Below, in pieces: positions 1 to 64,000 of a stretch of DNA of 64,000 nt. Source of the stretch: Desulfurococcales archaeon (GTDB lineage: Archaea > Thermoproteota > Thermoprotei_A > Sulfolobales > NBVN01); assembly GCA_027002995.1 (NCBI GenBank), contig JALWZB010000061.1, positions 3,000-66,999 of the forward strand, in the 5' to 3' direction. Below the pieces are notes generated by a model, which had not been told where the DNA came from, made no database searches, and saw only the letters and a list, made by a program, of their open reading frames with translations. A program made the translations under genes and the position numbers. How positions within the stretch are numbered: the stretch's first letter is position 1; each line of letters starts with the position of its first letter.

Positions 1-532
1 CATTCCTAAACACTATCCTTGCACCATAACTGGTTTCTTTACGTCTTGCGAGCTCTACGACCTCCTTGATTAGTGGCAGGTAATTCTCTCCGAAGCTTGC
101 TCTGAAGGCTAGCCATGAGCTGTCATGTGGGTACTTGACTTTAACTGTCTTGATTGATTCGAACCTAACGTTCCTATTACCGTATCTAGATGCTTCACCT
201 TCGCTCACAATGAACGGTTTCCTAAGCTTGATATGCCTCGGATCGCCTCCATTAAATACGCATCCCTTGACGAATGCTTTAGCTACCTTATACGCTGAGT
301 CGCCGTACGCTTTGTTCAGCATAGCTCTAAGCTCCTTAAGGACAGTATTAGTATTAACTCCTTTAGCTATCATTCTAGTGGCGTAAAGTACAGCTCTCCT
401 AAAATCATGTGCCAGCCTAACGAGCTTCATGTAATCTTCCGGGCCAGCAGGTTCTAGCCTACCAGAAACAGTAACGTATCTAATAAGCGATACTGCATCA
501 ACCACATCGCTATCTATCCGGTACCGTAACAC
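1..532 (-). CDS. IS200/IS605-family TnpB/OrfB-like protein, N-terminal part (gene runs off the left edge)
   Basis: Open frame with no stop inside the window, so it is absent from the ORF track. GTG at 530-532 is preceded by GGAGGTGA. My translation is MLRYRIDSDVVDAVSLIRYVTVSGRLEPAGPEDYMKLVRLAHDFRRAVLYATRMIAKG...YGNRNVRFESIKTVKVKYPHDSSWLAFRASFGENYLPLIKEVVELARRKETSYGARIVFRN. This resembles the pre-RuvC N-terminal region of archaeal IS1341/ISC1778-type OrfB proteins. The RuvC and Zn-finger parts would lie outside the window, so the family call is unconfirmed. Confidence 0.45.
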   Translation of the reverse strand, partial: MLRYRIDSDVVDAVSLIRYVTVSGRLEPAGPEDYMKLVRLAHDFRRAVLYATRMIAKGVNTNTVLKELRAMLNKAYGDSAYKVAKAFVKGCVFNGGDPRHIKLRKPFIVSEGEASRYGNRNVRFESIKTVKVKYPHDSSWLAFRASFGENYLPLIKEVVELARRKETSYGARIVFRN

Positions 533-677
533 GCACTATCACCTCCCTCCGGTGAAGATGCCTTATCTTCTCGCTCAGCCCCTTCGGAATGTAGATGCAG
601 AGAAGGCCATGACTGGTCTTAGAGATCCTAGCGTGGAACACGTACTCCTCAGGCAATACACCCCGCCTCAAGTACAA
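510..677 (-). CDS. possible 55-aa AbrB/SpoVT-like small protein (below the ORF-track size cutoff)
   Basis: TTG at 675-677 or 669-671, stop at 510-512. Translation is MYLRRGVLPEEYVFHARISKTSHGLLCIYIPKGLSEKIRHLHRREVIVRVTVPDR. The IYIPKGLSEKI...REVIVRV pattern is like swapped-hairpin AbrB/VapB-type domains. The start lies about 20-25 nt downstream of the palindromic TATA at 692-699, which would give a leaderless transcript. It overlaps the tnpB-like start by 23 nt in another frame. Confidence 0.25.
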   Translation of the reverse strand: MYLRRGVLPEEYVFHARISKTSHGLLCIYIPKGLSEKIRHLHRREVIVRVTVPDR

Positions 678-680
678 TCA

Positions 681-710
681 CTACAGAAAATCTTATAAGT
701 ATTTCTGTAG
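681..710. promoter_or_regulatory. 30-bp near-perfect palindrome centred on a TATA-like CTTATAAG; candidate bidirectional BRE/TATA element
   Basis: The sequence is ctacagaaa-atcttataagta-tttctgtag. The 9-bp arms (681-689 and 702-710) are perfect, and the core cttataag (692-699) is self-complementary. The same gaaaatcttata motif recurs at the strong promoter at 15586-15602. Confidence 0.4.
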
Positions 711-890
711 AGAATACTAGCGGAGTAGGGATGAACTCGATGAGCTAGGTGAGGGGGACTGTATGATGAACCGCTCTTCGCCGAGGGGAGTGCGGTGAAG
801 CCCTAGGCAACTAGGGCGGACGCGCTCCCGCAGGCGGGGAGAAAGGGGATGCACAGCCGTAATGAACCCGACCGTGCCAGACACAAAGCA

Positions 891-1301
891 CTATAATTCA
901 ACACATGAAGGCACGGATCGGGTGAACGGTATCATGCAGAGGAATGAGAGCTTAGTTGTGCTGGTGTTTATGTATTCGTGCTCGACGTTAGGCGGGACGA
1001 ATATGAAGAACCCTTTACTTACGTTATACCATTTGCTCCCGATCCTTATGCGGCCTTCACCCTCAAGCACGAAGATCTCGTGCTCCCACGGATGCCTATG
1101 AGGGTTTATCCTAGCACCCGGCTCCAGTTCGAATAACCTCATAGCGAACGCCCTCGCCCCGTCTTCATCCTTTATCAACCACCTCACTGTTGTCCCTGTA
1201 CCCATATTGCTTGGGACGGCCTCCGCCTTCACACCAGTATAGTGGGCAACAATCTCGCCACAAGGACCCTTAGGAAGAGACACGCTTGTCACCCGCCTCA
1301 T
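891..1301 (-). CDS. cupin-domain protein
   Basis: 136-aa ORF. RINPHRHPWEHEIFVLEGEG plus FVPPNVEHEY form the two-motif cupin metal-binding signature. Confidence 0.8.
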   Translation of the reverse strand: MRRVTSVSLPKGPCGEIVAHYTGVKAEAVPSNMGTGTTVRWLIKDEDGARAFAMRLFELEPGARINPHRHPWEHEIFVLEGEGRIRIGSKWYNVSKGFFIFVPPNVEHEYINTSTTKLSFLCMIPFTRSVPSCVEL

Positions 1302-1343
1302 TCTTTTGTCAAGCTAGTAAATAATGGTGTGGTTCAGGATGCC

Positions 1344-4010
1344 TCATACCCTTATCTTTAGGGTCTTCCTGACTTCATCTATTAGGAGTATCGGGACTGC
1401 CGTCAGTAGTGCTGTCCCCAACAACCACGGGGGTAGCGGTACTGCGGTGAAGAGTTCCCTAACGCCCGGCGTGTACACCGCGAACAGCTGTAGGCCTACG
1501 GATGCCAGGAGCGCTGGCAGCAGCCACTTATTGAACGGTCTGTACCAGAAGTGCTTTGCTTCAGATCTTGAGGACAGGGCTCGGCCGAACTCACTGAACG
1601 CTATCGCCGTGAAGACTAAAGTTCTCGCCTCGGCTAGCCCTATGTTGCTGAGTACGGAGTTAAACAGCACTAAGTTCACGGTACCTATTGCCGCACCGAG
1701 GATCGTGAAGTAAGCTATTTTCCTGTTGGTTATGAATGAACCCTCCCTTCTCCTAGGGGGTCTTCGCATGATGTCTGGCTCGGCAGGCTCAACACTTAAG
1801 GCTAGAGCCGGTAGTGAGTCGGTGGTGACGTTTATCCATAGTAGCTGCGGGGCATCCAGTGGCGGTGGTAAGCCTGCTAGTTCAGCCATGAATATTGTTG
1901 CGACCTCGCCTATGTTGGCTGGGAGTAAGTAGTTTATCGGCTTCTTCAGGTTCTCGTATATTACCCTGCCCTCCTTAACCGCCTCAACGATCGTAACGAA
2001 GTTGTCGTCCTTGAGGATTAGCTTGGCGACTTCCTTAGCAACGTCCGTGCCTCTTATCCCCATAGCTATACCTATGTCCGCTTCCTTCAACGCTGGGGCG
2101 TCGTTAACACCGTCGCCGGTCATGGCGACCACGTGGCCCTTAGCCCTCAACGCGTTAACTATTCGGCGCTTATGCTCAGGCGTTACCCTAGCAAACACGA
2201 CGACATCATCGACTACCTCCCTAAGCTCCTCATCACTCATGGAGTCAAGTTCCTTGCCATCGATTATGGATCTCTCGCCACTCACGTCTAAACCTATCAT
2301 TTCCGCGACAGCCTTCGCTGTGAGCCTATGATCGCCTGTAATCATAATTACCTTTATCCCTGCTTTCCTTACCTCCTCGACAGCTTCTCTCACACCCTCA
2401 CGCGGCGGGTCAATAATGCCTAACACAGCCACGAACGTCATTTCCCTCTCAACGAACCTGGCATCATCGGGCGGTTCCTCACTCATTACCCTGTATGCAA
2501 CGCCGTACGTTCTGTAGCCCTTACTGGCTATTGACGCTATGTAATCCAGTATTGACCTCCTTAACTCAGGTGTTAGGGGCTTCACGCCCTCCTCAGTTAC
2601 GACGCTATTCGATATGTCAAGAAGCATTTCTGGAGCGCCTGAGGATATGACTAAGTATGAATCATTGGTTAAGTGCACTGTCGTTTTACGCTTTCTGAAA
2701 CGGTCGAAGGGGTAAGTCCTTACAAGCTCTCTCTTAATCCTGTCAACAACGTCGGTACCGAGAACCTTCATAGCGAATACCAACGCCGCACCCTCTGTGG
2801 GGGACCCCCTGACACGCCATGAATCACCCTCGTGAACAATGTCCACGTCCCCCCGTATGTGCTTGACAAGCATCTCTGCTAATTCCTTGAGCCTACGGTC
2901 CAAACCTCCCTTCCCGTCTCTCGGGATGACCTTACCTACGGGCTCGTACCCTGTGCCCTCAACAACGTACTCTCGCCCACCACACCATGCCAGCTTAACG
3001 GTCATTTCGCCCTTAGTTATGGTGCCTGTCTTATCGGACGCTATGACGTCGCATGCACCTAGCGCCTCTATGGCGCCTAGCTCCCTAACTATAACGTTCT
3101 TCTTCGACATCCTGTAAGCGCCTATGGCTAGGACGGACGTAGCTACTGCCGGTAAGCCTTCGGGTATGGCTGCCACGGCTAGCGCTATGGCCAGTATGAG
3201 GGCATTTATCGGGCTCATGTGCGTGACGTACACTGATGAGATGAAGACGAAGGCACTTATCGCCAATATTATTATGCCGAGCCTCTTACCTAGCCTATCA
3301 AGTTCCTCCTCAAGCAAAGTTTTCCTTTCCTCTACCTTGCTGAGGGACTCAGCAATCTTCCCTAACTCAGTCCTCATACCCGTCGCTACTACTACTGCGA
3401 GCGCTTTGCCCGAGACTGCGTGAGTGCCCATGAACAGCATGTTGACCCTGTCCGAAACTGGCGTGTCAGGTTCCAAGATAACGTTCGGGTTCTTGCGGAC
3501 AGGTTCCGACTCACCTGTAAGTGGCGACTCATCCACCAGGAGCTCCTCCGCGCTGATTAGTCTAGCGTCCGCCGGTATCCTGTCACCTTCACCGATAACT
3601 ATGATGTCACCAGGCACTACCTCATGAGCAGGTATTTCCTTGATTCGACCGCCACGTATCACCTTAGCGTATGGTGTCGCCATCCTCTTCAAGGCCTCAA
3701 CAGCCTTCTCCGCCCGGAACTCCTGAAGGAAGCCAGCTACCCCCATTATCGCAACTATGAGCAATATTGCCGCAGCATCAACTACCTCCCCCAAGAACCA
3801 TGCGATCACCGCAGACACTACAAGTATCAGTATGAGGAAGTTCGTGAACTGCTTAGCGAATATCATTATGGGAGACTTCTTCCTACTCACCAACTCGTTG
3901 AGGCCGTACTCTTCTAACCGCCTCCTCGCCTCGTCCTCATCAAGCCCCTCCCTCCCCGTCCTAAGCTTCCTCAGCACCTCATCAACGCTCAGTGAATGCC
4001 AGTCCATCAC
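1344..4010 (-). CDS. cation-transporting P-type ATPase (P2-type, Ca2+/cation pump-like)
   Basis: 888 aa. Motifs seen: actuator LTGESEPV, phosphorylation site DKTGTITKG, MITGDH, hinge MTGDGVNDAPALKEADIG, and multiple TM helices at both ends. Confidence 0.9.
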   Translation of the reverse strand: MMDWHSLSVDEVLRKLRTGREGLDEDEARRRLEEYGLNELVSRKKSPIMIFAKQFTNFLILILVVSAVIAWFLGEVVDAAAILLIVAIMGVAGFLQEFRAEKAVEALKRMATPYAKVIRGGRIKEIPAHEVVPGDIIVIGEGDRIPADARLISAEELLVDESPLTGESEPVRKNPNVILEPDTPVSDRVNMLFMGTHAVSGKALAVVVATGMRTELGKIAESLSKVEERKTLLEEELDRLGKRLGIIILAISAFVFISSVYVTHMSPINALILAIALAVAAIPEGLPAVATSVLAIGAYRMSKKNVIVRELGAIEALGACDVIASDKTGTITKGEMTVKLAWCGGREYVVEGTGYEPVGKVIPRDGKGGLDRRLKELAEMLVKHIRGDVDIVHEGDSWRVRGSPTEGAALVFAMKVLGTDVVDRIKRELVRTYPFDRFRKRKTTVHLTNDSYLVISSGAPEMLLDISNSVVTEEGVKPLTPELRRSILDYIASIASKGYRTYGVAYRVMSEEPPDDARFVEREMTFVAVLGIIDPPREGVREAVEEVRKAGIKVIMITGDHRLTAKAVAEMIGLDVSGERSIIDGKELDSMSDEELREVVDDVVVFARVTPEHKRRIVNALRAKGHVVAMTGDGVNDAPALKEADIGIAMGIRGTDVAKEVAKLILKDDNFVTIVEAVKEGRVIYENLKKPINYLLPANIGEVATIFMAELAGLPPPLDAPQLLWINVTTDSLPALALSVEPAEPDIMRRPPRRREGSFITNRKIAYFTILGAAIGTVNLVLFNSVLSNIGLAEARTLVFTAIAFSEFGRALSSRSEAKHFWYRPFNKWLLPALLASVGLQLFAVYTPGVRELFTAVPLPPWLLGTALLTAVPILLIDEVRKTLKIRV

Positions 4011-4063
4011 CGACCCGCACTAACTACCCCCGAGGCATTAAATTAGTTATTTCCCCGCGTTAA

Positions 4064-4096
4064 GAAGTCCCTACTAACGTAGGACTTCCTTTATAA
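4064..4096. promoter_or_regulatory. inverted repeat GAAGTCC-N11-GGACTTC abutting the TATA box (ttataa 4091-4096) of thi4; candidate operator
   Basis: The 7-bp perfect arms are at 4064-4070 and 4082-4088. Three more pairs (tac/gta) are possible with a 1-nt offset. The right arm occupies the BRE position directly upstream of the TATA. The GTG start of thi4 is at 4128. Confidence 0.4.
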
Positions 4097-4127
4097 TTCC
4101 CCACGGGAGAGTGGTTAGGGGGTACGT

Positions 4128-4913
4128 GTGGCCAGGGTTAAGGGCGTTAATGAAGCGGAAATCACCCGTATCATAGTCCGTGAGTCTCTTCGCGAGTGGG
4201 AGGAACTTAGTAGTGTGGACGTCGTGGTGGTCGGTGCTGGGCCGTCAGGCCTGACAGCCGCCAAGTACTTGGCTGAAGGAGGCCTCAAGACCCTCGTCGT
4301 CGAGCGCAGACTGAGCTTCGGTGGTGGGATGGGAGGCGGGGGCAACCTTCTCCACAAGGTTGTCGTTGAGTATCCAGCGAATGAAGTACTTGACGACTTC
4401 AATGTGAGGTACTATGAGGTCAGCGAAGGTATTTACGTTGTTTCGACGGCTGAGCTAATGGCGAAACTAGCTGCGGGCGCCGTAGATGCCGGTGCTAAGA
4501 TAATCTTCGGCCTTACCCTTGAAGACCTAATATTCAGGTACGACCCACTTCGCGTTGCTGGAGCGGTCGTCATATGGTCGGCAATACCGCTCGCTGGCCT
4601 ACACGTTGACCCGCTCTTCATAGAGTCTAAGGCGGTAATTGACGCCACGGGGCACGACGCTGAAGTACTTAGTGTCGCGGCCGCCAAGATACCGGGTCTA
4701 CTGCAGAAGCCTAGGGGAGGGATGTCCGCTAATGCAATCGTAGGTGAGGAGAGAGTCGTAGAACTCACTGGTAAGGTGGCGCCCGGCCTCTACGCTACTG
4801 GCATAGCCGTGTCGAGCTACTATGGAACCCCTAGGATGGGGCCGATATTCGGGGGCATGCTGCTTTCAGGCAGGAAGGTGGCTAAGGAAGTTCTGAGGGA
4901 CTTGAAGAGCTAG
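4128..4913 (+). CDS. thi4: thiamine thiazole synthase Thi4 (archaeal, non-Cys type)
   Basis: 261 aa. It has the FAD/NAD dinucleotide fold VVVVGAGPSGLTAAKYLAEGGLKTLVVERRLSFGGG. The active-site stretch reads VIDATGHDAEV, with His where yeast THI4 carries the sacrificial Cys. Confidence 0.85.
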   Translation: MARVKGVNEAEITRIIVRESLREWEELSSVDVVVVGAGPSGLTAAKYLAEGGLKTLVVERRLSFGGGMGGGGNLLHKVVVEYPANEVLDDFNVRYYEVSEGIYVVSTAELMAKLAAGAVDAGAKIIFGLTLEDLIFRYDPLRVAGAVVIWSAIPLAGLHVDPLFIESKAVIDATGHDAEVLSVAAAKIPGLLQKPRGGMSANAIVGEERVVELTGKVAPGLYATGIAVSSYYGTPRMGPIFGGMLLSGRKVAKEVLRDLKS

Positions 4914-4972
4914 GAAACCTTATTAAGAAGTGTCATATTAACGTAAATTATTTTTCGGTAGGCTTAAAATGA

Positions 4973-6391
4973 TTGAGGGACTTCACTTTGACTGAAAAAT
5001 ACGACGTCATAGTAATTGGTGGGGGGCCAGCCGGTTACGTGGCGGCCTCCCGCCTAATTAGGGAGGGTCGGAAAGTCGCGCTCGTGGAGAAGAGGTTCTT
5101 GGGTGGTGAATGCACTAACTGGGGATGCATACCCTCTAAAGCATTGATCGAGGCATCTCACGTCCCGGCCTTGCTGAAGGCTTCAAGGCAGGTAGGGATA
5201 AAGGTGTCGGTGCAGGAGGTGAACAGCGCAAGGATAATGTCGTGGGTCAGGAGGGTGAGGACTAGGTCTAGGGCAGGTATAGCGCAGCTCCTTAGCGAGG
5301 CCAAGATCTTCGAGGGAACAGGTGTTATCTCTGGCCCTAGGGAGGTTAAGGTGAAGGTGGATGACGCCTCAGCCGTAACGTTGGAGGGCGACAACATCAT
5401 CGTGGCTACGGGCTCTGACCCCGCCCCAATACCTGGCTTCCAGTTCGATGGTGAACACATACTCAGTAACCGCGATTTCTTCGAGTTGAAAGAACTTCCG
5501 AGTACCATGGCTGTGATAGGTGCTGGCGCCATAGGGTCGGAGATAGCCGCAGCGCTAGCTAGGCTTGGAGTCAAGGTTCACCTTATCGAGATAATGGATA
5601 GGGTGCTACCGACCTACGATGCTGAGGTAGGAGCCATAGTCTCCAAGTACCTGAGGAGGGCAGGGGTTAACATATACGTAGCTACCATGGCGAAGAACTT
5701 GGGGAGGGATAAGGACGGCGTTAAGTTGAGGTTAGTGCCGCGGGACGGAGGTGAAGCGCGCGAAATTATTGTGGATAAGGTACTTATAGCGGCTGGCCGT
5801 AGGTACGCAACACGCGGCATAGGTCTCGAGGAGGTTGGGGTGACGCTCGGTGATAGGGGTGTAGTGATAGTTAATGAGGATCTCCGCACGTCGGTCCCCA
5901 CGATACTTGCTGCGGGTGACGTGACCGGCCCGCCACTACTGGCGCATAAGGCGTATAGGGAGGGACTCATAGCTGCTGAGACCATAATTCATGGTTCCTC
6001 ATCAATTCCGCGTGGCCCCATACCTTCAGTGATCTTCACCACGCCAGAGGTGGCTAGCGTTGGGTTAACCGAGGGGCAAGCACGGTCTGCAGGCCTGAAC
6101 GTGAGGTGTGTTAAGTACATCTACGCAGCTGTTTCGAGGGACTACACGGTACTTGAGAGGACGCCTGAAGGGTTCGCTAAGGTAGTTATTGAGGAGGGAA
6201 GCAACAGGATCTTAGGTGCCCTAATAGTTGGTAATGGTGCCTCAGAATTGATACACGTGCTCACACTAGCGGTAACGTTGAGGGTAAGCGTGGATGAACT
6301 AGCAAAGATGGTTTGCGCGCATCCGACATATTCTGAGGCGATATGCGAGTTAGCTCATAAGGCTATAGGTAAGCCTGTGCACGGCGGTTAA
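4973..6391 (+). CDS. class I pyridine nucleotide-disulfide oxidoreductase (dihydrolipoyl dehydrogenase-like)
   Basis: 472 aa. Motifs seen: VIVIGGGPAGY FAD fold, redox disulfide GGECTNWGCIPSK, second Rossmann fold AVIGAGAIGSE, and C-terminal dimerisation motif HPTYSE. Confidence 0.8.
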   Translation: MRDFTLTEKYDVIVIGGGPAGYVAASRLIREGRKVALVEKRFLGGECTNWGCIPSKALIEASHVPALLKASRQVGIKVSVQEVNSARIMSWVRRVRTRSRAGIAQLLSEAKIFEGTGVISGPREVKVKVDDASAVTLEGDNIIVATGSDPAPIPGFQFDGEHILSNRDFFELKELPSTMAVIGAGAIGSEIAAALARLGVKVHLIEIMDRVLPTYDAEVGAIVSKYLRRAGVNIYVATMAKNLGRDKDGVKLRLVPRDGGEAREIIVDKVLIAAGRRYATRGIGLEEVGVTLGDRGVVIVNEDLRTSVPTILAAGDVTGPPLLAHKAYREGLIAAETIIHGSSSIPRGPIPSVIFTTPEVASVGLTEGQARSAGLNVRCVKYIYAAVSRDYTVLERTPEGFAKVVIEEGSNRILGALIVGNGASELIHVLTLAVTLRVSVDELAKMVCAHPTYSEAICELAHKAIGKPVHGG

Positions 6392-6478
6392 TCCCTAGTA
6401 GAATATGGCTAAAAAGAGAACTAAGTTCTCGCACCTTCTTTGGAACGCTTCAATTGTTTTACCCCACCGTACTTACTG

Positions 6479-7576
6479 TCACACGAGTTCCGAAACCTTG
6501 TTAAGCACTTCCCTCCCTGAAGTCGTTACCAACACCATATTCTCTATCCTGATCCCGTACCTGCCATGCACATACACTCCGGGTTCAATGGTTACTATCA
6601 TGCCTGGCTTTAATTCCTCATCAACACCCTGCGCTAGGCGCGGGGGCTCGTGCACCTCTATACCGACTCCATGTCCTAACGCGTGTATGAAGTACTTTAA
6701 GAGACCATGCTTCTCCAAAACCTTCCTAGCGACAGCATCAACATCACTGACCTTCACCCCCGGAGCAACAGCGTCCGTAGCCTCATCAACCGCCTCCTTA
6801 ACCACCTCCAGCGCGTTCCTCAGCTCCTCATCCGGCTGCCCAATAACAGGAGTTCTGGTCATGTCTGAGCAGTACCCGCCGAATCTGGCCCCGAAATCCA
6901 TGACTATTGCCTCACCGTCACCTAGTTGACGTGTTGATGGGATCGCATGGGGGTATGCCGCGTTAGGTCCTGACGCAACTATCGTTTCGAACGCGTACCC
7001 GTCAGCACCTAAGAAACGCATTGTCCCTTCCAGTAGCGCAGCAACCTCATACTCCTTCATCCCAGGTTTAAGCTCATTTAAGGTCTTCCTAAACGCCTCC
7101 TCACTTATCCTCAGGGCCTCCCTCATTGCCGAGATCTCTGAGGGTTCCTTCACCACGCGCATTTCTGTAATATCCTTCTCAACATCGATTACCTCCGCGT
7201 CACTTCCTAACCTTTTAACTACCTCGGACGCCATCGGCGTAACTGCTCCAACATCGAGCCCCACACGCTTCGCGTTAACGGATTTAAGTTGCGTCACTAC
7301 CCACTCACTAGGCCTTATAGTGACGGGTTTCGTCTCTATTGCCGGTAGCTCGTATCTTGCGTAAGGTATGACCTCAACGTCCTTGACCGTGTCGGATACC
7401 CTCCAGTAATCAAGGGCTGGGGTCAGGAGTTTTGGTTGCCACCCGCGTATTATGAAGAGGTACGTGCCGGCTGGCCTCGGTAAGGAAGTGAAGTAGAAGA
7501 CGTTGGCATCCTGCGTTACTAGCACCGCGTCAAGGTTTCTAGACTCCATTAAATCCAGAATTTTCTTCAGCCTCAA
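6479..7576 (-). CDS. M24 family Xaa-Pro dipeptidase/aminopeptidase
   Basis: 365 aa. It has a creatinase-like N-terminal domain and pita-bread metal ligands (DFGARFGGYCSD, HALGHGVGIEVHEPP, VTIEPGVY). Confidence 0.85.
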   Translation of the reverse strand: MRLKKILDLMESRNLDAVLVTQDANVFYFTSLPRPAGTYLFIIRGWQPKLLTPALDYWRVSDTVKDVEVIPYARYELPAIETKPVTIRPSEWVVTQLKSVNAKRVGLDVGAVTPMASEVVKRLGSDAEVIDVEKDITEMRVVKEPSEISAMREALRISEEAFRKTLNELKPGMKEYEVAALLEGTMRFLGADGYAFETIVASGPNAAYPHAIPSTRQLGDGEAIVMDFGARFGGYCSDMTRTPVIGQPDEELRNALEVVKEAVDEATDAVAPGVKVSDVDAVARKVLEKHGLLKYFIHALGHGVGIEVHEPPRLAQGVDEELKPGMIVTIEPGVYVHGRYGIRIENMVLVTTSGREVLNKVSELV

Positions 7577-7624
7577 GGACTATGCACCAGGTAATGATTC
7601 ACCCTCCGAATATTTAAGGGAAGC

Positions 7625-7930
7625 TTACCTGAGGGTGAACTCCTTCATTCCTTCCCTAGCCAGTTCTCTCGCTTCATAATCATCCATGAATATCGATGCT
7701 AGCTTGAGGATGTTCTCTAGTGTAGGTTCCCTCCTAACTCTCCTAGCGATCCCCTTGAGATGGGGGTACCTCCTCACAGTTGGTTTGAGTATTTCCTCTA
7801 GTAACCTCCTACCATCTGAGTTGAGCACACAGTCTTTGCTGAAGTACCTGCCGAAACCCAATAACATCTTAGCTATTAGGGACCGCATCCATTCCCTAAA
7901 CCTTGCGTCATCGACGTCCTCGCTCCTCAC
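7625..7930 (-). CDS. hypothetical protein
   Basis: 101-aa ORF with coding-like composition and no recognised motif. Confidence 0.4.
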   Translation of the reverse strand: MRSEDVDDARFREWMRSLIAKMLLGFGRYFSKDCVLNSDGRRLLEEILKPTVRRYPHLKGIARRVRREPTLENILKLASIFMDDYEARELAREGMKEFTLR

Positions 7931-8073
7931 TAAGGTGACCCGAACATAAATTTCGCTTATGTTGATAATTAAGTTCTTGATGATTGAAGTGGGGGAGAGT
8001 GATTTAGCGTCTCGACCCCTAGATTGAGGTACTATGTATTCTTTAAAAGAGATGAAGCTATGTTTGAAGGTTT

Positions 8074-9456
8074 TCAGTACTTGGATTTTACCCTTTCTAG
8101 GAACTCGTCAATGAGTTCCTTGATTGATGGTCCTTCGAGGACTTTGAGTTCCCATCGGACGCGTACTACGGGCTTGTCTATCTTGATTAGCCTTGTTATG
8201 TCTGCTGGCGTGCCCAGTATCACTGCATCTGCTGGCACATTCTTTACGGTCTCTTCAAGGTCTCTTAGCTGTTCAGGCGTGTATCCCGTTGATGGGAGAA
8301 CCTCCTTCATGTGTGGGTAGAGTTCGTAGAGTTGCTTAATCACACCCACGGCGTAGGGTCTCGGGTCTATGATCTCGGCAGCACCATACTTCTTAGCGGC
8401 TACGTAGCCAGCTCCGTAAGGTAGACCGCCGTGCGTTACTGAGGGTGAGTCCTCGATGACCAGTACTTTCTTGCCCTCAACCTTGGCGGGATCATCTACA
8501 GCTACCTCCATATCCGCCTTAACGATCTTTGCCTTCGGATTGACTGCCTTGACGTTGTTTATGACCCTATCGACGTCCTCCTTCCTGGCTTGACTTACTT
8601 TGTTAACTATGACTGCGTCAGCCATACGCGTGTTTACCTCTCCTGGGAACGAACCCACCTCGTGGCCAGGCCTCATGGCGTCAGCAACCGTTATCATGTA
8701 GTCGAACTTGAAGAACGGGAAGTCGTTGTTGCCTCCGTCCCACAGTATCACGTCGCCTAAGCGCTCAGCCTCCCTCACGATCTTACCGTAGTCCACACCC
8801 GCTAGGACGGGGAGGCCCATCCTTATGTACTGCTCGTATTCCTCCCTCTCCTCAACGGTTACCTTCCACCGCTCCAGATCCTCGTACGTCTTGAAGATCT
8901 GGACAATCATTTCCTTCAGGTCGCCGTAAGCCATAGGGTGCCTCACTGGGATAGGTCTTAGTCCCCTGTTCAGTAACTCCTTAACCACAGCCCTTGAAAC
9001 CGTTGACTTACCAGCGCCGGTTCTGACGGCCGTTACCGCTATTACGGGGCGGAAGGACGGTATCATTGTCTCTCTGGGAGACAGTATCTTGAATGACGCA
9101 CCATTAGCTAGGGCCGTTGAGAGTATTCTGCCTACGTCCTCATATGGTAGGTCACTGTAGGACAGGACAACCTCATCGACATGATATTCCTTTATGAGCT
9201 TGCCTAAGTCCTTCTCCGGGAAGATGGGAATACCGTCTGGGTAGAGGTGTCCAGCCAGTTCAGGCGGGTACCTCCTCCTCTCCACACCGGGTATTTGAGC
9301 CGCAGTGAATGCCACCACCTCATACTCCGAGTTGTCTCTGTAGTACACGTTGAAGTTGTGGAAGTCACGTCCTCCGGCACCAACTATGATTACCTTAGTC
9401 CTTCTGGACATGAAGTTCACCGAATATTCTTCGCTGATCTCCTTTAAATATTCCAA
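8074..9456 (-). CDS. COG2403-type P-loop protein (predicted GTPase / cyclic 2,3-diphosphoglycerate synthetase-like)
   Basis: 460 aa. The N-terminus reads VIIVGAGGRDFHNFNVYYRDNSEYEVVAFTAAQIPG and the P-loop reads TGAGKSTVSRA. This is the family pattern as I remember it; the specific function is uncertain. Confidence 0.6.
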   Translation of the reverse strand: MEYLKEISEEYSVNFMSRRTKVIIVGAGGRDFHNFNVYYRDNSEYEVVAFTAAQIPGVERRRYPPELAGHLYPDGIPIFPEKDLGKLIKEYHVDEVVLSYSDLPYEDVGRILSTALANGASFKILSPRETMIPSFRPVIAVTAVRTGAGKSTVSRAVVKELLNRGLRPIPVRHPMAYGDLKEMIVQIFKTYEDLERWKVTVEEREEYEQYIRMGLPVLAGVDYGKIVREAERLGDVILWDGGNNDFPFFKFDYMITVADAMRPGHEVGSFPGEVNTRMADAVIVNKVSQARKEDVDRVINNVKAVNPKAKIVKADMEVAVDDPAKVEGKKVLVIEDSPSVTHGGLPYGAGYVAAKKYGAAEIIDPRPYAVGVIKQLYELYPHMKEVLPSTGYTPEQLRDLEETVKNVPADAVILGTPADITRLIKIDKPVVRVRWELKVLEGPSIKELIDEFLERVKSKY

Positions 9457-9472
9457 CTCACTAAAAATTTAT

Positions 9473-10429
9473 TCAACTACGAAACGGCTCACTCCTCAGC
9501 TTTAGCACGTCCTCAACGCCTCTAGCTAAGCGGCACGCGTTTAGCGCATCTTCAATCGTTGGTGCGTTAGGGACTTCCTCACCCCTGACCCGCCTAGCGA
9601 AGTCCCTTAACTCAGCCTTAAGGGGCTCCTCACCACTTACTTTACTCTCCCGCAGCCCCTCACCAGAGAGTATTTGCACTACCCTATCGGTGAAGATACC
9701 GCGAACGAATACGTCAGGTAGGCTTGCCTCAACCTCCCTGACCTTGACTGGTAGGAAGCCATCAGCTATGAAGCTCACGTGCGTGTCTCCTATGGTTACT
9801 GAGGCACAAACGGATTGAGGCACGCCGACCTCGTCACTCACGCCCCACGCAGACACTATACTGTAATCTTCCCACCCAACGAAGAAACCTGTTAGGTCTA
9901 TGTCGTGAATCATCAGGTCGAACACCACTGATACGTTTCTCCGATGTGGTGGTCGGGCGGATAACCTCTTAAAGAGCATGTAGGTTGGCCTGCCACGTTT
10001 CATGATTTCCTTCTTGAGCGCCTGCGCTACCGGGTCATACCTAACTATGAAGCCAGGCTGAACAACTAGGCCAGCGTCGGTGGCCGCCTTCATAATGCGT
10101 TCGACCTGCTCTGGCCTAGTAGCAACTGGCTTCTCTACGAAGACGTGGTAGCCCTCACTGATTGCCTTCAGCGCCACTTCCGGTAAGTAATTTATTGGGA
10201 CGGCAACGGTCACCGCATCCACGTCGAAGCGCCTTAAGTCCTCTAGACCGGTAGCGTAGTGAGGTACTCGCCACTCACGTACCACAGTTTTGGCGATGTC
10301 CTCACGCACATCCACAACGGCGGCGAGTTCCAGTACGCCTTCAGCCTCGAGGTACTTTAACGCTCTAATGATGTTACGCCCCCACATTCCCGCCCCTACG
10401 GCCGCGATTCTCGGAGGTCTTCCTAACAT
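9473..10429 (-). CDS. Gfo/Idh/MocA family NAD(P)-dependent oxidoreductase
   Basis: 318 aa. It has an N-terminal Rossmann fold (IAAVGAGMWGRNIIRAL) and the EKP motif (VFVEKPVA). Confidence 0.75.
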   Translation of the reverse strand: MLGRPPRIAAVGAGMWGRNIIRALKYLEAEGVLELAAVVDVREDIAKTVVREWRVPHYATGLEDLRRFDVDAVTVAVPINYLPEVALKAISEGYHVFVEKPVATRPEQVERIMKAATDAGLVVQPGFIVRYDPVAQALKKEIMKRGRPTYMLFKRLSARPPHRRNVSVVFDLMIHDIDLTGFFVGWEDYSIVSAWGVSDEVGVPQSVCASVTIGDTHVSFIADGFLPVKVREVEASLPDVFVRGIFTDRVVQILSGEGLRESKVSGEEPLKAELRDFARRVRGEEVPNAPTIEDALNACRLARGVEDVLKLRSEPFRS

Positions 10430-10475
10430 GAATAAAGCACCTTGTAATGAGTGTGAAGTAAGTAAAAATTAATTG

Positions 10476-10540
10476 GCTTCAGAGCCTGCGTGTGTCCTCA
10501 CAGCCTGTTAGGCTTGGTGGTCATGGTCATTCATCATTAG
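10476..10540 (-). ncRNA. box C/D sRNA candidate overlapping the tatD stop codon
   Basis: Minus-strand read: AUGAUGA (C, 10531-10537), 12 nt augaccaugacc, ACCA (degenerate D'), 13-nt hairpin agccu-aac-aggcu, GUGAGGA (C', 10495-10501), 12 nt cacacgcaggcu, CUGA (D, 10479-10482). The C and D boxes and the 12-nt spacers are canonical. D' is poor. Confidence 0.45.
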
Positions 10541-11303
10541 CTAGGTATGATTCCGCTCGTGTAAGTAGGTTTTCAGTATTGCTACATATTGCCTCGTAAA
10601 CAATGTCGGGATTCACTGACTTCAACTCCGCAATGATCCTTATTGTTTCTGGAATGAGTTCCGGTCCTAGCTCTATGCCCCTGTACTTGTACGGCCCGTC
10701 TGACTCGGTGAGCATTATGGATAAGGGTGCTGCCTTAACCACTTTCCGTGACTTTTCCTGAACCTTTATCGCTGGGTTAACGCCTATGAAGTATCCTGAG
10801 TCCTCTATCACCTTTAGGAGGTGTAGTGGACCTGTGAACCAGTGTATCACAGCTAGCTTAACGCCCGCACTTCTCAGCACTTCAAGCACATCGCTCCACG
10901 CACCAGCGGCGTGTACGGAGAGTATCTTACTATGCCTCACTGCGATCTCCACGAACTCCTCGAAAAACTTAACCTGCTTTGAGAAGGTCTTAGGCACGAA
11001 GAGCTTATCTAAGCCTACCTCACCAATGAAGTGCGCCTCACGCACTAGGCTCAATGTTGCTTTAAGGTCGTCCTCGCTAGCCTTGCCGACCTCCCAAGGA
11101 TGTATTCCCACACCTGCCAGCACGTTCTTACACCCCCTAGCAATCTCCAGGGTTCTTCTCGATGATTCTAAATCGTCTGATACAGCCATTAGTAGTAGAT
11201 TCCCGTTAGCACAGTACGTGTTGATTGCTTGCTCATCATACTCCCACAGATGAACATGCGTATCTATTATGCCGTACTTCAGCCTCATGCGCCTCAACCT
11301 CAT
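10527..11303 (-). CDS. TatD-family metal-dependent hydrolase
   Basis: 258 aa. It has the N-terminal IDTHVHLWE metal-binding motif, later His/Glu/Asp ligands (GEVGLD, SVHAAG, IHWF, ESDGP), and TIM-barrel amidohydrolase spacing. Confidence 0.8.
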   Translation of the reverse strand: MRLRRMRLKYGIIDTHVHLWEYDEQAINTYCANGNLLLMAVSDDLESSRRTLEIARGCKNVLAGVGIHPWEVGKASEDDLKATLSLVREAHFIGEVGLDKLFVPKTFSKQVKFFEEFVEIAVRHSKILSVHAAGAWSDVLEVLRSAGVKLAVIHWFTGPLHLLKVIEDSGYFIGVNPAIKVQEKSRKVVKAAPLSIMLTESDGPYKYRGIELGPELIPETIRIIAELKSVNPDIVYEAICSNTENLLTRAESYLANDE

Positions 11304-12010
11304 CTAGGGGGTGTGACCTTAACGTACTTGAAGCCCAGCTTAGCGAGTGCCTTCTCAGCCGTCGGACTTAACGCGGGTGCCGCAAGCACCCCTCTCACCT
11401 TAATGCCTAGGGATTCGTAGTACTTCACGTACCGGTTTAGCTGATACACCGCATCGATGTCTGCGGTGGATCTTTTAACCTCAACGAGTATGAGGTCCCC
11501 TGACGATGCTCGGAGTACAACATCTATCCTTCCGTGGGGTGTGCTTACCTCACGAGACACTAATTGCGCCCCAGCCTCCACAACGTGCGGATTCCTAGCT
11601 ATGTAGTCCACTATCTCCTTCTCTGTACCGTGAAGGAGGAATCTCCCGTGTCCTAGCCTGACTATCATTATGTCCGCGTCACTCTCGACGCTTATCTTGA
11701 GGATCTCCTTCGGGTGTCTTCGGAGGGCCTCAATGATTACCTTATCTCCCTCCACCCTTGCTGTTACGTAGGCTTTCGGTTGCCAGTTTATTGGGTTCCG
11801 ACCCTCCGGCCCGTGAATAAGCAGTGTGCCATCCTCCTTGATTGTTATTAGGCGCCACGCGCTTGAGGCTTTGCTGGATGCCCTCCCTTCATATTCGATA
11901 CTGCACTTGACTGAGAGAACTATTGTTGCTGCCCTGAACCACCGCTTTATGATGTTGGGTATCTCAGTGCGTTCTACGCACCCTATTACCTCTGACCTCC
12001 CTTGGCACAC
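11300..12010 (-). CDS. nucS: endonuclease NucS/EndoMS
   Basis: 236 aa. The N-terminal half-barrel reads KCSIEYEGRASS...ITIKEDGTLLIH. The C-terminal RecB-like nuclease core reads GRIDVVLRASSGDLILVEVKR...QLNRY. The only in-frame start is the GTG at 12010, so the gene overlaps the upstream DHH gene by 47 nt. Confidence 0.85.
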   Translation of the reverse strand: MCQGRSEVIGCVERTEIPNIIKRWFRAATIVLSVKCSIEYEGRASSKASSAWRLITIKEDGTLLIHGPEGRNPINWQPKAYVTARVEGDKVIIEALRRHPKEILKISVESDADIMIVRLGHGRFLLHGTEKEIVDYIARNPHVVEAGAQLVSREVSTPHGRIDVVLRASSGDLILVEVKRSTADIDAVYQLNRYVKYYESLGIKVRGVLAAPALSPTAEKALAKLGFKYVKVTPPR

Positions 12011-12965
12011 TCTTAACCACCTCCGAAACCAGCTTCATTGCTTCACCTAGGCTCATGTCTGGGAGCGTGGCTGAGGCTGCTTCCGCGTGACCTCCGAATC
12101 TTCCTTTGAGCCTCGCCGCTAGTTCACGGCATATTCTGTAGGCCCTGTCGTTAAGGGTTCTAACCGTGACGACTACCTTCCCCTCCTCCCTCCTTATTAG
12201 TACTACGTCCTTCCTGCTCATCCTAGCGAATTCTGTCGCGGCTATGCCTAGCAGGCCAGCGTATATTCTTGATTCAGATAATTCCAGCGCCACTATCTTC
12301 GTTGCCGCTACCTCAAGTGAGCGTTCACTCATAATCTTAAGCAGGCGCCATAGAAGGAACTTAGCTATCTTAGCTCTACTCAGTAACTCAGGGTCACTCA
12401 GTAGGTCCTTACCCTCCAGCATAGCCCCGACTAAGTGCCTCATGTAGTCCAAGTCGCCAGGGTTTCGGGCTATAGAGAGCTTAATGAGGTCCGCTATCTT
12501 AGCCGCATCCTCACTCCTAGCTTCACCACCTTCGCACACGTCGGCCACGTCAACTAAGAATTCCTCGTAAGGGTTCATGTGTGGCTTTAGTACTTCCTTC
12601 ATTAGCCTTGGACAGGATGGTGACTTACGCCATACGACCTTTATGTTGGGAATGTTACTTAGCTCCTTCACGTGCTCGTCAGAGCTCATGTGGTGATCTA
12701 TAATCGTTACCCTGCCTACCTTCCCCGATAGCTGCTTTATGTACCTAGCGAATTCCTCACTCACGGCTAGGTCAAGGAAAACAACTTCACTTAGGTTCTC
12801 CCCAACCTTCCTAGCATCTATTTGGGCTCTCCATGGCTGAGTGAACACCATTGACACATTCCTAGGCCATGAGTCTATTAGGTAGTGCTTTATGTATATG
12901 AAGGCTGAAATAATTCCATCGCAGTCGCCGTGACACACTACGCCCGAACGCGGCATGTTACTCAC
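11964..12965 (-). CDS. DHH-family phosphoesterase (RecJ/NrnA-like)
   Basis: 333 aa. It carries DHH motifs HGDCDGIISA and TIIDHHM, with a DHHA1-like C-terminus (GGHAEAASA). Confidence 0.75.
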   Translation of the reverse strand: MSNMPRSGVVCHGDCDGIISAFIYIKHYLIDSWPRNVSMVFTQPWRAQIDARKVGENLSEVVFLDLAVSEEFARYIKQLSGKVGRVTIIDHHMSSDEHVKELSNIPNIKVVWRKSPSCPRLMKEVLKPHMNPYEEFLVDVADVCEGGEARSEDAAKIADLIKLSIARNPGDLDYMRHLVGAMLEGKDLLSDPELLSRAKIAKFLLWRLLKIMSERSLEVAATKIVALELSESRIYAGLLGIAATEFARMSRKDVVLIRREEGKVVVTVRTLNDRAYRICRELAARLKGRFGGHAEAASATLPDMSLGEAMKLVSEVVKSVPREVRGNRVRRTH

Positions 12966-13040
12966 TATGACATAAACTATTCAAGTAGCTTTTAAGGGTT
13001 GGATCGAAACACATTCCATGGTTGAGGGGTTAGCACTACA

Positions 13041-14105
13041 ATGACGTCCACGGAAGTCACCGTAACCTACAGGGACCCGCTAACGCGAGCCATTAAGAGG
13101 CTGGAGAAGCAAAAATACCATGTCATAGGGACTCACTCAGCAGTTAAGAAGTGCTTGTGGGTGCATAACGCATTAGTTGAAGGCAGGTTCTGCTACAAGT
13201 GCAAGTTCTACGGGATAGAGTCCCATCGGTGCGTTCAGTTCAGTCCAGCAATACTCTGGTGCTGGAACGCGTGCCTCCACTGCTGGAGGGTGAGGCCTGA
13301 GGATATGGGGTTTGAGAGAAGCGAACTCACGCAATTACCTTACGTGGATGACCCGGACGTGCTTGCTGAGTTAGCGATTAAGGAGCATAGAAGAACCGTG
13401 AGCGGGTATAAGGATAGGGCTCCAAGGAAGTTATGGGAGGAAGCTAACGACCCGAAGCACGTCGCCATATCCCTCACCGGTGAGCCACTAATGTATCCGC
13501 GCTTCGGCGACTTGCTAGAGGCGTTCCACAGGCGCGGACTAACGACGTTCGTAGTAACTAGAGGGGTAAGACCAGACATACTAGGGGGACTTGACGTTGA
13601 GCCAACACAGTTGTACGTTTCTATTGAAGCCTGGAATAGGGAGATGTACGAGTACTTCAACAGACCCCTAACCCCTAGGGCGTGGGAAGCAACTCTAGAG
13701 ACCCTGCAACTACTGCCTTCCTTCTCGTGCCCAACCGTCATTAGGGTGACTGTCGTGAAGGACTTCAACATGGGTGAGGAAGACGCTAGGGGATTCGCTA
13801 AGCTTCTTGACAAAGCGCAACCAACATTCATCGAGGTTAAAGCCTACATGCATGTTGGGGGCTCCACCGAGAGGCTCAGCAGGGAGAACATGCCCTCAAT
13901 GAAGGATGTTGAGGAGTTCGCAAGGAGACTCTCCCAAGAACTGAGCTACCCCGTAGTATCACGCTCCGTGCCTTCAAGGGTCGTGTTACTCTCAAGGCTC
14001 CCAGGCCCAATCATAAGGTATGGGAAAGGGTGCCCGAAAGCATGGAAGGAAGAAGACATCGGCGACGAGTTCTCCGGTGAGTACGGTGCGTCTGAAGCAC
14101 CATAA
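13041..14105 (+). CDS. taw1: tRNA 4-demethylwyosine synthase Taw1/TYW1 (radical SAM)
   Basis: 354 aa. It has the N-terminal Cys cluster KKCLWVHNALVEGRFCYKCKFYGIESHRC, the cluster CWNACLHCWR, and SLTGEPLMYP. Confidence 0.85.
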   Translation: MTSTEVTVTYRDPLTRAIKRLEKQKYHVIGTHSAVKKCLWVHNALVEGRFCYKCKFYGIESHRCVQFSPAILWCWNACLHCWRVRPEDMGFERSELTQLPYVDDPDVLAELAIKEHRRTVSGYKDRAPRKLWEEANDPKHVAISLTGEPLMYPRFGDLLEAFHRRGLTTFVVTRGVRPDILGGLDVEPTQLYVSIEAWNREMYEYFNRPLTPRAWEATLETLQLLPSFSCPTVIRVTVVKDFNMGEEDARGFAKLLDKAQPTFIEVKAYMHVGGSTERLSRENMPSMKDVEEFARRLSQELSYPVVSRSVPSRVVLLSRLPGPIIRYGKGCPKAWKEEDIGDEFSGEYGASEAP

Positions 14106-14320
14106 TTCACTCAATTAGGTTACTCGTAATGGTTAATTTGATAGTGAATAAGCAGTTATTACGCGTGATATGTTTATATAAAGATTGTTAATGAGTAGGG
14201 CGCTTGTTTTCACAAAGGTTATATATTTTAAAATGGAGTCCGCTCTCGATGCCTTTATTGTACGGAGGATATTTCGTGAGGTCGTTAAGCAGGGTATTTA
14301 ACATTTAAACCACTTCATGA

Positions 14321-15322
14321 GTGGGACCTATATTGGCCGGAAAGGTTGGTTACACTATAGCGGACATAATGGGTGACACACCCGTCATAAGGCTCAGGAA
14401 GGTTATTCCCGAGGACGTGAAGGCCGAGATCTGGGGCAAGTGTGAGTTCATGAACCCAACGGGTAGCGTTAAGGATAGGATGGCTTACTACATGATTAAG
14501 AAGGCCGAGCGCGAAGGTCGCCTCAAGCCCGGCATGACGTTAGTCATCGCGACCACAGGCAATACCGGCATAGCGTTCGCGGCGATGGGTGCTGCCCTAG
14601 GGTATAAGGTGATAATCGTCATCCCGGAGGAGATGAGTGAGGAGAGATTCCTTCTAATGAGGCTCTACGGCGCGGAGATAATCACTACGCCGGGTGGTGA
14701 ATCAGATGCTGGAGGTGCCCTAGAGTACGCTAAGAAGTTAGAGAGGGAGAACCCGGACAAGTACCTAGCCTTGGATCAGTGGGACGATGAGGGCAACGTG
14801 GAAGCCCACTACGAAACCACTGGCAAGGAGATTCTAGAGCAGCTGGGTAAGGTTGACGCCTTCGTAGCCCACGTAGGCACTGGCGGCACCTTAATGGGTG
14901 TTGCTAAGAGGCTTAAGGAAGCCAACCCCAAGACAATAATAGTTGGTGCCGAGCCAGCTGAGTGCCCCGTAGCCTACTACTGGTTCCACAAGGGTGAAGA
15001 AGGTCCTTGGGGACGCCACGAGATCGAAGGCGTTGGCGACGGGTTCGTACCCAACATCGTTAAGAGGTACAAGCACCTACTGGATGACTTCGTCACCGTA
15101 TCATCCGATGAAGCCATAGAAATGGCTAAAAGGCTAGCCAGGGAAGAAGGACTAGCAGTAGGCATCTCCGCAGGCGCGAACGTAGTCGCCGCAATAAAGG
15201 TCGCCAGGAAGTACAACCTACCCGAAGGTGCCAAGATAGTAACCATACTCCCCGACTACGCCGCCAGATACTTCAGCACCAGGCTATTCAGAGAAAAAAG
15301 ACTGAAACATAAGAATCCATAA
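14321..15322 (+). CDS. PLP-dependent cysteine synthase family protein (CysK/CBS-like)
   Basis: 333 aa. It has the PLP-lysine motif NPTGSVKDR, TTGNTG, and the glycine loop HVGTGGTLMG. Confidence 0.85.
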   Translation: MGPILAGKVGYTIADIMGDTPVIRLRKVIPEDVKAEIWGKCEFMNPTGSVKDRMAYYMIKKAEREGRLKPGMTLVIATTGNTGIAFAAMGAALGYKVIIVIPEEMSEERFLLMRLYGAEIITTPGGESDAGGALEYAKKLERENPDKYLALDQWDDEGNVEAHYETTGKEILEQLGKVDAFVAHVGTGGTLMGVAKRLKEANPKTIIVGAEPAECPVAYYWFHKGEEGPWGRHEIEGVGDGFVPNIVKRYKHLLDDFVTVSSDEAIEMAKRLAREEGLAVGISAGANVVAAIKVARKYNLPEGAKIVTILPDYAARYFSTRLFREKRLKHKNP

Positions 15323-15585
15323 GACCAGCTTCTAAAATCTCATAATTCCCACTTTTTGTAGGCATACAGGAATAGTAAAAGCATAACGTAATTCCACTAA
15401 TGACCGCCATAGCACCTCTCACCTGTCACTACAATCACGTGAATTAAATAAAACACGTATAGCACGTTATTAACACAAAAAACTTAAACTTAAGCGATTA
15501 AGTAAACAGATTCGCACAGATAAACAATTCCTCATCTAGTCTAGTATTTAAATGTTTCTAATCTTAAAAGCATAGGGTAAGAAAC

Positions 15586-15612
15586 GAAAATCTTATATAT
15601 AAGAGAATTTTC
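15586..15612 (+). promoter_or_regulatory. BRE/TATA promoter (cgaaaatcTTATATATAAgagaattttc) for the 15636 gene
   Basis: A strong TATA at 15593-15602 is flanked by inverted gaaaat/attttc. GGAGGT lies at 15622-15627 and the ATG at 15636. The element sits in a roughly 310-nt AT-rich spacer. Confidence 0.45.
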
Positions 15613-15635
15613 TCTCTAAATGGAGGTATCCAATA

Positions 15636-16484
15636 ATGAGAATCCCACAAACTATGATAAGAAAATTAATACTAGTTGCAGTTATATCCCTCGTCCTAAT
15701 ACTTCCACTTACTAACCTTGCAACTACCCTCGCAGGCTCATGTGACCCAAGTAAAGTAAACCCAAGACCCACTCACGAAAACGACCACCCATACTACGAA
15801 TACCTAGGAACTGTAGTAAGGCTTATTCCAATTATAATAGTTAATTCACCACCTAAGGGCGAGGCGTACGGAGAAGCAACTTTCACTACAAGCTTCACAT
15901 ACAGCTTTAAGGGTAGTAGCTTTGCTGGAACATATAAAATATCGTCCCTCCAAGTTTATCGAGAAAAGATAAGGGTATACGCAAAAGACGGGGAAGTTAC
16001 AGGTCTCTTTACTAAGGCTTCACTAGACATATATAATGTCTATGTCTGTAACTACATTAACCCCGATGGTTGCGATTACGTGGATACCGTGGCTACATTG
16101 AATAAAGCGACAGGACTTATAGGGGCTATCATAGCTCCTAAGAAAACAACGGATCAAACCTACGTACCAACTAGTGTTGAGGTAAACGGAGTAAGGTCTG
16201 TTACCTTTGATGTAAGGTACAGGAATACTAACAAGTTTGAGGTTGATACTTGTTACACAGACGAACCTATGGTACTGTCTGTTAGTGAGAGTTCACTTAT
16301 AAGTAGTTCTAGCGGCTTCTTCTATGATGGACTGTATTTGCATGGTAGTGTAACAATTAGCTATGGTTCTGAGGTGAGCAAGGAGATGACTTACACATTT
16401 CCTCCTGGATGCCTTTGGTATGTACACCCAATCGGCGGTATGTACTCATTCAAGCTCATAAGTTGCAGGAATAATGCAGGGTGA
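15636..16484 (+). CDS. secreted orphan protein (N-terminal signal peptide)
   Basis: 282 aa. The signal-like N-terminus is MIRKLILVAVISLVLILPLTNLATTLAGSC. There are no recognised domains. The gene is clearly AT-richer than its neighbours. Confidence 0.6.
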   Translation: MRIPQTMIRKLILVAVISLVLILPLTNLATTLAGSCDPSKVNPRPTHENDHPYYEYLGTVVRLIPIIIVNSPPKGEAYGEATFTTSFTYSFKGSSFAGTYKISSLQVYREKIRVYAKDGEVTGLFTKASLDIYNVYVCNYINPDGCDYVDTVATLNKATGLIGAIIAPKKTTDQTYVPTSVEVNGVRSVTFDVRYRNTNKFEVDTCYTDEPMVLSVSESSLISSSSGFFYDGLYLHGSVTISYGSEVSKEMTYTFPPGCLWYVHPIGGMYSFKLISCRNNAG

Positions 16485-16492
16485 TTTAAACC

Positions 16493-17323
16493 ATGAGGAC
16501 TAAGAAAAATATTTTATTACTGACAGCTTTATGTTTGCTTATAATATTATTTACTGTCTTTATAAATTATTGTTGTGGTCATAATGTAATTAATGCTTAC
16601 TTTACGGTTAATAAGGGAGTATCGGACACTTTCGGTGCAGTATTAGTCTCTGCCCCTCTAAGTAAGTTAGGAGTTTTTAACGCTAGCGGACCCATAAATT
16701 CCTCTAATCTCATTAAAGGATCCTTCCTGATTAAGGTGCCTATTGCGGATCGTAAGGATCTACGTATTATTTATGTAGGGTACGGTGCACATATAGAGTA
16801 TTATGCGACACCAGCCTTACCTAATGCCTCACTAGAGAGGAAGTTCTGTAGCCTTTTGAGTAACCTTAGTGGTAGGTTGGCTGATGTCGTGGTTCACTTT
16901 AACTTAAGCGTTAACGGTAGACCTCCTGTGAAGCTACCTTACATAGAGTCTCTTCAGGATCTTCAGTGTAACTCTCCCTCCATCCTGAGCGCGTGGCTAG
17001 GCGTATCCGGTGATAATAAGTGGGGTCAGGAAGCATACCGTTATATTATGAAGTCCTTAGTTAATGGTGAGAACACTTTTAATATAACGTTCTGGGTAAC
17101 TGCATCAGTAAATAATACACTCATGAGCAGGTTGCGGTCGAGTCCCTTTAGGGATATATTGGATAATGTTAACCTAACATTAGTTGTGCTTCCTTCTGTT
17201 GCTGTCAGTGAGCAGTCGGGAGTTACTTCAATTCCAGTACCGTGGGTTGCGGCTCTAGCAGGTGTGTCCGTGGCGTCGGTGCTGATAACTTACTATGTTG
17301 CCTCAAAAGAAAAACGAGAGTGA
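16493..17323 (+). CDS. membrane-anchored orphan surface protein with many N-glycosylation sequons
   Basis: 276 aa. It has an N-terminal TM or signal (ILLLTALCLLIILFTVFI) and a C-terminal TM (WVAALAGVSVASVLITYYV) followed by KEKRE. NxS/T sites are numerous. The gene is very AT-rich and lies 8 nt after the previous gene. Confidence 0.6.
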   Translation: MRTKKNILLLTALCLLIILFTVFINYCCGHNVINAYFTVNKGVSDTFGAVLVSAPLSKLGVFNASGPINSSNLIKGSFLIKVPIADRKDLRIIYVGYGAHIEYYATPALPNASLERKFCSLLSNLSGRLADVVVHFNLSVNGRPPVKLPYIESLQDLQCNSPSILSAWLGVSGDNKWGQEAYRYIMKSLVNGENTFNITFWVTASVNNTLMSRLRSSPFRDILDNVNLTLVVLPSVAVSEQSGVTSIPVPWVAALAGVSVASVLITYYVASKEKRE

Positions 17324-17351
17324 AAGCAGAAAAAGTTTAGGTTATGTTTGG

Positions 17352-18689
17352 TTATATTGGTGGCTTGGTTAGATTTACTTGTCTTATTAGTGCGTAGGGT
17401 GCTTTGGTTGGTGTTTCTACTTCCCACCACCTTATCTTGTGTGTTTCTTTGGTTGCTAGTTCCCAGTTTGATAGTAAGTTAGCGAATCTGTCCGCGATCC
17501 TTATTCTTCCTAGGTGCCCTACGATCTCGCCGTTCTTTACGAGTAGTGCGGCGTCCCTGCTTACGGTTGAGAATATTCCTTCAACGTAGTTCTGTAGCCT
17601 GGTGTACCAGTTGTTGGTTATTATTATGCCGTTCCTTAATTCGCTGATTAGTTCCTCTTCACTCTTGACGTTGCCTGGAGCCACGTGTAGGTTCCATGGG
17701 GTTGGGAATAGCCACCCTGCATTGCCTGTTGATTCCGTGCCCATCTTCTTTGCTGTGCCTGTATTGTGCAGGATGTTTACGAGGACGCCGTCCTTGATTA
17801 TTGGTTTGTCCTTTGTTGGCACGCCCTCGTCGTCGAAGGCTGTTGACTCGGCTAATTCCGTGTCTCTTGGCGCGTCAATTATGGTTACGGCTTCCGAGCC
17901 TACCTTATCGCCTGGCTTGACCTTCATGAACATTGAGAAGCCCATCATTACCGCCATGGCTGAGGCCATCCAGCCTATCGTGTCGATTAGGTTCCCGATT
18001 ACTAACGGTGATAGGATGACATCGTACTTGCCTGGCGTGAAGTCTGCCTTACTGTTTGTTATGGTTGCGTACATCCCTGCACGCCTCCCCACCTCCCTTA
18101 ACGCGTTAATATCCAGTACCCTGCTCCCGTGGGCCCAGTGGCCGCTGAACTCACCCTTGAATGCCCTCAAGTACGCCTCAACTTCCGTGCCTTCCTCCAT
18201 TCCTCTGAATCCTTTGTTCGTGGCTAGCGCCTTAGTCATGCGGCCAAATACTAGTGTGCCGGCTACTCTCTCCGCGCCCTCCTTGAGTGCGGCGTCGATC
18301 ATTTCCTCCACATACTTGCCGGGTTCCTCCATGGCCTTAAGGACGTTCTGATCCACTAACCCCTCAAGGGGCTTGAACTCTGCTGGCTCGGGTAGTGGGG
18401 CGTAGATCTCGGAAGGCTCTAGCTTAGTTAGGATTTCACCAACGTTTCTTAACGCATTATCGACGGCGTCCGGGTCACTCACGGAGAGCTCCGTTGAGAA
18501 CACCCTGCCGTTCCTCGACACCAGCACCGACACCTTAGCGTCGATCCATGACTGCGTAACCGAGGGTTCGGTGTTCCATAGCTTAACCATCACGTAGTCG
18601 CGCTGCCTTACTAGGACCGCTACGTCGTCAAACCTTCCTTCGAGTCTCTTGAGTACGGACTCCGCTAACTCGAGCGCGGTTACCATCAC
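17352..18689 (-). CDS. pmbA: TldD/PmbA-family metalloprotease subunit (PmbA/TldE-like)
   Basis: 445 aa. It shows the family C-terminal pattern (GNAG, ITNNWYTR) and overlaps the tldD stop by 4 nt. Confidence 0.75.
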   Translation of the reverse strand: MMVTALELAESVLKRLEGRFDDVAVLVRQRDYVMVKLWNTEPSVTQSWIDAKVSVLVSRNGRVFSTELSVSDPDAVDNALRNVGEILTKLEPSEIYAPLPEPAEFKPLEGLVDQNVLKAMEEPGKYVEEMIDAALKEGAERVAGTLVFGRMTKALATNKGFRGMEEGTEVEAYLRAFKGEFSGHWAHGSRVLDINALREVGRRAGMYATITNSKADFTPGKYDVILSPLVIGNLIDTIGWMASAMAVMMGFSMFMKVKPGDKVGSEAVTIIDAPRDTELAESTAFDDEGVPTKDKPIIKDGVLVNILHNTGTAKKMGTESTGNAGWLFPTPWNLHVAPGNVKSEEELISELRNGIIITNNWYTRLQNYVEGIFSTVSRDAALLVKNGEIVGHLGRIRIADRFANLLSNWELATKETHKIRWWEVETPTKAPYALIRQVNLTKPPI

Positions 18690-20182
18690 GCGATCACCCC
18701 CAACCTTATCTTAGCTAGCCTCACGTCAGGGCCTCCAAACCATACGGGGACGCCCTGCGGTGGTTCACCCTTCCCACACGTTCCTGGGTAGAATCTCAGG
18801 TGCTTGTCGACGCCCACGATGTTGCTGTAGAAGCCCTTGGTAGTGATCTCGAGCACTGGGTTCCTGACGGGCTCGGCTAACTCGCCGTTCCTTATCATGT
18901 ATGCTTCGAGGCCCACGTATCTCTGGTTCCACCGCATGTCGTCGATGTTCCACTCCATGTAGGACTTTATGAACACCCCTAACTTGATGTCCTCTATTAG
19001 TTCCTCGAAGCTCATGTCCCCTGGCTTGAGGTACGTGTTGCTCATCCTTATGATGGGTTCTGAGGCGTAATCCATTGCCCTGGCTGCTGCGTTGCTCGAG
19101 GTGCCCATGAGTTTCGCCGTGTGTCTGTTGTGGAGGGGCTCGTAGATGATGCCTTCCTTGTAGAGGTACCTGGGCCTGGCCGGGACGCCCTCGTCGTCGA
19201 AGAGGTAGTAGCCGTTACTGCCCGGTATCGTGGGGTCTTCGATGACGGTGGCATACTTCGTCCCTATCCTATACTTACCTATCATGTCCGGCTTGACGAA
19301 TGACTCGCCTGCCTGCGCGGCTTCCCTCCCGAGCATCCTGTCAGCCTCCATAGGGTGCCCGGCTGACTCATGCACGAGTAGGCCGACGACCTCTGAACCA
19401 ACGACAACGTCAATGGACTCCTTCGGTGGCTCAACACCCTTAAGGAATACTTTCTCTAGGTTCCTTACCTCCTCACTCACGACCTCCTCTAGGCGCCACG
19501 AATCAATGAGTTCCGCGCCTCCGGAAGCCTCCTTCTCGATAGTTCTCTGAAGCGTTCCCTTCTGTGGGTGGGCTAGGACGAAGTTAATGAATGCCGTTAC
19601 GCGTGGAACGACTGAGTGAATTGCTGCACCGTCCGAATTAATCACTAACTTCTCCTGAAGGCGCGTACCGGCCTGAAACATCACGGCGGGAACCTTAACC
19701 TCCTTTACCGACGAGTTTATTGTTTCGGTAAGCTTCTTGCCGAGTTCTGTGAGTGTCTCAGCCGTTAGGTCGCCTAGGGGCCTCTTCACGGCGACCTCGT
19801 AGGATGCCCTTCCAACCCTCTCGTCGCTGAACTCTATCGGCGTTTTTCTGAGACTTGCTGTGGCCCTAGCCCTAGTGATTGCCGCCATGATAGCGCGTTC
19901 AACGCCCTCCCTAGTTAGGGTGTTTGTTGCGGCGAAACCTAATGATCCATTAATTATTACCCGTACCCCGATACCTTCACGCACCTCGCTACCGACACCG
20001 ACAGTGCGTGCGTTCCTGAGGATGACACCTGACGTGACGTCGCGCTGATACCTGGCTTCGGCGTAGGAGGCGCCAGCTTCCAGGGCTTTATCAACCGCCC
20101 ATTGAAGCAGGCCTTCATCTAACGCGGTCAAAAGTTCACCCAATTTACATAGCTGGCTAATGATAATAAAGGTTCGACTCAA
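18686..20182 (-). CDS. tldD: TldD-family metalloprotease
   Basis: 498 aa. It has the HESAGHPMEADR zinc motif (HExxxH) and GTSSNAAARA. Confidence 0.8.
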   Translation of the reverse strand: MSRTFIIISQLCKLGELLTALDEGLLQWAVDKALEAGASYAEARYQRDVTSGVILRNARTVGVGSEVREGIGVRVIINGSLGFAATNTLTREGVERAIMAAITRARATASLRKTPIEFSDERVGRASYEVAVKRPLGDLTAETLTELGKKLTETINSSVKEVKVPAVMFQAGTRLQEKLVINSDGAAIHSVVPRVTAFINFVLAHPQKGTLQRTIEKEASGGAELIDSWRLEEVVSEEVRNLEKVFLKGVEPPKESIDVVVGSEVVGLLVHESAGHPMEADRMLGREAAQAGESFVKPDMIGKYRIGTKYATVIEDPTIPGSNGYYLFDDEGVPARPRYLYKEGIIYEPLHNRHTAKLMGTSSNAAARAMDYASEPIIRMSNTYLKPGDMSFEELIEDIKLGVFIKSYMEWNIDDMRWNQRYVGLEAYMIRNGELAEPVRNPVLEITTKGFYSNIVGVDKHLRFYPGTCGKGEPPQGVPVWFGGPDVRLAKIRLGVIA

Positions 20183-20201
20183 TTAGAATATTCTTCGACA
20201 C

Positions 20202-20663
20202 TTAACCCTTGCATTGCTTAATTAATTTAGACACCTTACTCAAGTACCTAGCAACCTTAACGCTCTCCTTCGGAACCTCGACCACGCCCTCCCCCTTAGA
20301 GATGACGAAGTGCCTCCTTCGTATATCACCTTCAAGCCCCGTTACTTTGAAAGCTTCCTCAACCATGAAGTGCAACTGAACACAGTGGGGTGAACCGTCA
20401 ACCGTCAGCACAGCAACTTCTTTAAGGAAGTCCCTACACCTGCGTAGTATCCCGGCTAATTTAAACCCAACCATGTTGATATGTTCCTCCTCGAGGCAGA
20501 CCGAGAACACTGAGTACCCCGCGTTTTTGAAGGGTAACAGCGCTTCACTATGTTCGACCTCGACGCACCTACCTATTATCAACATTTTATCGCTTGAGCG
20601 AATCCTCTTGGACCTAGCGTTGCAGTCTATTAACTTAGGCGTGCTGTAGGGCATTTGAGGCAC
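20202..20663 (-). CDS. hypothetical Cys/His-rich protein
   Basis: 153-aa ORF with conserved-looking Cys/His residues (GRCVEVEHSE, SVCLEEEH, GSPHCVQLH). Family not recognised. Confidence 0.45.
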   Translation of the reverse strand: MPQMPYSTPKLIDCNARSKRIRSSDKMLIIGRCVEVEHSEALLPFKNAGYSVFSVCLEEEHINMVGFKLAGILRRCRDFLKEVAVLTVDGSPHCVQLHFMVEEAFKVTGLEGDIRRRHFVISKGEGVVEVPKESVKVARYLSKVSKLIKQCKG

Positions 20664-20758
20664 CTTTGACCATATTTAAAATACGTACTCACCTTAAATG
20701 CCGTAACTCATGATGGTAAGGTACTTTGGCGCTCATACAAAAGAAGACTTCGAGAACT

Positions 20759-22804
20759 ATGAAGGTCAGGGGAGGACTCTCGAAAATCGTGGGCACCGTG
20801 CTCCTCATGCTAGTGACTGTGTCTATGGGTGTAGTGCTATATGCATACATGCAGAACAAGACATCATCTAGTGTGGGGAATACCTTACCGCAAGTGAGGG
20901 TGGGGTTCGCCACCATAGAGAAGTACTTCTGGCGAGGTGATCTGGTAGTGTATGTTGCTAATCATGGTGACCAGGAGCTTAAGCTTGACAAAGCTTACTT
21001 AAGGGTGGGTAATGAATGGGTAGCCGTTAAGTCAAGCCTACCTACGTCAATACCGCCACATAGTAGCAAGGCAGTCATAGTGTCCACAGTAAACATACCT
21101 CCAGGAAATCATGAGTTGCGGCTGGCCGGGCCCGGCGGATACGTGGGGAGCATAGTTGACCCACCCGGTTCAGCCATCATGGACTATATAGGCACAATAA
21201 CGCCCGCAGCAACTATTAACTCCCCGATAACGCCCGCATCGGGTTTCCTAGCGAAGTTCTACGACATAAGGGGGCTAGAGAAGGTTCCCTCAGTAAATGA
21301 AATCTTAGGACTTGGTGATGACCGGTTACTTGATGAACGCGTTGTTCAGCAAATACGTTTCAGCGATACGGTTAGTGGCCTACCTAGGTGGGGTCTTCCT
21401 CAAACAGACAGGTTTGCCGCTGTCTTCGAGGGCGTCGTGAGTGTTAAGGAGAAATCAGTGCTGAAGATAACCGCAGTCAGTGACGATGGCGTTTACATCA
21501 CCGTTGATGGGAAGGTAGTAATTAATGGGTGGCGGCTTCAAGCAGCAACTAGGTATGAAGGAAGCATTACATTATCTCCCGGAAACCATGAGGTAGTTGT
21601 AGTTTACTTTGAGAACTACGGGATAGCCACGCTAGAGGTGAGCCTAGACCTCGTGCCTGTGACCCAGAATGCATTTAGCGTGATCAGTATCACGGGGAAG
21701 TATTATGACACAACAGATTACAATCCCTCCAATCCCGACTACAGGAAAGTACTCAATGATGAACTACCAACGAAGTTCTTTGAGGATACTGAGCAAGCAA
21801 TCGACTATACCGACCATTCGGCCTACGGAGGTAAGCCATGGCCCTTCACGAACACGTACAGAGACGTCAATTGCTTCGCCGCGCACTGGGTAGTTAAAGT
21901 CCAAGTCAACGTGCCGGGCATGTATGAGGTGAACGCAATAAGCGATGACGGGATAGTTATCTTACTGGACAACAGCAAGCAGGTAATATCTGACTGGACC
22001 CTACATGGCCCAAGGCAATATACACAGGTAATTTACCTCTCTAAAGGAACTCACAGGTTCGACATAGCGTATTACGAGAACTACGGCATCGCAAGGGCTT
22101 ACTTTAACTTAAGCTTCATCGGTAACACTAACCAAGTGGTTAGTGGAGGATGGGAGGCGGTAGTATATGATTTAACTCACTACACCTGGGGCTCCCTAAA
22201 CCTTAACGAACTCTACGACAACATAATTCAAGGGAAGTTCCCCGTAGTCGGGAAGTACAGGGTCGACTACATAGACTTTACCGACCACGCAGTATACGGT
22301 GGTAGTCCATGGTTCTTCAGCGGTCACGGAACTGACTACTTCGCAGTGGTCTTCAAGACAACGATTAATGTCAAGGATTACATAGTGCTAAATATAAACG
22401 TGTATACTGACGACGGCACGAAGGTGTTGGTAGATGGAAACGTTGTTCTAGACGCTTGGCGCCTACAGTCGCCCCATCACTATTCCGCAGGGATAGCGCT
22501 AGCACCAGGCAGTCACGAGATAGCGGTGGTTTACTTTGAGAGGACAGGTATTGCGAGACTTAAGGTCGACCTATACCCCTCAGCACCCGTGTATGCCGGG
22601 CGCAAGGATGTATTCACACTCGTGATCAATGACCCCAGCGCCGTCCCCAAAGATTTCAGAATCACACTTATTAATGAGAAGGGCATCATTGGTGAGAAGG
22701 AAGTACATATTACAGGAACGTCTAAACAAGTCATTACGATCAAGGTTAAGGGAGATTCCCTGCCGACGAGGGGAGCAATAGTTATCTGGGGAGGGAGAAA
22801 GTAG
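20759..22804 (+). CDS. surface protein with archaeal class III (pilin-like) signal peptide and three PA14-like domains
   Basis: The ORF is open from 20726 (TTG), but the likely start is the ATG at 20759, giving MKVRGGLSKIVGTVLLMLVTVSMGVVLYAY (KG/RG motif plus hydrophobic helix). Three repeats follow the pattern F-A-A/V-x-F/W..(V/I)SDDG..(V/L)DG..V(I/L)..W.....Y.....L..G.HE(V/I).V.YFE..G.A.L.V.L. Confidence 0.8.
   Translation: MKVRGGLSKIVGTVLLMLVTVSMGVVLYAYMQNKTSSSVGNTLPQVRVGFATIEKYFWRGDLVVYVANHGDQELKLDKAYLRVGNEWVAVKSSLPTSIPPHSSKAVIVSTVNIPPGNHELRLAGPGGYVGSIVDPPGSAIMDYIGTITPAATINSPITPASGFLAKFYDIRGLEKVPSVNEILGLGDDRLLDERVVQQIRFSDTVSGLPRWGLPQTDRFAAVFEGVVSVKEKSVLKITAVSDDGVYITVDGKVVINGWRLQAATRYEGSITLSPGNHEVVVVYFENYGIATLEVSLDLVPVTQNAFSVISITGKYYDTTDYNPSNPDYRKVLNDELPTKFFEDTEQAIDYTDHSAYGGKPWPFTNTYRDVNCFAAHWVVKVQVNVPGMYEVNAISDDGIVILLDNSKQVISDWTLHGPRQYTQVIYLSKGTHRFDIAYYENYGIARAYFNLSFIGNTNQVVSGGWEAVVYDLTHYTWGSLNLNELYDNIIQGKFPVVGKYRVDYIDFTDHAVYGGSPWFFSGHGTDYFAVVFKTTINVKDYIVLNINVYTDDGTKVLVDGNVVLDAWRLQSPHHYSAGIALAPGSHEIAVVYFERTGIARLKVDLYPSAPVYAGRKDVFTLVINDPSAVPKDFRITLINEKGIIGEKEVHITGTSKQVITIKVKGDSLPTRGAIVIWGGRK
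21242..22573 (+). repeat. three tandem PA14-like modules (protein-level repeats) inside the 20759-22804 gene
   Basis: The modules lie at about nt 21242-21649, 21692-22117 and 22151-22573. Each ends in ..VVYFENYGIATLEVSL / IAYYENYGIARAYFNLSF / VVYFERTGIARLKVDL. Confidence 0.7.
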
Positions 22805-22848
22805 CGCGTTAGGTAACAGACGTGTTAGGAAGATGTCTTGAACGACGA

Positions 22849-24285
22849 TCAATCGATTGGTTCGCTGAGCTTCGACACGAATCTCAGGTAGGATGAGTAC
22901 CTTGCGAGGGCTGCAGCTACACGCGCTCCTCTTTCCGGTGTCACGTACACAGGAATGCCCTGCTTTTGGAGGTCCATGATCTCATCCTTGCTAGCACCTA
23001 GAAGCACGGGTATCAGCGCCTTGTCCTCGCTCCCTCTCCACTTCGCCAGCGAGCTTGAAGCTTTTAGGGTCATACCCGCTAACACGATCATCACGATATC
23101 AACCCTCTGATCCTTCATTACCTCCTCTATGGCTGAGTTTATCTCGGATTCGCTGGCGTCACGCGGTAAGTTGAGGGGATTACTGATCAGTGAGTACTCG
23201 CTGACCCTTCTCCTGAGGATTCTCTTCACCTCTGGGCTTGTCTTAGCCAATCTTAGTCCTAGCTCCTCTAAGGCGTCAGCTAATATGACCCCAGCACCTA
23301 TTGACGTAGTGATTATCTGCACGTTAGATCCACGTACCAATGGTAGCAACGCCAGCCCTTTCCACATGTCGTAAAGCTCCTCTAAACTAGTAGCGGGGAG
23401 CACTCCGGTCTTCCTGAAGGCTTCAAGGTATAACCTGTAGTGCCCTGCAGGCATTCCAAGTCGGGAGGCTACAGCAAAAGCACCTGACCTAGTCCTGCCT
23501 GACTTTAGGGCAACGACAGGTTTCCTGAGGGTTGTCTTTTCTAGCACCTTCATGAGCCTTCTGCCGTCTCTTACTGCTTCAATGTATAGCGCGATACTCT
23601 TGCTTTCGTCGTCCTCAGCCAAGTACTCTAGGATGTCTACCTCATCTAGGTCGGCTTTGTTTCCTAGCGTAGCTAACTTACTTATTCCTAAGCCCTCCTC
23701 AACAGCCCAGGCTATGAGCGTTGATGCTATGGCGCCACTCCTCGACACTATAGCTAGAGGGCCTTGCTCCTTCACAAGCGGCCATGACGCATAGAAGTAT
23801 TTGCTTGGGTTTCCCACACCTTGCGAGCCCGGCCCTAAAACCCTAATACCGTGCTTCCTCGCCGCCTCCAAAACTCTGTCCTCTAGGTCTCTCTTCGACG
23901 TCCTTCCGGTCTCACTAAAGCCTCTGGATAGTATGATTACGACGCGAACCCCTCTTGCTCCGAGCTCCTCCACCACCTTGGGAACTTCCTCCGTAGGTAC
24001 TGACACTATCGCTAGTTCCACGCCTTCAGGTAGTTCGGATACTGAGGAGTACGTAGGAACGCCTAATTCTCGTCCTATGTTTGCTGGGCCGATAGCGTAT
24101 AGTTCTCCTTTGAAGCCCATTCGCACTATGTTCTTTAGGACCTCGTATCCCGGGTTTCTTGTGTCTTTCCTAACACCTACTACGGCTACGGATTTTGGCT
24201 CGAATATTTTCCTGATTACTTCCTTTATGCTCAATCCACTAACGCCCTCACGTACCTTCTGAGCTCCCTGGATTTTTTGTCTCAA
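22849..24285 (-). CDS. ADP-forming acyl-CoA (acetyl-CoA) synthetase, alpha subunit
   Basis: 478 aa. It has a CoA-binding Rossmann fold (PKSVAVVGVRKDTRNPGYEVLKNI) and succinyl-CoA-synthetase alpha-like domains (VSRSGAIAS). Confidence 0.8.
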   Translation of the reverse strand: MRQKIQGAQKVREGVSGLSIKEVIRKIFEPKSVAVVGVRKDTRNPGYEVLKNIVRMGFKGELYAIGPANIGRELGVPTYSSVSELPEGVELAIVSVPTEEVPKVVEELGARGVRVVIILSRGFSETGRTSKRDLEDRVLEAARKHGIRVLGPGSQGVGNPSKYFYASWPLVKEQGPLAIVSRSGAIASTLIAWAVEEGLGISKLATLGNKADLDEVDILEYLAEDDESKSIALYIEAVRDGRRLMKVLEKTTLRKPVVALKSGRTRSGAFAVASRLGMPAGHYRLYLEAFRKTGVLPATSLEELYDMWKGLALLPLVRGSNVQIITTSIGAGVILADALEELGLRLAKTSPEVKRILRRRVSEYSLISNPLNLPRDASESEINSAIEEVMKDQRVDIVMIVLAGMTLKASSSLAKWRGSEDKALIPVLLGASKDEIMDLQKQGIPVYVTPERGARVAAALARYSSYLRFVSKLSEPID

Positions 24286-24770
24286 GACTTATTACTTTTA
24301 TATTCATTAAGAGAGCGAATTACACAAGACCCTAAAGGTCGGCAGGTGGCAGGGCTTGACTCGTCATCAATACTTATCTTAAGACCGTGAGGACACACTA
24401 TAGGGCATCCTAGGTTCCTCCAGATACATTGGAGCGAGTCCATAGGTATGCTTAACTCTATTAACCGGGCGACCATGCATGCCTCATCCTTGCTTAAGCC
24501 TAGCTTAAGCAGGGCGCCCTCAACAACGCCGTGCCGCCAAATTATCTCTTTAACCAGCCGGAACCCCTCATCAGTTAGTTCATACCCACCCTCAACACGC
24601 TTAACTAAACCTTGAACGGCTAGCTTCTTCAGCATTAAGGTCACCGTGGGCTTAGCTACGCCTAAAGCGTCAGCAATGACGGACGGTTTCACGGGATTCG
24701 ATGCTCCCCCCTTGACGTAGAGCGCCACTAAGTAGTCCGCCTCCCTAACACTTAGGGAATTAGCTTTCAC
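24282..24770 (-). CDS. DtxR/MntR-family metal-dependent transcriptional regulator
   Basis: 162 aa. It has an N-terminal wHTH (ADYLVALYV...IADALGVAKPTVTLMLKKLAVQGLV) and a dimerisation helix. It is the last gene of the metal ABC operon, overlapping its neighbours by 4 and 11 nt. Confidence 0.8.
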   Translation of the reverse strand: MKANSLSVREADYLVALYVKGGASNPVKPSVIADALGVAKPTVTLMLKKLAVQGLVKRVEGGYELTDEGFRLVKEIIWRHGVVEGALLKLGLSKDEACMVARLIELSIPMDSLQCIWRNLGCPIVCPHGLKISIDDESSPATCRPLGSCVIRSLNEYKSNKS

Positions 24771-25584
24771 GCCTCATCACCAGGAGCGTTACTAAGGCTC
24801 CCGAGGCAACTACCCCTACACCACCTGATGGAGGTATGTTTAGGGACCACGCGAGCGCGTAACCTATTGTCATAACCGCTACGCTGACAAAGTAGCTGAG
24901 CTTAAATGGATTCGGGCTTCTAACCCTAAGCGCTAGTAGGCCCGGCACCGAGATAATTATATGGGCAAGCAAGACGCCTAAGCTCATCGCTAGTGACGCA
25001 GCCGCTACCGATGCCGTAAAGTAGTAGAGATACCTGTAAGCCCTGACCGGCAGCCCCATCGCCTCAGCCCCTTCAGGGTCGAAGGCCACATACTTGAATT
25101 CACACCAGAATAAGTGAATCAACGGGATAACCACCACGAGCACCGCGGCTAACCTCACGACATCATGCCATGTCGCTAGCGCTGAAACCCCGAACACGTA
25201 GCCGAAGGCTTTACTAACGCCGTAAGGGGTGGTGAGGGCTACGATGTAAGTCATTATCACGGCCACCGAGACACTCACGCTAACCGATATCGCCACCGCA
25301 GCATCCTCTGGGAAGCCACGCGCCACTGCCTCAGCCGTTAGGAGGGACGCTGTTAATGACATTACCACGGCCGTAAGTAGGGGGTTCACCGGTAGGTGTA
25401 GGGCATCATGTAAGTACACCCCTATTAACGCCCCTGCAAGCACTGAGTGCATTAGCGTTATTCCGAAGGTGACTGACTTAGAGTACGCCAGCGCGGGGCT
25501 AACCGACCCCGCAAGTAACCCGCTTAACACCGCAGCAAGGTAAACCGGTATTAAGATTGGATTAACGAGGAACATGGTCCTCAC
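24760..25584 (-). CDS. ABC-3 family metal (Zn/Mn) transporter permease
   Basis: 274 aa, about 8 TM helices, in a ZnuB/MntB-like context. Confidence 0.8.
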   Translation of the reverse strand: MRTMFLVNPILIPVYLAAVLSGLLAGSVSPALAYSKSVTFGITLMHSVLAGALIGVYLHDALHLPVNPLLTAVVMSLTASLLTAEAVARGFPEDAAVAISVSVSVSVAVIMTYIVALTTPYGVSKAFGYVFGVSALATWHDVVRLAAVLVVVIPLIHLFWCEFKYVAFDPEGAEAMGLPVRAYRYLYYFTASVAAASLAMSLGVLLAHIIISVPGLLALRVRSPNPFKLSYFVSVAVMTIGYALAWSLNIPPSGGVGVVASGALVTLLVMRRES

Positions 25585-26362
25585 CTAGGATTATAGCTCC
25601 CTCAACCTCGGTCATGCCCGGATATGCTAACTTCAAGGTTTCGGGCCTTAACACGTCCCTGAGTTTACCAACCGCGTATACTCTCTTGTTAATTAGTATT
25701 ACTGTGGGCTCAAGGATTAAGCAGGGGGAGATGTCGTGAGCTGTGAGTAGTATGTCAACGCCTCTCTCAATATGGAGCTTCTGGAGAAGTTTAATCATCT
25801 CGCACCTTGCTTTGAAGTCGAGCATCGAGCATGGCTCGTCAAGAACCAGTAATTTAGGTTTCCTAACTAGAGCACGAGCTATTAACACCCTCTGCTTCTG
25901 CCCGCCCGATAGCTCGTTGAAGAGGCGTCCCTCAAGACCCTCCAAACCAACCATGCTTAACGCCTTGCCCACCTCATCCCGAATTCTTTTGGTTAACCTT
26001 CTAGGTGGTGGTAGTCTTGATAGAATACCCATAGCGACGACCTCCTCAACCCTAACCGGGACCTCCTGCCTGACCAGGAGGAGCTGAGGTACGTACCCTA
26101 TGGTCTCCCTAATGACCTCGGGTTTCTCCCATGGTCTAATGCCGTAAACCATTACGTCACCCTTGATCGGTTTGAGTAACCCTATTATCACGCGCAGGAG
26201 CGTGGTCTTCCCTGCCCCGTTAGGACCCATTAAAACCGCGAAGAACGGTGATTCAAGCTTGAAGGTAACGTCAACTAGTGCTGATCTACCATTGTACCCG
26301 GCATACACATTATGTAAGCTAACGGAACGCCCTTCAATACCTACGTCACTTAAGTGTTGCAT
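25562..26362 (-). CDS. metal ABC transporter ATP-binding protein
   Basis: 266 aa. It has Walker A GPNGAGKTT, signature LSGGQKQR and Walker B LLVLDEP. Confidence 0.9.
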   Translation of the reverse strand: MQHLSDVGIEGRSVSLHNVYAGYNGRSALVDVTFKLESPFFAVLMGPNGAGKTTLLRVIIGLLKPIKGDVMVYGIRPWEKPEVIRETIGYVPQLLLVRQEVPVRVEEVVAMGILSRLPPPRRLTKRIRDEVGKALSMVGLEGLEGRLFNELSGGQKQRVLIARALVRKPKLLVLDEPCSMLDFKARCEMIKLLQKLHIERGVDILLTAHDISPCLILEPTVILINKRVYAVGKLRDVLRPETLKLAYPGMTEVEGAIILGEDHVPR

Positions 26363-27437
26363 TCGCTATCACCCTCCTGTACCTGTTAAGGACAGCAACT
26401 AGCACGAGAATCAACACGGCCTCACAAGTAGCTAGCCATACGGCAAACTCATGAAGTAACTCCCACCCATTATCGTTGCTACTACTCAAGCATCCGTTAC
26501 TCCCGCTCGAACCGGGTTGTGCTAATGAGCGTAATTCCCAAGCGAGAGCTGATGATATTGCTTGTGGTGTGCTGGAGAGCTTAGCTATAGGAACTAGTAT
26601 CACAGGTACCCCTAACCCGCGAGCGAGTGCAACGATTTTCGGGTTCTTAGCTGCGACCATGTCGGATATTAGGAAAGCGTCTATTTTGTGGGTCTTAACA
26701 GCGTTAATGAGTGCTGTAACGTCGTTCTCAGAAGGCTCCGACTCAACGTCCGGCAACAGTACGAACGTCACATTAAGTCCTAGTTCCTCAACGACATACT
26801 GAAGTGGAGGACCTGCTAACCCCACGCGTAGGCCGGGAGGCACCGTCTCGCGTAAAGCGCTTAACTCGCTCATCAAGTCATGAACCAATGCGTCAGCTCT
26901 CGCCCTAAAATAGGTGGCGTGTGCTGGGTCAATGGCTGAGAGTACATCACTGACTGTCCTAGCAACCGCGCAGAGACCGGTAAGTGAGAACAAGTATCCG
27001 TGAGGGTTAGGCAGGCCTGTCTTCGGGTTAGGAAGTATTTTCAGTCCGTGACGCACGTAGTCTTCATAGTCAACGATGACTGCCTTTATTGCACCCTCCC
27101 TAGCTAACTCCTTTATCCTTAACTCAACGGGTAAATGAGTTGGGCCTGTGACGAAGATCACGTCAGCGTTCTTTAACATGCTGACTAACTGTGAAGGCGG
27201 TGGCTCATACGTGTGTGGGTCAGTACCGGGTGGCACTATATCCGTCACGCTCACTAGGTCGCCCCCAACTTCCTTAACGACCCAGAGGAGGGAGGACGAC
27301 GATACAACCACACGTATACCGCTAACATTCTCCGACGTACCGGCATGCACGCCCTCCACATTTACTGAAACAACGGCAACTAGCAGTAGGGTCGCCGTAA
27401 GTAAGGCTGTCACTCGAGACATACTTACTTCCCGCAT
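26346..27437 (-). CDS. ZnuA/TroA-like metal-binding lipoprotein/solute-binding protein with C-terminal membrane anchor
   Basis: 363 aa. It has an N-terminal signal (ALLTATLLLVAVVSV), cluster-9 SBP metal ligands (GTDPHTYEP, NPHGY), and a C-terminal hydrophobic helix (VWLATCEAVLILVLVAVL). Confidence 0.75.
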   Translation of the reverse strand: MREVSMSRVTALLTATLLLVAVVSVNVEGVHAGTSENVSGIRVVVSSSSLLWVVKEVGGDLVSVTDIVPPGTDPHTYEPPPSQLVSMLKNADVIFVTGPTHLPVELRIKELAREGAIKAVIVDYEDYVRHGLKILPNPKTGLPNPHGYLFSLTGLCAVARTVSDVLSAIDPAHATYFRARADALVHDLMSELSALRETVPPGLRVGLAGPPLQYVVEELGLNVTFVLLPDVESEPSENDVTALINAVKTHKIDAFLISDMVAAKNPKIVALARGLGVPVILVPIAKLSSTPQAISSALAWELRSLAQPGSSGSNGCLSSSNDNGWELLHEFAVWLATCEAVLILVLVAVLNRYRRVIANATLK

Positions 27438-27485
27438 GACTGCCCCCTGAGTTTTATGGTGTAAAACCAGTTATAACTTCTTAAG

Positions 27486-28052
27486 ATGCACGCACGCATT
27501 GTCAAGATGGTGGGATACTTGAGGTACGTAGGCATAGCTGCTTACTCTGGAAAGCCTCCGGCAAGGCTAGTTGAGGCTGCACGCGAATTCATTAAACTGC
27601 TAAGCAATAGAGTTAACCCTAGGGAAGTCACTATTGTTGTTGGTGGGTATTGGGGTCTGATGCGCGTTATAGTTGATGAGGCGCTAACCTGCGGATTTAA
27701 CGTGCTGGTAATCCCGCCCCTGGAACAGGAGCGTGTTAAGTTCCCTGAGGGAGCCATAGTCGTCCGCACCGGCACGTCCTTCAGGGTTAGGAGCGTGTTT
27801 CTGGTGCGGTCATCAGAGGTTCTCGTGGTTATGAGTGGGGGTGCTGGCTCCATGCAGGAGGCGGTCACAGCTTACACCGAGGGCGTACCCACGGTGTTAC
27901 TCAGGGGGTTTGACATGCCCTCAGATAAGTTAGCCGCGCTAGCCCCTTACCTTGATGAAAGGAGATTAGCTGAGGTCAAGGTGGTTCGTAACCCCGAGGA
28001 TGCCGTGAATTACGTTGTTTCCGTTCTTAGTGGGAGGGTAAGGTGGGCGTGA
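27486..28052 (+). CDS. TIGR00725/LOG-like Rossmann-fold nucleotide-binding protein
   Basis: 188 aa. Motifs seen: VVGGYWGLMRVIVDEAL and VVMSGGAGSMQE. Confidence 0.65.
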   Translation: MHARIVKMVGYLRYVGIAAYSGKPPARLVEAAREFIKLLSNRVNPREVTIVVGGYWGLMRVIVDEALTCGFNVLVIPPLEQERVKFPEGAIVVRTGTSFRVRSVFLVRSSEVLVVMSGGAGSMQEAVTAYTEGVPTVLLRGFDMPSDKLAALAPYLDERRLAEVKVVRNPEDAVNYVVSVLSGRVRWA

Positions 28053-29023
28053 TGGGGGGCTACGTGCTCGCGGTTGATGTTGGCGCCACTAATCTTAGAG
28101 TTGGCCTAGTATCTACTAACGGTAAGTTAATTGACGTGATGCGTGTTCCAACACCGAAGGGCGGCGACCCGAATGCAGTGGCGTTGAAGGTTATTGACTT
28201 AGGGAGGAAGTTAATGGCGAGAAACAACATTGCAAGAGTAGAGGCCGTAGGCGTCGGGAGTATAGGGCCCCTCAACATAAGAGAAGGGATCGTGGTAGGC
28301 ACCCCCAATAATCCCTTAAGGAATTTCAAGCTTAAGGAGCCCTTAAGTAATGCCTTCAACGCGCCAGCCTACGTCGTGAATGACTGTGTTGCTGCGGTAT
28401 GGGGTGAGTACTGGGCTGGTGCGGGAAGGGACGTTGAGAACGTTGTTTACGTGACCATAAGCTCCGGCATAGGTGCGGGCGCGGTAGTGGATGGGCACTT
28501 ACTGCTGGGTAAGGACGGTAACGCGCACGAGGTCGGGCACATCGTGCTTGACCTCAGAAGCGATATACGGTGCGGGTGTGGCGCTAAGGGTCACTGGGAG
28601 GGTCTGGCCTCCGGCAATAACATCCCTAGGTTTGCATCAGTCTTAGCCTCCGGGTGGCGAGGTCTGAAGTCAGAAGCCTACATACTAGCAACGCAGGGCA
28701 AGTTAAGGGCAGCAACTCTCTTCGAGCTATGGAGGAAGGGTGACGTGTTCGCTACTGCTATCATTAAGGAGTTGGAAGTCATTAACGCTGCCGGGATAGC
28801 GTCCGTCATCAACGTCTACGACCCAGAAGTAGTGAGTGTAGGCGGATCCGTAGCGTTAAGGAACCCTGACTTCATGAGCCTAGTGTTCGGCCGCGTTAAG
28901 GAATTCCTAATAAATAGGGAGCCGGAACTAACGTTAACGCCGCTAGGGGATGACGCAGTACTCATTGGGGCAGCATGGATCGCAATTAAGCCTCCCGAGC
29001 ATTTGCTGAGGATTCAGTCTTAA
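28043..29023 (+). CDS. ROK-family glucokinase/hexokinase
   Basis: 326 aa. It has the ATP-binding motif AVDVGATNLRVG and the ROK zinc motif GHIVLDLRSDIRCGCGAKGHWE. Confidence 0.85.
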   Translation: MGVMGGYVLAVDVGATNLRVGLVSTNGKLIDVMRVPTPKGGDPNAVALKVIDLGRKLMARNNIARVEAVGVGSIGPLNIREGIVVGTPNNPLRNFKLKEPLSNAFNAPAYVVNDCVAAVWGEYWAGAGRDVENVVYVTISSGIGAGAVVDGHLLLGKDGNAHEVGHIVLDLRSDIRCGCGAKGHWEGLASGNNIPRFASVLASGWRGLKSEAYILATQGKLRAATLFELWRKGDVFATAIIKELEVINAAGIASVINVYDPEVVSVGGSVALRNPDFMSLVFGRVKEFLINREPELTLTPLGDDAVLIGAAWIAIKPPEHLLRIQS

Positions 29024-29052
29024 GATAAAGTTCATAAGTTTGCCTCGAAAAG

Positions 29053-31512
29053 ATGATGGGTGCGGCTTTGAAGGTTAAGCCTAAGCTGAAGGTTAAGCGT
29101 TGGGAGCCCAGGCTTGAGGAGGAGTTGCTGCTGAAGTGGAGTGAGGAGAAGATCTACGAGAAGAAGGAAATAGATTTCCTTAAGTCTAAGAAGTACATCG
29201 TTATTGACACCCCACCACCCTACCCTTCAGGCAGGTGGGGTGTGGCGCAAGCCGCTCACTACGCGCAGATAGACATGATAGCGCGTGCCTTCAGGTTGGC
29301 TGGGTACGAGGTGCTTCAGCCATTCTATGCTGACAGGAACGGGTTACCGGCAGAAGTAACTGTCGAGAAGAAGTATGGTGTGGTGGCGCATGAGATAGCG
29401 TCCACGCCTGAGGGCAGGGAGAAGTTCCTCAACATGGTTAAGCAGGTGCTCGATGAGTTCGAGGCCGACATGGTTAAGATATGGAAGCGACTAGGGTGCG
29501 CGTTTCAGTACTGGCGTAACGGCACCGACTCCCCAGAATATAGGAAAGTGACTCAAGCAACGTTCGTGGAGATGTGGAAGAGGGGGTTGATTTACGAGTC
29601 ATACAAGCCAGTGACGTGGTGCCCGAGGTGCAGAACAACCTTAGCGGAGGCTGAGATAGAATTCAAGAAAGTTAAGGGTAAACTCTACTACGTTAAATTC
29701 AAGGTTAAGGAGACAGGCGAGGACATAGTCATAGCTACGACAAGGCCTGAACTCCTTAACGCGTGTGCAGCCGTAATATATAATCCTGAGGACGAAAGGT
29801 ACAAGCACCTGAAAGGCAAGCACGCCATAGTTCCCCTCTATGGCCGTGAAGTACCCATATTAGAGCATGAGATAGCTAAGCCCGAATTCGGAACAGGTCT
29901 AGTGATGATGTGCTCCTACGGAGACACCATGGATATATGGTTCTTCAGGGAAATGGGGTTCGAGGCAAGAATCCTGATAAACCCGGACGGCACGATGAAT
30001 GAAAAGGCAGGTTTCCTTAAGGGTCTTAAGGTGGCTGACGCTAGGGAAGCCATAGCCGAGAAGCTTAACGAGGAAGGACTCCTCGTGAAGACCGAGGAGC
30101 TGGAGCACGAGATCCCCGTATGCTGGCGCTGCAAGACGCCCGTGGAGTTCATCCACATGAAGGAGTACTTCCTGAAGCAGATAGAGTTCAAGGACGAGAT
30201 ACTGCGCGTGGCAGACAAGATGCTATTCAGACCGCCTGAGCATAGGATAAAGTTCGATACGTGGGTAAAGTCACTAACCATGGACTGGCCCATCTCAAGA
30301 ACCAGGTACTACGGCACTGAAGTCCCTCTATGGAGGTGCCGCAGATGCGGTTACGTGATCTTAGCGGAACCCGGTAAGTACGTCCAGCCATGGAAGGACC
30401 CGGCGCCTGTGGAGAAGTGCCCCAAGTGCGGCGCGCCTCGCGAGGAAATCGAGGGGGAGACCAAGACCTTCGATACGTGGTTTGATTCATCCATAAGCGT
30501 GCTGTACGTCACAGGGTGGTTAAGGAATAAGGAGGCTGCCCTCAAAGCCCTGGAGCATGCCATGCGTCCTCAGGGCTACGAGATCATTAGGACTTGGTTA
30601 TACTACTCAACGTTAAGGGTCTGGTTACTCACTGGGAAACCCCCGTTTAAGTGGGTCAGGATAAGTGGTATGGGCTTGGATGAGAAGGGCAGGGCGATGC
30701 ATAAGTCGTTGGGCAATATAATCTACCCAATGCCGTTCATAGAGAAATACGGTGCTGACGCCTTCAGGTATTGGGCGGCTGTAGCGAGCAAGCTAGGGAG
30801 CGATTACAGGTGGTCTGAAGCACTGGTCAGGACTGGGCAGTCCTTCGCAACTAAGTTGCTAAACATGGGAAGGTTCATCTCCTTCTTCGAGGAACCTAAG
30901 GAGGGCTTCAAGCTAAGGGAGCTGGATAAGGCGATGATAGCCTATGCCGTCCGCGTAGCTAAGGACGTACTCAAGTGGTACACCGACGACCTAGACGTGT
31001 TCGAACCAACGCGCGCAATCTACGACCTAGCATGGAATGTGTTCGCCTCCAACTATCTCGAGACCGTGAAGGCCAGGGCATACGGTGGCGAAGGGTTTGA
31101 GGAGGCAGAAACCTTAGGTGCGCGGTACACCCTCCACAGAGTATTCAAGCTGATATTGAAGCTACTGTCCCCAATAATGCCGTTCGTAACCGATTACATA
31201 TGGCGGAACATGTACTCAGAGGAGGGAGTACATAAGCAGACAGTCGGTGAGGATGAGCTAACATTCGATGAAGGGAACCCGCAGCTCATCGACCTGCTAA
31301 TGCAGGTGAACTCGGCTGTATGGAAGTATAAGAAATCCAAGAACATGAAGCTATCGGAACCGCTACATGCAGTACTCTACATCCCGGAGGAGGCCGCACC
31401 AATACTGGAGGACCTGAAGACCCTTCATAAGGTAAGCAGGGTTGAGCTAGGGAAACCTGAAAGCTACGATGAGGACTTAGGAAACGGCGTGTACATTAAG
31501 AAACTAGAGTGA
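29053..31512 (+). CDS. valyl-tRNA-synthetase-like class Ia aaRS homolog with degenerate HIGH and KMSKS motifs
   Basis: 819 aa. ValRS-type landmarks are present: IDTPPPYPSG, CP1 editing region ATTRPELLNACAAVIYNPEDERY and FGTGLVMMCSYGDTMD, DWPISRTRYYGTEVPLW, FDTWFDSS, and MRPQGYEIIRTW. The HIGH position reads GVAQ (nt 29239-29250) and KMSKS reads AMHKS (nt 30694-30708). Confidence 0.75.
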   Translation: MMGAALKVKPKLKVKRWEPRLEEELLLKWSEEKIYEKKEIDFLKSKKYIVIDTPPPYPSGRWGVAQAAHYAQIDMIARAFRLAGYEVLQPFYADRNGLPAEVTVEKKYGVVAHEIASTPEGREKFLNMVKQVLDEFEADMVKIWKRLGCAFQYWRNGTDSPEYRKVTQATFVEMWKRGLIYESYKPVTWCPRCRTTLAEAEIEFKKVKGKLYYVKFKVKETGEDIVIATTRPELLNACAAVIYNPEDERYKHLKGKHAIVPLYGREVPILEHEIAKPEFGTGLVMMCSYGDTMDIWFFREMGFEARILINPDGTMNEKAGFLKGLKVADAREAIAEKLNEEGLLVKTEELEHEIPVCWRCKTPVEFIHMKEYFLKQIEFKDEILRVADKMLFRPPEHRIKFDTWVKSLTMDWPISRTRYYGTEVPLWRCRRCGYVILAEPGKYVQPWKDPAPVEKCPKCGAPREEIEGETKTFDTWFDSSISVLYVTGWLRNKEAALKALEHAMRPQGYEIIRTWLYYSTLRVWLLTGKPPFKWVRISGMGLDEKGRAMHKSLGNIIYPMPFIEKYGADAFRYWAAVASKLGSDYRWSEALVRTGQSFATKLLNMGRFISFFEEPKEGFKLRELDKAMIAYAVRVAKDVLKWYTDDLDVFEPTRAIYDLAWNVFASNYLETVKARAYGGEGFEEAETLGARYTLHRVFKLILKLLSPIMPFVTDYIWRNMYSEEGVHKQTVGEDELTFDEGNPQLIDLLMQVNSAVWKYKKSKNMKLSEPLHAVLYIPEEAAPILEDLKTLHKVSRVELGKPESYDEDLGNGVYIKKLE

Positions 31513-32540
31513 CGCCCCACATGAAGGGAGAATGCGAAAGTGTGGGATGCTGGGTCGGGAAACTCCCTAAAGGTTGCGAGCTATGTATGAGAGGCCTCAA
31601 ATCAGTGGTTTTCGTTACGGGGGTATGCCCGGATAACTGTTTTTATTGTCCAATCTCTTATCAGAAAAAAGGTAAGGATGTCACGTATGTTAATGAATTA
31701 AGAGTGCAGGATGAAAGGGACCTAATCTTAGAGGTATGCGCCTGCGGTTCTAAAGGAGCTAGTATGACTGGCGGGGACCCCATAGCTCGGCTTGAAAGGA
31801 CTGTGAGATACGTAGGCATGCTTAAGGACTTCTTCGGTAACTCCTTCCATATTCACCTCTATACCTCGGGAACGCTACTAACTGATGAGGTCATGAGTAA
31901 GTTAGTGAAGGCTGGCTTAGACGAGATCAGGGTGCATGTTATTGGCAAGCGCTCCTGGGAAGCACTAAGGATCGCGTTGAAGTACCCCATATCTGTCGGT
32001 ATAGAGAACCCGGCAATTCCAGGGACCGAAAACTTACTGAAGGACATTATCGTTAGGGCTTACGAGCTAGGTGTGGACTTCATTAACTTAAATGAACTCG
32101 AGTTTAGTGAGACCAACCAATATCAGCTAATGCTACGGGGCATAAAACCTACCGGGGATGGGGTCTCTGCTCTAGGCTCTAAGGAGACTGCCCTAAGGGT
32201 TCTCGGGTGGGTTGAGAAGGAGGGCTTAGCAATCAGCGTGCATTACTGCCCGGCAAACTTCAAAGATAAGGTACAATTTAGGTTACGCATGCTTAGGAGA
32301 GCTGAGATCACGCATAGGGTGTATGAGGAAGTGACTAATGAAGGACTCGTGTTATGGGCGGAAGTACCTATCGATAAACCCGCGATAAGAGAACTTAGAT
32401 TAAAGAACCTAGCTTTCTACGATGGTAACGTCGCACGTATCCACCCTATTATCGCTAGGTCTTTAGGAGGAAAAACTCGGTTTATTGAGGCTTACCCTGT
32501 AGACCCTAGAAGAATCCTGAATACTTGGATCGAGGATTAA
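31509..32540 (+). CDS. radical SAM protein (PFL-activase-related, COG2108-like)
   Basis: 343 aa. It has the CxxxCxxC cluster GVCPDNCFYCP preceded by CELCMRG. The GTG start overlaps the upstream stop (GTGA); an alternative ATG lies at 31521. Confidence 0.75.
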   Translation: MTPHMKGECESVGCWVGKLPKGCELCMRGLKSVVFVTGVCPDNCFYCPISYQKKGKDVTYVNELRVQDERDLILEVCACGSKGASMTGGDPIARLERTVRYVGMLKDFFGNSFHIHLYTSGTLLTDEVMSKLVKAGLDEIRVHVIGKRSWEALRIALKYPISVGIENPAIPGTENLLKDIIVRAYELGVDFINLNELEFSETNQYQLMLRGIKPTGDGVSALGSKETALRVLGWVEKEGLAISVHYCPANFKDKVQFRLRMLRRAEITHRVYEEVTNEGLVLWAEVPIDKPAIRELRLKNLAFYDGNVARIHPIIARSLGGKTRFIEAYPVDPRRILNTWIED

Positions 32541-32690
32541 TGGTTTACCGTGAGGAGCGATCCCCTCCTAAGCGATTTGATTTGAAATGTAAATAGCTAA
32601 GCATTATTACTTATCTCATCAATTCAATTACCGTAGAAGTTATTGCTACGCCAATAATGCTAACCTAGGTTGTGTGAGAGGCGGGACTAA

Positions 32691-33941
32691 ATGAGGGATG
32701 ACGTGAGCAACGGGGCTGAAGGTAGTGACGGGGTAGCGCGTCGCTTATGTAGCTTACCTATTTGCGTTGTTGCAAGCATAGCTGCATTAGTACTCGCAAT
32801 ATGTCTGACCTACATGCCCATGTGGCTATTCGTGAGGCTAGTTCCCGAGCTGAAACCCTTCACACGTCATGTGGCTGAGGTACTTACGCTCACATACATA
32901 TTATCGCTAGCCATAGGGTCAATATTAATCGGTAGCTACATCGACACCGCGGGACTTAACCGGAAGATCTATTTAGTCGGAGGGCTCGGGCTAGCTATAA
33001 CGTTAGTCACTACAGAACTTGCCAGTCCGCTGGATATTAATGAAGCTATAGTTGCTTGGATCTGTCTCGGCATGTTCACAGCCATAGCGCTTTTCAGCAC
33101 CCTCTACCTGATCAAAACAGGAATTCATTCTTGGAATAGGGGGCGAGTGATATCCTCGGGATTCGCAATAGGGGCCTTCCTTAACATTCTCCTGTACCAT
33201 AGCATTGGTTCAGTCACTGAAGTAGCGTTCCTTCAAGCCGGCGTGCTTGTAGCTACGACCACGGTACTATACCTATCGACAAGCAGATTACCTAATGAAG
33301 TTATCGACTCAGTACACATAAGAGACTTCAGACTGTACCTATTCATGATTCCAACATTCATCTTCGCAATGTTTCTGGGGTACCTCTTCAGGGTATTCGT
33401 TATAACAGGTAAGCTACACATGATCCTTAGCACTATGAAATTCGTAAACCTACTTTCACTCCCATTTCTTCTTGCGTTAGCCTCCGGATACATCATGGAT
33501 AAGTATGGACGAAAGGAAGCAGGCATAGTAGGACACATGATCTTACTTCTAGGAAGCGTTACCCTCCTAGCCCACTCACTTTCGGGTGTTTTAGAGAAAT
33601 CACATATCGCCAGCGCCTTCACCTTCGCGTTGATTGAAATTGGCTACGGGTTCATGATTCCTTACTTCATGGTTGTGTGGAGCGACATACCTAGAGAGAA
33701 CCTTTTTGGAAGGGTCTTCACGTTAGGTATGCTTACGGGCGCTGCAGGAGTTGTTGCTGGCGTGTTAATAACTACGCTTGCCGGTAATGCCAACGTAGCT
33801 CTCTCGATCATAACGTCGATGCTCATACCTATGTCATACATAATATTCAAGCTCCCGGAGACCCTACCCCAGGAGAGACTAATGCGCGAGGAAATTAGGC
33901 GTTATCTGAAGAAAGCTTTGGAAGTTGCGAAGAGGAAGTGA
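32691..33941 (+). CDS. multi-pass membrane transporter (MFS-like)
   Basis: 416 aa with about 11-12 hydrophobic helices in a 6+6-like arrangement. No diagnostic motif was read. Confidence 0.5.
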   Translation: MRDDVSNGAEGSDGVARRLCSLPICVVASIAALVLAICLTYMPMWLFVRLVPELKPFTRHVAEVLTLTYILSLAIGSILIGSYIDTAGLNRKIYLVGGLGLAITLVTTELASPLDINEAIVAWICLGMFTAIALFSTLYLIKTGIHSWNRGRVISSGFAIGAFLNILLYHSIGSVTEVAFLQAGVLVATTTVLYLSTSRLPNEVIDSVHIRDFRLYLFMIPTFIFAMFLGYLFRVFVITGKLHMILSTMKFVNLLSLPFLLALASGYIMDKYGRKEAGIVGHMILLLGSVTLLAHSLSGVLEKSHIASAFTFALIEIGYGFMIPYFMVVWSDIPRENLFGRVFTLGMLTGAAGVVAGVLITTLAGNANVALSIITSMLIPMSYIIFKLPETLPQERLMREEIRRYLKKALEVAKRK

Positions 33942-34716
33942 GCTTCTTCACTATCTCTACAAGTATACGACTATAGGGGTGGTTAGGGAAGTCCTTAGCC
34001 ATTATCTTCTCGCCATTATAGAGTAAGATCTCGGGGTAGTAAGGAATGGCTCCCAGTAATTCATGAACCCCTATCGTCTTAGCTAATGACTTTGCAGTGC
34101 TTACTGCTTCGTCCATCGATGATGCGGGTACCTTGTTAACTATTAGGTACACCTTACCCGTGACATCCTTGTATATGTCGCTTACGTACGGCTTACAGGA
34201 CTCCACCTCAACCTTATCCGGCGTTATAACCAGTACGACCACGTCACTACTGACTATAGCGTTAATCGCTGAATACTGAGGTCCTGGAGGACTATCAATT
34301 AACACCCAATCGTAGCCCTTCCCCCGCAACTCCCTTATGAGGGCAAGGAGACGTCGTAAAGCACCCATCTCCCACTTCCTAGTCTTAGTCATCATTTCCT
34401 TAACAGCTTCCAGTGATGGGTCTGAGAAGGCTACTACTAGCTTCCCCTTCACGCCTAGTTTCTTAGATAAGTCAACCAGTATTTCCCCGGTCCTAGCCTC
34501 GCCTTCAAGGTAGTCATTGAGGAACTTATTGACGCTTGGTTTCTTGAGCATGAAGTACAGCGAGGGCGCACGCATATCGTAATCTATTAACACTACCTTA
34601 TATCCCGCATCGCTTAAGAGGTAGGCGAGATTTAAAGATAGGACTGACTTACCGGTACCGCCACGAACTGAGTGGAAAGCGACAGTCTTCATGACATCCT
34701 TAGGCATGATGCTCAA
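33895..34716 (-). CDS. ParA/MinD-superfamily P-loop ATPase
   Basis: 273 aa. It has a deviant Walker A (HSVRGGTGKSVLSLNLA) with Arg where the signature Lys normally sits, then VVLIDYDMRAPS and Walker B WVLIDSPPG. Confidence 0.75.
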   Translation of the reverse strand: MSIMPKDVMKTVAFHSVRGGTGKSVLSLNLAYLLSDAGYKVVLIDYDMRAPSLYFMLKKPSVNKFLNDYLEGEARTGEILVDLSKKLGVKGKLVVAFSDPSLEAVKEMMTKTRKWEMGALRRLLALIRELRGKGYDWVLIDSPPGPQYSAINAIVSSDVVVLVITPDKVEVESCKPYVSDIYKDVTGKVYLIVNKVPASSMDEAVSTAKSLAKTIGVHELLGAIPYYPEILLYNGEKIMAKDFPNHPYSRILVEIVKKLTSSSQLPKLSSDNA

Positions 34717-34727
34717 CCCTGATTAGA

Positions 34728-35126
34728 TTACATTTTCTCCTGCTTCTCTCTGAATTGAGGTATTATGAAATACACCTTACGCCCCCTGCGTTCCTTAATC
34801 ACGTACCCGAGCGTGGCCAGCTGATTTAGGTAAGCTGACTCAACCGCCCTAGCCCTGCCTGTTGCGTTAGCAACGTCCTCAGACGTTGCCTCACCACCTA
34901 GCTTAGCTAGGGCAACTAGTGTTCTCCTCAAGTGATCAGGAACGGAGAGAAGCGTGACGGCGTCAATTATGCCTGTGCTTAGCGCGTCCTCCACCTCGGC
35001 AACCTTCCTGTAGGATAGGGGTAGGCCCTTCCTTATCGCCTCAAGAAGCTCCACGATCTTGTCGAGCTTGCTGCTTATCGCTTTCAACTCCTTTTCTAAG
35101 GACTCTATATCTGCCATACTTATCAC
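34728..35126 (-). CDS. coiled-coil plus winged-helix DNA-binding protein (candidate ParA partner)
   Basis: 132 aa. It has an N-terminal coiled coil (IESLEKELKAISSKLDKIVELLEAI) and a C-terminal wHTH (ATSEDVANATGRARAVESAYLNQLATLGYVIKERRGRKVYF). It ends 11 nt upstream of the ParA-like gene. Confidence 0.6.
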   Translation of the reverse strand: MISMADIESLEKELKAISSKLDKIVELLEAIRKGLPLSYRKVAEVEDALSTGIIDAVTLLSVPDHLRRTLVALAKLGGEATSEDVANATGRARAVESAYLNQLATLGYVIKERRGRKVYFIIPQFREKQEKM

Positions 35127-35261
35127 CTTAACTTCATGTAGACTTTTTACGTAGTAAGTAATTAAAACTTACCTCCGTATGTAAATGGGGTTTTAAACAA
35201 GTGAGTTGCTTATGATGCTTTAGATTTTATGTACATGCGTTAATCACTACATTAACCGGTT

Positions 35262-35948
35262 CTAGCCGAGATAGTTCCTGCGTGGTATGCATGCCTTAAG
35301 CGCTTCTGTGAATTCGTGGAACATGCAGAAAGTAGCGACGACTATTCCATCTGGTGCGCGGCATGTGTTAACGAGCACTGGCAACGCACCCACCCTGTGG
35401 ACGGGGCACGCATCGTACACTGTGTCACCAACCACTACTGTCTCCTCGGGCCCCACGCCCAGCTTCCTCATTGCCTTTAGGAATATTTCTGGGTCAGGCT
35501 TCCCTCTCCTTACTTCATCACCACCCGTGATCGCATCAAAGAAACCCGTGATCCCCAAGTAATCCATTATGTGGAGTAAGAGCCTATTAGGGGTTGATGA
35601 CGCCATTCCGATTAGGTAGCCTCCCTTCTTAAGCATCCTTAGGGCTTGTGTAACCCCAGGGAATAGCGTTACCCTACCTCCCTTCAACTCCTTCATGAAT
35701 GCCCTGTCCTTGACCCACCTTATCTTAGCGTACTCGGACTCACTCACTTTTCCAAGTATTTTTCTAACGATGTCTCTCCCACTCATACCTATAAGTGAGC
35801 GTACCTCCACTTCATCCACTGAAATGCCTACAGCGACCTTGAACGCCTTAACCCACGTGGTGACGTGAGCATCGACGCTATCTATTAACGTTCCGTCAAG
35901 GTCGAAGATGAACGCCTTTACCCTGGGCCTTATTATTGGGGCGCTCAA
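35262..35948 (-). CDS. HAD-superfamily hydrolase (beta-phosphoglucomutase/phosphatase-like)
   Basis: 228 aa. Motifs seen: I FIFDLDGTLIDS, II MASST, IV VVVGDTVYD. Confidence 0.8.
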   Translation of the reverse strand: MSAPIIRPRVKAFIFDLDGTLIDSVDAHVTTWVKAFKVAVGISVDEVEVRSLIGMSGRDIVRKILGKVSESEYAKIRWVKDRAFMKELKGGRVTLFPGVTQALRMLKKGGYLIGMASSTPNRLLLHIMDYLGITGFFDAITGGDEVRRGKPDPEIFLKAMRKLGVGPEETVVVGDTVYDACPVHRVGALPVLVNTCRAPDGIVVATFCMFHEFTEALKACIPRRNYLG

Positions 35949-36697
35949 AGCACTTCCTTCCTCTCCTCACGCTCTCTCCTGCGCGCCATCCGGGTTATGT
36001 GTGCGAGGGCTGCCGCTATGTTGCTCTCGACGGTTTCAGCCGAGTTTAACAGGGATGATGTATCCGTTTCCACCCCTAAATATTTGCTTAGGATATCTAT
36101 CACTGCTTTAGCAGCGCGGTAGTCTGCCTCGTCAAACTCCACTATAGCCGACCATGTCTCGCCTAGAAGAACTGCTCCGTCTAGCCCGTAGTACTTAGCC
36201 CACCCAACTATAGCTCCGTTTATCCCGACAATGACGCCATCATCGAGAGGTGTGCCACCTAACTTGCGGAATACCTCCACTATCTTATTGTCGTTGCCAA
36301 CCACGAAGACCTTCCTTTCCGTACTTACCTCAGGCACGACGAAGGCCGCGGCCGCGATTACGTGACCGTCAAGCCCTCTCTCCGTAAGGAACGATAGGAG
36401 TACATCACAAATTTCGTTCTGTCCTTCAGGGTTCTGTGGCTGCGTGTCCGCAGTGAATATTAGGGCTCTGCCAGTATCATACAGCCTCCCAACAAAGAGA
36501 TCGGATAATCCGTTCCCCTTAACCAATAGGTGTGGCGGGAAGTATGTTGAGTAGAGTTCAGCAACTAGCGCGCCGCCGAGCGTCTTGAGGAGGTAATTAA
36601 CTGAGAAGTACCCTACCCTGCCCATGCCCGGGAGGCCCACGAGTAGTGGCTTCCCGCAAGCGGAGAACTCCTTGAGTACCTTTACGCGTGTGGTCAT
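35945..36697 (-). CDS. PAC2-family (proteasome assembly chaperone-like) protein
   Basis: 250 aa. It has PLLVGLPGMGRVGYFSVNYLL, which is typical of the archaeal PAC2/COG1938 family. Confidence 0.7.
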   Translation of the reverse strand: MTTRVKVLKEFSACGKPLLVGLPGMGRVGYFSVNYLLKTLGGALVAELYSTYFPPHLLVKGNGLSDLFVGRLYDTGRALIFTADTQPQNPEGQNEICDVLLSFLTERGLDGHVIAAAAFVVPEVSTERKVFVVGNDNKIVEVFRKLGGTPLDDGVIVGINGAIVGWAKYYGLDGAVLLGETWSAIVEFDEADYRAAKAVIDILSKYLGVETDTSSLLNSAETVESNIAAALAHITRMARRREREERKEVL

Positions 36698-36992
36698 TAC
36701 GTCATTACCTTAGTAGTAAGGGGTGTTGAGGGGTAATAAGTTACTTGCCCACGATAAGCGAGATGATTTAGCAAGTAACTTTAATAAGCCTATGTGGGGA
36801 CGTAAATTACTGGTGGAACCTGCAGACACCTCCGCATGGAGCTGGGATGAAGCAGGGAGCCGGCGGGGTCATTCACACCACTTCTTAATTCTTTGAGTAA
36901 GTTGCCTACCGTAACTTCAAGTCGGGACTCCCTACTAGAGGAGTAGAGGAGTCACGCATTTTATCCTAATGGATCTTCTCAAAGAATCTACC

Positions 36993-37724
36993 TTAGGTAC
37001 ATATCTCCTTGTGTTTTCTCAAGTACTCCTCCTGCATCTTCAGTATGTCCCTAGCCGCCGCTATTGGGTCTCGGGTGTCGAAGACTGCCCTACCCACGAT
37101 TTCCGCGTCAGCACCAGCACATATTGCTTCCCCTGGGCTCACGCCCCTGATCATTATTCCGGGCGATAGTATGACGTGTTTTCTGCCGAACGCCTTACGT
37201 ACGTCTGTTATGATTTGCGTCTTATTTGCAGGGATTATTAAGGCGTCGGCATTAACGCCGTTAATTATCTCCTTTACTGCCCCATACACGCGGTCGAAAG
37301 TGTGGGTTGCGCCAGCATGGCTCATCGTTACCTGCAGGATGAGGTCGGCTCCTGCGTCATGCACGACTTTCTCCAACTTGTCTAAGGCACCTGTTAACCC
37401 GGTGAAGGCGTGGGCAACGATGCCGTTGAAACCCGTGTTTAATGCTTCCTTAGCAGATAACGCCATTATGTCCCCTATGTCCGAGAGCTTTAGGTCGGCG
37501 ATGAAGTAGAGTTTCGGGTAATCATTGATGAGATTACGTAATTGCCTAATCCCGTAATGTATGAGGTAGGGTAACCCCACCTTAATACCCACGACGCCTT
37601 CGGGCACATTGTCCAGGAATGAAGCGAGCTGCTGAAGGTCTATCGTGGGGGCATCAACAGCGACTACTAATCTACCGCCTGCCTCCCTGATAATCTTATG
37701 GATCCTCCCCACTGTTATTACCAT
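36993..37724 (-). CDS. pyrF: orotidine 5'-phosphate decarboxylase-like (PyrF family TIM barrel)
   Basis: 243 aa. Motifs seen: LVVAVDAP, GIKVG, and FIADLKLSDIGD (the K-x-D-I-G signature). A KGPDC/HPS-type relative cannot be excluded. Confidence 0.6.
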   Translation of the reverse strand: MVITVGRIHKIIREAGGRLVVAVDAPTIDLQQLASFLDNVPEGVVGIKVGLPYLIHYGIRQLRNLINDYPKLYFIADLKLSDIGDIMALSAKEALNTGFNGIVAHAFTGLTGALDKLEKVVHDAGADLILQVTMSHAGATHTFDRVYGAVKEIINGVNADALIIPANKTQIITDVRKAFGRKHVILSPGIMIRGVSPGEAICAGADAEIVGRAVFDTRDPIAAARDILKMQEEYLRKHKEICT

Positions 37725-37773
37725 GAATTTAGTTCGTCGGGATATTTATTAGTACTTGACGTGGTGAGCGAAA

Positions 37774-37832
37774 TCAGCCGGTGGTTTCATACCTCATACC
37801 CGTACGCGGGTCAGGCGCGCGGGTCTCATCAC
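37774..37832 (-). ncRNA. box C/D sRNA candidate
   Basis: Minus-strand read: GUGAUGA (C, 37826-37832), 11 nt gacccgcgcgc, CUGA (D', 37811-37814), 13 nt containing hairpin cccg-cgua-cggg, AUGAGGU (C'-like, 37791-37797), 13 nt augaaaccaccgg, CUGA (D, 37774-37777). It starts 8 nt after the stop of the 37841 gene. Spacers of 11 and 13 nt deviate from the ideal 12. Confidence 0.45.
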
Positions 37833-37840
37833 TAAGTACC

Positions 37841-38164
37841 TTACTCACTATAAATCTTCATTACCTCCTCCATAACTTCATCCTCACTGCGGTCACTCTC
37901 AATTAACTGCCACTTAGCGAATCCTTCCTTACGTTCTTTCGTGCTAAGATGTTTTAACGTGAGTTCACATGCCTTTCTGCTCGGGTGTAGGGCTACGGAA
38001 ACGTACGCCCTTATGATGCCGTCTATTGTTGCTTGCTGGAAAATTAGCTTCTCCCCCGACTCTAACTCCACAAGGACCCTCGTATGTCTATGGCCCGGAG
38101 GTATGAATGCAACTACGCGCACTACGTCGCTTGTTTTCATCACCCTTACTCTGTCCTGCGTCAT
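37841..38164 (-). CDS. hypothetical 107-aa protein (downstream partner of a two-gene cassette)
   Basis: The ORF start overlaps the upstream gene's stop by 1 nt. No recognised motif. Confidence 0.5.
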   Translation of the reverse strand: MTQDRVRVMKTSDVVRVVAFIPPGHRHTRVLVELESGEKLIFQQATIDGIIRAYVSVALHPSRKACELTLKHLSTKERKEGFAKWQLIESDRSEDEVMEEVMKIYSE

Positions 38165-38487
38165 TAGGCCCTAACCCTATAGGGGCTTAGCTTTGTTCCA
38201 GAGAAGCTCTTAACCACCTCCATTCCCTTTCTCGTCACCTTAATTACTGTGGTGTCACCCTTCTTCTCCTCGACAATTAGTCCTAGTGATGCTAGTAGCT
38301 TCAGATCCTCTTCGAGTTCCTTGGAGTATGGTCCGAAGGAATAGTTTATGAATCTGTACCCTAAGTTAACGGTCCTTGAGTTCTGTAGTGCGTGAATTAA
38401 CTTGTGGAGCATGAGCCTGCCTTTTATTTCTCCGTACTTAGCGATGACTTGAAGTACTTTCAGAGGCTCGGGAGTAATTTCCCTCAC
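38164..38487 (-). CDS. 107-aa protein with an N-terminal Panacea/SocA-like pattern and a C-terminal winged-helix-like segment
   Basis: RLMLHKLIHALQN...GYRFINYSFGPYSKELEEDL recalls the KLqKLlY...GP(V/Y)s..l pattern of DUF4065/Panacea antitoxin domains. LGLIVEEKKGDTTVIKVTRKG looks like a wing. The assignment is from memory only. Confidence 0.4.
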   Translation of the reverse strand: MREITPEPLKVLQVIAKYGEIKGRLMLHKLIHALQNSRTVNLGYRFINYSFGPYSKELEEDLKLLASLGLIVEEKKGDTTVIKVTRKGMEVVKSFSGTKLSPYRVRA

Positions 38488-38627
38488 GTACCGTCACCAG
38501 CGATTATCTGGCTTGATAAGAGCATAAAAGATCAGACCTACTTACCGGGTTCCCCTACCTTTTAAATCAGGGTATTACCTGCGGTAAATACATAAGGGGA
38601 GATTAACTAGTAGGCAAGGGGAAGCTG

Positions 38628-39404
38628 TTGGCATATCAGATGAGTAAGAAGCAATGGGCATTCTCAATAACGTACGGTCAGGGCATGATAGCGCTACTGA
38701 CGATACTCAATGTGTTCTACCCTCAGTACCTGAGCTACACCTTCATAATATTCATCATAGGTATGGTAATATTCACGATCGTTATGATGAAGTCGCAATT
38801 GAAGCACATTACGAGTAAGGAAGCTAAGGAGATCAAAGAGGGTAGGAGGCTCTACAAAAGTGACCCCAGTGAAATCAGGGAGTTACAGGCCCGGGACACG
38901 AAGTTAGTTGCTGAGTTAAAGCCAATGATGAAGTCCGCTGGGTTAAGCCTGCTTAGTATGGTTGTAGTGTTTGTGTGGTACCCAGTGTACTTTAATTATG
39001 CTAGGAACGTTGCCGCCACAACCTCAGACATGTTCATCAGGATAATTATCTTCCTGCTTGGTTATGAGATCCCGTACCTACTGATTACTTTGCTGAACCT
39101 ATGGTCCAGGAGAATAGTGAAGGACGTGGTGCAGGTGGTCACTAATTACGAGGTCTACAATAAGGGTGTGCTGGGCATGGGCTTAACTATAAAGTTTCCT
39201 TTAGAGGAAAACAAGGGTGGTGACACGTACAAAGTAGTGTATAATCCCTCAAGGAGGTTCGTGGAGTTCGTTATTCAGAGAGGGAAGACAACGATTAGGT
39301 ACAGGCTATATAGTCGGTCCTGCGATAGGCTTGCCGACATCATTAAGCGTTACGGGAAGCCGAAGAACTTCGAGGTTATTCGGGAAGGCTCGCCCAGAAG
39401 GTAA
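38628..39404 (+). CDS. integral membrane protein with C-terminal soluble domain
   Basis: 258 aa. There are about 4 TM helices, then a roughly 90-aa soluble C-terminus. The likely true start is the ATG at 38640. Confidence 0.55.
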   Translation: MAYQMSKKQWAFSITYGQGMIALLTILNVFYPQYLSYTFIIFIIGMVIFTIVMMKSQLKHITSKEAKEIKEGRRLYKSDPSEIRELQARDTKLVAELKPMMKSAGLSLLSMVVVFVWYPVYFNYARNVAATTSDMFIRIIIFLLGYEIPYLLITLLNLWSRRIVKDVVQVVTNYEVYNKGVLGMGLTIKFPLEENKGGDTYKVVYNPSRRFVEFVIQRGKTTIRYRLYSRSCDRLADIIKRYGKPKNFEVIREGSPRR

Positions 39405-40726
39405 TGGGTGCCTTGGCTCGAGTCAATAAGTCATCACTATGGCGTCATGCCTTTATTTGTGTAGTGTTATCCCTAGTAGTCCTCATGACCTGCACATGTT
39501 TCTCATCAACACACCTAACGTCAGCAACCATGCTCGAAATGTTAGATGGTGTTGGGGTAGGTGACGGTAATGTCTTAATACTCCTACAGAACAGCACCAT
39601 CTGCGAAGCCCGTGTGAAGGACTTCACAGCGTTCTCGGCCTCACTGGTTAATGGGTCGGTCGCAGTAGCTTTCGGTACGTTTAAGGAGCACCCTGCACTA
39701 CTGGTGCTAGCTACTGGTCAAGGCCATGTCCTCCGCGCTGTTCTCTACTACGTGCTGACCGGCACCGGAGCATTATTCTCGGGGGTTATTGAGGGGAAGC
39801 ACGACATCGTAGGGGTTGGGTATGTTGCGTTGAATAATACGTATGCTGGCATAGTGGCACGCGTTAACCTGGATGGAGGGAACGCATCGGCATTTACGTA
39901 CGTGTTCAGTGTCCCGACATACTTCAGGGATGCAATTATTTACGGTGATAGGGTCATAGTCGCTGCTGGAGCTGGGTTCGGTGGGAAGTACTACCCCGCG
40001 ATTGCATTGATTTCCGGTAGTGACGCACGCCTCATTGCTCTGAGCCCCAGCATAGGCGGGCTAGAAGAGTTCGCTGTGAAGGCCATAGTTACTCTCCAGG
40101 AGGGCAAGCCTGCCGTGCTGGCTATGAGGGATGGAGAAACCGTACTATTTTCACTTACTAGCAAAGGTTTCCATGCTTATAGGCTTGTCCCTAACAAGGA
40201 GTTTGAAGATGTGGGGCTGGTAACTCATCCTAGTGGCGAGAAGACCACCGTGATTCTTAAGGGTATTACCCCGCTTGTGGTTACGTTCCCTTACATGAAC
40301 GCCACTCTCCTACCATTAGCGTCGCACTATTACCTAGTAATGGCTAACAGGTCAGTCCTAGTGCTCGGGATTAGATATAGGATTTTAGTACCGCGCGGGA
40401 AATCATTCAAGCCCGAGCTGTTGACGCTTAGCTTGGAGGGATTCAATACGGTTGAATACGTTACTAGAGGAAAGTACACTAACATAGCGATCTTCGAAAC
40501 AATAGCGTCCGTTAAGGTCATTAGTTCCTCAACCCACACCGCTTCTCAATCTACAACGTTGCCCAGTACTTCAACAAGCTCAGAAGTACAAACCATACGC
40601 ACCCCCGTGAGGACCCCGGGCTTTACATTAGTAAGTAACGGCGGGGGAAACGGGTTACTACTCATTGCTGTCGGTTGCGTGTTGATTTTTGCCTCATTCC
40701 TGCTTAAGAGGTTCCTTGGTGTTTAG
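39404..40726 (+). CDS. secreted protein with Ser/Thr-rich stalk and C-terminal TM anchor
   Basis: 440 aa. It has an N-terminal signal (AFICVVLSLVVLMTCTC), a stalk (SSSTHTASQSTTLPSTSTSSEVQT), and a C-terminal helix (LLLIAVGCVLIFASFLL). The TAATG overlap with the previous gene indicates an operon. Confidence 0.6.
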   Translation: MGALARVNKSSLWRHAFICVVLSLVVLMTCTCFSSTHLTSATMLEMLDGVGVGDGNVLILLQNSTICEARVKDFTAFSASLVNGSVAVAFGTFKEHPALLVLATGQGHVLRAVLYYVLTGTGALFSGVIEGKHDIVGVGYVALNNTYAGIVARVNLDGGNASAFTYVFSVPTYFRDAIIYGDRVIVAAGAGFGGKYYPAIALISGSDARLIALSPSIGGLEEFAVKAIVTLQEGKPAVLAMRDGETVLFSLTSKGFHAYRLVPNKEFEDVGLVTHPSGEKTTVILKGITPLVVTFPYMNATLLPLASHYYLVMANRSVLVLGIRYRILVPRGKSFKPELLTLSLEGFNTVEYVTRGKYTNIAIFETIASVKVISSSTHTASQSTTLPSTSTSSEVQTIRTPVRTPGFTLVSNGGGNGLLLIAVGCVLIFASFLLKRFLGV

Positions 40727-40769
40727 CATCATTTAACTTTTTAATGTTAATTTCCCCGTAGTTAGTTAG

Positions 40770-41462
40770 GTGTTTAGCTTGCTTAGCAGTAGCCTGAGTA
40801 AGGCATGTAAGGCCTTGGGCGAGGGCCTACCAGTCTTCATACATGACTCTAGCTCTAGGGAAGATGAGGTTGACATGGTGTTCTATGCCCCACTCATAAC
40901 CCCTAGTAAGGTAGCGCTCATGCGCAGGGAGGGAGGAGGTCTCATATGTTACGCTATGCCCTTAAGCGTTGGGCGTGCCTTGGGCCTCAGGTACATGGAC
41001 GAAATACTGAGGGAGGTAGGGTACGGCGAGCTTGCTTCTAGGCGGTTAGGTTATGGTGACCCACCGAACTTTAGCTTATGGGTTAACCATAAAGACGTAG
41101 TTACCGGTATAAGGGATGCGGACAGGGCAAAAACCATTAAGGAGTTAGACACCCTTGTTGAGGCTGTCCTTCAGGGACGTGCGGAGGAGGCTAAGAGCAG
41201 GTTCCTTAGCGAATTCGTAGCGCCTGGCCATGTCCCCGTCCTCTTAGGGCGTGGATTAAGTGTTAGGAAGGGACACACCGAACTCTCCCTAGCTCTGGCT
41301 GAGATGGGTGGGCTTAGACCGAGTGTCGTGATAGTAGAGATGCTTGACGAGGGCGGCGCTGCCGACGTGAGTAGGGCCTCCCGACTTGCCGAGCGTGTGG
41401 GTGGAGTGGTGATTGAGGGTGCCGACATAATTGAGGCTTGGGAGAGGCTCCAGGGTTTCTAA
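40770..41462 (+). CDS. ribB: 3,4-dihydroxy-2-butanone-4-phosphate synthase
   Basis: 230 aa. Motifs seen: PVFIHDSSSREDEVDMVFYA, REGGGLICYAM and PGHVPVL. Confidence 0.85.
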   Translation: MFSLLSSSLSKACKALGEGLPVFIHDSSSREDEVDMVFYAPLITPSKVALMRREGGGLICYAMPLSVGRALGLRYMDEILREVGYGELASRRLGYGDPPNFSLWVNHKDVVTGIRDADRAKTIKELDTLVEAVLQGRAEEAKSRFLSEFVAPGHVPVLLGRGLSVRKGHTELSLALAEMGGLRPSVVIVEMLDEGGAADVSRASRLAERVGGVVIEGADIIEAWERLQGF

Positions 41463-41529
41463 CACTGGGTGCACTATCTACTTAATACTCTTTAAATCAT
41501 TATGATTATTTGAGGGAGGGAGCTAAGTA

Positions 41530-42315
41530 TTGCCTAGGTTAACTGTTAACGTGCCCTACGAGGTTCTCGAGAAGATCATGAAGGCCTACCCGAACTTACC
41601 TCCGGAGGAGGCAATAAAGCAGTACTTGATTGAGACCGCGTTGAAGGGGAAGGAGGTAGAGCTCCCTAAGACAAAGGGTGGCGGGCTCGAGGCTTTCGCC
41701 ATGGGAGTTAAGGAGCACGCACCATCAGTGAAGTGCGCCACGCCTGAAGACCTAACTAAGCTTAGGAGGAGTCTTGAGGACCTCCTGAATCCCGTGACTG
41801 GTAAGATTGACTCCTTGCGCTCACAGTTCGCTACTGTTTACGAGGCTATGGAGAAGATCCTTGAGAAGCTTGAGGAGGTAAGTAAGAAGATCGAGCAAGC
41901 GCCGGCAGTTACTGTCCCTAAGGTCGCGGCGCCGGCGGCTAGGGCTGAGGGGGGCGGGCAGGCACCCCCGAGACGTAGGAGGACTTCCGCCATAGAGATA
42001 CTTAAGGAGCAGAAGGTAATGTACGAGTCAGACATAGCGTCGAAGATTAAGAATAGGGACGCGTTCTTCGAGCGACTTAAGAGAGATGGCGCTATCGTGC
42101 TAGAACTAATAGATCAGAGGGTGGCTGTGGATCCGGAATACTGGCAGGAATTCGTCGGGAAGCTTGAGGAAATAAATACTAATTCTGAGCCAGAATTGGA
42201 GAGGGCTTTGGGGAAGCGTGGCTATCAATTGCTTAAAGCGTTAATGAGAAGTACTCTAGCATACTTTGACGCGACCGAGCGTAAGTGGAAGCTCATGCTA
42301 GAGGATCTAGGTTAG
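41530..42315 (+). CDS. hypothetical modular protein (RHH-like N-terminus, coiled coil, Pro/Ala/Arg linker, wHTH-like C-terminus)
   Basis: 261 aa. Segments seen: PRLTVNVPYEVLEKIMKAY, coiled coil SLRSQFATVYEAMEKILEKLEEVSKKIEQ, linker APAARAEGGGQAPPRRRR, and a C-terminal helical domain. Confidence 0.5.
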   Translation: MPRLTVNVPYEVLEKIMKAYPNLPPEEAIKQYLIETALKGKEVELPKTKGGGLEAFAMGVKEHAPSVKCATPEDLTKLRRSLEDLLNPVTGKIDSLRSQFATVYEAMEKILEKLEEVSKKIEQAPAVTVPKVAAPAARAEGGGQAPPRRRRTSAIEILKEQKVMYESDIASKIKNRDAFFERLKRDGAIVLELIDQRVAVDPEYWQEFVGKLEEINTNSEPELERALGKRGYQLLKALMRSTLAYFDATERKWKLMLEDLG

Positions 42316-42337
42316 ACGTGGGGAGCGAATATCCTCG

Positions 42338-43297
42338 TTAACCTTCATTGCCACTGGGTAACCCGCTTATCGTGGGTGCCCTATCACCTAACCGCAGGAA
42401 GCCCCACGGCATCGCCTCAGTGTTATACGAGGCCCACGTATTACCCTCGCTATCCACTGCTAACACGCCTGCTGTGTCTCTGCCATAACTCTTCGTAAGC
42501 TCATCAATCGCCCTCTCAGCCGCTTCCATGGCTGGCAGGCCGGACTCTATCTTCTTAATAACGCCCAGAGAGAGGAAGGACTTTATTATGACCTCACCAA
42601 CTCCCGTAGCTACTGCAGCACCCTTCTGGGTAGCATAGAAACCAGCCCCGGGTATCGCTGAGTCACCTACACGGCCAGGGAACTTCATCATGACGCCGCC
42701 AGTGCTCACGGCAGCGGCTAGGCGCCCTTCCCTGTCGAGGGCGACAGCACCGACCGTGTCGTGGAGGTCTAACCACCCGAGCTTAAGTGCTAGCTCGTAG
42801 CTCTTCCTGAACCTGACCGCGCTACCCTCCTTTATCTTGGCTAGTAATTCCCTGTAGCGACCCATAACACGTTCGGTGGGTCCTGGGTGACGCTCCATTC
42901 CGAGGGCTTTAGCCAGCTTATCAGCTCCCTCCCCCGCCAGAAGGACATGGTCCGTTAGCTCCATAACCTTCTTAGCGAGGAGCACGGGGTTCTTGGGGTA
43001 AGTGACTGCGGCGACGGCCCCTATGCCTCCGGTCTCACCGTCCATAACGCCAGCATCCATCGTTAGCTTCCCGGTTAGGTCCACCACCGAGCCTAATCCT
43101 GCGTTCAGTAACCCTGAGTCCTCCAATACCATAGTGGCTTTAACCACGGCATCAACTGCGGTGCCTCCGGAAGCAATCACGTCCATACCGGACCGAAGCG
43201 CGCGCTCTATGACAGGGATCACGTCACGTATTCTCAAGTACTTCCACGTGCCAGCCCCTGCATGCACGGCTATGACTGGACGCACTAAGACCCCCAC
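42338..43297 (-). CDS. isoaspartyl peptidase / plant-type L-asparaginase (Ntn hydrolase)
   Basis: 319 aa. It has the autoprocessing motif HDTVGAVALD and GAGTW at the N-terminus. Confidence 0.85.
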   Translation of the reverse strand: MGVLVRPVIAVHAGAGTWKYLRIRDVIPVIERALRSGMDVIASGGTAVDAVVKATMVLEDSGLLNAGLGSVVDLTGKLTMDAGVMDGETGGIGAVAAVTYPKNPVLLAKKVMELTDHVLLAGEGADKLAKALGMERHPGPTERVMGRYRELLAKIKEGSAVRFRKSYELALKLGWLDLHDTVGAVALDREGRLAAAVSTGGVMMKFPGRVGDSAIPGAGFYATQKGAAVATGVGEVIIKSFLSLGVIKKIESGLPAMEAAERAIDELTKSYGRDTAGVLAVDSEGNTWASYNTEAMPWGFLRLGDRAPTISGLPSGNEG

Positions 43298-43333
43298 ATA
43301 ATATACCTAGGGTAACGTAATTAAGAATGCCTC

Positions 43334-43340
43334 AAAAAAA
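43334..43340 (-). terminator. oligo-T terminator downstream of the 936-aa gene
   Basis: The minus strand reads gugUUUUUUUgagg about 50 nt after the stop at 43389. Archaeal termination typically uses oligo-T tracts. Confidence 0.4.
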
Positions 43341-43388
43341 CACTTAACCAGCCCGTAATCCGTCCTAATTACACTGTTATTTTTATTT

Positions 43389-46199
43389 TCACGATGTGGG
43401 TATGACCCAGACTTCAGAGGAGCCTGAATCCCTAACCAGTATTAACGCCCCATTATAGTACTCCATCCTATCACCGTAGCCTATCGGGGCTGGGAGGAAG
43501 AGAACAGGTACGTTAGTGAAGTTAGCGTACGTTGGGTTAACTTTATACAGGCTACCGCCCTCCAACATCAGCCATAAGTACTTCCCGTCATAGGCTAACC
43601 CGACGTTACTTAAGCCAGGCATGAGGTTAGCTGTGTTGGACGGTGGTACGGAGGTGCTGTTAGTGAACGGGTTAACGGCAACCAGCACCGCGGCCTTAGA
43701 CGTAGTGTTCTGAAGGATCGTGTACACCCTAGTGTCCACAACAGCCGAGACCGTGTAGGGAGAGGAAACATTCAGGCTGCGGGAAGTAAAGCTAATCAAC
43801 CAAGCACCTCCAGAGGGATACGCCGTCAAGTTATACACGCAGAACGACTGATTACCAACACCAGGCAAAACAGCCAAGTACGTCCTACCAGAGACTGAAT
43901 CATGCACAACCTCAGCCCTAACACCCCCACCTAAGGAGGCCCTACACGCGTCAGTAACGAAAACAGGTGGAGCCGAAGGATTAAGCAAGTCCAACCTATA
44001 TACCCCGCTTCCATTAACTAAGAACAAGGAGTGACTTACGTAACCATCATAAGCAATGTCAGCAGAACCATTAAACACCGTACCAAGCACATTTATAGTC
44101 TCCCAATACAACAGCGTAACACTACCCGGAGCCACACCAGACAACTTAAACACGTCAATATAACTAGTGCCACCCTCACCAACCAATAACACATCCTGAG
44201 ACACCGGAACCCAAACATCAGGGAACGCATTCAGGCAATCAACCTGCAGGGTGAAGGAAGAATCATCATAGGCAAGCAACTCAAGAACCACAGTACCATT
44301 AGTAGGATTAACCAGCGACGCAGGTAAACCAGTAACATTCAACCTAGCCCCACCAGTGGCGTTGTAAACCTTAACAAAAGTACCTAATGACCAGTCATAA
44401 GCATAAACACAAAAGACAGTAGTGCCTAAACTCGACTGGAGAGCAACACTCACAGTAGTTGATGAGACATTATTGCCAGACACGCTAATAGTGCCACTTA
44501 AGTTAACCGAGGCCCTAACCTCCAACTTAGAGGCATATTTTTGTAAAATACTATAAACATCACCGCCAACTATTATCGAGAAAATCCTTGAAGTAACTAT
44601 AGCTCCCGTAGTATCATACACAACTATCATGCCATTACGGATAATAGGTTGCCTGATAACATTAACTGAAGCATAGCCAGACGCATTAAAAACTGCACTG
44701 CCTACGAGATAGCCAGATGCATTGTAGATACTGACATTATAGCCAGAAAAAGTCGTAGGTGCCGTTATATTCACCCAAAGAGGGGAAGCATTAATAGTCA
44801 TCACCACCTCGTCGAAAGCTGTCACGGCGTACCAGGCTCCTAAACCGAGTTCTGTAGGGAAGAAGTAGCTGTCCGAAACAGCAATGCTAGCTAGATAGTT
44901 TCCATTTACATCATATAGCGTTGAATTAAGAACTCCCCGATTAGTCCTCAATGCCAGAACATAAAACCACTCACCTAATTGGGGCTCTGATGCAGCTGGT
45001 ATGGAGCTATATAGTATCACCCTTGAGTGATTATTTATTGACGCAGCATATACGTTATTCAAAGTACTACCTGGTGGTAGAGGAGGAGGAGGCGGAGGTC
45101 CCGGTCCTCCACCTACAAACGTGAGGGTGATGTTCTCTCCTAGGGCTCCAAGCTCATAGAACCAAGTATTATTTAACTGGAGTAGGCCCGACGTACCTAG
45201 ATTATAATCAAGAACCCATCCCCCAGGCAGGATGAAGGAGTTATAAAGGTAGCTTACCCTGCTAATATTAAGCTTAAGAAGCGCATATATGTTGCTTGCA
45301 GATAGATTCACTACTGATAAGCTTTTCGTAATATTTACGATTGCAATGTATTCTCCATTAGAAGAATCTGTTTGTTCGACGTAGTGTCCTATAGGGTTCC
45401 AGACCCATGTTCCATTTACTGCCGTTAGATTTCCGTCGATAAATGGATTATTTAGGAAGTCATCGTAAAATATTGCTGTTCTCTTTTCTCCGGCTATTAC
45501 GTAGCTTGGGATTGGTGTTGCTGTTATGTTTTGGTTGTCTGCGTAGTTTAGGTTTGTTGCTATCCCTGTTGCTGTTCCTGTTAGTGCTGTGTATGCGTAT
45601 ACGTTTCCTGCTCTTGTTTGTGGTGTTGGTATTGTTGCTGTTCCTGCCCATGTTACTGTTCCTGCCCCGGCTATTCTTGGCAGATACGTGTTTGCTAGGC
45701 TTGCCTGTACTCCTGGTAGGGTTGTTGCGTTCGTTGCTGGTATTGGGTATGTTGCTTTGAAGGCGTTGCCTAGCTCCGATATTAGCGTTATTTCGTAGGT
45801 TGATACCGGGCTTAGGGGATATGGGGTCATTATGGTTAGTGTTGTCCTCGTTTGTGGTGCTACGTATTTTTCAGGGGTTATTTTGCCTACTATTTTTACG
45901 GTGTTGTTTCTTATGATGTAGTTTACGAGTACTATTGGTTGTGTGCCGTCGTTTGTTACGGTGATTGTTACTGAGGTTCCGGTTATTGTTATGGAGTTTA
46001 TTGTTAGTTTCTCCTGTTGCTTCTTGAGGAGGAGCTGGTTTGCTCTTATTACGTTGGATGTTGTTGTCGCCATCCTCTGCAGTATGAATGTAAAGGTCAA
46101 GAGAAATGCTAGGAGAGTTGCTAGTATGAATATTGCCGCTATTATCGTTGAAACGGCTTTCCTTCCTTTGCTTTTCTTACGTGGACGCATCTTGATCAC
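43389..46199 (-). CDS. giant surface protein with class III (pilin-like) signal peptide
   Basis: 936 aa. The N-terminus reads KKSKGRKAVSTIIAAIFILATLLAFLLTF. It has dozens of NxS/T sequons and a poly-Pro hinge GGGPGPPPPPPLPPGS (around nt 45065-45110). A GTG or ATG start lies 1-10 nt after the upstream pilin-like gene, with GAGGTGA overlapping that gene's stop. Confidence 0.75.
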   Translation of the reverse strand: MIKMRPRKKSKGRKAVSTIIAAIFILATLLAFLLTFTFILQRMATTTSNVIRANQLLLKKQQEKLTINSITITGTSVTITVTNDGTQPIVLVNYIIRNNTVKIVGKITPEKYVAPQTRTTLTIMTPYPLSPVSTYEITLISELGNAFKATYPIPATNATTLPGVQASLANTYLPRIAGAGTVTWAGTATIPTPQTRAGNVYAYTALTGTATGIATNLNYADNQNITATPIPSYVIAGEKRTAIFYDDFLNNPFIDGNLTAVNGTWVWNPIGHYVEQTDSSNGEYIAIVNITKSLSVVNLSASNIYALLKLNISRVSYLYNSFILPGGWVLDYNLGTSGLLQLNNTWFYELGALGENITLTFVGGGPGPPPPPPLPPGSTLNNVYAASINNHSRVILYSSIPAASEPQLGEWFYVLALRTNRGVLNSTLYDVNGNYLASIAVSDSYFFPTELGLGAWYAVTAFDEVVMTINASPLWVNITAPTTFSGYNVSIYNASGYLVGSAVFNASGYASVNVIRQPIIRNGMIVVYDTTGAIVTSRIFSIIVGGDVYSILQKYASKLEVRASVNLSGTISVSGNNVSSTTVSVALQSSLGTTVFCVYAYDWSLGTFVKVYNATGGARLNVTGLPASLVNPTNGTVVLELLAYDDSSFTLQVDCLNAFPDVWVPVSQDVLLVGEGGTSYIDVFKLSGVAPGSVTLLYWETINVLGTVFNGSADIAYDGYVSHSLFLVNGSGVYRLDLLNPSAPPVFVTDACRASLGGGVRAEVVHDSVSGRTYLAVLPGVGNQSFCVYNLTAYPSGGAWLISFTSRSLNVSSPYTVSAVVDTRVYTILQNTTSKAAVLVAVNPFTNSTSVPPSNTANLMPGLSNVGLAYDGKYLWLMLEGGSLYKVNPTYANFTNVPVLFLPAPIGYGDRMEYYNGALILVRDSGSSEVWVIPTS

Positions 46200-46200
46200 C

Positions 46201-46677
46201 TCAGGTAGTAGTTATGTACGTGAATAACTTGACCTCGTTTGGTCCAGTCAATATTACTTCGTAGGTGTTTCCTGAGGCTAAGGTGTACCTTATTACTAAT
46301 TCGTTCACGCCGCTTGGTAATTGGGTTCCGAATCCTTGGATTAGGTCTGTCTTAGGTATCAATTGCTTGTTGATGTACGCCGTATCTATTACTACTGGAG
46401 CGCTGTCGTTGCTTACGTATACGAAGATATGTATTGTTGCGTCTGTTGAGTTGTAGTAGGCATCAACTATGCTTGCCTGGAGCTGGGCTACGTTGTTGAG
46501 TCTTTCGAGATCCTCGCTTAACCTCCTGTATTGAGCGTCCATTGCTGATTTGGCTGCTAGGTAGAAGGTCGTGCCTACGGTTACTGCTATGAGTATGAGT
46601 AGGGTTAGGGAAATAATTTCGGAGACGCCCTTCCTTGCCCAACGCTTGTTTAGCTTGGTCTTGGTTAGTGGCATCAT
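46201..46677 (-). CDS. archaeal type IV pilin-like protein (class III signal peptide)
   Basis: 158 aa. It reads RWARKGVSEIISLTLLILIAVTVGTTFYLAA followed by a small beta-rich domain. A TATA-like cttaaatttag lies at 46709-46719. Confidence 0.7.
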   Translation of the reverse strand: MMPLTKTKLNKRWARKGVSEIISLTLLILIAVTVGTTFYLAAKSAMDAQYRRLSEDLERLNNVAQLQASIVDAYYNSTDATIHIFVYVSNDSAPVVIDTAYINKQLIPKTDLIQGFGTQLPSGVNELVIRYTLASGNTYEVILTGPNEVKLFTYITTT

Positions 46678-46731
46678 TTTACCTAAGTCATATGTATCTA
46701 TAGAGCGACTTAAATTTAGTCTGCTAATGAT

Positions 46732-47844
46732 TTACAGTACTACCTCGCCTTCCCTCTCTATGCTTGACCTTATTTCTTTGTACGGTAGGATGATGGTGTT
46801 CTTGGCTATTAGGACTTCATCATCTATGACTATCTCGTCACCAAGCACTGAGCCAGGCATTATGCGGACCCACTTACCGACGTATGTTCTCTCACCTATT
46901 ACGGATCCCGTTATGTGGGCTGGTCCCTCTATTACTACCCTCTCTAGGAGTACGGAGTCCTTTATCCTGGTTAGCGGGCCTATCTCGCAACCCTCTCCCA
47001 CGACTGCTAGGGGGCCTACGACGCTTCCTTGCGATAGCTTCACTCCTTCGCCAATGAATGATGGTTGAATTACTTCCGCGTCATCTATGTCGGCTGAGGG
47101 GGCGATGTAGCCGTTTGGGTGCATGTGCTGTAGGGCTTGGAAGTTTGCCTTCATGTAGTCTTTGGGTACGCCTATGTCTGACCATATTCCGTTGTGGACG
47201 TACCCGTATATTACGCGGTCCTCAACCATCTTCGGTATGACGTGCTTTGATAGCTTGAAGGGTGGCTTGACGTTGAAGTACTTGAGAGCCTCCGGCTCAA
47301 AGACGTAGATGCCGGCATTGATTAGGTTGCTTCTTGCCTCGCCTCTGGAGGGCTTCTCGATGAAGTCAATTATTCTGTCAGTCTCGTCCAGGAGCGCGAC
47401 ACCATACCTTGATGGGTCCTCAACCCGGGTTAGGACTAGAGTGGCTAGTCCTCCTGCACTGCGGTGGAACCTTATTAGGTCGTTGAAGTCCACGTCACTG
47501 AATATGTCGCCGTACACGACTAGGAAGGTTTCGTCAAGCCCGAATGCCTCTTTAACCATGGGTATGGGTCCCCCGTCACCGAGGGGCTTAACCTCCTCAG
47601 CGTACTCTATCTCAATACCGTACTCTGAGCCGTCACCGTACTTTCTCTTAATCATTTCCGAGAGGTACCTAACGGAAAGTATAACCCGCTTAACCCCGGC
47701 CTCACGCAGACCACTTAGGATCCAGTCCAGCAATGGCTTATTTAGCACCGGTAGGAGGGGCTTAGGTCTCGTGAGGGTTAAGGGCCTTAACCTCGTTGCG
47801 AAGCCTCCGGCCAGAACTATCGCTGTGTCGATGCCCTCACCCAC
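46732..47844 (-). CDS. sugar-1-phosphate nucleotidylyltransferase with C-terminal left-handed beta-helix (GlmU/ST0452-like)
   Basis: 370 aa. It has AIVLAGGFATRLRPLTLTRPKPLLPV and hexapeptide repeats in the C-terminal third. Confidence 0.8.
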   Translation of the reverse strand: MGEGIDTAIVLAGGFATRLRPLTLTRPKPLLPVLNKPLLDWILSGLREAGVKRVILSVRYLSEMIKRKYGDGSEYGIEIEYAEEVKPLGDGGPIPMVKEAFGLDETFLVVYGDIFSDVDFNDLIRFHRSAGGLATLVLTRVEDPSRYGVALLDETDRIIDFIEKPSRGEARSNLINAGIYVFEPEALKYFNVKPPFKLSKHVIPKMVEDRVIYGYVHNGIWSDIGVPKDYMKANFQALQHMHPNGYIAPSADIDDAEVIQPSFIGEGVKLSQGSVVGPLAVVGEGCEIGPLTRIKDSVLLERVVIEGPAHITGSVIGERTYVGKWVRIMPGSVLGDEIVIDDEVLIAKNTIILPYKEIRSSIEREGEVVL

Positions 47845-47904
47845 GCTTAACCCCGTAATTTAACTGCGTCAACCATTAAAGAAACTGCTTGGAGAACAGC
47901 TTAG

Positions 47905-48477
47905 GTGAGCATGGAGTTGGGCCTGACGAGGAAACCCGAGGTTATCGTCGCCGCAGGAACTAAGAACCCTAGTAAGGTGGCCGGTATAAGGGCAGCGTTC
48001 ACCGAGTTACTGGGGGTTAGCGTTAAGGTAATTCCCGTAGCAGTTGATCCAGGCGTGCCCCCGCAACCGTTAGGAATGAATGAGATCCTCTTAGGGGCTA
48101 AGAACAGGTGCTTACGGGCCTTCTCATCAGTTAAGGATGCTGACTTCGGTGTGGGGGTTGAGGCAGGCATATATAGGGTGGAGGATAGGTACTACGACGT
48201 TCAGGTAGCGGTTATACGGGACTCCAACGGTTTAACCTCCGTTGGTTTCTCCCCTTCCTTCCAGGTACCGCCACCCTTCGCTGACGCGCTAGTTAAGGGA
48301 GAGGCTAGAGAGCTGGAGGTGGTGGTGGACAGGTACTTCGGGACTAAGGATATAGGGGAGAAGGGTGGGCTCATAAAGATACTTACTAAGGGTGTAGTGA
48401 CGCGTGAGCACTTAACACGAGATGCTGTCTTAATGGCCCTCATACCTTGGGTGAATGAGGAGCTTTACAAGTGCTGA
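47905..48477 (+). CDS. inosine/xanthosine triphosphatase (YjjX/DUF84 family)
   Basis: 190 aa. Motifs seen: VAAGTKNPSKVAGIRAAF and GVGVEAG. Confidence 0.75.
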   Translation: MSMELGLTRKPEVIVAAGTKNPSKVAGIRAAFTELLGVSVKVIPVAVDPGVPPQPLGMNEILLGAKNRCLRAFSSVKDADFGVGVEAGIYRVEDRYYDVQVAVIRDSNGLTSVGFSPSFQVPPPFADALVKGEARELEVVVDRYFGTKDIGEKGGLIKILTKGVVTREHLTRDAVLMALIPWVNEELYKC

Positions 48478-48540
48478 TTGCCCTGTCTATCACGCCCTTA
48501 AGGAAAAACTTAACTTATTAACCCTACCGCTACTTGATGG

Positions 48541-48795
48541 GTGGTGTTAGGCGTGCCTATAGAGGTGCGTGACAGGGAGGAGTTCATAGAGATTAGTGCG
48601 AGGGCGTCGGAAATACGTGTCGTTAGAAAGGAGAAGGAGGGCATAGCGAAGGTTAAGGCAAGGACAAGGAGGTACCTGTACACCATTAAGATACCGCTGA
48701 ACGAGCTCTCCGACTTCCTGAAGAAGTTGAAGTGCAATAAGATAGTGGAGATAGGGAAGAAGGGAGAGAAGGAGGAAGTCACCTCCTCATCCTGA
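48541..48795 (+). CDS. rpl38e: 50S ribosomal protein eL38 (L38e)
   Basis: 84 aa (or 80 aa from the GTG at 48553). PIEVRDREEFIEISARASEIRVVRKEKEGIAKVKARTRRYLYTIKIP matches the eukaryotic L38 pattern (I.DIK.FL..ARR.DA..V.IKK....KFK.R.SRYLYTL). Confidence 0.7.
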   Translation: MVLGVPIEVRDREEFIEISARASEIRVVRKEKEGIAKVKARTRRYLYTIKIPLNELSDFLKKLKCNKIVEIGKKGEKEEVTSSS

Positions 48796-48806
48796 AGCGG
48801 GAGCAA

Positions 48807-50291
48807 GTGATGACTGAAGAACAGGGTAACGCGTCGCTGGAGGCATACATTGAGGAGGCATCATACCCGTCCAGACGTGATGTCCTCAAGGACTCTTTTT
48901 TCAATGCGAGTGCTGGGGAACTAACGCTCGTTGCCGGCCCGTCAGGGTCAGGGAAAACCACGCTACTATTAGCAATTACCGGTGTTCTGAAGCACCTGCT
49001 CCAAGGCAATGTTAGAGGTAGGGTTAACCTAGCTGGTATAGATCCCCTCACGGAGGAGGGCTTTAGTAAGGTTCCGAGGATCGTTGGGGCAGTTATGCAG
49101 GATCCCGACAAGCAGTTAGCTATGCCTACTCCGTATGATGAGGTTTCCTTCACCTTAGAGAATCTAGGCATAAATAATGAAGGTAAGGTATGGGACGTGT
49201 TGAGAGAGTACGGTTTAGAGGAACACGCGTTCAAGCCCGTCGAGCACCTATCGGGGGGTCAGCAACGCAGGCTAGCAATAGCTGCCGCACTAGCGCATGA
49301 TCCCGACGTAGTTGTGCTTGATGAGCCAACAGCATCCCTCGATCCTTGGGGCGTTAAGTCGTTGAAGGGAACTATTACGCGGTTACTGAGGAGAGGGAAG
49401 ACCGTGGTCGTAGTAGAGCATAAAGTAAGGTACTTCCTTGACATGACTTCAAGAACCTACGTGATCAAGAATGGGGTAATTTCAGCTGAGTACCGTAGGG
49501 ACGAGTTACTTTCAAGCGATGCGCTAAGGGAGTTACTCATGACGGGGATAGATGCGCTACCCCCGGAGGCCCACGTACGTGATGCTAGGAGCGAGGAGGG
49601 AGAAGGTGAGGTTACGGTCTCACTCAGTAACCTAACCTGTGGGTACGGCGACGTCGTCGTACTTGAGGACGTTGATATGGAGCTTCGAGCTGGTGAGGTA
49701 GGCGTTCTTGTAGGCCCTAACGGGTCCGGTAAGACTACGTTGCTGAAGTGCATTGCCGGTCTACTGGAGCCTGTGGACGGTTACGTTAGGGTAATGGGTG
49801 AGGACCCTAGGCGTGCTGGTGTCAGGCCCCGCGGTAGGCTGGTTTTCTACGTGCCTCAGATACCGGACTATACGTTCGTCTCGAACTCCGTGGGAGGCGA
49901 GTTGAGGGAGGTTTCTAAGAAGGTAGGTGTAGCCTTTAGAGATTTAGTTAGTATTGCTCCATGGGTTAAGGATGCGTTGCAGCGACCTCCATACAGGTTG
50001 AGTCATGGTCAGCGTAGGTGGCTAGCTCTAAGCATAGGGATTGCGTATACGCCTAAGGCCCTCCTCTTGGACGAGCCGACGACTGGTTTGGACCTCAGGT
50101 TCATGGGTGAGTTAAGGCGTTTGCTTGCCAAGGCTATTAGGGCTGGAGCGGCTGTGCTCATAGCCACGCATGACCCGCGTCTCGTGGCGGAAGTTGCTGA
50201 TAGGGCGTTTATTGTCGATGGTGGGAGAGTGCGTGAGGTGAGTGTTGTTGACGCGCTCAAGTACTTGGAGGAGCCGTTACGTGGGTCGTGA
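48807..50291 (+). CDS. ECF-type transporter fused double ATPase (YkoD-like)
   Basis: 494 aa. It has two ABC cassettes: GPSGSGKTT / LSGGQQRR / VVLDEP and GPNGSGKTT / LSHGQRRW / LLLDEP. Confidence 0.85.
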   Translation: MMTEEQGNASLEAYIEEASYPSRRDVLKDSFFNASAGELTLVAGPSGSGKTTLLLAITGVLKHLLQGNVRGRVNLAGIDPLTEEGFSKVPRIVGAVMQDPDKQLAMPTPYDEVSFTLENLGINNEGKVWDVLREYGLEEHAFKPVEHLSGGQQRRLAIAAALAHDPDVVVLDEPTASLDPWGVKSLKGTITRLLRRGKTVVVVEHKVRYFLDMTSRTYVIKNGVISAEYRRDELLSSDALRELLMTGIDALPPEAHVRDARSEEGEGEVTVSLSNLTCGYGDVVVLEDVDMELRAGEVGVLVGPNGSGKTTLLKCIAGLLEPVDGYVRVMGEDPRRAGVRPRGRLVFYVPQIPDYTFVSNSVGGELREVSKKVGVAFRDLVSIAPWVKDALQRPPYRLSHGQRRWLALSIGIAYTPKALLLDEPTTGLDLRFMGELRRLLAKAIRAGAAVLIATHDPRLVAEVADRAFIVDGGRVREVSVVDALKYLEEPLRGS

Positions 50292-51030
50292 GGGGTCCGT
50301 AGACCCGGCAGTGCTCTTCATTTACGGGCTTGTATTGACTTTAGTGTTGTTTATTGACCGTGATGCCTTGAGCTTGGCTTTAATAGGGGTGCCGAACGCC
50401 ATCGTAGGCTTCGCGTTAGGGTGGAGGAAGTATAAGGTACTCATAGCCCTTTTCCTCATAGGTTTCACCGGGCTAGCCATTAACGCGTTACTACTCACTA
50501 ACGTTGGGCCTACCGTACTGGTGGTGGGGCCACTCATTGTTAGGGCTGGAGCCGTGAACACATTCATAACCATAGGTCTTAGAATAACGGGCATAGCCGG
50601 TGTGGCATTTCTCTTCGTTTCCCTTGTCGACCCGGCACTAGCTGTTAGGAGTTTAGAGAGGAAGCTAAGGTTACCGAAGGGTGTTTGCTTTGCGCTAGCA
50701 TACGCCCTACGGCTAATTGACTTGATGAGTAAGGACTTAAGGGAAATTCAAGGCGTGCGCGTTCTGCGAGGTTATAGGTCAGTACCGATAACGCCTACAG
50801 ATATTAAGTCGGTGTTAACGCCCTTGCTAAGTGTGGGGTATGAGAGGGCCTTATGGGTAGGCATAGCCGCTGAGTTACGTGGCTTTAGGTTGCGTAAAGT
50901 TAGCAAGGAACCACTGAGGATTGGGTGGATGGAAGCTATAGTGCTTACGTTGCTTGCCTTACAGATCCTCATAGCACTTGCCGGAATGCTCGGATACCTG
51001 CGGCTAGTAGTGCCGTACACGCTTCACTAA
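50242..51030 (+). CDS. ECF transporter transmembrane (T) component (EcfT/CbiQ/YkoC-like)
   Basis: Multi-TM protein directly after the ATPase. The real start is probably the GTG at 50281, which overlaps the ATPase stop. Confidence 0.7.
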   Translation: MLLTRSSTWRSRYVGREGSVDPAVLFIYGLVLTLVLFIDRDALSLALIGVPNAIVGFALGWRKYKVLIALFLIGFTGLAINALLLTNVGPTVLVVGPLIVRAGAVNTFITIGLRITGIAGVAFLFVSLVDPALAVRSLERKLRLPKGVCFALAYALRLIDLMSKDLREIQGVRVLRGYRSVPITPTDIKSVLTPLLSVGYERALWVGIAAELRGFRLRKVSKEPLRIGWMEAIVLTLLALQILIALAGMLGYLRLVVPYTLH

Positions 51031-51131
51031 TTACTCATGCTTAAGCCATGATTTTATTCAGATGAAGTATTGAAGCTCTTGCGGAACACTAAACCTTTAA
51101 GCATTATTGATTAGGTCTTCGAGGGTGCTTC

Positions 51132-51662
51132 GTGAAGAGGTATACCGTGGTTGACTGGGCTATACTAGGCCTGGTCGCCGTAGTTACTGGTGTGATATTC
51201 ACGTTTACATGGAATGTTTATTACATTGGTAAGGCTCTAGGAGGGCCTGTCGTCGCTAGAGCCCTATCGTACGGACTATGGTTCATAGGGGCCCCACTAG
51301 CTGCTTCCCTGATAAGGAAGCCTGCCTCAGCGTTTCTAGGAGAGACGCTGGGCGCGCTTGTTGAGACTTTCCTGCCGAACGCAGGCGGCTTCACAAACTT
51401 AATATACGGTATTTGCCAAGGAATCGCCTCGGAAGTCGCGTACGCCATATTCGGGTACCGTAGGTGGGGCGTCCTGCAGGGTATGCTGGCGGGGGCGTTC
51501 GCCGGTCCAGTGGCGGTTGCGTTAGACGCGATACTGTTTCAGTCGCTCGCAACGCCGCCAGTGATGCTTGCTTGGACTATAGCGTCCGTGATTAGCGGCG
51601 CTATCTACGGTGCCATAGTGTCAGCTATAGGTAGGACCGTGCGGGGAGGTAGTGAGAAGTGA
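51132..51662 (+). CDS. ECF substrate-capture (S) component, YkoE-like (HMP/thiamine-precursor)
   Basis: 176 aa with about 5-6 TM helices. The pattern WAILGLVAVVTGVIF...SYGLWFIGAPLAASLIRKP...GICQGIASEV is YkoE-like. It is 4-nt coupled to tenA. Confidence 0.6.
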   Translation: MKRYTVVDWAILGLVAVVTGVIFTFTWNVYYIGKALGGPVVARALSYGLWFIGAPLAASLIRKPASAFLGETLGALVETFLPNAGGFTNLIYGICQGIASEVAYAIFGYRRWGVLQGMLAGAFAGPVAVALDAILFQSLATPPVMLAWTIASVISGAIYGAIVSAIGRTVRGGSEK

Positions 51663-52336
51663 TGCGTGCCGCCAGACCGCCTTCCAGGCTAAGCGCCTAC
51701 TTACGGAGGAAAGCCAGCCCTATATGGGAGAAGATCTTCGTGCACCCTTTCGTGAGGGAACTCTACTCGGGAACCCTCCCTCTCGAGAAGTTTAAGTACT
51801 ACGTCATTCAGGACTACAATTACCTAGTCGTGATGATGAAGTGTTTGGCCCTAGCCGCGTCCAAGGCAGACTTCGAACTCGGTAGGCTGGCGCTGGAACT
51901 TGCTTATGAGGATGCCACTATAGAGATGAGGAACTACGAGGAACTAATTAAGGAGATAGGGTTAAGCATGGACGAAGTTATTCGTGCTGAGCCCTCACCA
52001 ACCGCTTACGCGTACTCTAACTTCCTGCTCACAACATGTTCCTTGGGCACGCCGCTGGATTGTTTAGTGGCTATCCTACCGTGCTTCTGGAGTTACTTGG
52101 AGATAGGGAGGCGTAATGAACACCTACTGAGGAGTAATAGTAATCCCCTGTACCGTAGGTGGTGTTCCGCATACGTAAGTAAGGAGTATGAGGAACTCGT
52201 TAATGAGTTAATACGGGCAGTTGATTTACAGGACTTCACGAACTTAAGGGGGCTTGAGGAACTCTTCATTACGGGCTCCCGGTACGAATACATGTTTTGG
52301 GATGCCGCGTACAGGATGGAGAGATGGCCTGTTTAG
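51659..52336 (+). CDS. tenA: TenA-family aminopyrimidine aminohydrolase (thiaminase II)
   Basis: 225 aa. Motifs seen: HPFVRELYSGTLPLEKFKYYVIQDYNYL and the C-terminal YEYMFWDAAY. Confidence 0.8.
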   Translation: MMRAARPPSRLSAYLRRKASPIWEKIFVHPFVRELYSGTLPLEKFKYYVIQDYNYLVVMMKCLALAASKADFELGRLALELAYEDATIEMRNYEELIKEIGLSMDEVIRAEPSPTAYAYSNFLLTTCSLGTPLDCLVAILPCFWSYLEIGRRNEHLLRSNSNPLYRRWCSAYVSKEYEELVNELIRAVDLQDFTNLRGLEELFITGSRYEYMFWDAAYRMERWPV

Positions 52337-52595
52337 CAGCCGAGTTCCGGGACTCAAGAAGGCTGTTTCAGGTTTAACGGTACTTTTAAATGCTTTTGAA
52401 GGTTAGCAGCTTTGGTGAAAGTGTTTCAATGACCCGCTTTGCGGTGAGGCATGCTATCCCTCAGATGGGAGCCCCGTGGCGTTGGGCTCGACCGAGCCCC
52501 ATGCGATGCGGGCGAAGCTAGTGAACCCGCATCAAGGGCTAACCCCCTCACGGAACCAAACACTAAAATCAACTAAAAGTACCGTGAGAGGGGAA

Positions 52596-52654
52596 ACGCG
52601 TCAGGGCGGATTACACTCATCACGCCTCAGAGATCGAGGGCTTCATCAACCACT
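52596..52654 (-). ncRNA. box C/D sRNA (canonical architecture)
   Basis: Minus-strand read: uUGAUGA (C, 52643-52649), 12 nt agcccucgaucu, CUGA (D', 52627-52630), ggc, GUGAUGA (C', 52617-52623), 12 nt guguaauccgcc, CUGA (D, 52601-52604). It starts about 25 nt after the stop of the 52678 gene and is followed by a U-rich stretch. Confidence 0.75.
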
Positions 52655-52677
52655 ACTCTTTATGCTCAAGGCGCTAA

Positions 52678-53283
52678 TTACTTCTCCGTCCCCTCACCTT
52701 GATTGTAAGGGGTTAGGATCCCTTTATCCACAAGGAGCTTGAGGGCCTTCCTAAGCACGCCTCTGACCCTCCATCTTCTTGTGGGGTCACCCGTTAGTTT
52801 CTTGGCTACTTCACGGATCGACTTACCCTTGCCGAGTTCCTCCAGAATCCGCCTCTCATCCTTGGGGAACTCCGACCTTAGGTATCTTAACGCTAACCTA
52901 GCGATGTCCTCAGGTTTTAATCCGAGGTATGGGTCCTCACTACTGAGGTGATCCAAGCGCTGGAGTACCTCGAACTCAATTATAGTTACTTCCTCATCCC
53001 CGCTTAACCTCTTCCCGTACACTTTCTTTAACTCCTTGAGTAGCTCTCTACGGCTTTCGAAGCCATCCTTCCTAGCATCCTCGTCCGTTAGCTCGGAGAC
53101 CTTCTTATGTGTGACGTGCGTTATCCTTACCTTGCATATGGGTCTACCGCCACTATGCACTATGACCTCCCTGTACCTAGGTATTACCTTACCCAACCTC
53201 ACCGTGGCGCGTTTCTTACCACTCAGCAACATGTCGGCGTACTCCTTCCGTAGCATTATGTGTCTCCTGAGGTATGTCGGCAA
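52678..53283 (-). CDS. ASCH-domain protein with C-terminal HTH
   Basis: 201 aa. It has an N-terminal ASCH pattern (EYADMLLSGKKRATVRLGK) and a C-terminal HTH (GKSIREVAKKLTGDPTRRWRVRGVLRKALKLL). Confidence 0.65.
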   Translation of the reverse strand: MPTYLRRHIMLRKEYADMLLSGKKRATVRLGKVIPRYREVIVHSGGRPICKVRITHVTHKKVSELTDEDARKDGFESRRELLKELKKVYGKRLSGDEEVTIIEFEVLQRLDHLSSEDPYLGLKPEDIARLALRYLRSEFPKDERRILEELGKGKSIREVAKKLTGDPTRRWRVRGVLRKALKLLVDKGILTPYNQGEGTEK

Positions 53284-53316
53284 GTACTCACCTCGTCGAA
53301 ACCATCGAGTCAGGAG

Positions 53317-53326
53317 TTTATATAAA
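53317..53326. promoter_or_regulatory. shared TATA element (tttatataaa) midway between divergent starts 53283 (-) and 53358 (+)
   Basis: An AT-rich symmetric TATA lies about 37 nt from each start codon. Confidence 0.4.
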
Positions 53327-53357
53327 GTGATGTGCGTTATGTTCTTAGGGCGCTTCC

Positions 53358-54074
53358 TTGAGTAGTGTACGGAGCATCCCGGAACCCGTCAGGGTCGCGC
53401 GGTTCAACGCGATAAGGAAGGCATTAACCTGGGTTAAGGACGCTGACATCGTGGGTATTGGGACAGGATCAACGATGGCGCAGTTCGTGGACGTAGCCCA
53501 CGAAGCCGGTGTGCTTGAAGGTAAGTTAATCGTTACGTCCTCCCTCGACACGACGTTAAGACTCAAGAACCTAGGTTATAGGGTTGCCGACCTAGTTAGT
53601 ATTGAGAGGATTGACGTGTACGTTGATTCTGCTGATGAAGTTGATAAGCAGGGACGAATGATAAAGGGAGGCGGGGGCGCCTTACTCCAAGAGAAAATAC
53701 TCGCAACATACTCCGATGTGGCGGTGTTCGTTGTGGATAGCGCTAAGCTAGTAAGCAGGTTGGGAGAGAGGAGCCCCGTACCGGTTGAGGTTGTTCCAAG
53801 AGCCGTATCCTTGGTTTTGAGGGCATTGAGGGATCTGGGATTCAAGGCTAAGATTAGGGAGGGTTCGGGGAAGAAAGGCCCCGTTATCACCGATAACTCC
53901 GGGGCAATCATAGATGTGGAGGTTCCGGAATGGATTGATCCCACGGAGATGGATGCTATACTTCATAGTGTCGTGGGTGTTGTTGAGACCGGGTTATTCC
54001 TTAAGGAGGCTACGTTAGTATATGTTGGATACCCCGACGGAAAGGTAACAGAGGTTAAGGGACCTAGAGGATAA
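53358..54074 (+). CDS. rpiA: ribose-5-phosphate isomerase A
   Basis: 238 aa with a TTG start. Motifs seen: VGIGTGSTMAQFV, DSADEVD, KGGGGALLQEKI. Confidence 0.9.
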   Translation: MSSVRSIPEPVRVARFNAIRKALTWVKDADIVGIGTGSTMAQFVDVAHEAGVLEGKLIVTSSLDTTLRLKNLGYRVADLVSIERIDVYVDSADEVDKQGRMIKGGGGALLQEKILATYSDVAVFVVDSAKLVSRLGERSPVPVEVVPRAVSLVLRALRDLGFKAKIREGSGKKGPVITDNSGAIIDVEVPEWIDPTEMDAILHSVVGVVETGLFLKEATLVYVGYPDGKVTEVKGPRG

Positions 54075-54099
54075 AAACGAGAGATCTTCCTAGTGAAGG

Positions 54100-55086
54100 T
54101 TATTGCTTCCCTAAGTTCAGAATGTACTCGTAGGCGGAGAGAGCCGCTACTGCTCCTTCAGCAGCTGCCGTTACTACCTGATCGAACTTCTTTTTGTGTG
54201 GGCCGGCCGTGCAGTCGCCTGCGGCGAATACTCCAGGTATGTTCGTTTCCTGCCCCGGCCCCACTATGACGAAGCCCTTCTCATCCGTTTTGAGGCCTAT
54301 GGTTTCGAAGAATTCCTTCGGCGGGACTGAACCAACCTCTATTACCACGCCCTCCACCGGTATCTTGCCGATTTCACCCGTCTTCACGTTCTTTACTTCA
54401 ACCCATTTGACGGTCCTCTCCCCACCTATCCTCACCACTACGGTATTCAGCACGGGTTCTATGCGGTCGTTCCTCCTTATTAAGTCAACGTACGCCTTGA
54501 ATGCTCTGAACTCGTCCCTCCTGTGTATTAAGTAAACCTTAGGTGAGTACTCAGCTAGGAGGAGTGCTGCCTGTAGGGCTGCGTTTCCGCCGCCTACGAC
54601 CGCCGTTACTTTGTCTTTGAAGAGCGGGGCATCACATGGAGCGCAGTAAGTCACGCCTCTTCCTCGAAACTCTTCTTCACCGGGAACGCCTAGTTTCTTC
54701 CTTTTACTCCCTACGGCTATTATCACGGCCTTAGCGGTGAACTCCGCTCTCGAATACGTGAATACTTTGAATGCATCACCTTCCTTCAACACCTTCTCCA
54801 CCTTATCAAGGATTATTGGGACGTCATACTTGCGTACGTGTTCTTCGAACTTCCTTGCGAGGTCCGGTCCCATGATCTCCGGCATGCCTATGTAGTCGTC
54901 GATGAGCCCCGCTTCAGTGAGAGAGCCGCCTATCTTTTCCGTTATGACTGCTGTGTTAAGGCCGAATCTCTTTGAATATAGAGCTGCCGACAATCCGGCC
55001 GGCCCGCCGCCCACGATTATGACGTCGTACGTCCCTCCTGCTGGCCTAGTCATTAAGCCTAGTCTAAACTTCATTGTCTTATACAC
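54100..55086 (-). CDS. trxB: thioredoxin reductase
   Basis: 328 aa. Motifs seen: YDVIIVGGGPAGLSAALY, redox centre YCAPCDAPLF, VVGGGNAALQAA, FAAGDC. Confidence 0.9.
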   Translation of the reverse strand: MYKTMKFRLGLMTRPAGGTYDVIIVGGGPAGLSAALYSKRFGLNTAVITEKIGGSLTEAGLIDDYIGMPEIMGPDLARKFEEHVRKYDVPIILDKVEKVLKEGDAFKVFTYSRAEFTAKAVIIAVGSKRKKLGVPGEEEFRGRGVTYCAPCDAPLFKDKVTAVVGGGNAALQAALLLAEYSPKVYLIHRRDEFRAFKAYVDLIRRNDRIEPVLNTVVVRIGGERTVKWVEVKNVKTGEIGKIPVEGVVIEVGSVPPKEFFETIGLKTDEKGFVIVGPGQETNIPGVFAAGDCTAGPHKKKFDQVVTAAAEGAVAALSAYEYILNLGKQ

Positions 55087-55191
55087 CCATGGGGATCATT
55101 CATCAGTAATAATATGTGTTATGCTTTACGTTAATTTCTTTAGTTCATAGATAACTCTATCTAATCGATGAATGCATGAGGTGGGAAAACT

Positions 55192-55881
55192 TTGAGAAAG
55201 ACGCACCAAGCAATAGTTAGCGTGGATGTTAGGGCGCTGGGGATATTCCTAGCTTACACATCATGTGGTGGCGTGCTTGCCGAGGAAGGAAGGCCTGACG
55301 TAGCTGCTGACATTAATGAGTTAGTGGTGAAGCTCAGATCTTCCTATGATATTCAGGCACTTAAGAGTCACCCGCTAGTGAGATCCTATAGAGACATAAT
55401 GTGGAGGTTAGGGATAGATCCAACTAAGGTTAGGCCCTCTAGCGAAGCGCTGATTCGTAGGGTTCTTCGAGGTCATTCATTCCCCTCTATTAACAGTGTG
55501 GTTGATTCTTGTAATATGGCTTCTGCTGAGAGCTTAGTCCCCATAAGCATATTTGATCATGACTTAGTTAGGGAGCCCTTAACTTTAAGGCGTGCGAGGG
55601 AGGGGGAGGTATTCATAGACTTCGGGGGTAGGGAAAGAAAACTTAGCGGGAAAGAGGTGGTGCTTTCCGATGCTAATGGAAACATACTTCATCTGTACCC
55701 CTACAGGGATAGCGCAGCAGCCGCGATAAGGACTGGGAGAACGAATTGTGTTGATATAATTGCCTATGGCGCGCCAGGCGTGCCGAAAACCACGGTTCTC
55801 GAGGCTGTTCGTAAAGTATGCGCGTACTTACTGAAGTACTACCCTAACGCTTCCTGCTCACAACCGTTGCTGACCTACTGA
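55192..55881 (+). CDS. B3/B4 tRNA-binding-domain protein (PheRS-beta B3_4-like)
   Basis: 229 aa. It reads YRDIMWRLGIDPTKVRPSSEALIRRVLRGHSFPSINSVVDSCNMASAESLVPISIFD. Confidence 0.65.
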   Translation: MRKTHQAIVSVDVRALGIFLAYTSCGGVLAEEGRPDVAADINELVVKLRSSYDIQALKSHPLVRSYRDIMWRLGIDPTKVRPSSEALIRRVLRGHSFPSINSVVDSCNMASAESLVPISIFDHDLVREPLTLRRAREGEVFIDFGGRERKLSGKEVVLSDANGNILHLYPYRDSAAAAIRTGRTNCVDIIAYGAPGVPKTTVLEAVRKVCAYLLKYYPNASCSQPLLTY

Positions 55882-55962
55882 TTTATTGGGTTAAGGTCAC
55901 CCTTGGGTGAAGGTACAGAATTAATTTTACCTTGCACCCTACCTTCTCGAGGAGGTTAAGTC

Positions 55963-57060
55963 ATGGGGATAATCAAGGTTAACGCCCCTTTCGTCGGGGA
56001 GGATGAGATTCAGGCGGTTTCCGAGGTAATTAAGAGCGGTATGCTCGCACATGGTTCCGTTGTGGAGGAGTTTGAGCGTGAGTTCGCTAAGTACTTGGGC
56101 GTTCCGTACCTCTTGACGGTGTCGAATGGAACCATAGCGCTGTACGTTGCGTTAAAGGCCCTCGGTGTGGGTGGAAACGATGAAGTGATTGTGCCGGACT
56201 TCACGTTCTTCGCTACGGCATCAACCGTGGTGTTGGCCGGCGCGACCCCCGTATTCGCGGATATAGATCTTGAGACCTACACCTTGAATCCCGCTTCCGT
56301 GGAGGAACTCATCACTGATAGAACTAAGGCTATCGTCGTCGTGCACCTATATGGTCACCCAGCAAAGATGGATGAGATCCTACGAATAGCGAGGGAGCAT
56401 GGACTATACGTGATAGAGGACTGTGCACAATCACATGGTGCGGAGTACCGTGGTGTAAAGACAGGAAGCATAGGTGATGTCGGCGCCTTCAGCTTTTACG
56501 CCACCAAGAACTTAACGATGGGCGAAGGAGGCGCCATCTCAACTAAGTCGAAGGACGTAGCCGACTTCGTTAGGCTCTACAGGAACCACGGACAGAGAAA
56601 GCGCTATTATCACGAAGTGATAGGCTGGAACTTCAGGATAACCAACATTCAAGCCGCGATAGGTCTCCAGCAATTGAGGAAGCTTGATCAGATGAATTCC
56701 AGACGCCGGGAGATAGCGAAGCTTTACAGGGACGAGCTAAGTAGTATTGAGTCCCTGCGCTTACCTGTGGAGAAGCCTTGGGCAAAACATGTTTACCATC
56801 AATTCACGGTGTGGGTTGAAGGAGACGGTGCCAGGGATAGGTTAGCTGAGTACTTAAGGCAACATGGCGTTCAGGTAGGCATACATTACCCCAGACCCTT
56901 GCATGCGCAACCAGCACTACGCAAGTACTTCAGAACCCCATGTCCAAACGCGGAAAACGCCTCGACACATGTACTATCTCTACCCATGCATCCGGGTTTA
57001 AGTGATGAGAATGTGTTAACCGTGACGAAGTTAGTTAAGGAGTTCTTTAAGAGTACGTGA
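55963..57060 (+). CDS. DegT/DnrJ/EryC1/StrS-family PLP-dependent sugar aminotransferase
   Basis: 365 aa. It has SNGTIALYVAL, the PLP lysine in FSFYATKNLTMGEGG, and NFRITNIQAAIG. Confidence 0.85.
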   Translation: MGIIKVNAPFVGEDEIQAVSEVIKSGMLAHGSVVEEFEREFAKYLGVPYLLTVSNGTIALYVALKALGVGGNDEVIVPDFTFFATASTVVLAGATPVFADIDLETYTLNPASVEELITDRTKAIVVVHLYGHPAKMDEILRIAREHGLYVIEDCAQSHGAEYRGVKTGSIGDVGAFSFYATKNLTMGEGGAISTKSKDVADFVRLYRNHGQRKRYYHEVIGWNFRITNIQAAIGLQQLRKLDQMNSRRREIAKLYRDELSSIESLRLPVEKPWAKHVYHQFTVWVEGDGARDRLAEYLRQHGVQVGIHYPRPLHAQPALRKYFRTPCPNAENASTHVLSLPMHPGLSDENVLTVTKLVKEFFKST

Positions 57061-57150
57061 GCTAGTGTTGCATGACAATTAACACTGTTTACATGAATGG
57101 ATACTCCTAAGGAAACGTGAAAAACATTTTAAGCCACGTTTTAACTTCAT

Positions 57151-57868
57151 ATGTTAGGTGATCTAGACGGGGGAAAAATTCAAGGAACCCATAGAGGATT
57201 ACCTTGCCACGATATATAAGTTAGAGACACTTTATGGAGAGGCACGGACATCGCAGATAGCGAGGGAATTAGGGGTACGGGACGGTACGGTATCTAAAGT
57301 ACTGCGTCACCTTCAGAAACATGGCTACGTGACAGTCCACCGGTACAGGGGAGTGAAGCTTACACCTAAGGGCAGAGAGATAGCTATGAGAGTTATAAGG
57401 AATCACAGAATACTTGAGATATTTCTCTATGATTTCCTAGGCTTTGACGCGTACAAGGCACACGAACTTGCTCACAAGATGGAGCACCTACCTCAGGAGG
57501 TAATAGACGCGATATACGAGAAGATGGGGCGCCCTGAGACATGTATATATGGGTACTCCATAGACCCACGCTACCCTCCACCCGTCCTCACGTTGGATAG
57601 GGCAGAGCCAGGTAAGTGCTACATGATTGTCTGCGTTGTGGAGGAACTCGCCAAGATTATTGAGAAACTGAAGGAGGCAGGATGCTTCATATGCTGCAGG
57701 GTTAAAGTAGAAAGTAAGGGTAGTCGCGGGCTAGTTCTTCGGGTCGAGGGGGGCAGGAAACTAATTTTAAGTTTAGAGGACGCTAGAACCATTGGTGCTG
57801 AAGAGGTAAGCTGCGATGATTTCGAGAAGGGTACCGCTAGCAAGTGCACCTCCAGGGTGCAGGTGTAG
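57151..57868 (+). CDS. DtxR-family iron-dependent regulator with FeoA/SH3-like C-terminus; reading frame interrupted at a G5A5 run
   Basis: The track ORF (57329-57868) lacks the wHTH. The same frame is open back to 57167 and encodes EKFKEPIEDYLATIYKLETLYGEARTSQIARELGVRDGTVSKVLRHLQKHGYV with no ATG, GTG or TTG. The only upstream start (ATG 57151, behind TATA-like ttttaag at 57127-57133) is in the frame one nt earlier and meets G5A5 at 57169-57178. Confidence 0.7.
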
Positions 57869-58052
57869 GGTAGTTAACATAGCTGGTGGGTTAGGCATTA
57901 CTCAAAGATTGTACGAAATGGGACTGACACCGGGCAGTGTCGTTGAGGTTGAATCCGGTGGGGGCGGGCCGGTAGTTGTCAAGGTAAGGGGCGTATCAAT
58001 AGTTATAGGCAGGGGTATGGCGTCTAAAATCATCGTTGAGATTCTGGATTAG
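57816..58052 (+). CDS. feoA: FeoA-domain protein
   Basis: 78 aa. The SH3-like FeoA pattern is PLASAPPGCRCRVVNIAGGLGITQRLYEMGLTPGSVVEV...VKVRGVSIVIGRGMASKIIVE. Confidence 0.75.
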   Translation: MISRRVPLASAPPGCRCRVVNIAGGLGITQRLYEMGLTPGSVVEVESGGGGPVVVKVRGVSIVIGRGMASKIIVEILD

Positions 58053-58066
58053 GAGGAATTGCTCCT

Positions 58067-59086
58067 TTAGCGTTCACTACTTATTGCGCGTAGACCCTTT
58101 TCCGTAAGCCTATACATTGTTCTCCCCTTAACCACTCTACGCTCCAAGTATCCCTCCCTCATCATCCTATTGACTCTCCGCCACACGACAGACTTATTGA
58201 GCCCTACTTTCCTGGCAATGTCGGATAAGGAGAGTTCTCCCCCAGCCAGTGCTGATAGTATTGCTAGGTCCCTATCGTCTAGTCCTGACGTGACTTCAGG
58301 CTCCGTGATTGCTGGGCGTCTACGGAGCGACTTAATTAGTGAGAATGCTACTATAGCGGCGGCAACTACAGCGAGCCCTGTGAAAGGTAGGTACTGGCTT
58401 AATTGCTGTTGAGGGGATGTGCTACTTGATGATCTTGATGATATGGATGAGTTAGTCTCGGAGGACTGCGTGGTTATCCGTGTTGTTGATGATGATTCGC
58501 TACTAGTAATTATGCTTGATTGTGCCGTGCTGGATGTTGTTGCTGTAGTCTGTGTTGGTGGTATCACCGCGTACTCTATCGAATATGTTCCTGGTTTGCT
58601 GAAGAGTAATACTATGCTCCCGTTCATGAAGTTTATGTCGGGATCTCCAGTGACATATGTTAAGGCAGTGCCCTGTGGAAGAAACACTGAGGCTGGGCCT
58701 TGCGGATGGATCGTTACGTTAATAATTACCTCCTCACTGACGTTACCAACCTGGGCTAAGTACTCAGCTATGAGCATGCCGACCTGCCCATACGTGTATA
58801 TCGTCGCTACGCCATTACTGACGTTAAAGTATAATGGGGTCCCATTCTCAGTGTACACCGTTAGCGTACCCTCCACGAAGCCCGGTTCGAGGCTCAACCT
58901 CACGTAATCCTGACCTGTAGCATTAACAATGACTGTTACGTCTGCTGTCCCTCTATAGTCAAGCCTGTAGATGTAACGGGCGTCAGACAATGTCGCTACG
59001 GTAAGTCCTTGGATAATAGCCGTGAATGTAAATACTGCTATTGCCAGTAACGCACATAATAGGCGCGTGAACCTCAGCATCTTCAC
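58067..59086 (-). CDS. type-I membrane protein with extracellular domain, Ser/Thr stalk, single TM helix and cytoplasmic C-terminal wHTH
   Basis: 339 aa. In order: signal MKMLRFTRLLCALLAIAVFTFTAIIQG, an ectodomain of about 170 aa, stalk TTATTSSTAQSSIITSSESSSTTRITTQSSETNSSISSRSSSSTS, TM helix LPFTGLAVVAAAIVAFSLI, then RRRP...LSLSDIARKVGLNKSVVWRRVNRMMREGYLERRVVKGRTMYRLTEKG. Confidence 0.7.
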   Translation of the reverse strand: MKMLRFTRLLCALLAIAVFTFTAIIQGLTVATLSDARYIYRLDYRGTADVTVIVNATGQDYVRLSLEPGFVEGTLTVYTENGTPLYFNVSNGVATIYTYGQVGMLIAEYLAQVGNVSEEVIINVTIHPQGPASVFLPQGTALTYVTGDPDINFMNGSIVLLFSKPGTYSIEYAVIPPTQTTATTSSTAQSSIITSSESSSTTRITTQSSETNSSISSRSSSSTSPQQQLSQYLPFTGLAVVAAAIVAFSLIKSLRRRPAITEPEVTSGLDDRDLAILSALAGGELSLSDIARKVGLNKSVVWRRVNRMMREGYLERRVVKGRTMYRLTEKGLRAISSER

Positions 59087-59171
59087 CTAACACCCTCTCA
59101 AGTGTTTCCTTTTCATATTGTGGAAGTTCCCGTTATTAGGCTTTGACTCAGTAATAGATTGGGGTTAGTAA

Positions 59172-59942
59172 ATGATGTTCAGGGAAGTTGACTTCGGTGA
59201 ATTTAGGCTTACAGAGTATGAATACTTTAGGATGAAAGAACCTGCGTACGCGTTACTCGCCATGCCTGACACTGGGTTGGTAGGTGTTATTGGGGCTAGC
59301 CACATGATAAAGGTCCTTAACCTGAAGGAGGTAGGGGGTATAGACTCGTATGTTTACCTACCTCCAATAGCGGTTATCAGTAAGAAAGAAATTAGGCTAC
59401 CAATAAGGATCTTCGCGTCAGATAACCTATTGGTAGTGTATAGTGAGTTTATGCCCCCACCCCAAGCCTTCCCCACACTATCTAAGGTACTGTTAGATTA
59501 CTTCGAGAGGAAAGGTGTTTCGCACGTCCTAATGGCGTCGGGGCTGGCTGTGCAGAATAGGTTTGAGTTAGATCAGCTTAAGACGTACTACATCACAACG
59601 AAGCCTGATGTTGAGGAGGTGCTTAAGGGTGTCGGGGCTCAGCCCTTCGAAAATGGGTTCCTCGTAGGGCCATATGCGCTCATGCTTAAGGAGGCCCTGA
59701 GGGCTGAGATGCCTGTGACTTTAGTGATGACCGAATCCTTCCTAGAGTTCCCCGATCCTGAGGCCTCTGCGAAGAATCTTGAAGCGCTCTCCAAGGTCAT
59801 CGGGATTACGGTGGATGTTAAGGAGCTTATTGAGAGGGCTGAAGCCATAAGGATGCGGGCTAGGGACGCAATGAAGGCGGTGATGCCCAGCCTAACACGC
59901 ATGAGGAAGGAGTACGAATACTCCATGCCACTCAACATCTGA
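59172..59942 (+). CDS. PAC2-family (proteasome assembly chaperone-like) protein, second paralog
   Basis: 256 aa. It has LLAMPDTGLVGVIGASHMI, the same family pattern as the gene at 35945-36697. Confidence 0.65.
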   Translation: MMFREVDFGEFRLTEYEYFRMKEPAYALLAMPDTGLVGVIGASHMIKVLNLKEVGGIDSYVYLPPIAVISKKEIRLPIRIFASDNLLVVYSEFMPPPQAFPTLSKVLLDYFERKGVSHVLMASGLAVQNRFELDQLKTYYITTKPDVEEVLKGVGAQPFENGFLVGPYALMLKEALRAEMPVTLVMTESFLEFPDPEASAKNLEALSKVIGITVDVKELIERAEAIRMRARDAMKAVMPSLTRMRKEYEYSMPLNI

Positions 59943-59974
59943 GACCTTAGTAGCTTAGTCGGTGGTGGGTATCA

Positions 59975-60424
59975 GTGAGCACAGATGAATTCGAGAGGTT
60001 TTGGCGGAGGATAAAGGAAATTGAGAGAAGAATGCTGGAAAGCTTCCGCGAGGAAGAGGAGCGGATCCTTAGGGAGTTTGAGGAGATTAGGAAAGCATTA
60101 ATACCGAGCTGGTCTTATGAAGGGTACTTACGTCCTCTCTACACCATGCGGGATTTGGGGAGCGAATACGTGCTCTACATAGATTTACCTAATGCTGATC
60201 AGGGATCTATAGACATAAAATTCAAGGGCAACGCCATCCTCATAAGGGCGAAGCTCAGGACGAAACATAGGTTCAGTGAGTGGTCTGGTCAGGGAGGGGA
60301 GACTGTATTCACTGAGTATAGGGATGTAATTACCCTCCCCTTTAACGTAGATCCCAGCTGCGTGTACTTACGTCAGAGGAAGGGAATGATCGAATTAAGG
60401 ATAAGGAAGCCTAAACGAGTCTAG
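59975..60424 (+). CDS. Hsp20/alpha-crystallin-family small heat-shock protein
   Basis: 149 aa with a GTG start. The ACD-like core is EYVLYIDLPNADQGSIDIKFKGNAILIRAK...YRDVITLPFNVDPSCVYLRQRKGMIELRIRK. Confidence 0.65.
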   Translation: MSTDEFERFWRRIKEIERRMLESFREEEERILREFEEIRKALIPSWSYEGYLRPLYTMRDLGSEYVLYIDLPNADQGSIDIKFKGNAILIRAKLRTKHRFSEWSGQGGETVFTEYRDVITLPFNVDPSCVYLRQRKGMIELRIRKPKRV

Positions 60425-60472
60425 GATTGGCTGGCTTAATCATTTAATTACTTAGGATCATTCTAACCCTAG

Positions 60473-61990
60473 GTGCGTGTATTGAGCGTCGAGAGAGAGC
60501 AGAGAAGGAAGCTTAGGGAGGAGTTAATAGAGAGAGGAATTAACCCGTATCCACACATACCGAAGTTTAAGCCGATACCCATTAAAGAAATACTCTCCAA
60601 CCCTAACGTCGGAACTAAGGTTTCCGTTGCTGGACGCGTTGTTGCGGTGAGGAAGCACGGTAAGCTGGCATTCATAGATATCGTAGATGACGGCGCACGC
60701 ATTCAGTGCGCACTTAACGCGAGGGTCTTAGGTAAGGACAAGTTCAAGGAATTCTTCAGAATCATAGATCTTGGAGACTTCGTGAACATAACTGGTGAAC
60801 TCTTCGTAACGAAGAAAGGTGAACTCACCATCAACATCGAGGACTACCAGCTCCTTTCTAAAGCTCTGAGGTCACCACCGGTGAAGTGGGGGCATAGGTT
60901 ACTTGACCCTGAGGTTAGGTACAGGAAGCGCTACCTGGACATAATGATGACTCCTCAAGTGCGGCGGGTGCTTGAGATACGATTCAACACGATTAAGGAG
61001 ATCCGTAAGTTCATGTGGAGCCGTGGGTATGTGGAGGTCGAGACACCTGTCCTACAGCCTGTCTACGGCGGGGCGGCTGCGAGACCCTTTAAAACACATG
61101 TTTGGGCTCTGGAGGAGGATTGGTATCTGAGAATAAGCTTAGAGCTTTACTTAAAGAGGCTGATAGTTGCTGGCTTCAATAAGGTCTTCGAGATAGGGAA
61201 GAACTTCAGGAATGAGGATATAGACGTACTGCATAACCCTGAGTTCACGATGATGGAGTCTTACGAGGCGTACGCGGATTACAACAACATAATGCGCCTC
61301 ACGGAGGACCTCATAAGTGAGGTTGCGTTTAAGGTCCTTGGCACGACCCGCATACCTTACCCCGCCGATAACCCGGAGGTGGAGTTGAACCTGTCCCCAC
61401 CCTACAGGAGATTACGGTTAGTTGATGGACTCAGGGAATATGCTGGCATTAACGTTGAGGCGCTAAGCGATGACGACATAAAGGAGTTGCTCAGGAAGCA
61501 TCAGATCAGCCTAGCTGGGGGTTACGACCGTGGTAGGGCTATCGTCAAGCTATTCGATAAGCTAGTTGGGCGGGAGCACCTAATGCAGCCTACGTTCGTC
61601 ATAGACTTCCCAGCGTCCTCATCGCCTCTCACTAAACCGCATCGAGAGGACCCAAGGTACGCTGAGAGGTTCGAGCTATACATCGCGGGCATAGAGTTAG
61701 CTAACGCATACACCGAGCTTAATGACCCCGTGCTTCAGGAGCAGTACTTCCGCATAGAGGAGGAAAGGAAAAAGTTAGGTGATGAGGAAGCACATCCGTT
61801 CGATTGGGACTTCGTTGAGGCATTAGAGTACGGAATGCCTCCCACAGGCGGGCTCGGTGTGGGGATAGATAGGCTGGTGTTGATCCTAGCAGGTCAGACG
61901 TCGATAAAGGAGGTGATACCGTTCCCAATGGTTAAGAAGAGAGAACAAAGCAGGAGTGGGGAAAGCGAGGGTCAAACTGGTAAGGCGTAG
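60473..61990 (+). CDS. lysS: lysyl-tRNA synthetase, class II
   Basis: 505 aa. It has an N-terminal OB anticodon-binding domain (VSVAGRVVAVRKHGKLAFIDI), motif 2 (FEIGKNFRNEDID), and motif 3 (GGLGVGIDRLVLIL). Confidence 0.9.
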   Translation: MRVLSVEREQRRKLREELIERGINPYPHIPKFKPIPIKEILSNPNVGTKVSVAGRVVAVRKHGKLAFIDIVDDGARIQCALNARVLGKDKFKEFFRIIDLGDFVNITGELFVTKKGELTINIEDYQLLSKALRSPPVKWGHRLLDPEVRYRKRYLDIMMTPQVRRVLEIRFNTIKEIRKFMWSRGYVEVETPVLQPVYGGAAARPFKTHVWALEEDWYLRISLELYLKRLIVAGFNKVFEIGKNFRNEDIDVLHNPEFTMMESYEAYADYNNIMRLTEDLISEVAFKVLGTTRIPYPADNPEVELNLSPPYRRLRLVDGLREYAGINVEALSDDDIKELLRKHQISLAGGYDRGRAIVKLFDKLVGREHLMQPTFVIDFPASSSPLTKPHREDPRYAERFELYIAGIELANAYTELNDPVLQEQYFRIEEERKKLGDEEAHPFDWDFVEALEYGMPPTGGLGVGIDRLVLILAGQTSIKEVIPFPMVKKREQSRSGESEGQTGKA

Positions 61991-63006
61991 CCTGGTTCTT
62001 CTGCGCCTCCTAGTAGAAGCACGTAGGTACCTGATGGGATGATGCGCTCCAGCACCCCTCGAAGCCTGAGTCTTCCTCCTCTAAATAGCGTGTAGTTGAA
62101 GAGACCCTCGTACGTTATCACTAAGTCCAAGTTTCTTGCGAGTTCTGCACGATTCACGCTATTACTTGAAACCTCACGCACATTAATCACGGCGCTAATT
62201 GACGCGGATCCCGGGTAGAAAAGGGCTGAGCACTGCCATGGCTCCACATACGCCTCGACTTCCGCGATGCCTATTGGTTGGAATGCTCTCTCACCGTACC
62301 TTCCGCATGTGTCGCTTACAAACGTTATGCCTACTGGGCGATCCTTAACCGCTATTCTCGCGTATGGGGGATAGAGTGAAGCGACTATCTCTGGAGGTAG
62401 GTTAAGTGATCTTGACTTCCTGAGTATTCGTGCTTCGAAGACGTTCTTAGGGAGTTCATTAAACCTCCTTAGATGTGTGGTAGCTACAGTCGTCGCTTCC
62501 CTGCAACCGTAGATTATTAGGTTCACATCGGAGAACTTAGTGCTGTGCATTTTAGCGAGTATTGAACCCGTCACCCCAATCTTACTCAAGCTAATGCCGC
62601 TGGCATCAGCCACTATTGTGGCGGCTGAGAGGGCGTCCTCCTCGACCTCGTCGTTTATTGTGCATAGGAGTTCCGCTATCCTTGACTCCGGTGTTAACCA
62701 TTCTCTAATTGAGGATACGGGTAGCTTGGGTGTGGGAGCCCCAATTATGGGGTCCTTCTCAATCACGCCGTGTTTCTGGGATGCTTCCCTCATCAGCTTC
62801 ACGTCATAGTGTTTCAACACACGTTCGTAGTAGGTGTTGAACCTCCTCCACTGGGTTACCTTGCTCGTCGGTACGTACTTAACGTAAGCTATGACCTGAC
62901 CTGGTGGGTGGGTATTCCCCACCACAACATGTATCCTGCCTCGCTTATCGATTAGTAAGTCATGATCCCTGAACCCGCGTTCGTCAGACGGTTTGCTATA
63001 AATCAT
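61972..63006 (-). CDS. Pol-beta-superfamily nucleotidyltransferase-like protein
   Basis: 344 aa. GVTGSILAKMHSTKFSDVNLIIYG fits the G-S...[DE]h[DE]h NTase signature. The rest is unrecognised. Its 3' end overlaps lysS convergently by 19 nt. Confidence 0.45.
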   Translation of the reverse strand: MIYSKPSDERGFRDHDLLIDKRGRIHVVVGNTHPPGQVIAYVKYVPTSKVTQWRRFNTYYERVLKHYDVKLMREASQKHGVIEKDPIIGAPTPKLPVSSIREWLTPESRIAELLCTINDEVEEDALSAATIVADASGISLSKIGVTGSILAKMHSTKFSDVNLIIYGCREATTVATTHLRRFNELPKNVFEARILRKSRSLNLPPEIVASLYPPYARIAVKDRPVGITFVSDTCGRYGERAFQPIGIAEVEAYVEPWQCSALFYPGSASISAVINVREVSSNSVNRAELARNLDLVITYEGLFNYTLFRGGRLRLRGVLERIIPSGTYVLLLGGAEEPGYALPV

Positions 63007-63131
63007 CGGTCATACCGCCTTCCTCATCATCCGAGGCGAATTAAGCTTCCACTCATTATAATTTTACCCCTTCAGCGATAGAATTAACTGCGGCACCAAC
63101 CTAATTACGTATAAGTAACGTATATTCAACG

Positions 63132-64000
63132 GTGCCTAGCGACTTGAGGGATGAGGTAGTGATTAAGTTCTCCGCCGGCGTGATCGGTGATGACCTTAGC
63201 TTCGTGAGCGATGGCCTAAGCCTCATCGTGAACGATGGCATCATAACGGGCATTGAGGGCGGGAACACGGTCCCCGACATCGACCTCTCATGCTGCATGG
63301 TAATGCCCCCAGTAGCGAACATGCATGTCCACGTACTTGACTACGTGGCGCCGGAGTCCGGGCTGGATTTAAGTATCAATGAGGTTGTTGGCGAGCCCCA
63401 CGGCATTAAGTACAGGTTAATTAGGAAGGTCTCGAAGAAGGACTTACTCCAAGTCGTGAGGGAGTTCAGGGCCCTCTCCTGGAGATTGGGGGTAGGCTTC
63501 ATAGCTGAGTTTAGGGAGTTGGGCACATACGGATTATCGGTTGATAGGGATGAGCGCCCTTACGGTCACTTCGTCCTAGGCATGCCGTCCACGCACGACC
63601 CACGTGCTGTGAGGAGCGAATTGCCTGAGCTTTTAGAGCAGAGTGATGGATTGGGTATTTCTTCTCCTCTTTACTTTAGCGAGGATACCTTGAGTTACCT
63701 TATTTCGGAGTTCAAGAGGAAGGGTAAGCCTGTATTCTCCCACGTATCCGAGACCAAGGAGACGTGGGAGTTGAGGGATTTTGATTTAATCCTTAGGGTT
63801 GGCCCACCAGATACAGTTATTCATGGAACTTGGTTACGTAGTGAGGAATTGCGGACTCTATCATCACGTAGTGTAAACTTAGTTCTCTGCGTTAGGTCTA
63901 ATGAGTGGTTTAAGGTGGGTCTCCCTGATCTCAAGGCTGTTTATGAGTCCAGGGTTAGCATTTCTTTAGGGACGGATAACTGTGGCTGGGTTAAACCAGA
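63132..64000 (+). CDS. amidohydrolase-superfamily protein (chlorohydrolase/deaminase-like), 5' part; gene runs off the right edge
   Basis: Open frame from the GTG at 63132 with no stop to the window end, so it is absent from the track. My translation is VPSDLRDEVVIKFSAGVIGDD...VMPPVANMHVHVLDY (HxH metal motif)...FSHVSET...ISLGTDN. Confidence 0.65.
   Translation, partial: MPSDLRDEVVIKFSAGVIGDDLSFVSDGLSLIVNDGIITGIEGGNTVPDIDLSCCMVMPPVANMHVHVLDYVAPESGLDLSINEVVGEPHGIKYRLIRKVSKKDLLQVVREFRALSWRLGVGFIAEFRELGTYGLSVDRDERPYGHFVLGMPSTHDPRAVRSELPELLEQSDGLGISSPLYFSEDTLSYLISEFKRKGKPVFSHVSETKETWELRDFDLILRVGPPDTVIHGTWLRSEELRTLSSRSVNLVLCVRSNEWFKVGLPDLKAVYESRVSISLGTDNCGWVKP

Follow-up and report, generated by a model that had tools for sequence, protein, structure and literature searches.

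The open reading frame at 20759-22804 (+) of the window, the whole 64,000-nucleotide stretch of DNA that was analysed, is conserved and encodes a protein of 681 amino acids, which we interpret as a modular pilin, probably a minor or tip subunit, acting as a calcium-dependent glycan adhesin. The probability of this interpretation is put at roughly 0.6. The host is an uncultured Desulfurococcales archaeon; the source is limited to metagenome-assembled genomes and no cultured host is known. The start at ATG 20759, proposed in an initial annotation of the sequence, is supported by an orthologue with 74% identity, in which an in-frame stop is located seven codons 5' of the equivalent ATG. The alternative start TTG 20726 only makes the charged leader longer. 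The upstream intergenic region is divergent and 95 nt long. It contains a TATA-like element, ATATTTAAAATA (20672-20683, +), which was read from the sequence as a candidate promoter and of which TTTAAAATA is retained in a 97% relative (L016). The assignment is uncertain, since the element might just as well belong to the divergent gene upstream (20202-20663, -).

By sequence comparison and structural modelling, residues 1-135 are a complete archaeal type IV pilin with leader, alpha-1 helix and beta-sandwich. The hydrophobic alpha-1 helix comprises residues 7-42 (20777-20884, +; AlphaFold helix 9-42 and 4-34) and aligns with alpha-1 of the pilin 8FK7, of Iho670 and of pilins from the same genome. 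After the leader the helix is 34 residues long and is followed by the globular beta-sandwich, residues 43-135 (20885-21163, +); the full AlphaFold model has the helix at 9-42 and the strands of the pilin module at 51-133. Pilin identity was judged by comparing a family profile with the PDB, the curated pilin models having failed on the single sequence. The profile matched 8FK7, the pilin of Pyrobaculum calidifontis (PMC10334743), with E 3.4e-13, profile positions 5-133 aligning with positions 4-138 of the chain, and it also matched the N-termini of Iho670 and of H. volcanii pilins. In the Foldseek search with the N-terminal model the two best matches are archaeal pilins, and 8fk7, the Aap pilin 8q30, 6w8u and 8fj5 are all within the top ten. 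Both by profile and by fold no solved structure is closer to residues 1-135 than 8FK7. It has the same layout of leader, helix and sandwich, but it is a chain of 144 amino acids without extension and the identity in the Foldseek alignment is 18%. The initial annotation, which had recognised a pilin N-terminus followed by a small beta domain, therefore claimed less than is found: the whole pilin module is present, homologous to the structurally proven 8FK7, and the beta domain supplies the globular half of the complete fold.

BLAST with the pilin module matched pilins of the same genome that adjoin an ATPase (E 9e-8 and 1e-6); the own-genome pilins aligning with the module are found at C34:1354-1827 and C125:2237-3031, with the 157-aa pilin of contig C34 as the closest paralogue. 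A profile search of 1.84 billion representatives gave 1137 matches, and among the best ones, which were those listed, most are pilins of 135-160 amino acids. In relatives, the pilin module is joined to DUF2341, CARDB, ConA-like or H-type lectin domains. The UpsA model (NCBIfam NF046073) gave 26.6 bits for the N-terminal module against a cut-off of 130, a score within the range of 24.6-55 bits obtained for the bona fide small pilins of the genome. An origin as UpsA orthologue is thereby ruled out, and the weak match to the Ups pilin of Sulfolobales, which has no PA14 domain, reflects generic crenarchaeal pilin similarity only.

The class III signal peptide is predicted to comprise residues 1-6 (MKVRGG; 20759-20776, +) with the cut between G6 and L7, as placed by the family profile alignment. 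The N-terminus MKVRGGLSKIVGTVLLMLVTVSMGVVLY has a pattern that is kept in 11 full-length homologues, and the cleavage-type motif reads RGG|LSK. In the profile alignment L7-S8 fall on the start (VSPVIA...) of the Iho670 chain as deposited in 5KYH and on KTKG|LEPIV of 8FK7. A class III motif was taken to have a charged residue at -2, Gly or Ala at -1, a hydrophobic residue at +1 and then a hydrophobic stretch. The window copy has R at -3, G at -2, G at -1 and L at +1; a [KR]-x-G-[LIV]-[ST] motif is kept across the homologues and K/R or K/R-x precedes the G/A in 10 of the 12 family sequences. The description of this signal as textbook class III is too strong for the window copy, which is not strictly canonical, with Gly at -2, a TIGR02537 score of 12.6 bits (cut-off 20) and no match of the single sequence to Pfam Pilin_N (PF07790) at E<=1. 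Pilin_N matches just 7 of 33 long proteins recovered by the same pilin-module profile search, so the curated N-terminal models are insensitive for this type of pilin.

The pilin module is followed by a conserved structured linker, residues 136-160 (21164-21238, +), with G137, G145 and S155 invariant. The pLDDT of the linker is about 90 in the full model and drops to 46-57 when it is modelled without the first PA14 repeat, which suggests that it probably packs on that repeat. Three PA14 repeats come next. Pfam PA14 (PF07691) matches the protein in three stretches with 54.4 bits (gathering threshold 24) and E 1.6e-14, and in a six-frame search of the genome PA14 was found in this gene only. Repeat 1 comprises residues 161-303 (21239-21667, +), corresponds to the best Pfam stretch (215-305) and has D242-D243 at 21482-21487 and Y283-F-E285. 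Repeat 2 comprises residues 304-455 (21668-22123, +) with D396-D397 at 21944-21949 and Y438-Y-E440, and repeat 3 residues 456-609 (22124-22585, +) with D551-D552 at 22409-22414 and Y592-F-E594. All three are supported by the repeat alignment, the motif table and the match of the repeat profile to the RsgI3 PA14 structure 6QE7, in addition to Pfam and, for repeat 3, the six-frame search. The identity among the repeats is 30-37%, and their endings (YFENYGIA, YYENYGIA and YFERTGIA) bear out the three repeats with YFE(N/R)-type endings of the initial annotation.

The repeat profile matched the PA14 dyad of RsgI3, 6QE7, with E 1.7e-23, as well as RTX and Lap adhesin PA14 domains and RemA. With the full model (pLDDT 86), Foldseek placed 6qe7 and 6qdi first (E 1e-11 to 4e-10), followed by MpPA14 6xa5, Cea1A 5a3l and Epa1 4afa, so the fold agrees with that of solved PA14 structures. 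A PA14 domain was regarded as lectin-type when it has a DcisD pair, a conserved Tyr and a polar calcium ligand of Asn/Gln type in CBL2. The signature of Asp-Asp and Tyr-x-Glu/Gln is present in all 36 repeats of the 12 homologues, which reach down to 34% identity, with Glu in place of Asn/Gln in most of them. It aligns with D86/D87 and Q130 of RsgI3 and with Y129-F-N131 of the C. clariflavum RsgI PA14 dyad, for which calcium is needed for binding (PMC6852018). At the sequence level, the calcium-type signature of sugar-binding modules is thus apparently intact in all three repeats.

The protein ends with a beta domain, residues 610-681 and the stop codon (22586-22804, +), for which AlphaFold gives strands at 611-677 with pLDDT about 85-92. 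It has no Pfam match and is kept in the homologues, with G642 invariant and W677 nearly invariant. It was considered whether this domain is common to the widespread single-PA14 proteins of about 245 amino acids; the PA14 part alone matches these proteins, the similarity of the C-terminal domain having E 0.69.

The machinery needed for a pilus is encoded on other contigs. A Peptidase_A24 (PibD-type) gene is found at C155:154814-155107, four T2SSE ATPases are found on C34, C123 and C155 (two), and T2SSF platform matches on C123 and C155. None of the T2SSE or T2SSF matches of the genome is on C61, the contig of the window, in agreement with the earlier observation that the window contains no assembly ATPase or platform gene. 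No adjacent pilus genes were found in the five contexts examined (the window, P0004, P0008, P0007 and P0010), so the gene is stand-alone and synteny does not allow an assembly system to be assigned to it. Archaeal pilin genes commonly stand alone (PMC4858521). The pilin-PA14 family is present in 5 of the 201 genomes of the order. A link between PA14 and pili is supported by P0013 from a related metagenome, since this protein, an orthologue of a class III-type protein in the C123 pilus locus of the genome, adjoins a T2SSE ATPase and carries a PA14 insert of 160 amino acids that is 61% identical to repeat 2.

In the interpretation as a modular pilin, the precursor would be inserted into the membrane and cut after Gly6 by the PibD-type peptidase of the genome, whereupon one of the type IV pilus machines encoded on other contigs would raise the alpha-1 helix so that it joins a small major pilin in the core of the filament. 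Tip or sparse incorporation into the predicted fibre is most likely, given the extension of about 550 residues that the pilin module carries. Calcium bound in the three PA14 modules would contact sugar hydroxyls and the predicted result would be multivalent adhesion to polysaccharide, biofilm matrix or glycosylated cell surfaces, these being the putative ligands.

The best surviving alternative, unlikely as it is beside the modular pilin, is a surface lectin anchored in the membrane or part of a bindosome-like structure. The helix, cleaved or not, would then hold the protein in the membrane or make it part of a short pseudopilus below the S-layer. Sugar capture or the binding of S-layer glycans would be the task of the PA14 array, with no long pilus involved, similar to FlaF/FlaG or to the sugar-binding proteins with class III signals in Sulfolobales. 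The non-canonical position -2 of the window copy and the location of the gene outside any pilus locus are in line with this, as is the GLSK-type motif that is also used by predicted substrate-binding proteins of the genome, one of them being MNRGGLSKVASAVIL on C144. The weak match of a pilin-like gene of this window to the bindosome protein BasA can be counted on the same side. The predicted binding proteins are, however, without the pilin beta-sandwich, whereas here a whole pilin fold aligns with small filament pilins, and a related PA14 cassette is part of a pilus-operon protein (P0013). The pseudoperiplasm of Desulfurococcales is wide, and a membrane-tethered chain of five domains may not reach outside ligands if that is so here.

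A more speculative reading, rather improbable as it stands, is that PA14 is a swappable adhesion cassette of Desulfurococcales pili that has been triplicated on a stand-alone pilin positioned along the filament and not at the tip alone. The result would be a polyvalent calcium-dependent lectin fibre with insoluble polysaccharide or the N-glycans on the S-layer of other cells as its targets. For Ups pili, the glycans recognised are those on the S-layer of the same species, and the PA14 lectin fibre would, if real, be the hyperthermophile counterpart of such glycan-coded cell-cell recognition. There is little to recommend the protein as the major subunit of its own fibre, a thick lectin filament with three PA14 domains on every subunit. 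The gene has no small pilin beside it, and large archaeal pilins can build filaments alone, as does the 303-aa Iho670 (chain 5KYH), but an extension of 550 residues is far above that of any solved archaeal pilus among the matches listed, several small pilins beside the ATPases of the genome fit the role of major pilin, and the sparse distribution of the family is as for an accessory adhesin. Least probable of all is that the PA14 modules are non-lectin domains, either rigid spacers or binders of protein or mineral surfaces, since a spacer would not need the signature kept in every repeat and the RsgI dyads lose calcium and ligand binding when the Asp-Asp pair is lost (PMC6852018), even though PA14 is also found in toxin and enzyme matches without shown sugar binding.

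The combination of pilin and PA14 is known from bacteria. The modular pilins described by Raynaud et al. 2021 (PMC8179133), among them PilB and PilC of Streptococcus sanguinis, have a binding module grafted onto an N-terminal pilin, as here, and the architectures in their InterPro census include pilin with the carbohydrate-binding PA14 domain, for which a tip location was proposed, as it is here. In these proteins the prepilin motif (IPR012902) and the pilin fold are both bacterial, in contrast to the archaeal, PilA/UpsA-like pilin of the 681-aa protein, which also differs in its three tandem PA14 domains, its additional C-terminal domain and the location of its gene outside a pilus operon. 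No bacterial prepilin or methylation-motif model was among its Pfam or NCBIfam results. The protein would thus work like a modular pilin but, by its sequence, is outside the published bacterial set, IPR012902 being absent. The minor pilin CofB of ETEC (PMC6048534) likewise consists of a pilin module followed by extra beta domains and is presented at the tip of the type IVb pilus, but CofB is bacterial, its extra domains are others and its gene is within the pilus operon. The best matches of the PA14 part in sequence and fold, the clostridial anti-sigma factors RsgI3 and RsgI4 (6QE7, 6QDI; PMC6852018), have tandem PA14 domains that bind polysaccharide through a calcium site of DcisD and a polar residue; both are membrane sensors of bacteria and have two modules, one of them maybe inactive, whereas three modules keeping the signature are found here on a pilin.

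Archaeal proteins with a class III signal and adhesion-type domains have been recorded in censuses of type IV filaments, i.e. [quoted passage not shown] They combine a pilin-type signal with such domains in the same way and are predicted to act with type IV filaments, but unlike the stand-alone gene described here they are mostly found in pilus loci. PA14 or lectins are not mentioned in these two censuses, and no paper bringing together PA14 domains, pilins and archaea was found in the literature library searched. The novelty implied in the initial annotation was nevertheless overstated, given the catalogued bacterial pilins with PA14 and the lectin-like domains on relatives of the module. The design is a new example and not a new class of system.

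For the adhesion of hyperthermophilic Crenarchaeota to substrates and to each other, molecular detail is available for only a few Sulfolobales pili. Here a single chain combines an anchor for the pilus with three lectin sites of calcium type that look intact, which makes it a compact candidate. Confirmation would carry the modular pilin principle over to archaea by experiment and yield a source of thermostable PA14 lectins, and P0013 would then be a case of domain shuffling, with an adhesion cassette moving between pilus proteins.

The protein has two N-glycosylation sequons where about four are expected, which is uninformative. The PA14 protein of about 245 amino acids is found in none of the five genomes with the PA14 pilin, which is not significant (chance expectation about 0.13). 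Larger PA14 reading frames in G128 and G031 were considered as further pilin-PA14 fusions, but they encode a GH3 glucosidase into which PA14 is inserted and a multi-pass membrane protein that has two PA14 domains.

The open reading frame at 20759-22804 (+) of the window translates into 681 residues, the PA14 pilin. A pilin module and three PA14 domains of the lectin type are combined in this one chain. The Pfam model PF07691 matches it in three stretches (54.4 bits, E 1.6e-14, gathering cut-off 24), which bears out the three PA14-like repeats of the initial annotation. The closing strands are as described there: YFENYGIA in repeat 1 (residues 161-303), YYENYGIA in repeat 2 (304-455) and YFERTGIA in repeat 3 (456-609). 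The repeats are pairwise 30-37% identical and alignable over their full length. The quoted N-terminal sequence is present, and the start at ATG 20759 is supported by a 74%-identical orthologue with an in-frame stop 7 codons 5' of the equivalent ATG; the alternative start TTG 20726 would add only 11 residues to the charged leader. For the 74%-identical copy L024 (G133:C171:8623-10656), from another genome of this genus, one in-frame TGA is reported within the 713-aa frame scanned; the copy could be a pseudogene, the TGA could be a sequencing error, or the stop may fall just beyond the coding part.

The N-terminus is a whole pilin, more than a signal. With the single sequence, the UpsA model NF046073 gives a weak match (26.6 bits, residues 6-105), TIGR02537 stays under its cut-off (12.6 against 20 bits), and no match is obtained with Pfam Pilin_N. 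The family profile, however, matches the 144-aa Pyrobaculum calidifontis type IV pilin 8FK7 (E 3.4e-13; entry identified via PMC10334743) from the leader through the end of the globular domain. Leu7-Ser8 line up with the start of the chain deposited for the Iho670 fibre protein (Ignicoccus) and with KTKG/LEPIV of 8FK7, and cleavage is therefore predicted between Gly6 and Leu7. The pilin-type N-terminus of the initial annotation is thus extended to a full pilin, but the signal is not typical at position -2, which is Gly in the window copy (Arg at -3) and Lys or Arg in most homologues.

In the AlphaFold models, which reach a pLDDT of 86 over the full chain and 79 over the N-terminal 160 residues, a beta-sandwich follows a 34-residue helix. 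The best Foldseek match of the N-terminal model is 8fk7 and the next is the Aap pilin 8q30 of S. acidocaldarius; 6w8u and 8fj5 are also among the ten best. Two proteins of the genome itself align to residues 3-127: a 157-aa pilin of contig C34 (E 9e-8), which adjoins a secretion ATPase and is the nearest paralogue among the small pilins, and a pilin-like protein of 264 aa encoded on C125 (E 1e-6). The alignment takes in the sandwich end PPGN-x-x-x-x-x-G-x-GG. The small pilins of this genome score 24.6-55 bits with the UpsA model, the same range as the PA14 pilin, which is no UpsA orthologue. A profile of the pilin module found 1137 proteins among 1.84 billion representatives, and the best matches listed are mostly of 135-160 residues, the classical archaeal pilin size.

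The repeat profile matches the RsgI3 tandem PA14 dyad of Clostridium thermocellum (6QE7, E 1.7e-23) as well as PA14 domains of RTX and Lap adhesins, the gliding adhesin RemA and a GH31 xylosidase. Foldseek with the full model, the comparison proposed at the outset, agrees, with RsgI PA14 dyads among its matches, and adds the sugar-bound lectin domains of MpPA14, Cea1A and Epa1. In sugar-binding PA14 modules calcium is held by an Asp-cis-Asp pair in strand 5, the cis peptide is stabilised by a conserved Tyr and the site is completed by a polar Asn/Gln of calcium-binding loop 2; a module without the Asp pair bound neither calcium nor ligand (PMC6852018). By HMM alignment the corresponding positions are D242/D243 and Y283-F-E285 in repeat 1, D396/D397 and Y438-Y-E440 in repeat 2, and D551/D552 and Y592-F-E594 in repeat 3. 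DD and Y-x-E/Q are kept in all 36 repeats of 12 family members, so that, judged by sequence, each of the three modules has the appearance of an active lectin site of the calcium type.

The genome encodes both the peptidase and the assembly machines: one Peptidase_A24 (PibD-type) gene, four T2SSE ATPases, an archaellum operon, and at least two further pilus loci containing pilins, ATPase and platform-like genes. The ATPase-pilin pair on C34 is interrupted by the contig end. No secretion-ATPase or platform match lies on the window's contig, in agreement with their reported absence from the window. The gene stands alone, with a divergent small gene and a TldD/PmbA pair on one flank and a convergent acyl-CoA synthetase-type gene on the other, and no pilus gene is adjacent in the window or in four other contexts. 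Stand-alone pilin genes, for which different ATPase/platform pairs can do the assembly, are described as common in archaea (PMC4858521).

In the mechanism we propose, with a probability of about 0.6 as a whole, PibD would cut the precursor between G6 and L7 and the alpha-1 helix would be pulled into a filament made mainly of small pilin. Because of its 550-residue extension the PA14 pilin would be placed at the tip or sparsely, where the PA14 array may bind a polysaccharide or glycosylated surface in a calcium-dependent, multivalent manner. A membrane-anchored or bindosome-like surface lectin is rather unlikely; in its favour, a GLSK-type motif also heads predicted substrate-binding proteins of the same genome. 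A homopolymeric lectin fibre is very improbable, and non-lectin spacers are the least probable reading of modules with a DD pair in every repeat.

A separate PA14-pilus link is provided by the metagenomic protein P0013 (963 residues), which is 48-59% identical lengthwise to a 710-residue class III-type protein of the C123 pilus locus in the window's genome and directly adjoins an intein-containing T2SSE ATPase (1017 aa, Pfam Intein_splicing, L027:4245-7298 (-)). Its 160-residue insert shares 61% identity with repeat 2 of the PA14 pilin, and the PA14 cassette therefore appears to have passed from one pilus-associated protein to another within this group. Two secretion ATPases of the window's genome are of similar size (1020 and 1046 aa; C123:20121-23183 and C155:172343-175483) and for this reason may also contain inteins.

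The gene is real and conserved, but accessory and sparse in its distribution, given that only 11 full-length homologues (34-97% identity) were found among 5.8 billion clustered proteins and that a six-frame search found it in 5 of 201 genomes and 3 of 74 genera of the order. Every genomic copy comes from a metagenome-assembled genome that bears the label Desulfurococcales or Desulfurococcaceae. No other gene of the window's genome (1.86 Mb, 98% complete) has PA14. Across the order, 70 of the 201 genomes have a PA14 domain, mostly in open frames of about 215-320 aa (L028-L037, e.g. L028:1444-2169 and L032:1390-2184). Ten such proteins that were translated (213-264 aa) have a single PA14 each (Pfam up to 87 bits) and all lack an N-terminal signal or hydrophobic helix; this widespread protein of hyperthermophilic archaea is apparently cytoplasmic.

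Among 33 long proteins with the same pilin module at the N-terminus, DUF2341 was found in 10, CARDB in 6, a lamin-tail domain in 4, a ConA-like domain in 2, and an H-type lectin and a pentaxin in one each. PA14 was found in only two, both with the three-PA14, approximately 680-aa layout of the window family. Bacterial modular pilins were defined by Raynaud et al., with PA14 (IPR011658) as a listed carbohydrate-binding module within the 15 most frequent architectures inspected (PMC8179133); of these, S. sanguinis PilC and ETEC CofB have been studied (PMC8179133, PMC6048534). The PA14 pilin would work likewise, but is outside the published set because its pilin module is archaeal. Two censuses of archaeal type IV filaments report adhesin-like and galactose-binding-domain proteins with class III signals and do not mention PA14 or lectins (PMC4858521, PMC13705601), and our literature search found no paper joining PA14, pilin and archaea. 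The pilin-PA14 combination first suggested is thus supported and sharpened, and its novelty is modest, a new archaeal triple-PA14 addition to the modular pilins.

The TldD/PmbA metalloprotease pair (17352-20182 (-)) is divergent from the PA14 pilin with one small gene between. It also adjoins the 40%-identical homologue P0008, on the same strand and directly downstream (L011:10167-12823). It is not beside the homologue P0007, although P0007 and P0008 otherwise share the gene order of their flanks. The proximity could be coincidence or a functional link.

The window has a second pair of genes with pilin signals about 20 kb from the PA14 pilin (43389-46677 (-)). The 158-aa pilin-like gene (46201-46677 (-), RKG/VSEIISLTLLILIAV) is directly upstream of a gene for a 936-aa, N-x-S/T sequon-rich protein with a pilin-type N-terminus (43389-46199 (-)). 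The 158-aa protein gave weak matches to BasA of the bindosome (19.8 bits) and UpsB (19.0 bits), both under cut-off. In the window's genome, several large Thr/Ser-rich secreted proteins beginning with R-x-[GA]-[LI]-S-[KR] and a hydrophobic stretch are encoded at C144:5946-7151, C44:2730-5066, C146:974-2311 and C122:3320-4975. In this they are similar to Sulfolobales substrate-binding proteins with class III signals, which points to export by a bindosome-like route in the organism.

Follow-up and report, generated by a model that had tools for sequence, protein, structure and literature searches.

A translationally coupled gene pair in a Desulfurococcales archaeon, encoding a small pilin-like protein and a large modular pilin: a candidate adhesive module of an archaeal type IV filament

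Closest described systems

The large adhesin PilY1 of Pseudomonas aeruginosa is associated with pili, has a C-terminal beta-propeller and is presented by small pilin-like partners, the priming minor pilins; PilY1 itself has no pilin N-terminus. The substrate-binding proteins of the Sulfolobus bindosome fuse a class III signal to a functional ectodomain. FlaG and FlaF are membrane-anchored and are not filament subunits in vivo. We know of no experimental study of a system of archaeal subclade 4A. The layout of this subclade, or subsystem, of archaeal type IV filaments (T4F) is that of a pilin plus an adhesin (Makarova et al. 2016, PMC4858521; Sivabalasarma and Albers 2026, PMC13705601), and the adhesin of 4A and 4B has been called 'PilY-like' (PMC13705601). 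In Acidilobus saccharovorans the gene order is ATPase-TadC-TadC-arCOG11238 pilin, followed by an unassigned 658-aa protein (Makarova et al. 2016, PMC4858521, Table S4). In the same census arCOG11238 is listed for Acidilobus, Caldisphaera, Ignisphaera, Hyperthermus and Pyrolobus, and the 4A adhesin arCOG03511 is listed as absent from Hyperthermus (PMC4858521). Streptococcus sanguinis PilB is a pilin module fused to an adhesive module (PMC8179133).

We have analyzed a pair of co-oriented genes on the minus strand of a 64,000-nucleotide stretch of DNA (the window) from a Desulfurococcales archaeon. The source organism is known from metagenome assemblies only. As in 4A, where the accessory genes come after an ATPase and two platform genes, a small class III pilin precedes a large secreted protein, and the order in one relative (genome G087) is identical to that of the A. 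saccharovorans locus. This likeness is one of locus position and phyletic pattern only, the published list for arCOG11238 being compatible with where the pair was found. In the present genome and genus, however, the pair is unlinked from ATPase and TadC genes, and the large protein may belong to a family separate from arCOG03511. We put at about 60% the probability that the pair is a self-contained bicistronic unit for the accessory adhesive part of an archaeal type IV filament, comparable to the 'pilin plus adhesin' of 4A.

Like S. sanguinis PilB, the large protein has an N-terminal pilin module with a grafted ectodomain, so that the adhesin would itself be a pilin subunit. The ectodomain is far larger (~780 aa, at least four domains) and has no sequence relationship to that of PilB; the large protein, which lacks Glu5, carries an archaeal class III signal. 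The likeness to PilY1 lies in the combination of a large putative adhesin, probably ending in a propeller, with a small pilin-like partner; in contrast to PilY1, the pilin N-terminus is on the large protein, and the predicted propeller has about six blades built of ~45-residue repeats. No PilY1 or Neisseria_PilC Pfam domain and no vWA domain was found in the large protein or in 22 family members (E≤0.1).

The gene pair, its signals and its pilin modules

The longest open reading frames of the pair cover 46201-46677 (158 aa) and 43389-46199 (936 aa from a GTG). The features of the transcription unit are as follows.

46201..46677, minus strand: small pilin-like gene, 158 aa (157 aa from the second ATG)
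43389..46190, minus strand: large modular pilin/adhesin gene, 933 aa from the ATG at 46190 (alternative GTG at 46199, 936 aa)
46195..46202, minus strand: Shine-Dalgarno-like GAGGTGAT, overlapping the small-gene stop, 5 nt before the large-gene ATG
46695..46718, minus strand: candidate promoter region, TATA-like TAAATTTAAG (46718-46709) and CTATAGATA (46703-46695)
43334..43340, minus strand: oligo-T (T7) run 48 nt past the large-gene stop, candidate archaeal terminator
45741..46190, minus strand: class III leader (residues 1-12, RKA/VST) and pilin-like module (residues 13-150, hydrophobic helix and beta-sandwich) of the large protein

The junction reads ...ACC TGA G GTG ATC AAG ATG.... An earlier note on this DNA placed the two genes 1 nt apart, which is true of the longest frame only: the large gene likely begins at the ATG at 46190, where public gene calls and homologues begin, and this leaves a spacer of 10 nt. 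As a Shine-Dalgarno site for a cistron inside an operon, GAGGTGAT is ideal, and the genes are thus operonic whichever start is used; homologous pairs in other lineages abut or overlap. The candidate promoter, a reading of the sequence, sits in the 54-nt gap behind an upstream NTP-transferase gene. The centre of CTATAGATA lies ~26 nt before the second ATG of the small gene (46674), where the homologues start (MPLTK), a spacing that would suit a leaderless transcript; the oligo-T run may end the two-gene unit.

The same layout bears on an alternative that we regard as decidedly unlikely, in which the small protein is the major pilin of a dedicated filament of its own and the large protein a rare tip adhesin. 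The small protein is encoded first in the operon, as might be expected of a major pilin, and the positionally equivalent arCOG11238 is termed a 'predicted pilin family protein' in the 2016 census (PMC4858521). However, the Shine-Dalgarno coupling suggests a similar dosage of the two proteins and not thousands to one.

Class III (prepilin) signals, which the earlier note had read at both N-termini, are present in both products: ...RWARKG/VSEIIS in the small protein and ...KGRKA/VSTII in the large one, the slash marking the predicted sites RKG/VSEIISLTLLILIAVTVGTTFYLAA and RKA/VSTIIAAIFILATLLAFLLTFTFIL. Each leader precedes a hydrophobic stretch, with 25-26 residues free of K, R or D after the site, except for Glu+3 in the small protein. 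The motif [KR][GA]/[VIL][SGA] is invariant in 13 small homologues, all of which share GVSE, and is present in ~20 of 22 distant large homologues. A homologue of the prepilin peptidase PibD (PF01478, 39.3 bits, above the cut-off) is encoded elsewhere in the genome (G000 C155:154814-155107).

Beyond the signals, both proteins have the helix followed by an Ig-like sandwich that characterizes archaeal type IV pilin-like proteins. The AF2 model of the small protein (pLDDT 80.6) consists of a leader (residues 1-17), a helix (14-65) and a seven-strand beta-sandwich. Its top Foldseek matches are the pilins 8fk7, 6nav, 8q30 and 6w8u together with FlaG/FlaF (5tuh), with E values of 3e-5 to 9e-4; 8fk7 is the best (E 2.8e-5, TMt 0.63). 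For the large protein, a family profile matches the Pyrobaculum pilin 8fk7_A (E 2.4e-6, profile positions 6-142) and the archaellin 7ofq_B (E 2e-3); residues 61-140 are modelled with pLDDT 79-86, and the Foldseek match to 8fk7 has a TMt of 0.61. The beta modules postulated earlier are thus borne out, by AF2 and Foldseek in the small protein and by a PDB profile match and AF2 (residues 60-150) in the large one. Both products are therefore supported as class III-signal, pilin-fold proteins, although the identity to the solved pilins and FlaG/FlaF, which share this fold, is only 13-23%. The protein at 20726-22804, a PA14 protein (PF07691, E 1.7e-14) to whose beta module the earlier note had likened those of the pair, is a third modular pilin, whose N-terminus matches PilA-type pilins of the same genome.

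Sub-threshold NCBIfam matches were found for the small protein to BasA, UpsB and arch_flag_Nterm and for the large protein to ArlF and UpsB, and no curated pilin model reached its cut-off (TIGR02537, arch_flag_Nterm, 14.6 bits vs 20; UpsB, 19 vs 70). The same is true of BasA (19.8 bits vs 230) and ArlF (12.5 and 18.2 bits vs 110). A Pfam search gave no family for the large protein and no pilin match for either product.

The small protein has a complete pilin fold and its best structural match, 8fk7, forms filaments, both of which would fit a major pilin; against that role stand its unusually long helix, with a charged extension of ~25 residues that sets it apart from the solved structures, and its resemblance to FlaG/FlaF. 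This resemblance, with the sub-threshold BasA and ArlF matches, favors another reading that we consider unlikely: a membrane-anchored non-filament complex, or a very short pseudopilus, comparable to the Sulfolobus bindosome or ArlF/ArlG. The class III helix would then be only an anchor or an assembly handle, and the large protein might capture nutrients by binding or processing polysaccharide, or be attached to the S-layer. One proposal has class III-signal proteins 'functionalise' T4F machineries so that these can scavenge substrates (PMC13705601). As in the bindosome, a large functional protein would be carried on a T4F base by way of a prepilin-type N-terminus, and the BasA match is to the small protein. 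However, searches of the proteins and their gene neighbourhood turned up nothing of a solute-binding, glycosidase or ABC-transporter kind. The pair also differs from FlaG/FlaF in lying outside the archaellum operon (C155:168661-177132), which has its own 162-aa and 168-aa FlaG/F-like genes, and in scoring below the ArlF equivalog cut-off.

The ectodomain and its hypervariable cassette

The large protein has the build of a modular type IV pilin, the pilin module (residues 13-150) being followed by ~780 residues of beta-rich domains. These modules are also found separately in other proteins. The domain folds named below are predictions.

45486..45740, minus strand: conserved Thr/Pro-rich linker, residues 151-235
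44781..45485, minus strand: LamG/concanavalin-A-like (CBM66-like) beta-sandwich, residues 236-470, marginal support
44856..45395, minus strand: hypervariable mosaic cassette, residues ~266-445, within the LamG-like domain
44211..44780, minus strand: two Ig-like/prealbumin-like beta-sandwich domains, residues 471-660, weak Pfam matches in family members
43392..44210, minus strand: residues 661-933, C-terminal beta-propeller (about six blades), the best-conserved region of the large protein

Public copies of the large protein are named 'hypothetical protein' only. Its AF2 model has a mean pLDDT of 46, with residues 60-150 alone confident, and the ectodomain fold assignments are weak or marginal. 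In the linker, pairwise identity among close homologues is 70-80% at residues 151-210 and ~53% at 210-238, and P149, G183, L214 and D218 are nearly invariant in a wide alignment. A profile of the following domain matches the levanase CBM66 (4b1l/4azz/4b1m) over nearly its full length with marginal E values of 0.04-0.06, and neurexin LNS domains more marginally still (E 0.4-0.6). The LamG-like module recurs in many ~490-aa proteins, with a Sec-like hydrophobic N-terminus in three of four inspected. That a carbohydrate-binding module of a levanase is the best match of the middle domain, albeit a marginal one, would suit a non-filament complex for nutrient capture. In the Ig-like region, weak Pfam matches were obtained to bMG3 (5 of 22 members, best E 3e-5), CarboxypepD_reg, Big_1 and FlgD_ig, and residues 470-540 are all-beta in the AF2 model (pLDDT 50-80).

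A C-terminal propeller is likely. The region has ~24 predicted strands in groups of four; an hhalign self-comparison detects an internal repeat of ~45 residues (probability 88%, E 2.7e-6). Foldseek matches of the low-confidence model are to kelch, WD40, BamB and LRP6 propellers, and family members show weak Kelch, PQQ_2 and EMC1-propeller Pfam matches in the region. Its identity among close homologues is 74-90%.

The earlier note described the large protein as packed with NxS/T sequons and Thr-rich low-complexity sequence. It has 30 sequons where 12.5 are expected from its composition, a 2.4-fold excess that fits exposure at the surface; it is enriched in Thr (10%), Ser (9%) and Asn (7.5%), but is not truly of low complexity. 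A large, glycosylation-rich and beta-rich protein might instead belong to the S-layer or be a secreted enzyme (protease or hydrolase), its N-terminus being only a class III look-alike, and some T4F-associated proteins do resemble S-layer proteins (PMC13705601). We find this hardly credible: although such membership was looked for, family profile searches gave no S-layer, protease or hydrolase family at E≤1, and the chain, which ends with the propeller, lacks a hydrophobic C-terminus, a C-terminal anchor and a coiled-coil stalk. In addition, the homology of the N-terminal 140 residues to pilins and archaellins extends beyond the signal peptide, the partner pilin gene is conserved, and full-length copies occur in only ~25 of 351 genomes searched, too few for the S-layer protein of the group.

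The Pro-rich GGGPGPPPPPPLPPGS (residues 360-375 of the 933-aa protein, nt 45066-45113) had been taken for a hinge splitting the protein in two. It is instead a lineage-variable insert inside the single LamG-like domain: a Pro-rich stretch occupies this position in four of seven close homologues and is absent from the other three. The insert lies within a stretch, residues ~266-445, that is a hypervariable mosaic and defies alignment between genomes with 96-99% identity in the flanks. Compared with one homologous locus (L056), nucleotide identity is 96-99% in the flanking genes and only 28-48% over 45435-44786. Pairwise identity of the cassettes is 14-38%, vs 70-90% in the flanks. At least four mutually unalignable cassette types occur on near-identical backbones, and cassette similarity, like the cassette tree, is incongruent with that of the backbone. 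The C-terminal third of the small partner is a second variable patch. In distant homologues DUF2341 is present, which PMC4858521 links to pilus adhesins; in our own reading of two excerpted sequences it occupies the cassette position.

Hypervariability combined with a mosaic pattern is typical of exposed binding surfaces, and such variation between near-identical strains would be unusual for a nutrient-binding protein, which argues against the non-filament reading. It is possible, if still doubtful, that the cassette is a recombining specificity determinant, polymorphic within populations, and that the adhesin mediates strain-specific recognition. Were this so, the adhesin might recognise glycans of partner cells, as the Ups pili of Sulfolobales do, or be the target in an arms race with pilus-binding archaeal viruses, and new alleles would be supplied by cassette exchange.

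Conservation of the pair and linkage to assembly genes

The small gene is directly upstream of the large one in most of 20 loci fetched from other genomes, which span six GTDB-coded families (f1, f3, f4, f7, f9 and f10), and the pair is kept across at least five family-level lineages. The large-protein family is also present in a complete genome of 1,667,163 bp. In G087 the order on one strand is pilin-ATPase-TadC-TadC-small-large. In three other genomes (G108, G290 and G194) the pair lies 0.1-6 kb from a pilin-ATPase or pilin-ATPase-TadC-TadC block; these four orthologous pairs hold the 4A position, next to an ATPase and two TadC genes, and coordinates give the same adjacency to assembly genes in three more (G196, G197 and G205). 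This repeated neighbourhood in other families speaks against a non-filament complex.

Neither the window nor its genus shows this arrangement. As the earlier note had remarked, assembly genes are lacking nearby: the 68-kb contig in its entirety encodes no assembly ATPase, and in two loci examined from the same lineage no assembly gene lies within 10 kb of the pair. In the genus the pair is detached from the machinery and syntenic with housekeeping genes, a setting in which a non-filament complex would be at home. Elsewhere the genome encodes four T2SSE-family ATPases (the archaellum ArlI and three others), with pilin-ATPase loci on contigs C34, C123 and C155. The ATPases on C34 and C123 are both only ~40% identical to the pair-linked ATPase of the relatives, of which the genus has no clear orthologue (best ~405 bits, vs >620 for the orthologue group). 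Downstream of the C34 ATPase two TadC genes would be expected, but because the contig ends there they are absent from the assembly.

In the linked loci the ATPase gene is immediately preceded by a separate PilA-type pilin gene, and the small and large genes form a pair of their own, coupled in translation. The best match of this pilin in the genome studied here is the C34 pilin and not the small protein. Because the linked loci hold their own PilA-type gene, the role of major pilin is improbable for the small protein, and that of adaptor or minor pilin more likely. Of the arrangement suggested earlier, a major pilin with a giant minor pilin or tip adhesin, the second half stands, as the large protein is plausibly a pilin-anchored adhesin, and the first does not.

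For the pair as an adhesive accessory module, we propose the following sequence of events. Both precursors would insert into the membrane and be cleaved by a PibD-type peptidase, after RKG in the small protein and RKA in the large one, each keeping a ~25-residue hydrophobic N-terminal helix and a pilin-type beta-sandwich. The pilin module would let an ATPase/TadC machine encoded elsewhere load both into a filament whose shaft would be mainly a separate PilA-type major pilin. The small protein would serve as adaptor or minor pilin in amounts roughly equal to the large protein, possibly in a 1:1 complex. The ~780-residue, presumably heavily N-glycosylated ectodomain would form the binding part, exposed either at the filament tip or along its length, with glycans as the probable ligand, and the hypervariable cassette would set its binding or antigenic specificity.

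The locus is AT-richer than its surroundings, as previously noticed: its GC content is 45.2%, whereas the window averages 50.1% and the genome 50.8%; the GC3 of the large gene is 0.42, vs 0.55-0.66 for its housekeeping neighbours. Equally low GC occurs in 6.8% of genome windows of the same size, and the bias is common to other surface-protein genes. The reading of the locus as a GC island was rejected: synteny is conserved at the locus, and the low GC reflects the codon and amino-acid bias of the genes themselves. Homologous pairs elsewhere have a GC content equal to that of their flanks or slightly below it.

The gene pair and its pilin modules

The best-supported reading of the two minus-strand genes analyzed here is that they encode a modular pilin-adhesin and a small adaptor pilin of a filament of the type of subsystem 4A, a subclade of the archaeal type IV filaments. 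Type IV filaments are the main organelles of adhesion, motility and DNA exchange in archaea; to our knowledge, those found beyond Sulfolobales, methanogens and haloarchaea have been treated almost only in gene censuses. The pair is a concrete and widely conserved candidate for a large, pilus-borne binding head in hyperthermophilic Desulfurococcales-type archaea, with an adhesin fused to its own pilin handle and partnered by a small adaptor. It would be an unannotated example within a known kind of system and not a new kind. The features of the pair are as follows.

46201-46677, minus strand: small gene, 158 aa
43389-46199, minus strand: large gene, 936 aa from GTG or 933 aa from the ATG at 46190
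46202-46195, minus strand: Shine-Dalgarno-like GAGGTGAT, overlapping the stop of the small gene, 5 nt before the ATG of the large gene

The junction reads ACC-TGA-G-GTG-ATC-AAG-ATG from the small-gene stop to the large-gene start. The 1-nt spacing described in the earlier note holds for the longest ORF, which begins at GTG, but not for the ATG at 46190, the start used by public gene calls and all close homologues. Given the ATG start, GAGGTGAT would be a textbook ribosome-binding site for an internal cistron. A 54-nt gap with two TATA-like motifs lies 5' of the small gene and a T7 run 48 nt past the stop of the large gene, which makes the pair look like a separate transcription unit of two genes. 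Its neighbours on that strand encode a GMPPB-like NTP-transferase and an Asparaginase_2 protein.

Both products carry the class III signals originally ascribed to them. The basic leaders end in [KR][GA] (RWARKG/VSEIIS in the small protein and KGRKA/VSTII in the large, predicted site at the slash), and no K, R or D occurs over the 25-26 residues after either site. All 13 small homologues keep the motif unchanged; of the 22 large ones, which share only 22-30% identity, about 20 have it. Pfam and NCBIfam searches with both proteins gave nothing above the cut-offs; curated pilin models match below cut-off, and Pfam gave none. The AF2 model of the small protein (pLDDT 80.6) has a long helix (residues 14-65) atop a seven-strand sandwich. 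Its best PDB matches, with E values from 3e-5 to 9e-4, are the Pyrobaculum calidifontis pilin 8fk7, the Sulfolobus pilins 6nav and 8tib, the Aap pilin 8q30, the P. arsenaticum pilin 6w8u and FlaG/FlaF 5tuh. A profile of the large family, built from 22 full-length homologues, matches 8fk7 among PDB sequences over profile positions 6-142 (E 2.4e-6) and an archaellin with E 2e-3; residues 61-140 are the sole part of the large protein that AF2 models with confidence.

The earlier observations on the sequence are thus confirmed, apart from the start codon and a supposed hinge, which are corrected here. Their interpretation is supported in part: the giant protein as a minor pilin or tip adhesin stands, in the form of the modular pilin-adhesin, while the small protein is read as an adaptor pilin of a 4A-type filament and not as the major pilin.

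Distribution of the pair and its relation to assembly genes

A word-indexed search returned only 7 large and 13 small homologues, co-occurring on contigs. An exhaustive profile search gave 191 proteins, about 30 of them full-length (850-1000 aa); the named copies are annotated "hypothetical protein", and neither Pfam nor NCBIfam has a model for the large family. Six-frame searching of the class covered 351 genomes, of which 170 had matches at E<=1e-10, mostly to single modules. Full-length copies are found in about 25 of the 351, complete genomes included, and belong to the GTDB-coded families f1, f3, f4, f7, f9 and f10. A locus search with the narrower alignment A2 found only four loci, all from close Desulfurococcales MAGs. 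In most of 20 full-length loci examined, the gene immediately 5' of the large one encodes a class III protein of ~150 aa, and the two genes usually abut or overlap.

In several other lineages the pair lies beside assembly genes. Genome G087 has, on one strand, pilin(147)-ATPase(510)-TadC(291)-TadC(303)-small(150)-large(881). A pilin-ATPase-TadC-TadC block lies convergent with or divergent from the pair in G108 and G194, in G290 a pilin-ATPase block is 6 kb from the pair, and the coordinates in G196, G197 and G205 give the same adjacency. In complete genomes the pair locus and the assembly locus are 16-400 kb apart. The complete genomes that carry orthologues include G265, G270, G271 and G273; such relatives are probably cultured, so that the model of the pair is testable. 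The linked loci are laid out as in published descriptions of T4P subclade 4A; for Acidilobus saccharovorans, Table S4 of PMC4858521 gives ATPase-TadC-TadC-arCOG11238 ("predicted pilin family protein") followed by an unassigned 658-aa protein.

The window's lineage is arranged differently: the pair always has the NTP-transferase gene on one side and the Asparaginase_2 gene on the other, and no assembly gene lies within 10 kb. That none is adjacent in the window had been noticed from the sequence alone. A search for PibD, ATPase and platform loci located a PibD homologue and four T2SSE ATPases in this genome (G000), all on contigs other than that of the pair:

C155: archaellum operon
C155: pilin-ATPase-platform locus
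C123: complex T4F locus
C34: pilin-ATPase pair, cut by the contig end inside the ATPase gene

The main rival explanation is a non-filament surface complex, bindosome-like or ArlF/G-like. It retains real weight because the pair is unlinked from assembly genes in its own genome and because the small protein also resembles FlaG/FlaF.

C34 was considered as the clear cognate machinery and rejected. A profile of the four linked ATPases separates, class-wide, an orthologue group above 620 bits from paralogues at about 400 bits, and only paralogues occur in the window's genus. The linked ATPases are about as far from the C34 ATPase as from the C123 ATPase; in relatives the best match to the profile is the C123-type ATPase. 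The PilA-type pilins of the linked loci find their best own-genome match in the C34 pilin (E 1e-10 to 1e-20). No TadC genes of the linked type were found in the assembly, where contig C34 breaks off within its ATPase gene.

The C123 pilus ATPase (C123:20121-23183, 1020 aa) and ArlI (C155:172343-175483, 1046 aa) each have an insertion of ~480 aa at the same site (FQAxxS/VSWDTP...LHN/TGH). The LAGLIDADG-like motif within these insertions marks them as probable inteins; the C123 ATPase of same-genus relatives is 538 aa long and has no insertion. Convergent with this ATPase is a complex T4F locus (C123:23207-30529) that encodes a TadC (599 aa), two pilins, proteins of 448 and 240 aa and a class III-signal protein of 710 aa, and resembles the organisation termed "complex Desulfurococcales 4A" in PMC4858521.

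Domains of the large protein and the hypervariable cassette

The large protein is rich in N-x-S/T sequons, as first noted, with 30 observed against 12.5 expected. Past the N-terminal helix it has no hydrophobic segment and is predicted to be all-beta. Since the AF2 model of the whole protein is poor (mean pLDDT 46 from a 7-sequence alignment), ectodomain folds were inferred by other means; Foldseek with this model gave only generic propeller matches and the pilin. Residues 236-470 recur as an independent module in many proteins of ~490 aa; of four such proteins inspected, three begin with a hydrophobic, Sec-like N-terminus. The profile of the module can be aligned nearly end-to-end with CBM66, the carbohydrate-binding module of B. 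subtilis levanase, at a marginal E of 0.04-0.06; next best, also marginal, are neurexin LNS/LamG domains (E about 0.4-0.6). The module starts with FxDDF...W...G.W and ends with G.G....FD..V, motifs that we take to be associated with concanavalin-A-like sandwiches, in agreement with these matches. Residues 471-660 match Ig-like and prealbumin-like families weakly in family members (bMG3 in 5 of 22, plus CarboxypepD_reg and Big_1). Residues 661-933 contain an internal repeat (hhalign self-comparison, probability 88%), and the recurrence of motifs such as (I/G)(A/L)YDG...L.L...G.(V/L)Y about every 45 residues suggests a six-bladed propeller. The C-terminal Foldseek matches of the weak model are kelch, WD40, BamB and LRP6 propellers, and family members give weak Kelch, PQQ and EMC1-propeller matches.

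The Pro-rich GGGPGPPPPPPLPPGS, earlier seen as a hinge between two halves, spans residues 360-375 within the most variable part of the LamG-like module. It is instead an insert, with a Pro-rich stretch at this position in four of seven close homologues and none in the other three. Pairwise identity among these seven is 70-80% over residues 61-210 and 74-90% over residues 775-933, and falls to 14-38% over residues 266-445, a hypervariable cassette. Between the window's protein (P0001) and P0004, identity is 93% in the N-terminal part, 92% in the C-terminal part and 20% in the cassette. The pattern is a mosaic: the window's cassette groups with those of P0002 (60%) and P0003 (44%), two proteins that in their backbones pair with P0006 and P0005. 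The DNA of the P0004 locus (L056, GCA_027034615.1) is 96-99% identical to the window over the NTP-transferase gene, over the small gene except for its 3' third, and over the portion of the asparaginase gene compared. Identity drops to 28-48% at 45435-44786, with shoulders on either side, and to 62-73% at 46435-46170, which spans that 3' third together with the large-gene leader. Such divergence on near-identical flanks would be a signature of alleles being replaced, or of strong diversifying selection acting on an exposed surface. This cassette, lectin-like, mosaic and variable between strains, is a new observation; it points to what may be a seat of host-virus or cell-cell recognition specificity. 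A description of the large family by domains and cassette would better the annotation of many genomes.

The cassette position itself may be a slot for swappable modules. The distant homologue P0036 has DUF2341 (E 1.5e-16) upstream of the family-matching region, and in P0080 and P0119, also distant, a DUF2341-like sequence was recognized by eye at the cassette position in excerpted sequences. DUF2341 is tied to pilus adhesins in PMC4858521. In two complete genomes (L044, G270 C1:417300-437100; L045, G273 C1:1421400-1441200) the large gene is followed by one for a ~465-aa paralogue, a natural "mini" version in which profile positions 1-210 (pilin module) and 644-903 (propeller) are present and every middle domain is missing.

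Base composition, neighbours and other modular pilins

The AT-richness first remarked on at this locus is real and modest (GC 45.2%, GC3 0.42). It is no evidence of an island, since the bias is common to other surface-protein genes and homologous pairs elsewhere have a GC equal to or slightly below that of their flanks. A genomic island or recent horizontal transfer is further opposed by the order NTP-transferase, small, large, Asparaginase_2, which is kept down to a homologue of 43% identity. A functional tie to either neighbour was likewise rejected, both being absent from 20 distant loci. Within the window, GC is lowest (0.41, GC3 0.37-0.38) in two adjacent plus-strand genes at 15636-17323, which have the same bias as the pilin pair.

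A 692-aa protein encoded at 20726-22804 on the plus strand combines a class III signal with a PA14 domain (PF07691, E 1.7e-14), and its N-terminus matches PilA-type pilins encoded elsewhere in this genome (E 2e-6 to 4e-5); on these predicted features it is a second modular pilin-adhesin in the window. Another stand-alone modular pilin may be the orphan 364-aa protein encoded at C149:12595-13689 of the same genome, which begins MKINRRGISGLIAAIVLTAIAL and shows a weak match to the small protein over its first ~100 residues (E 0.02).
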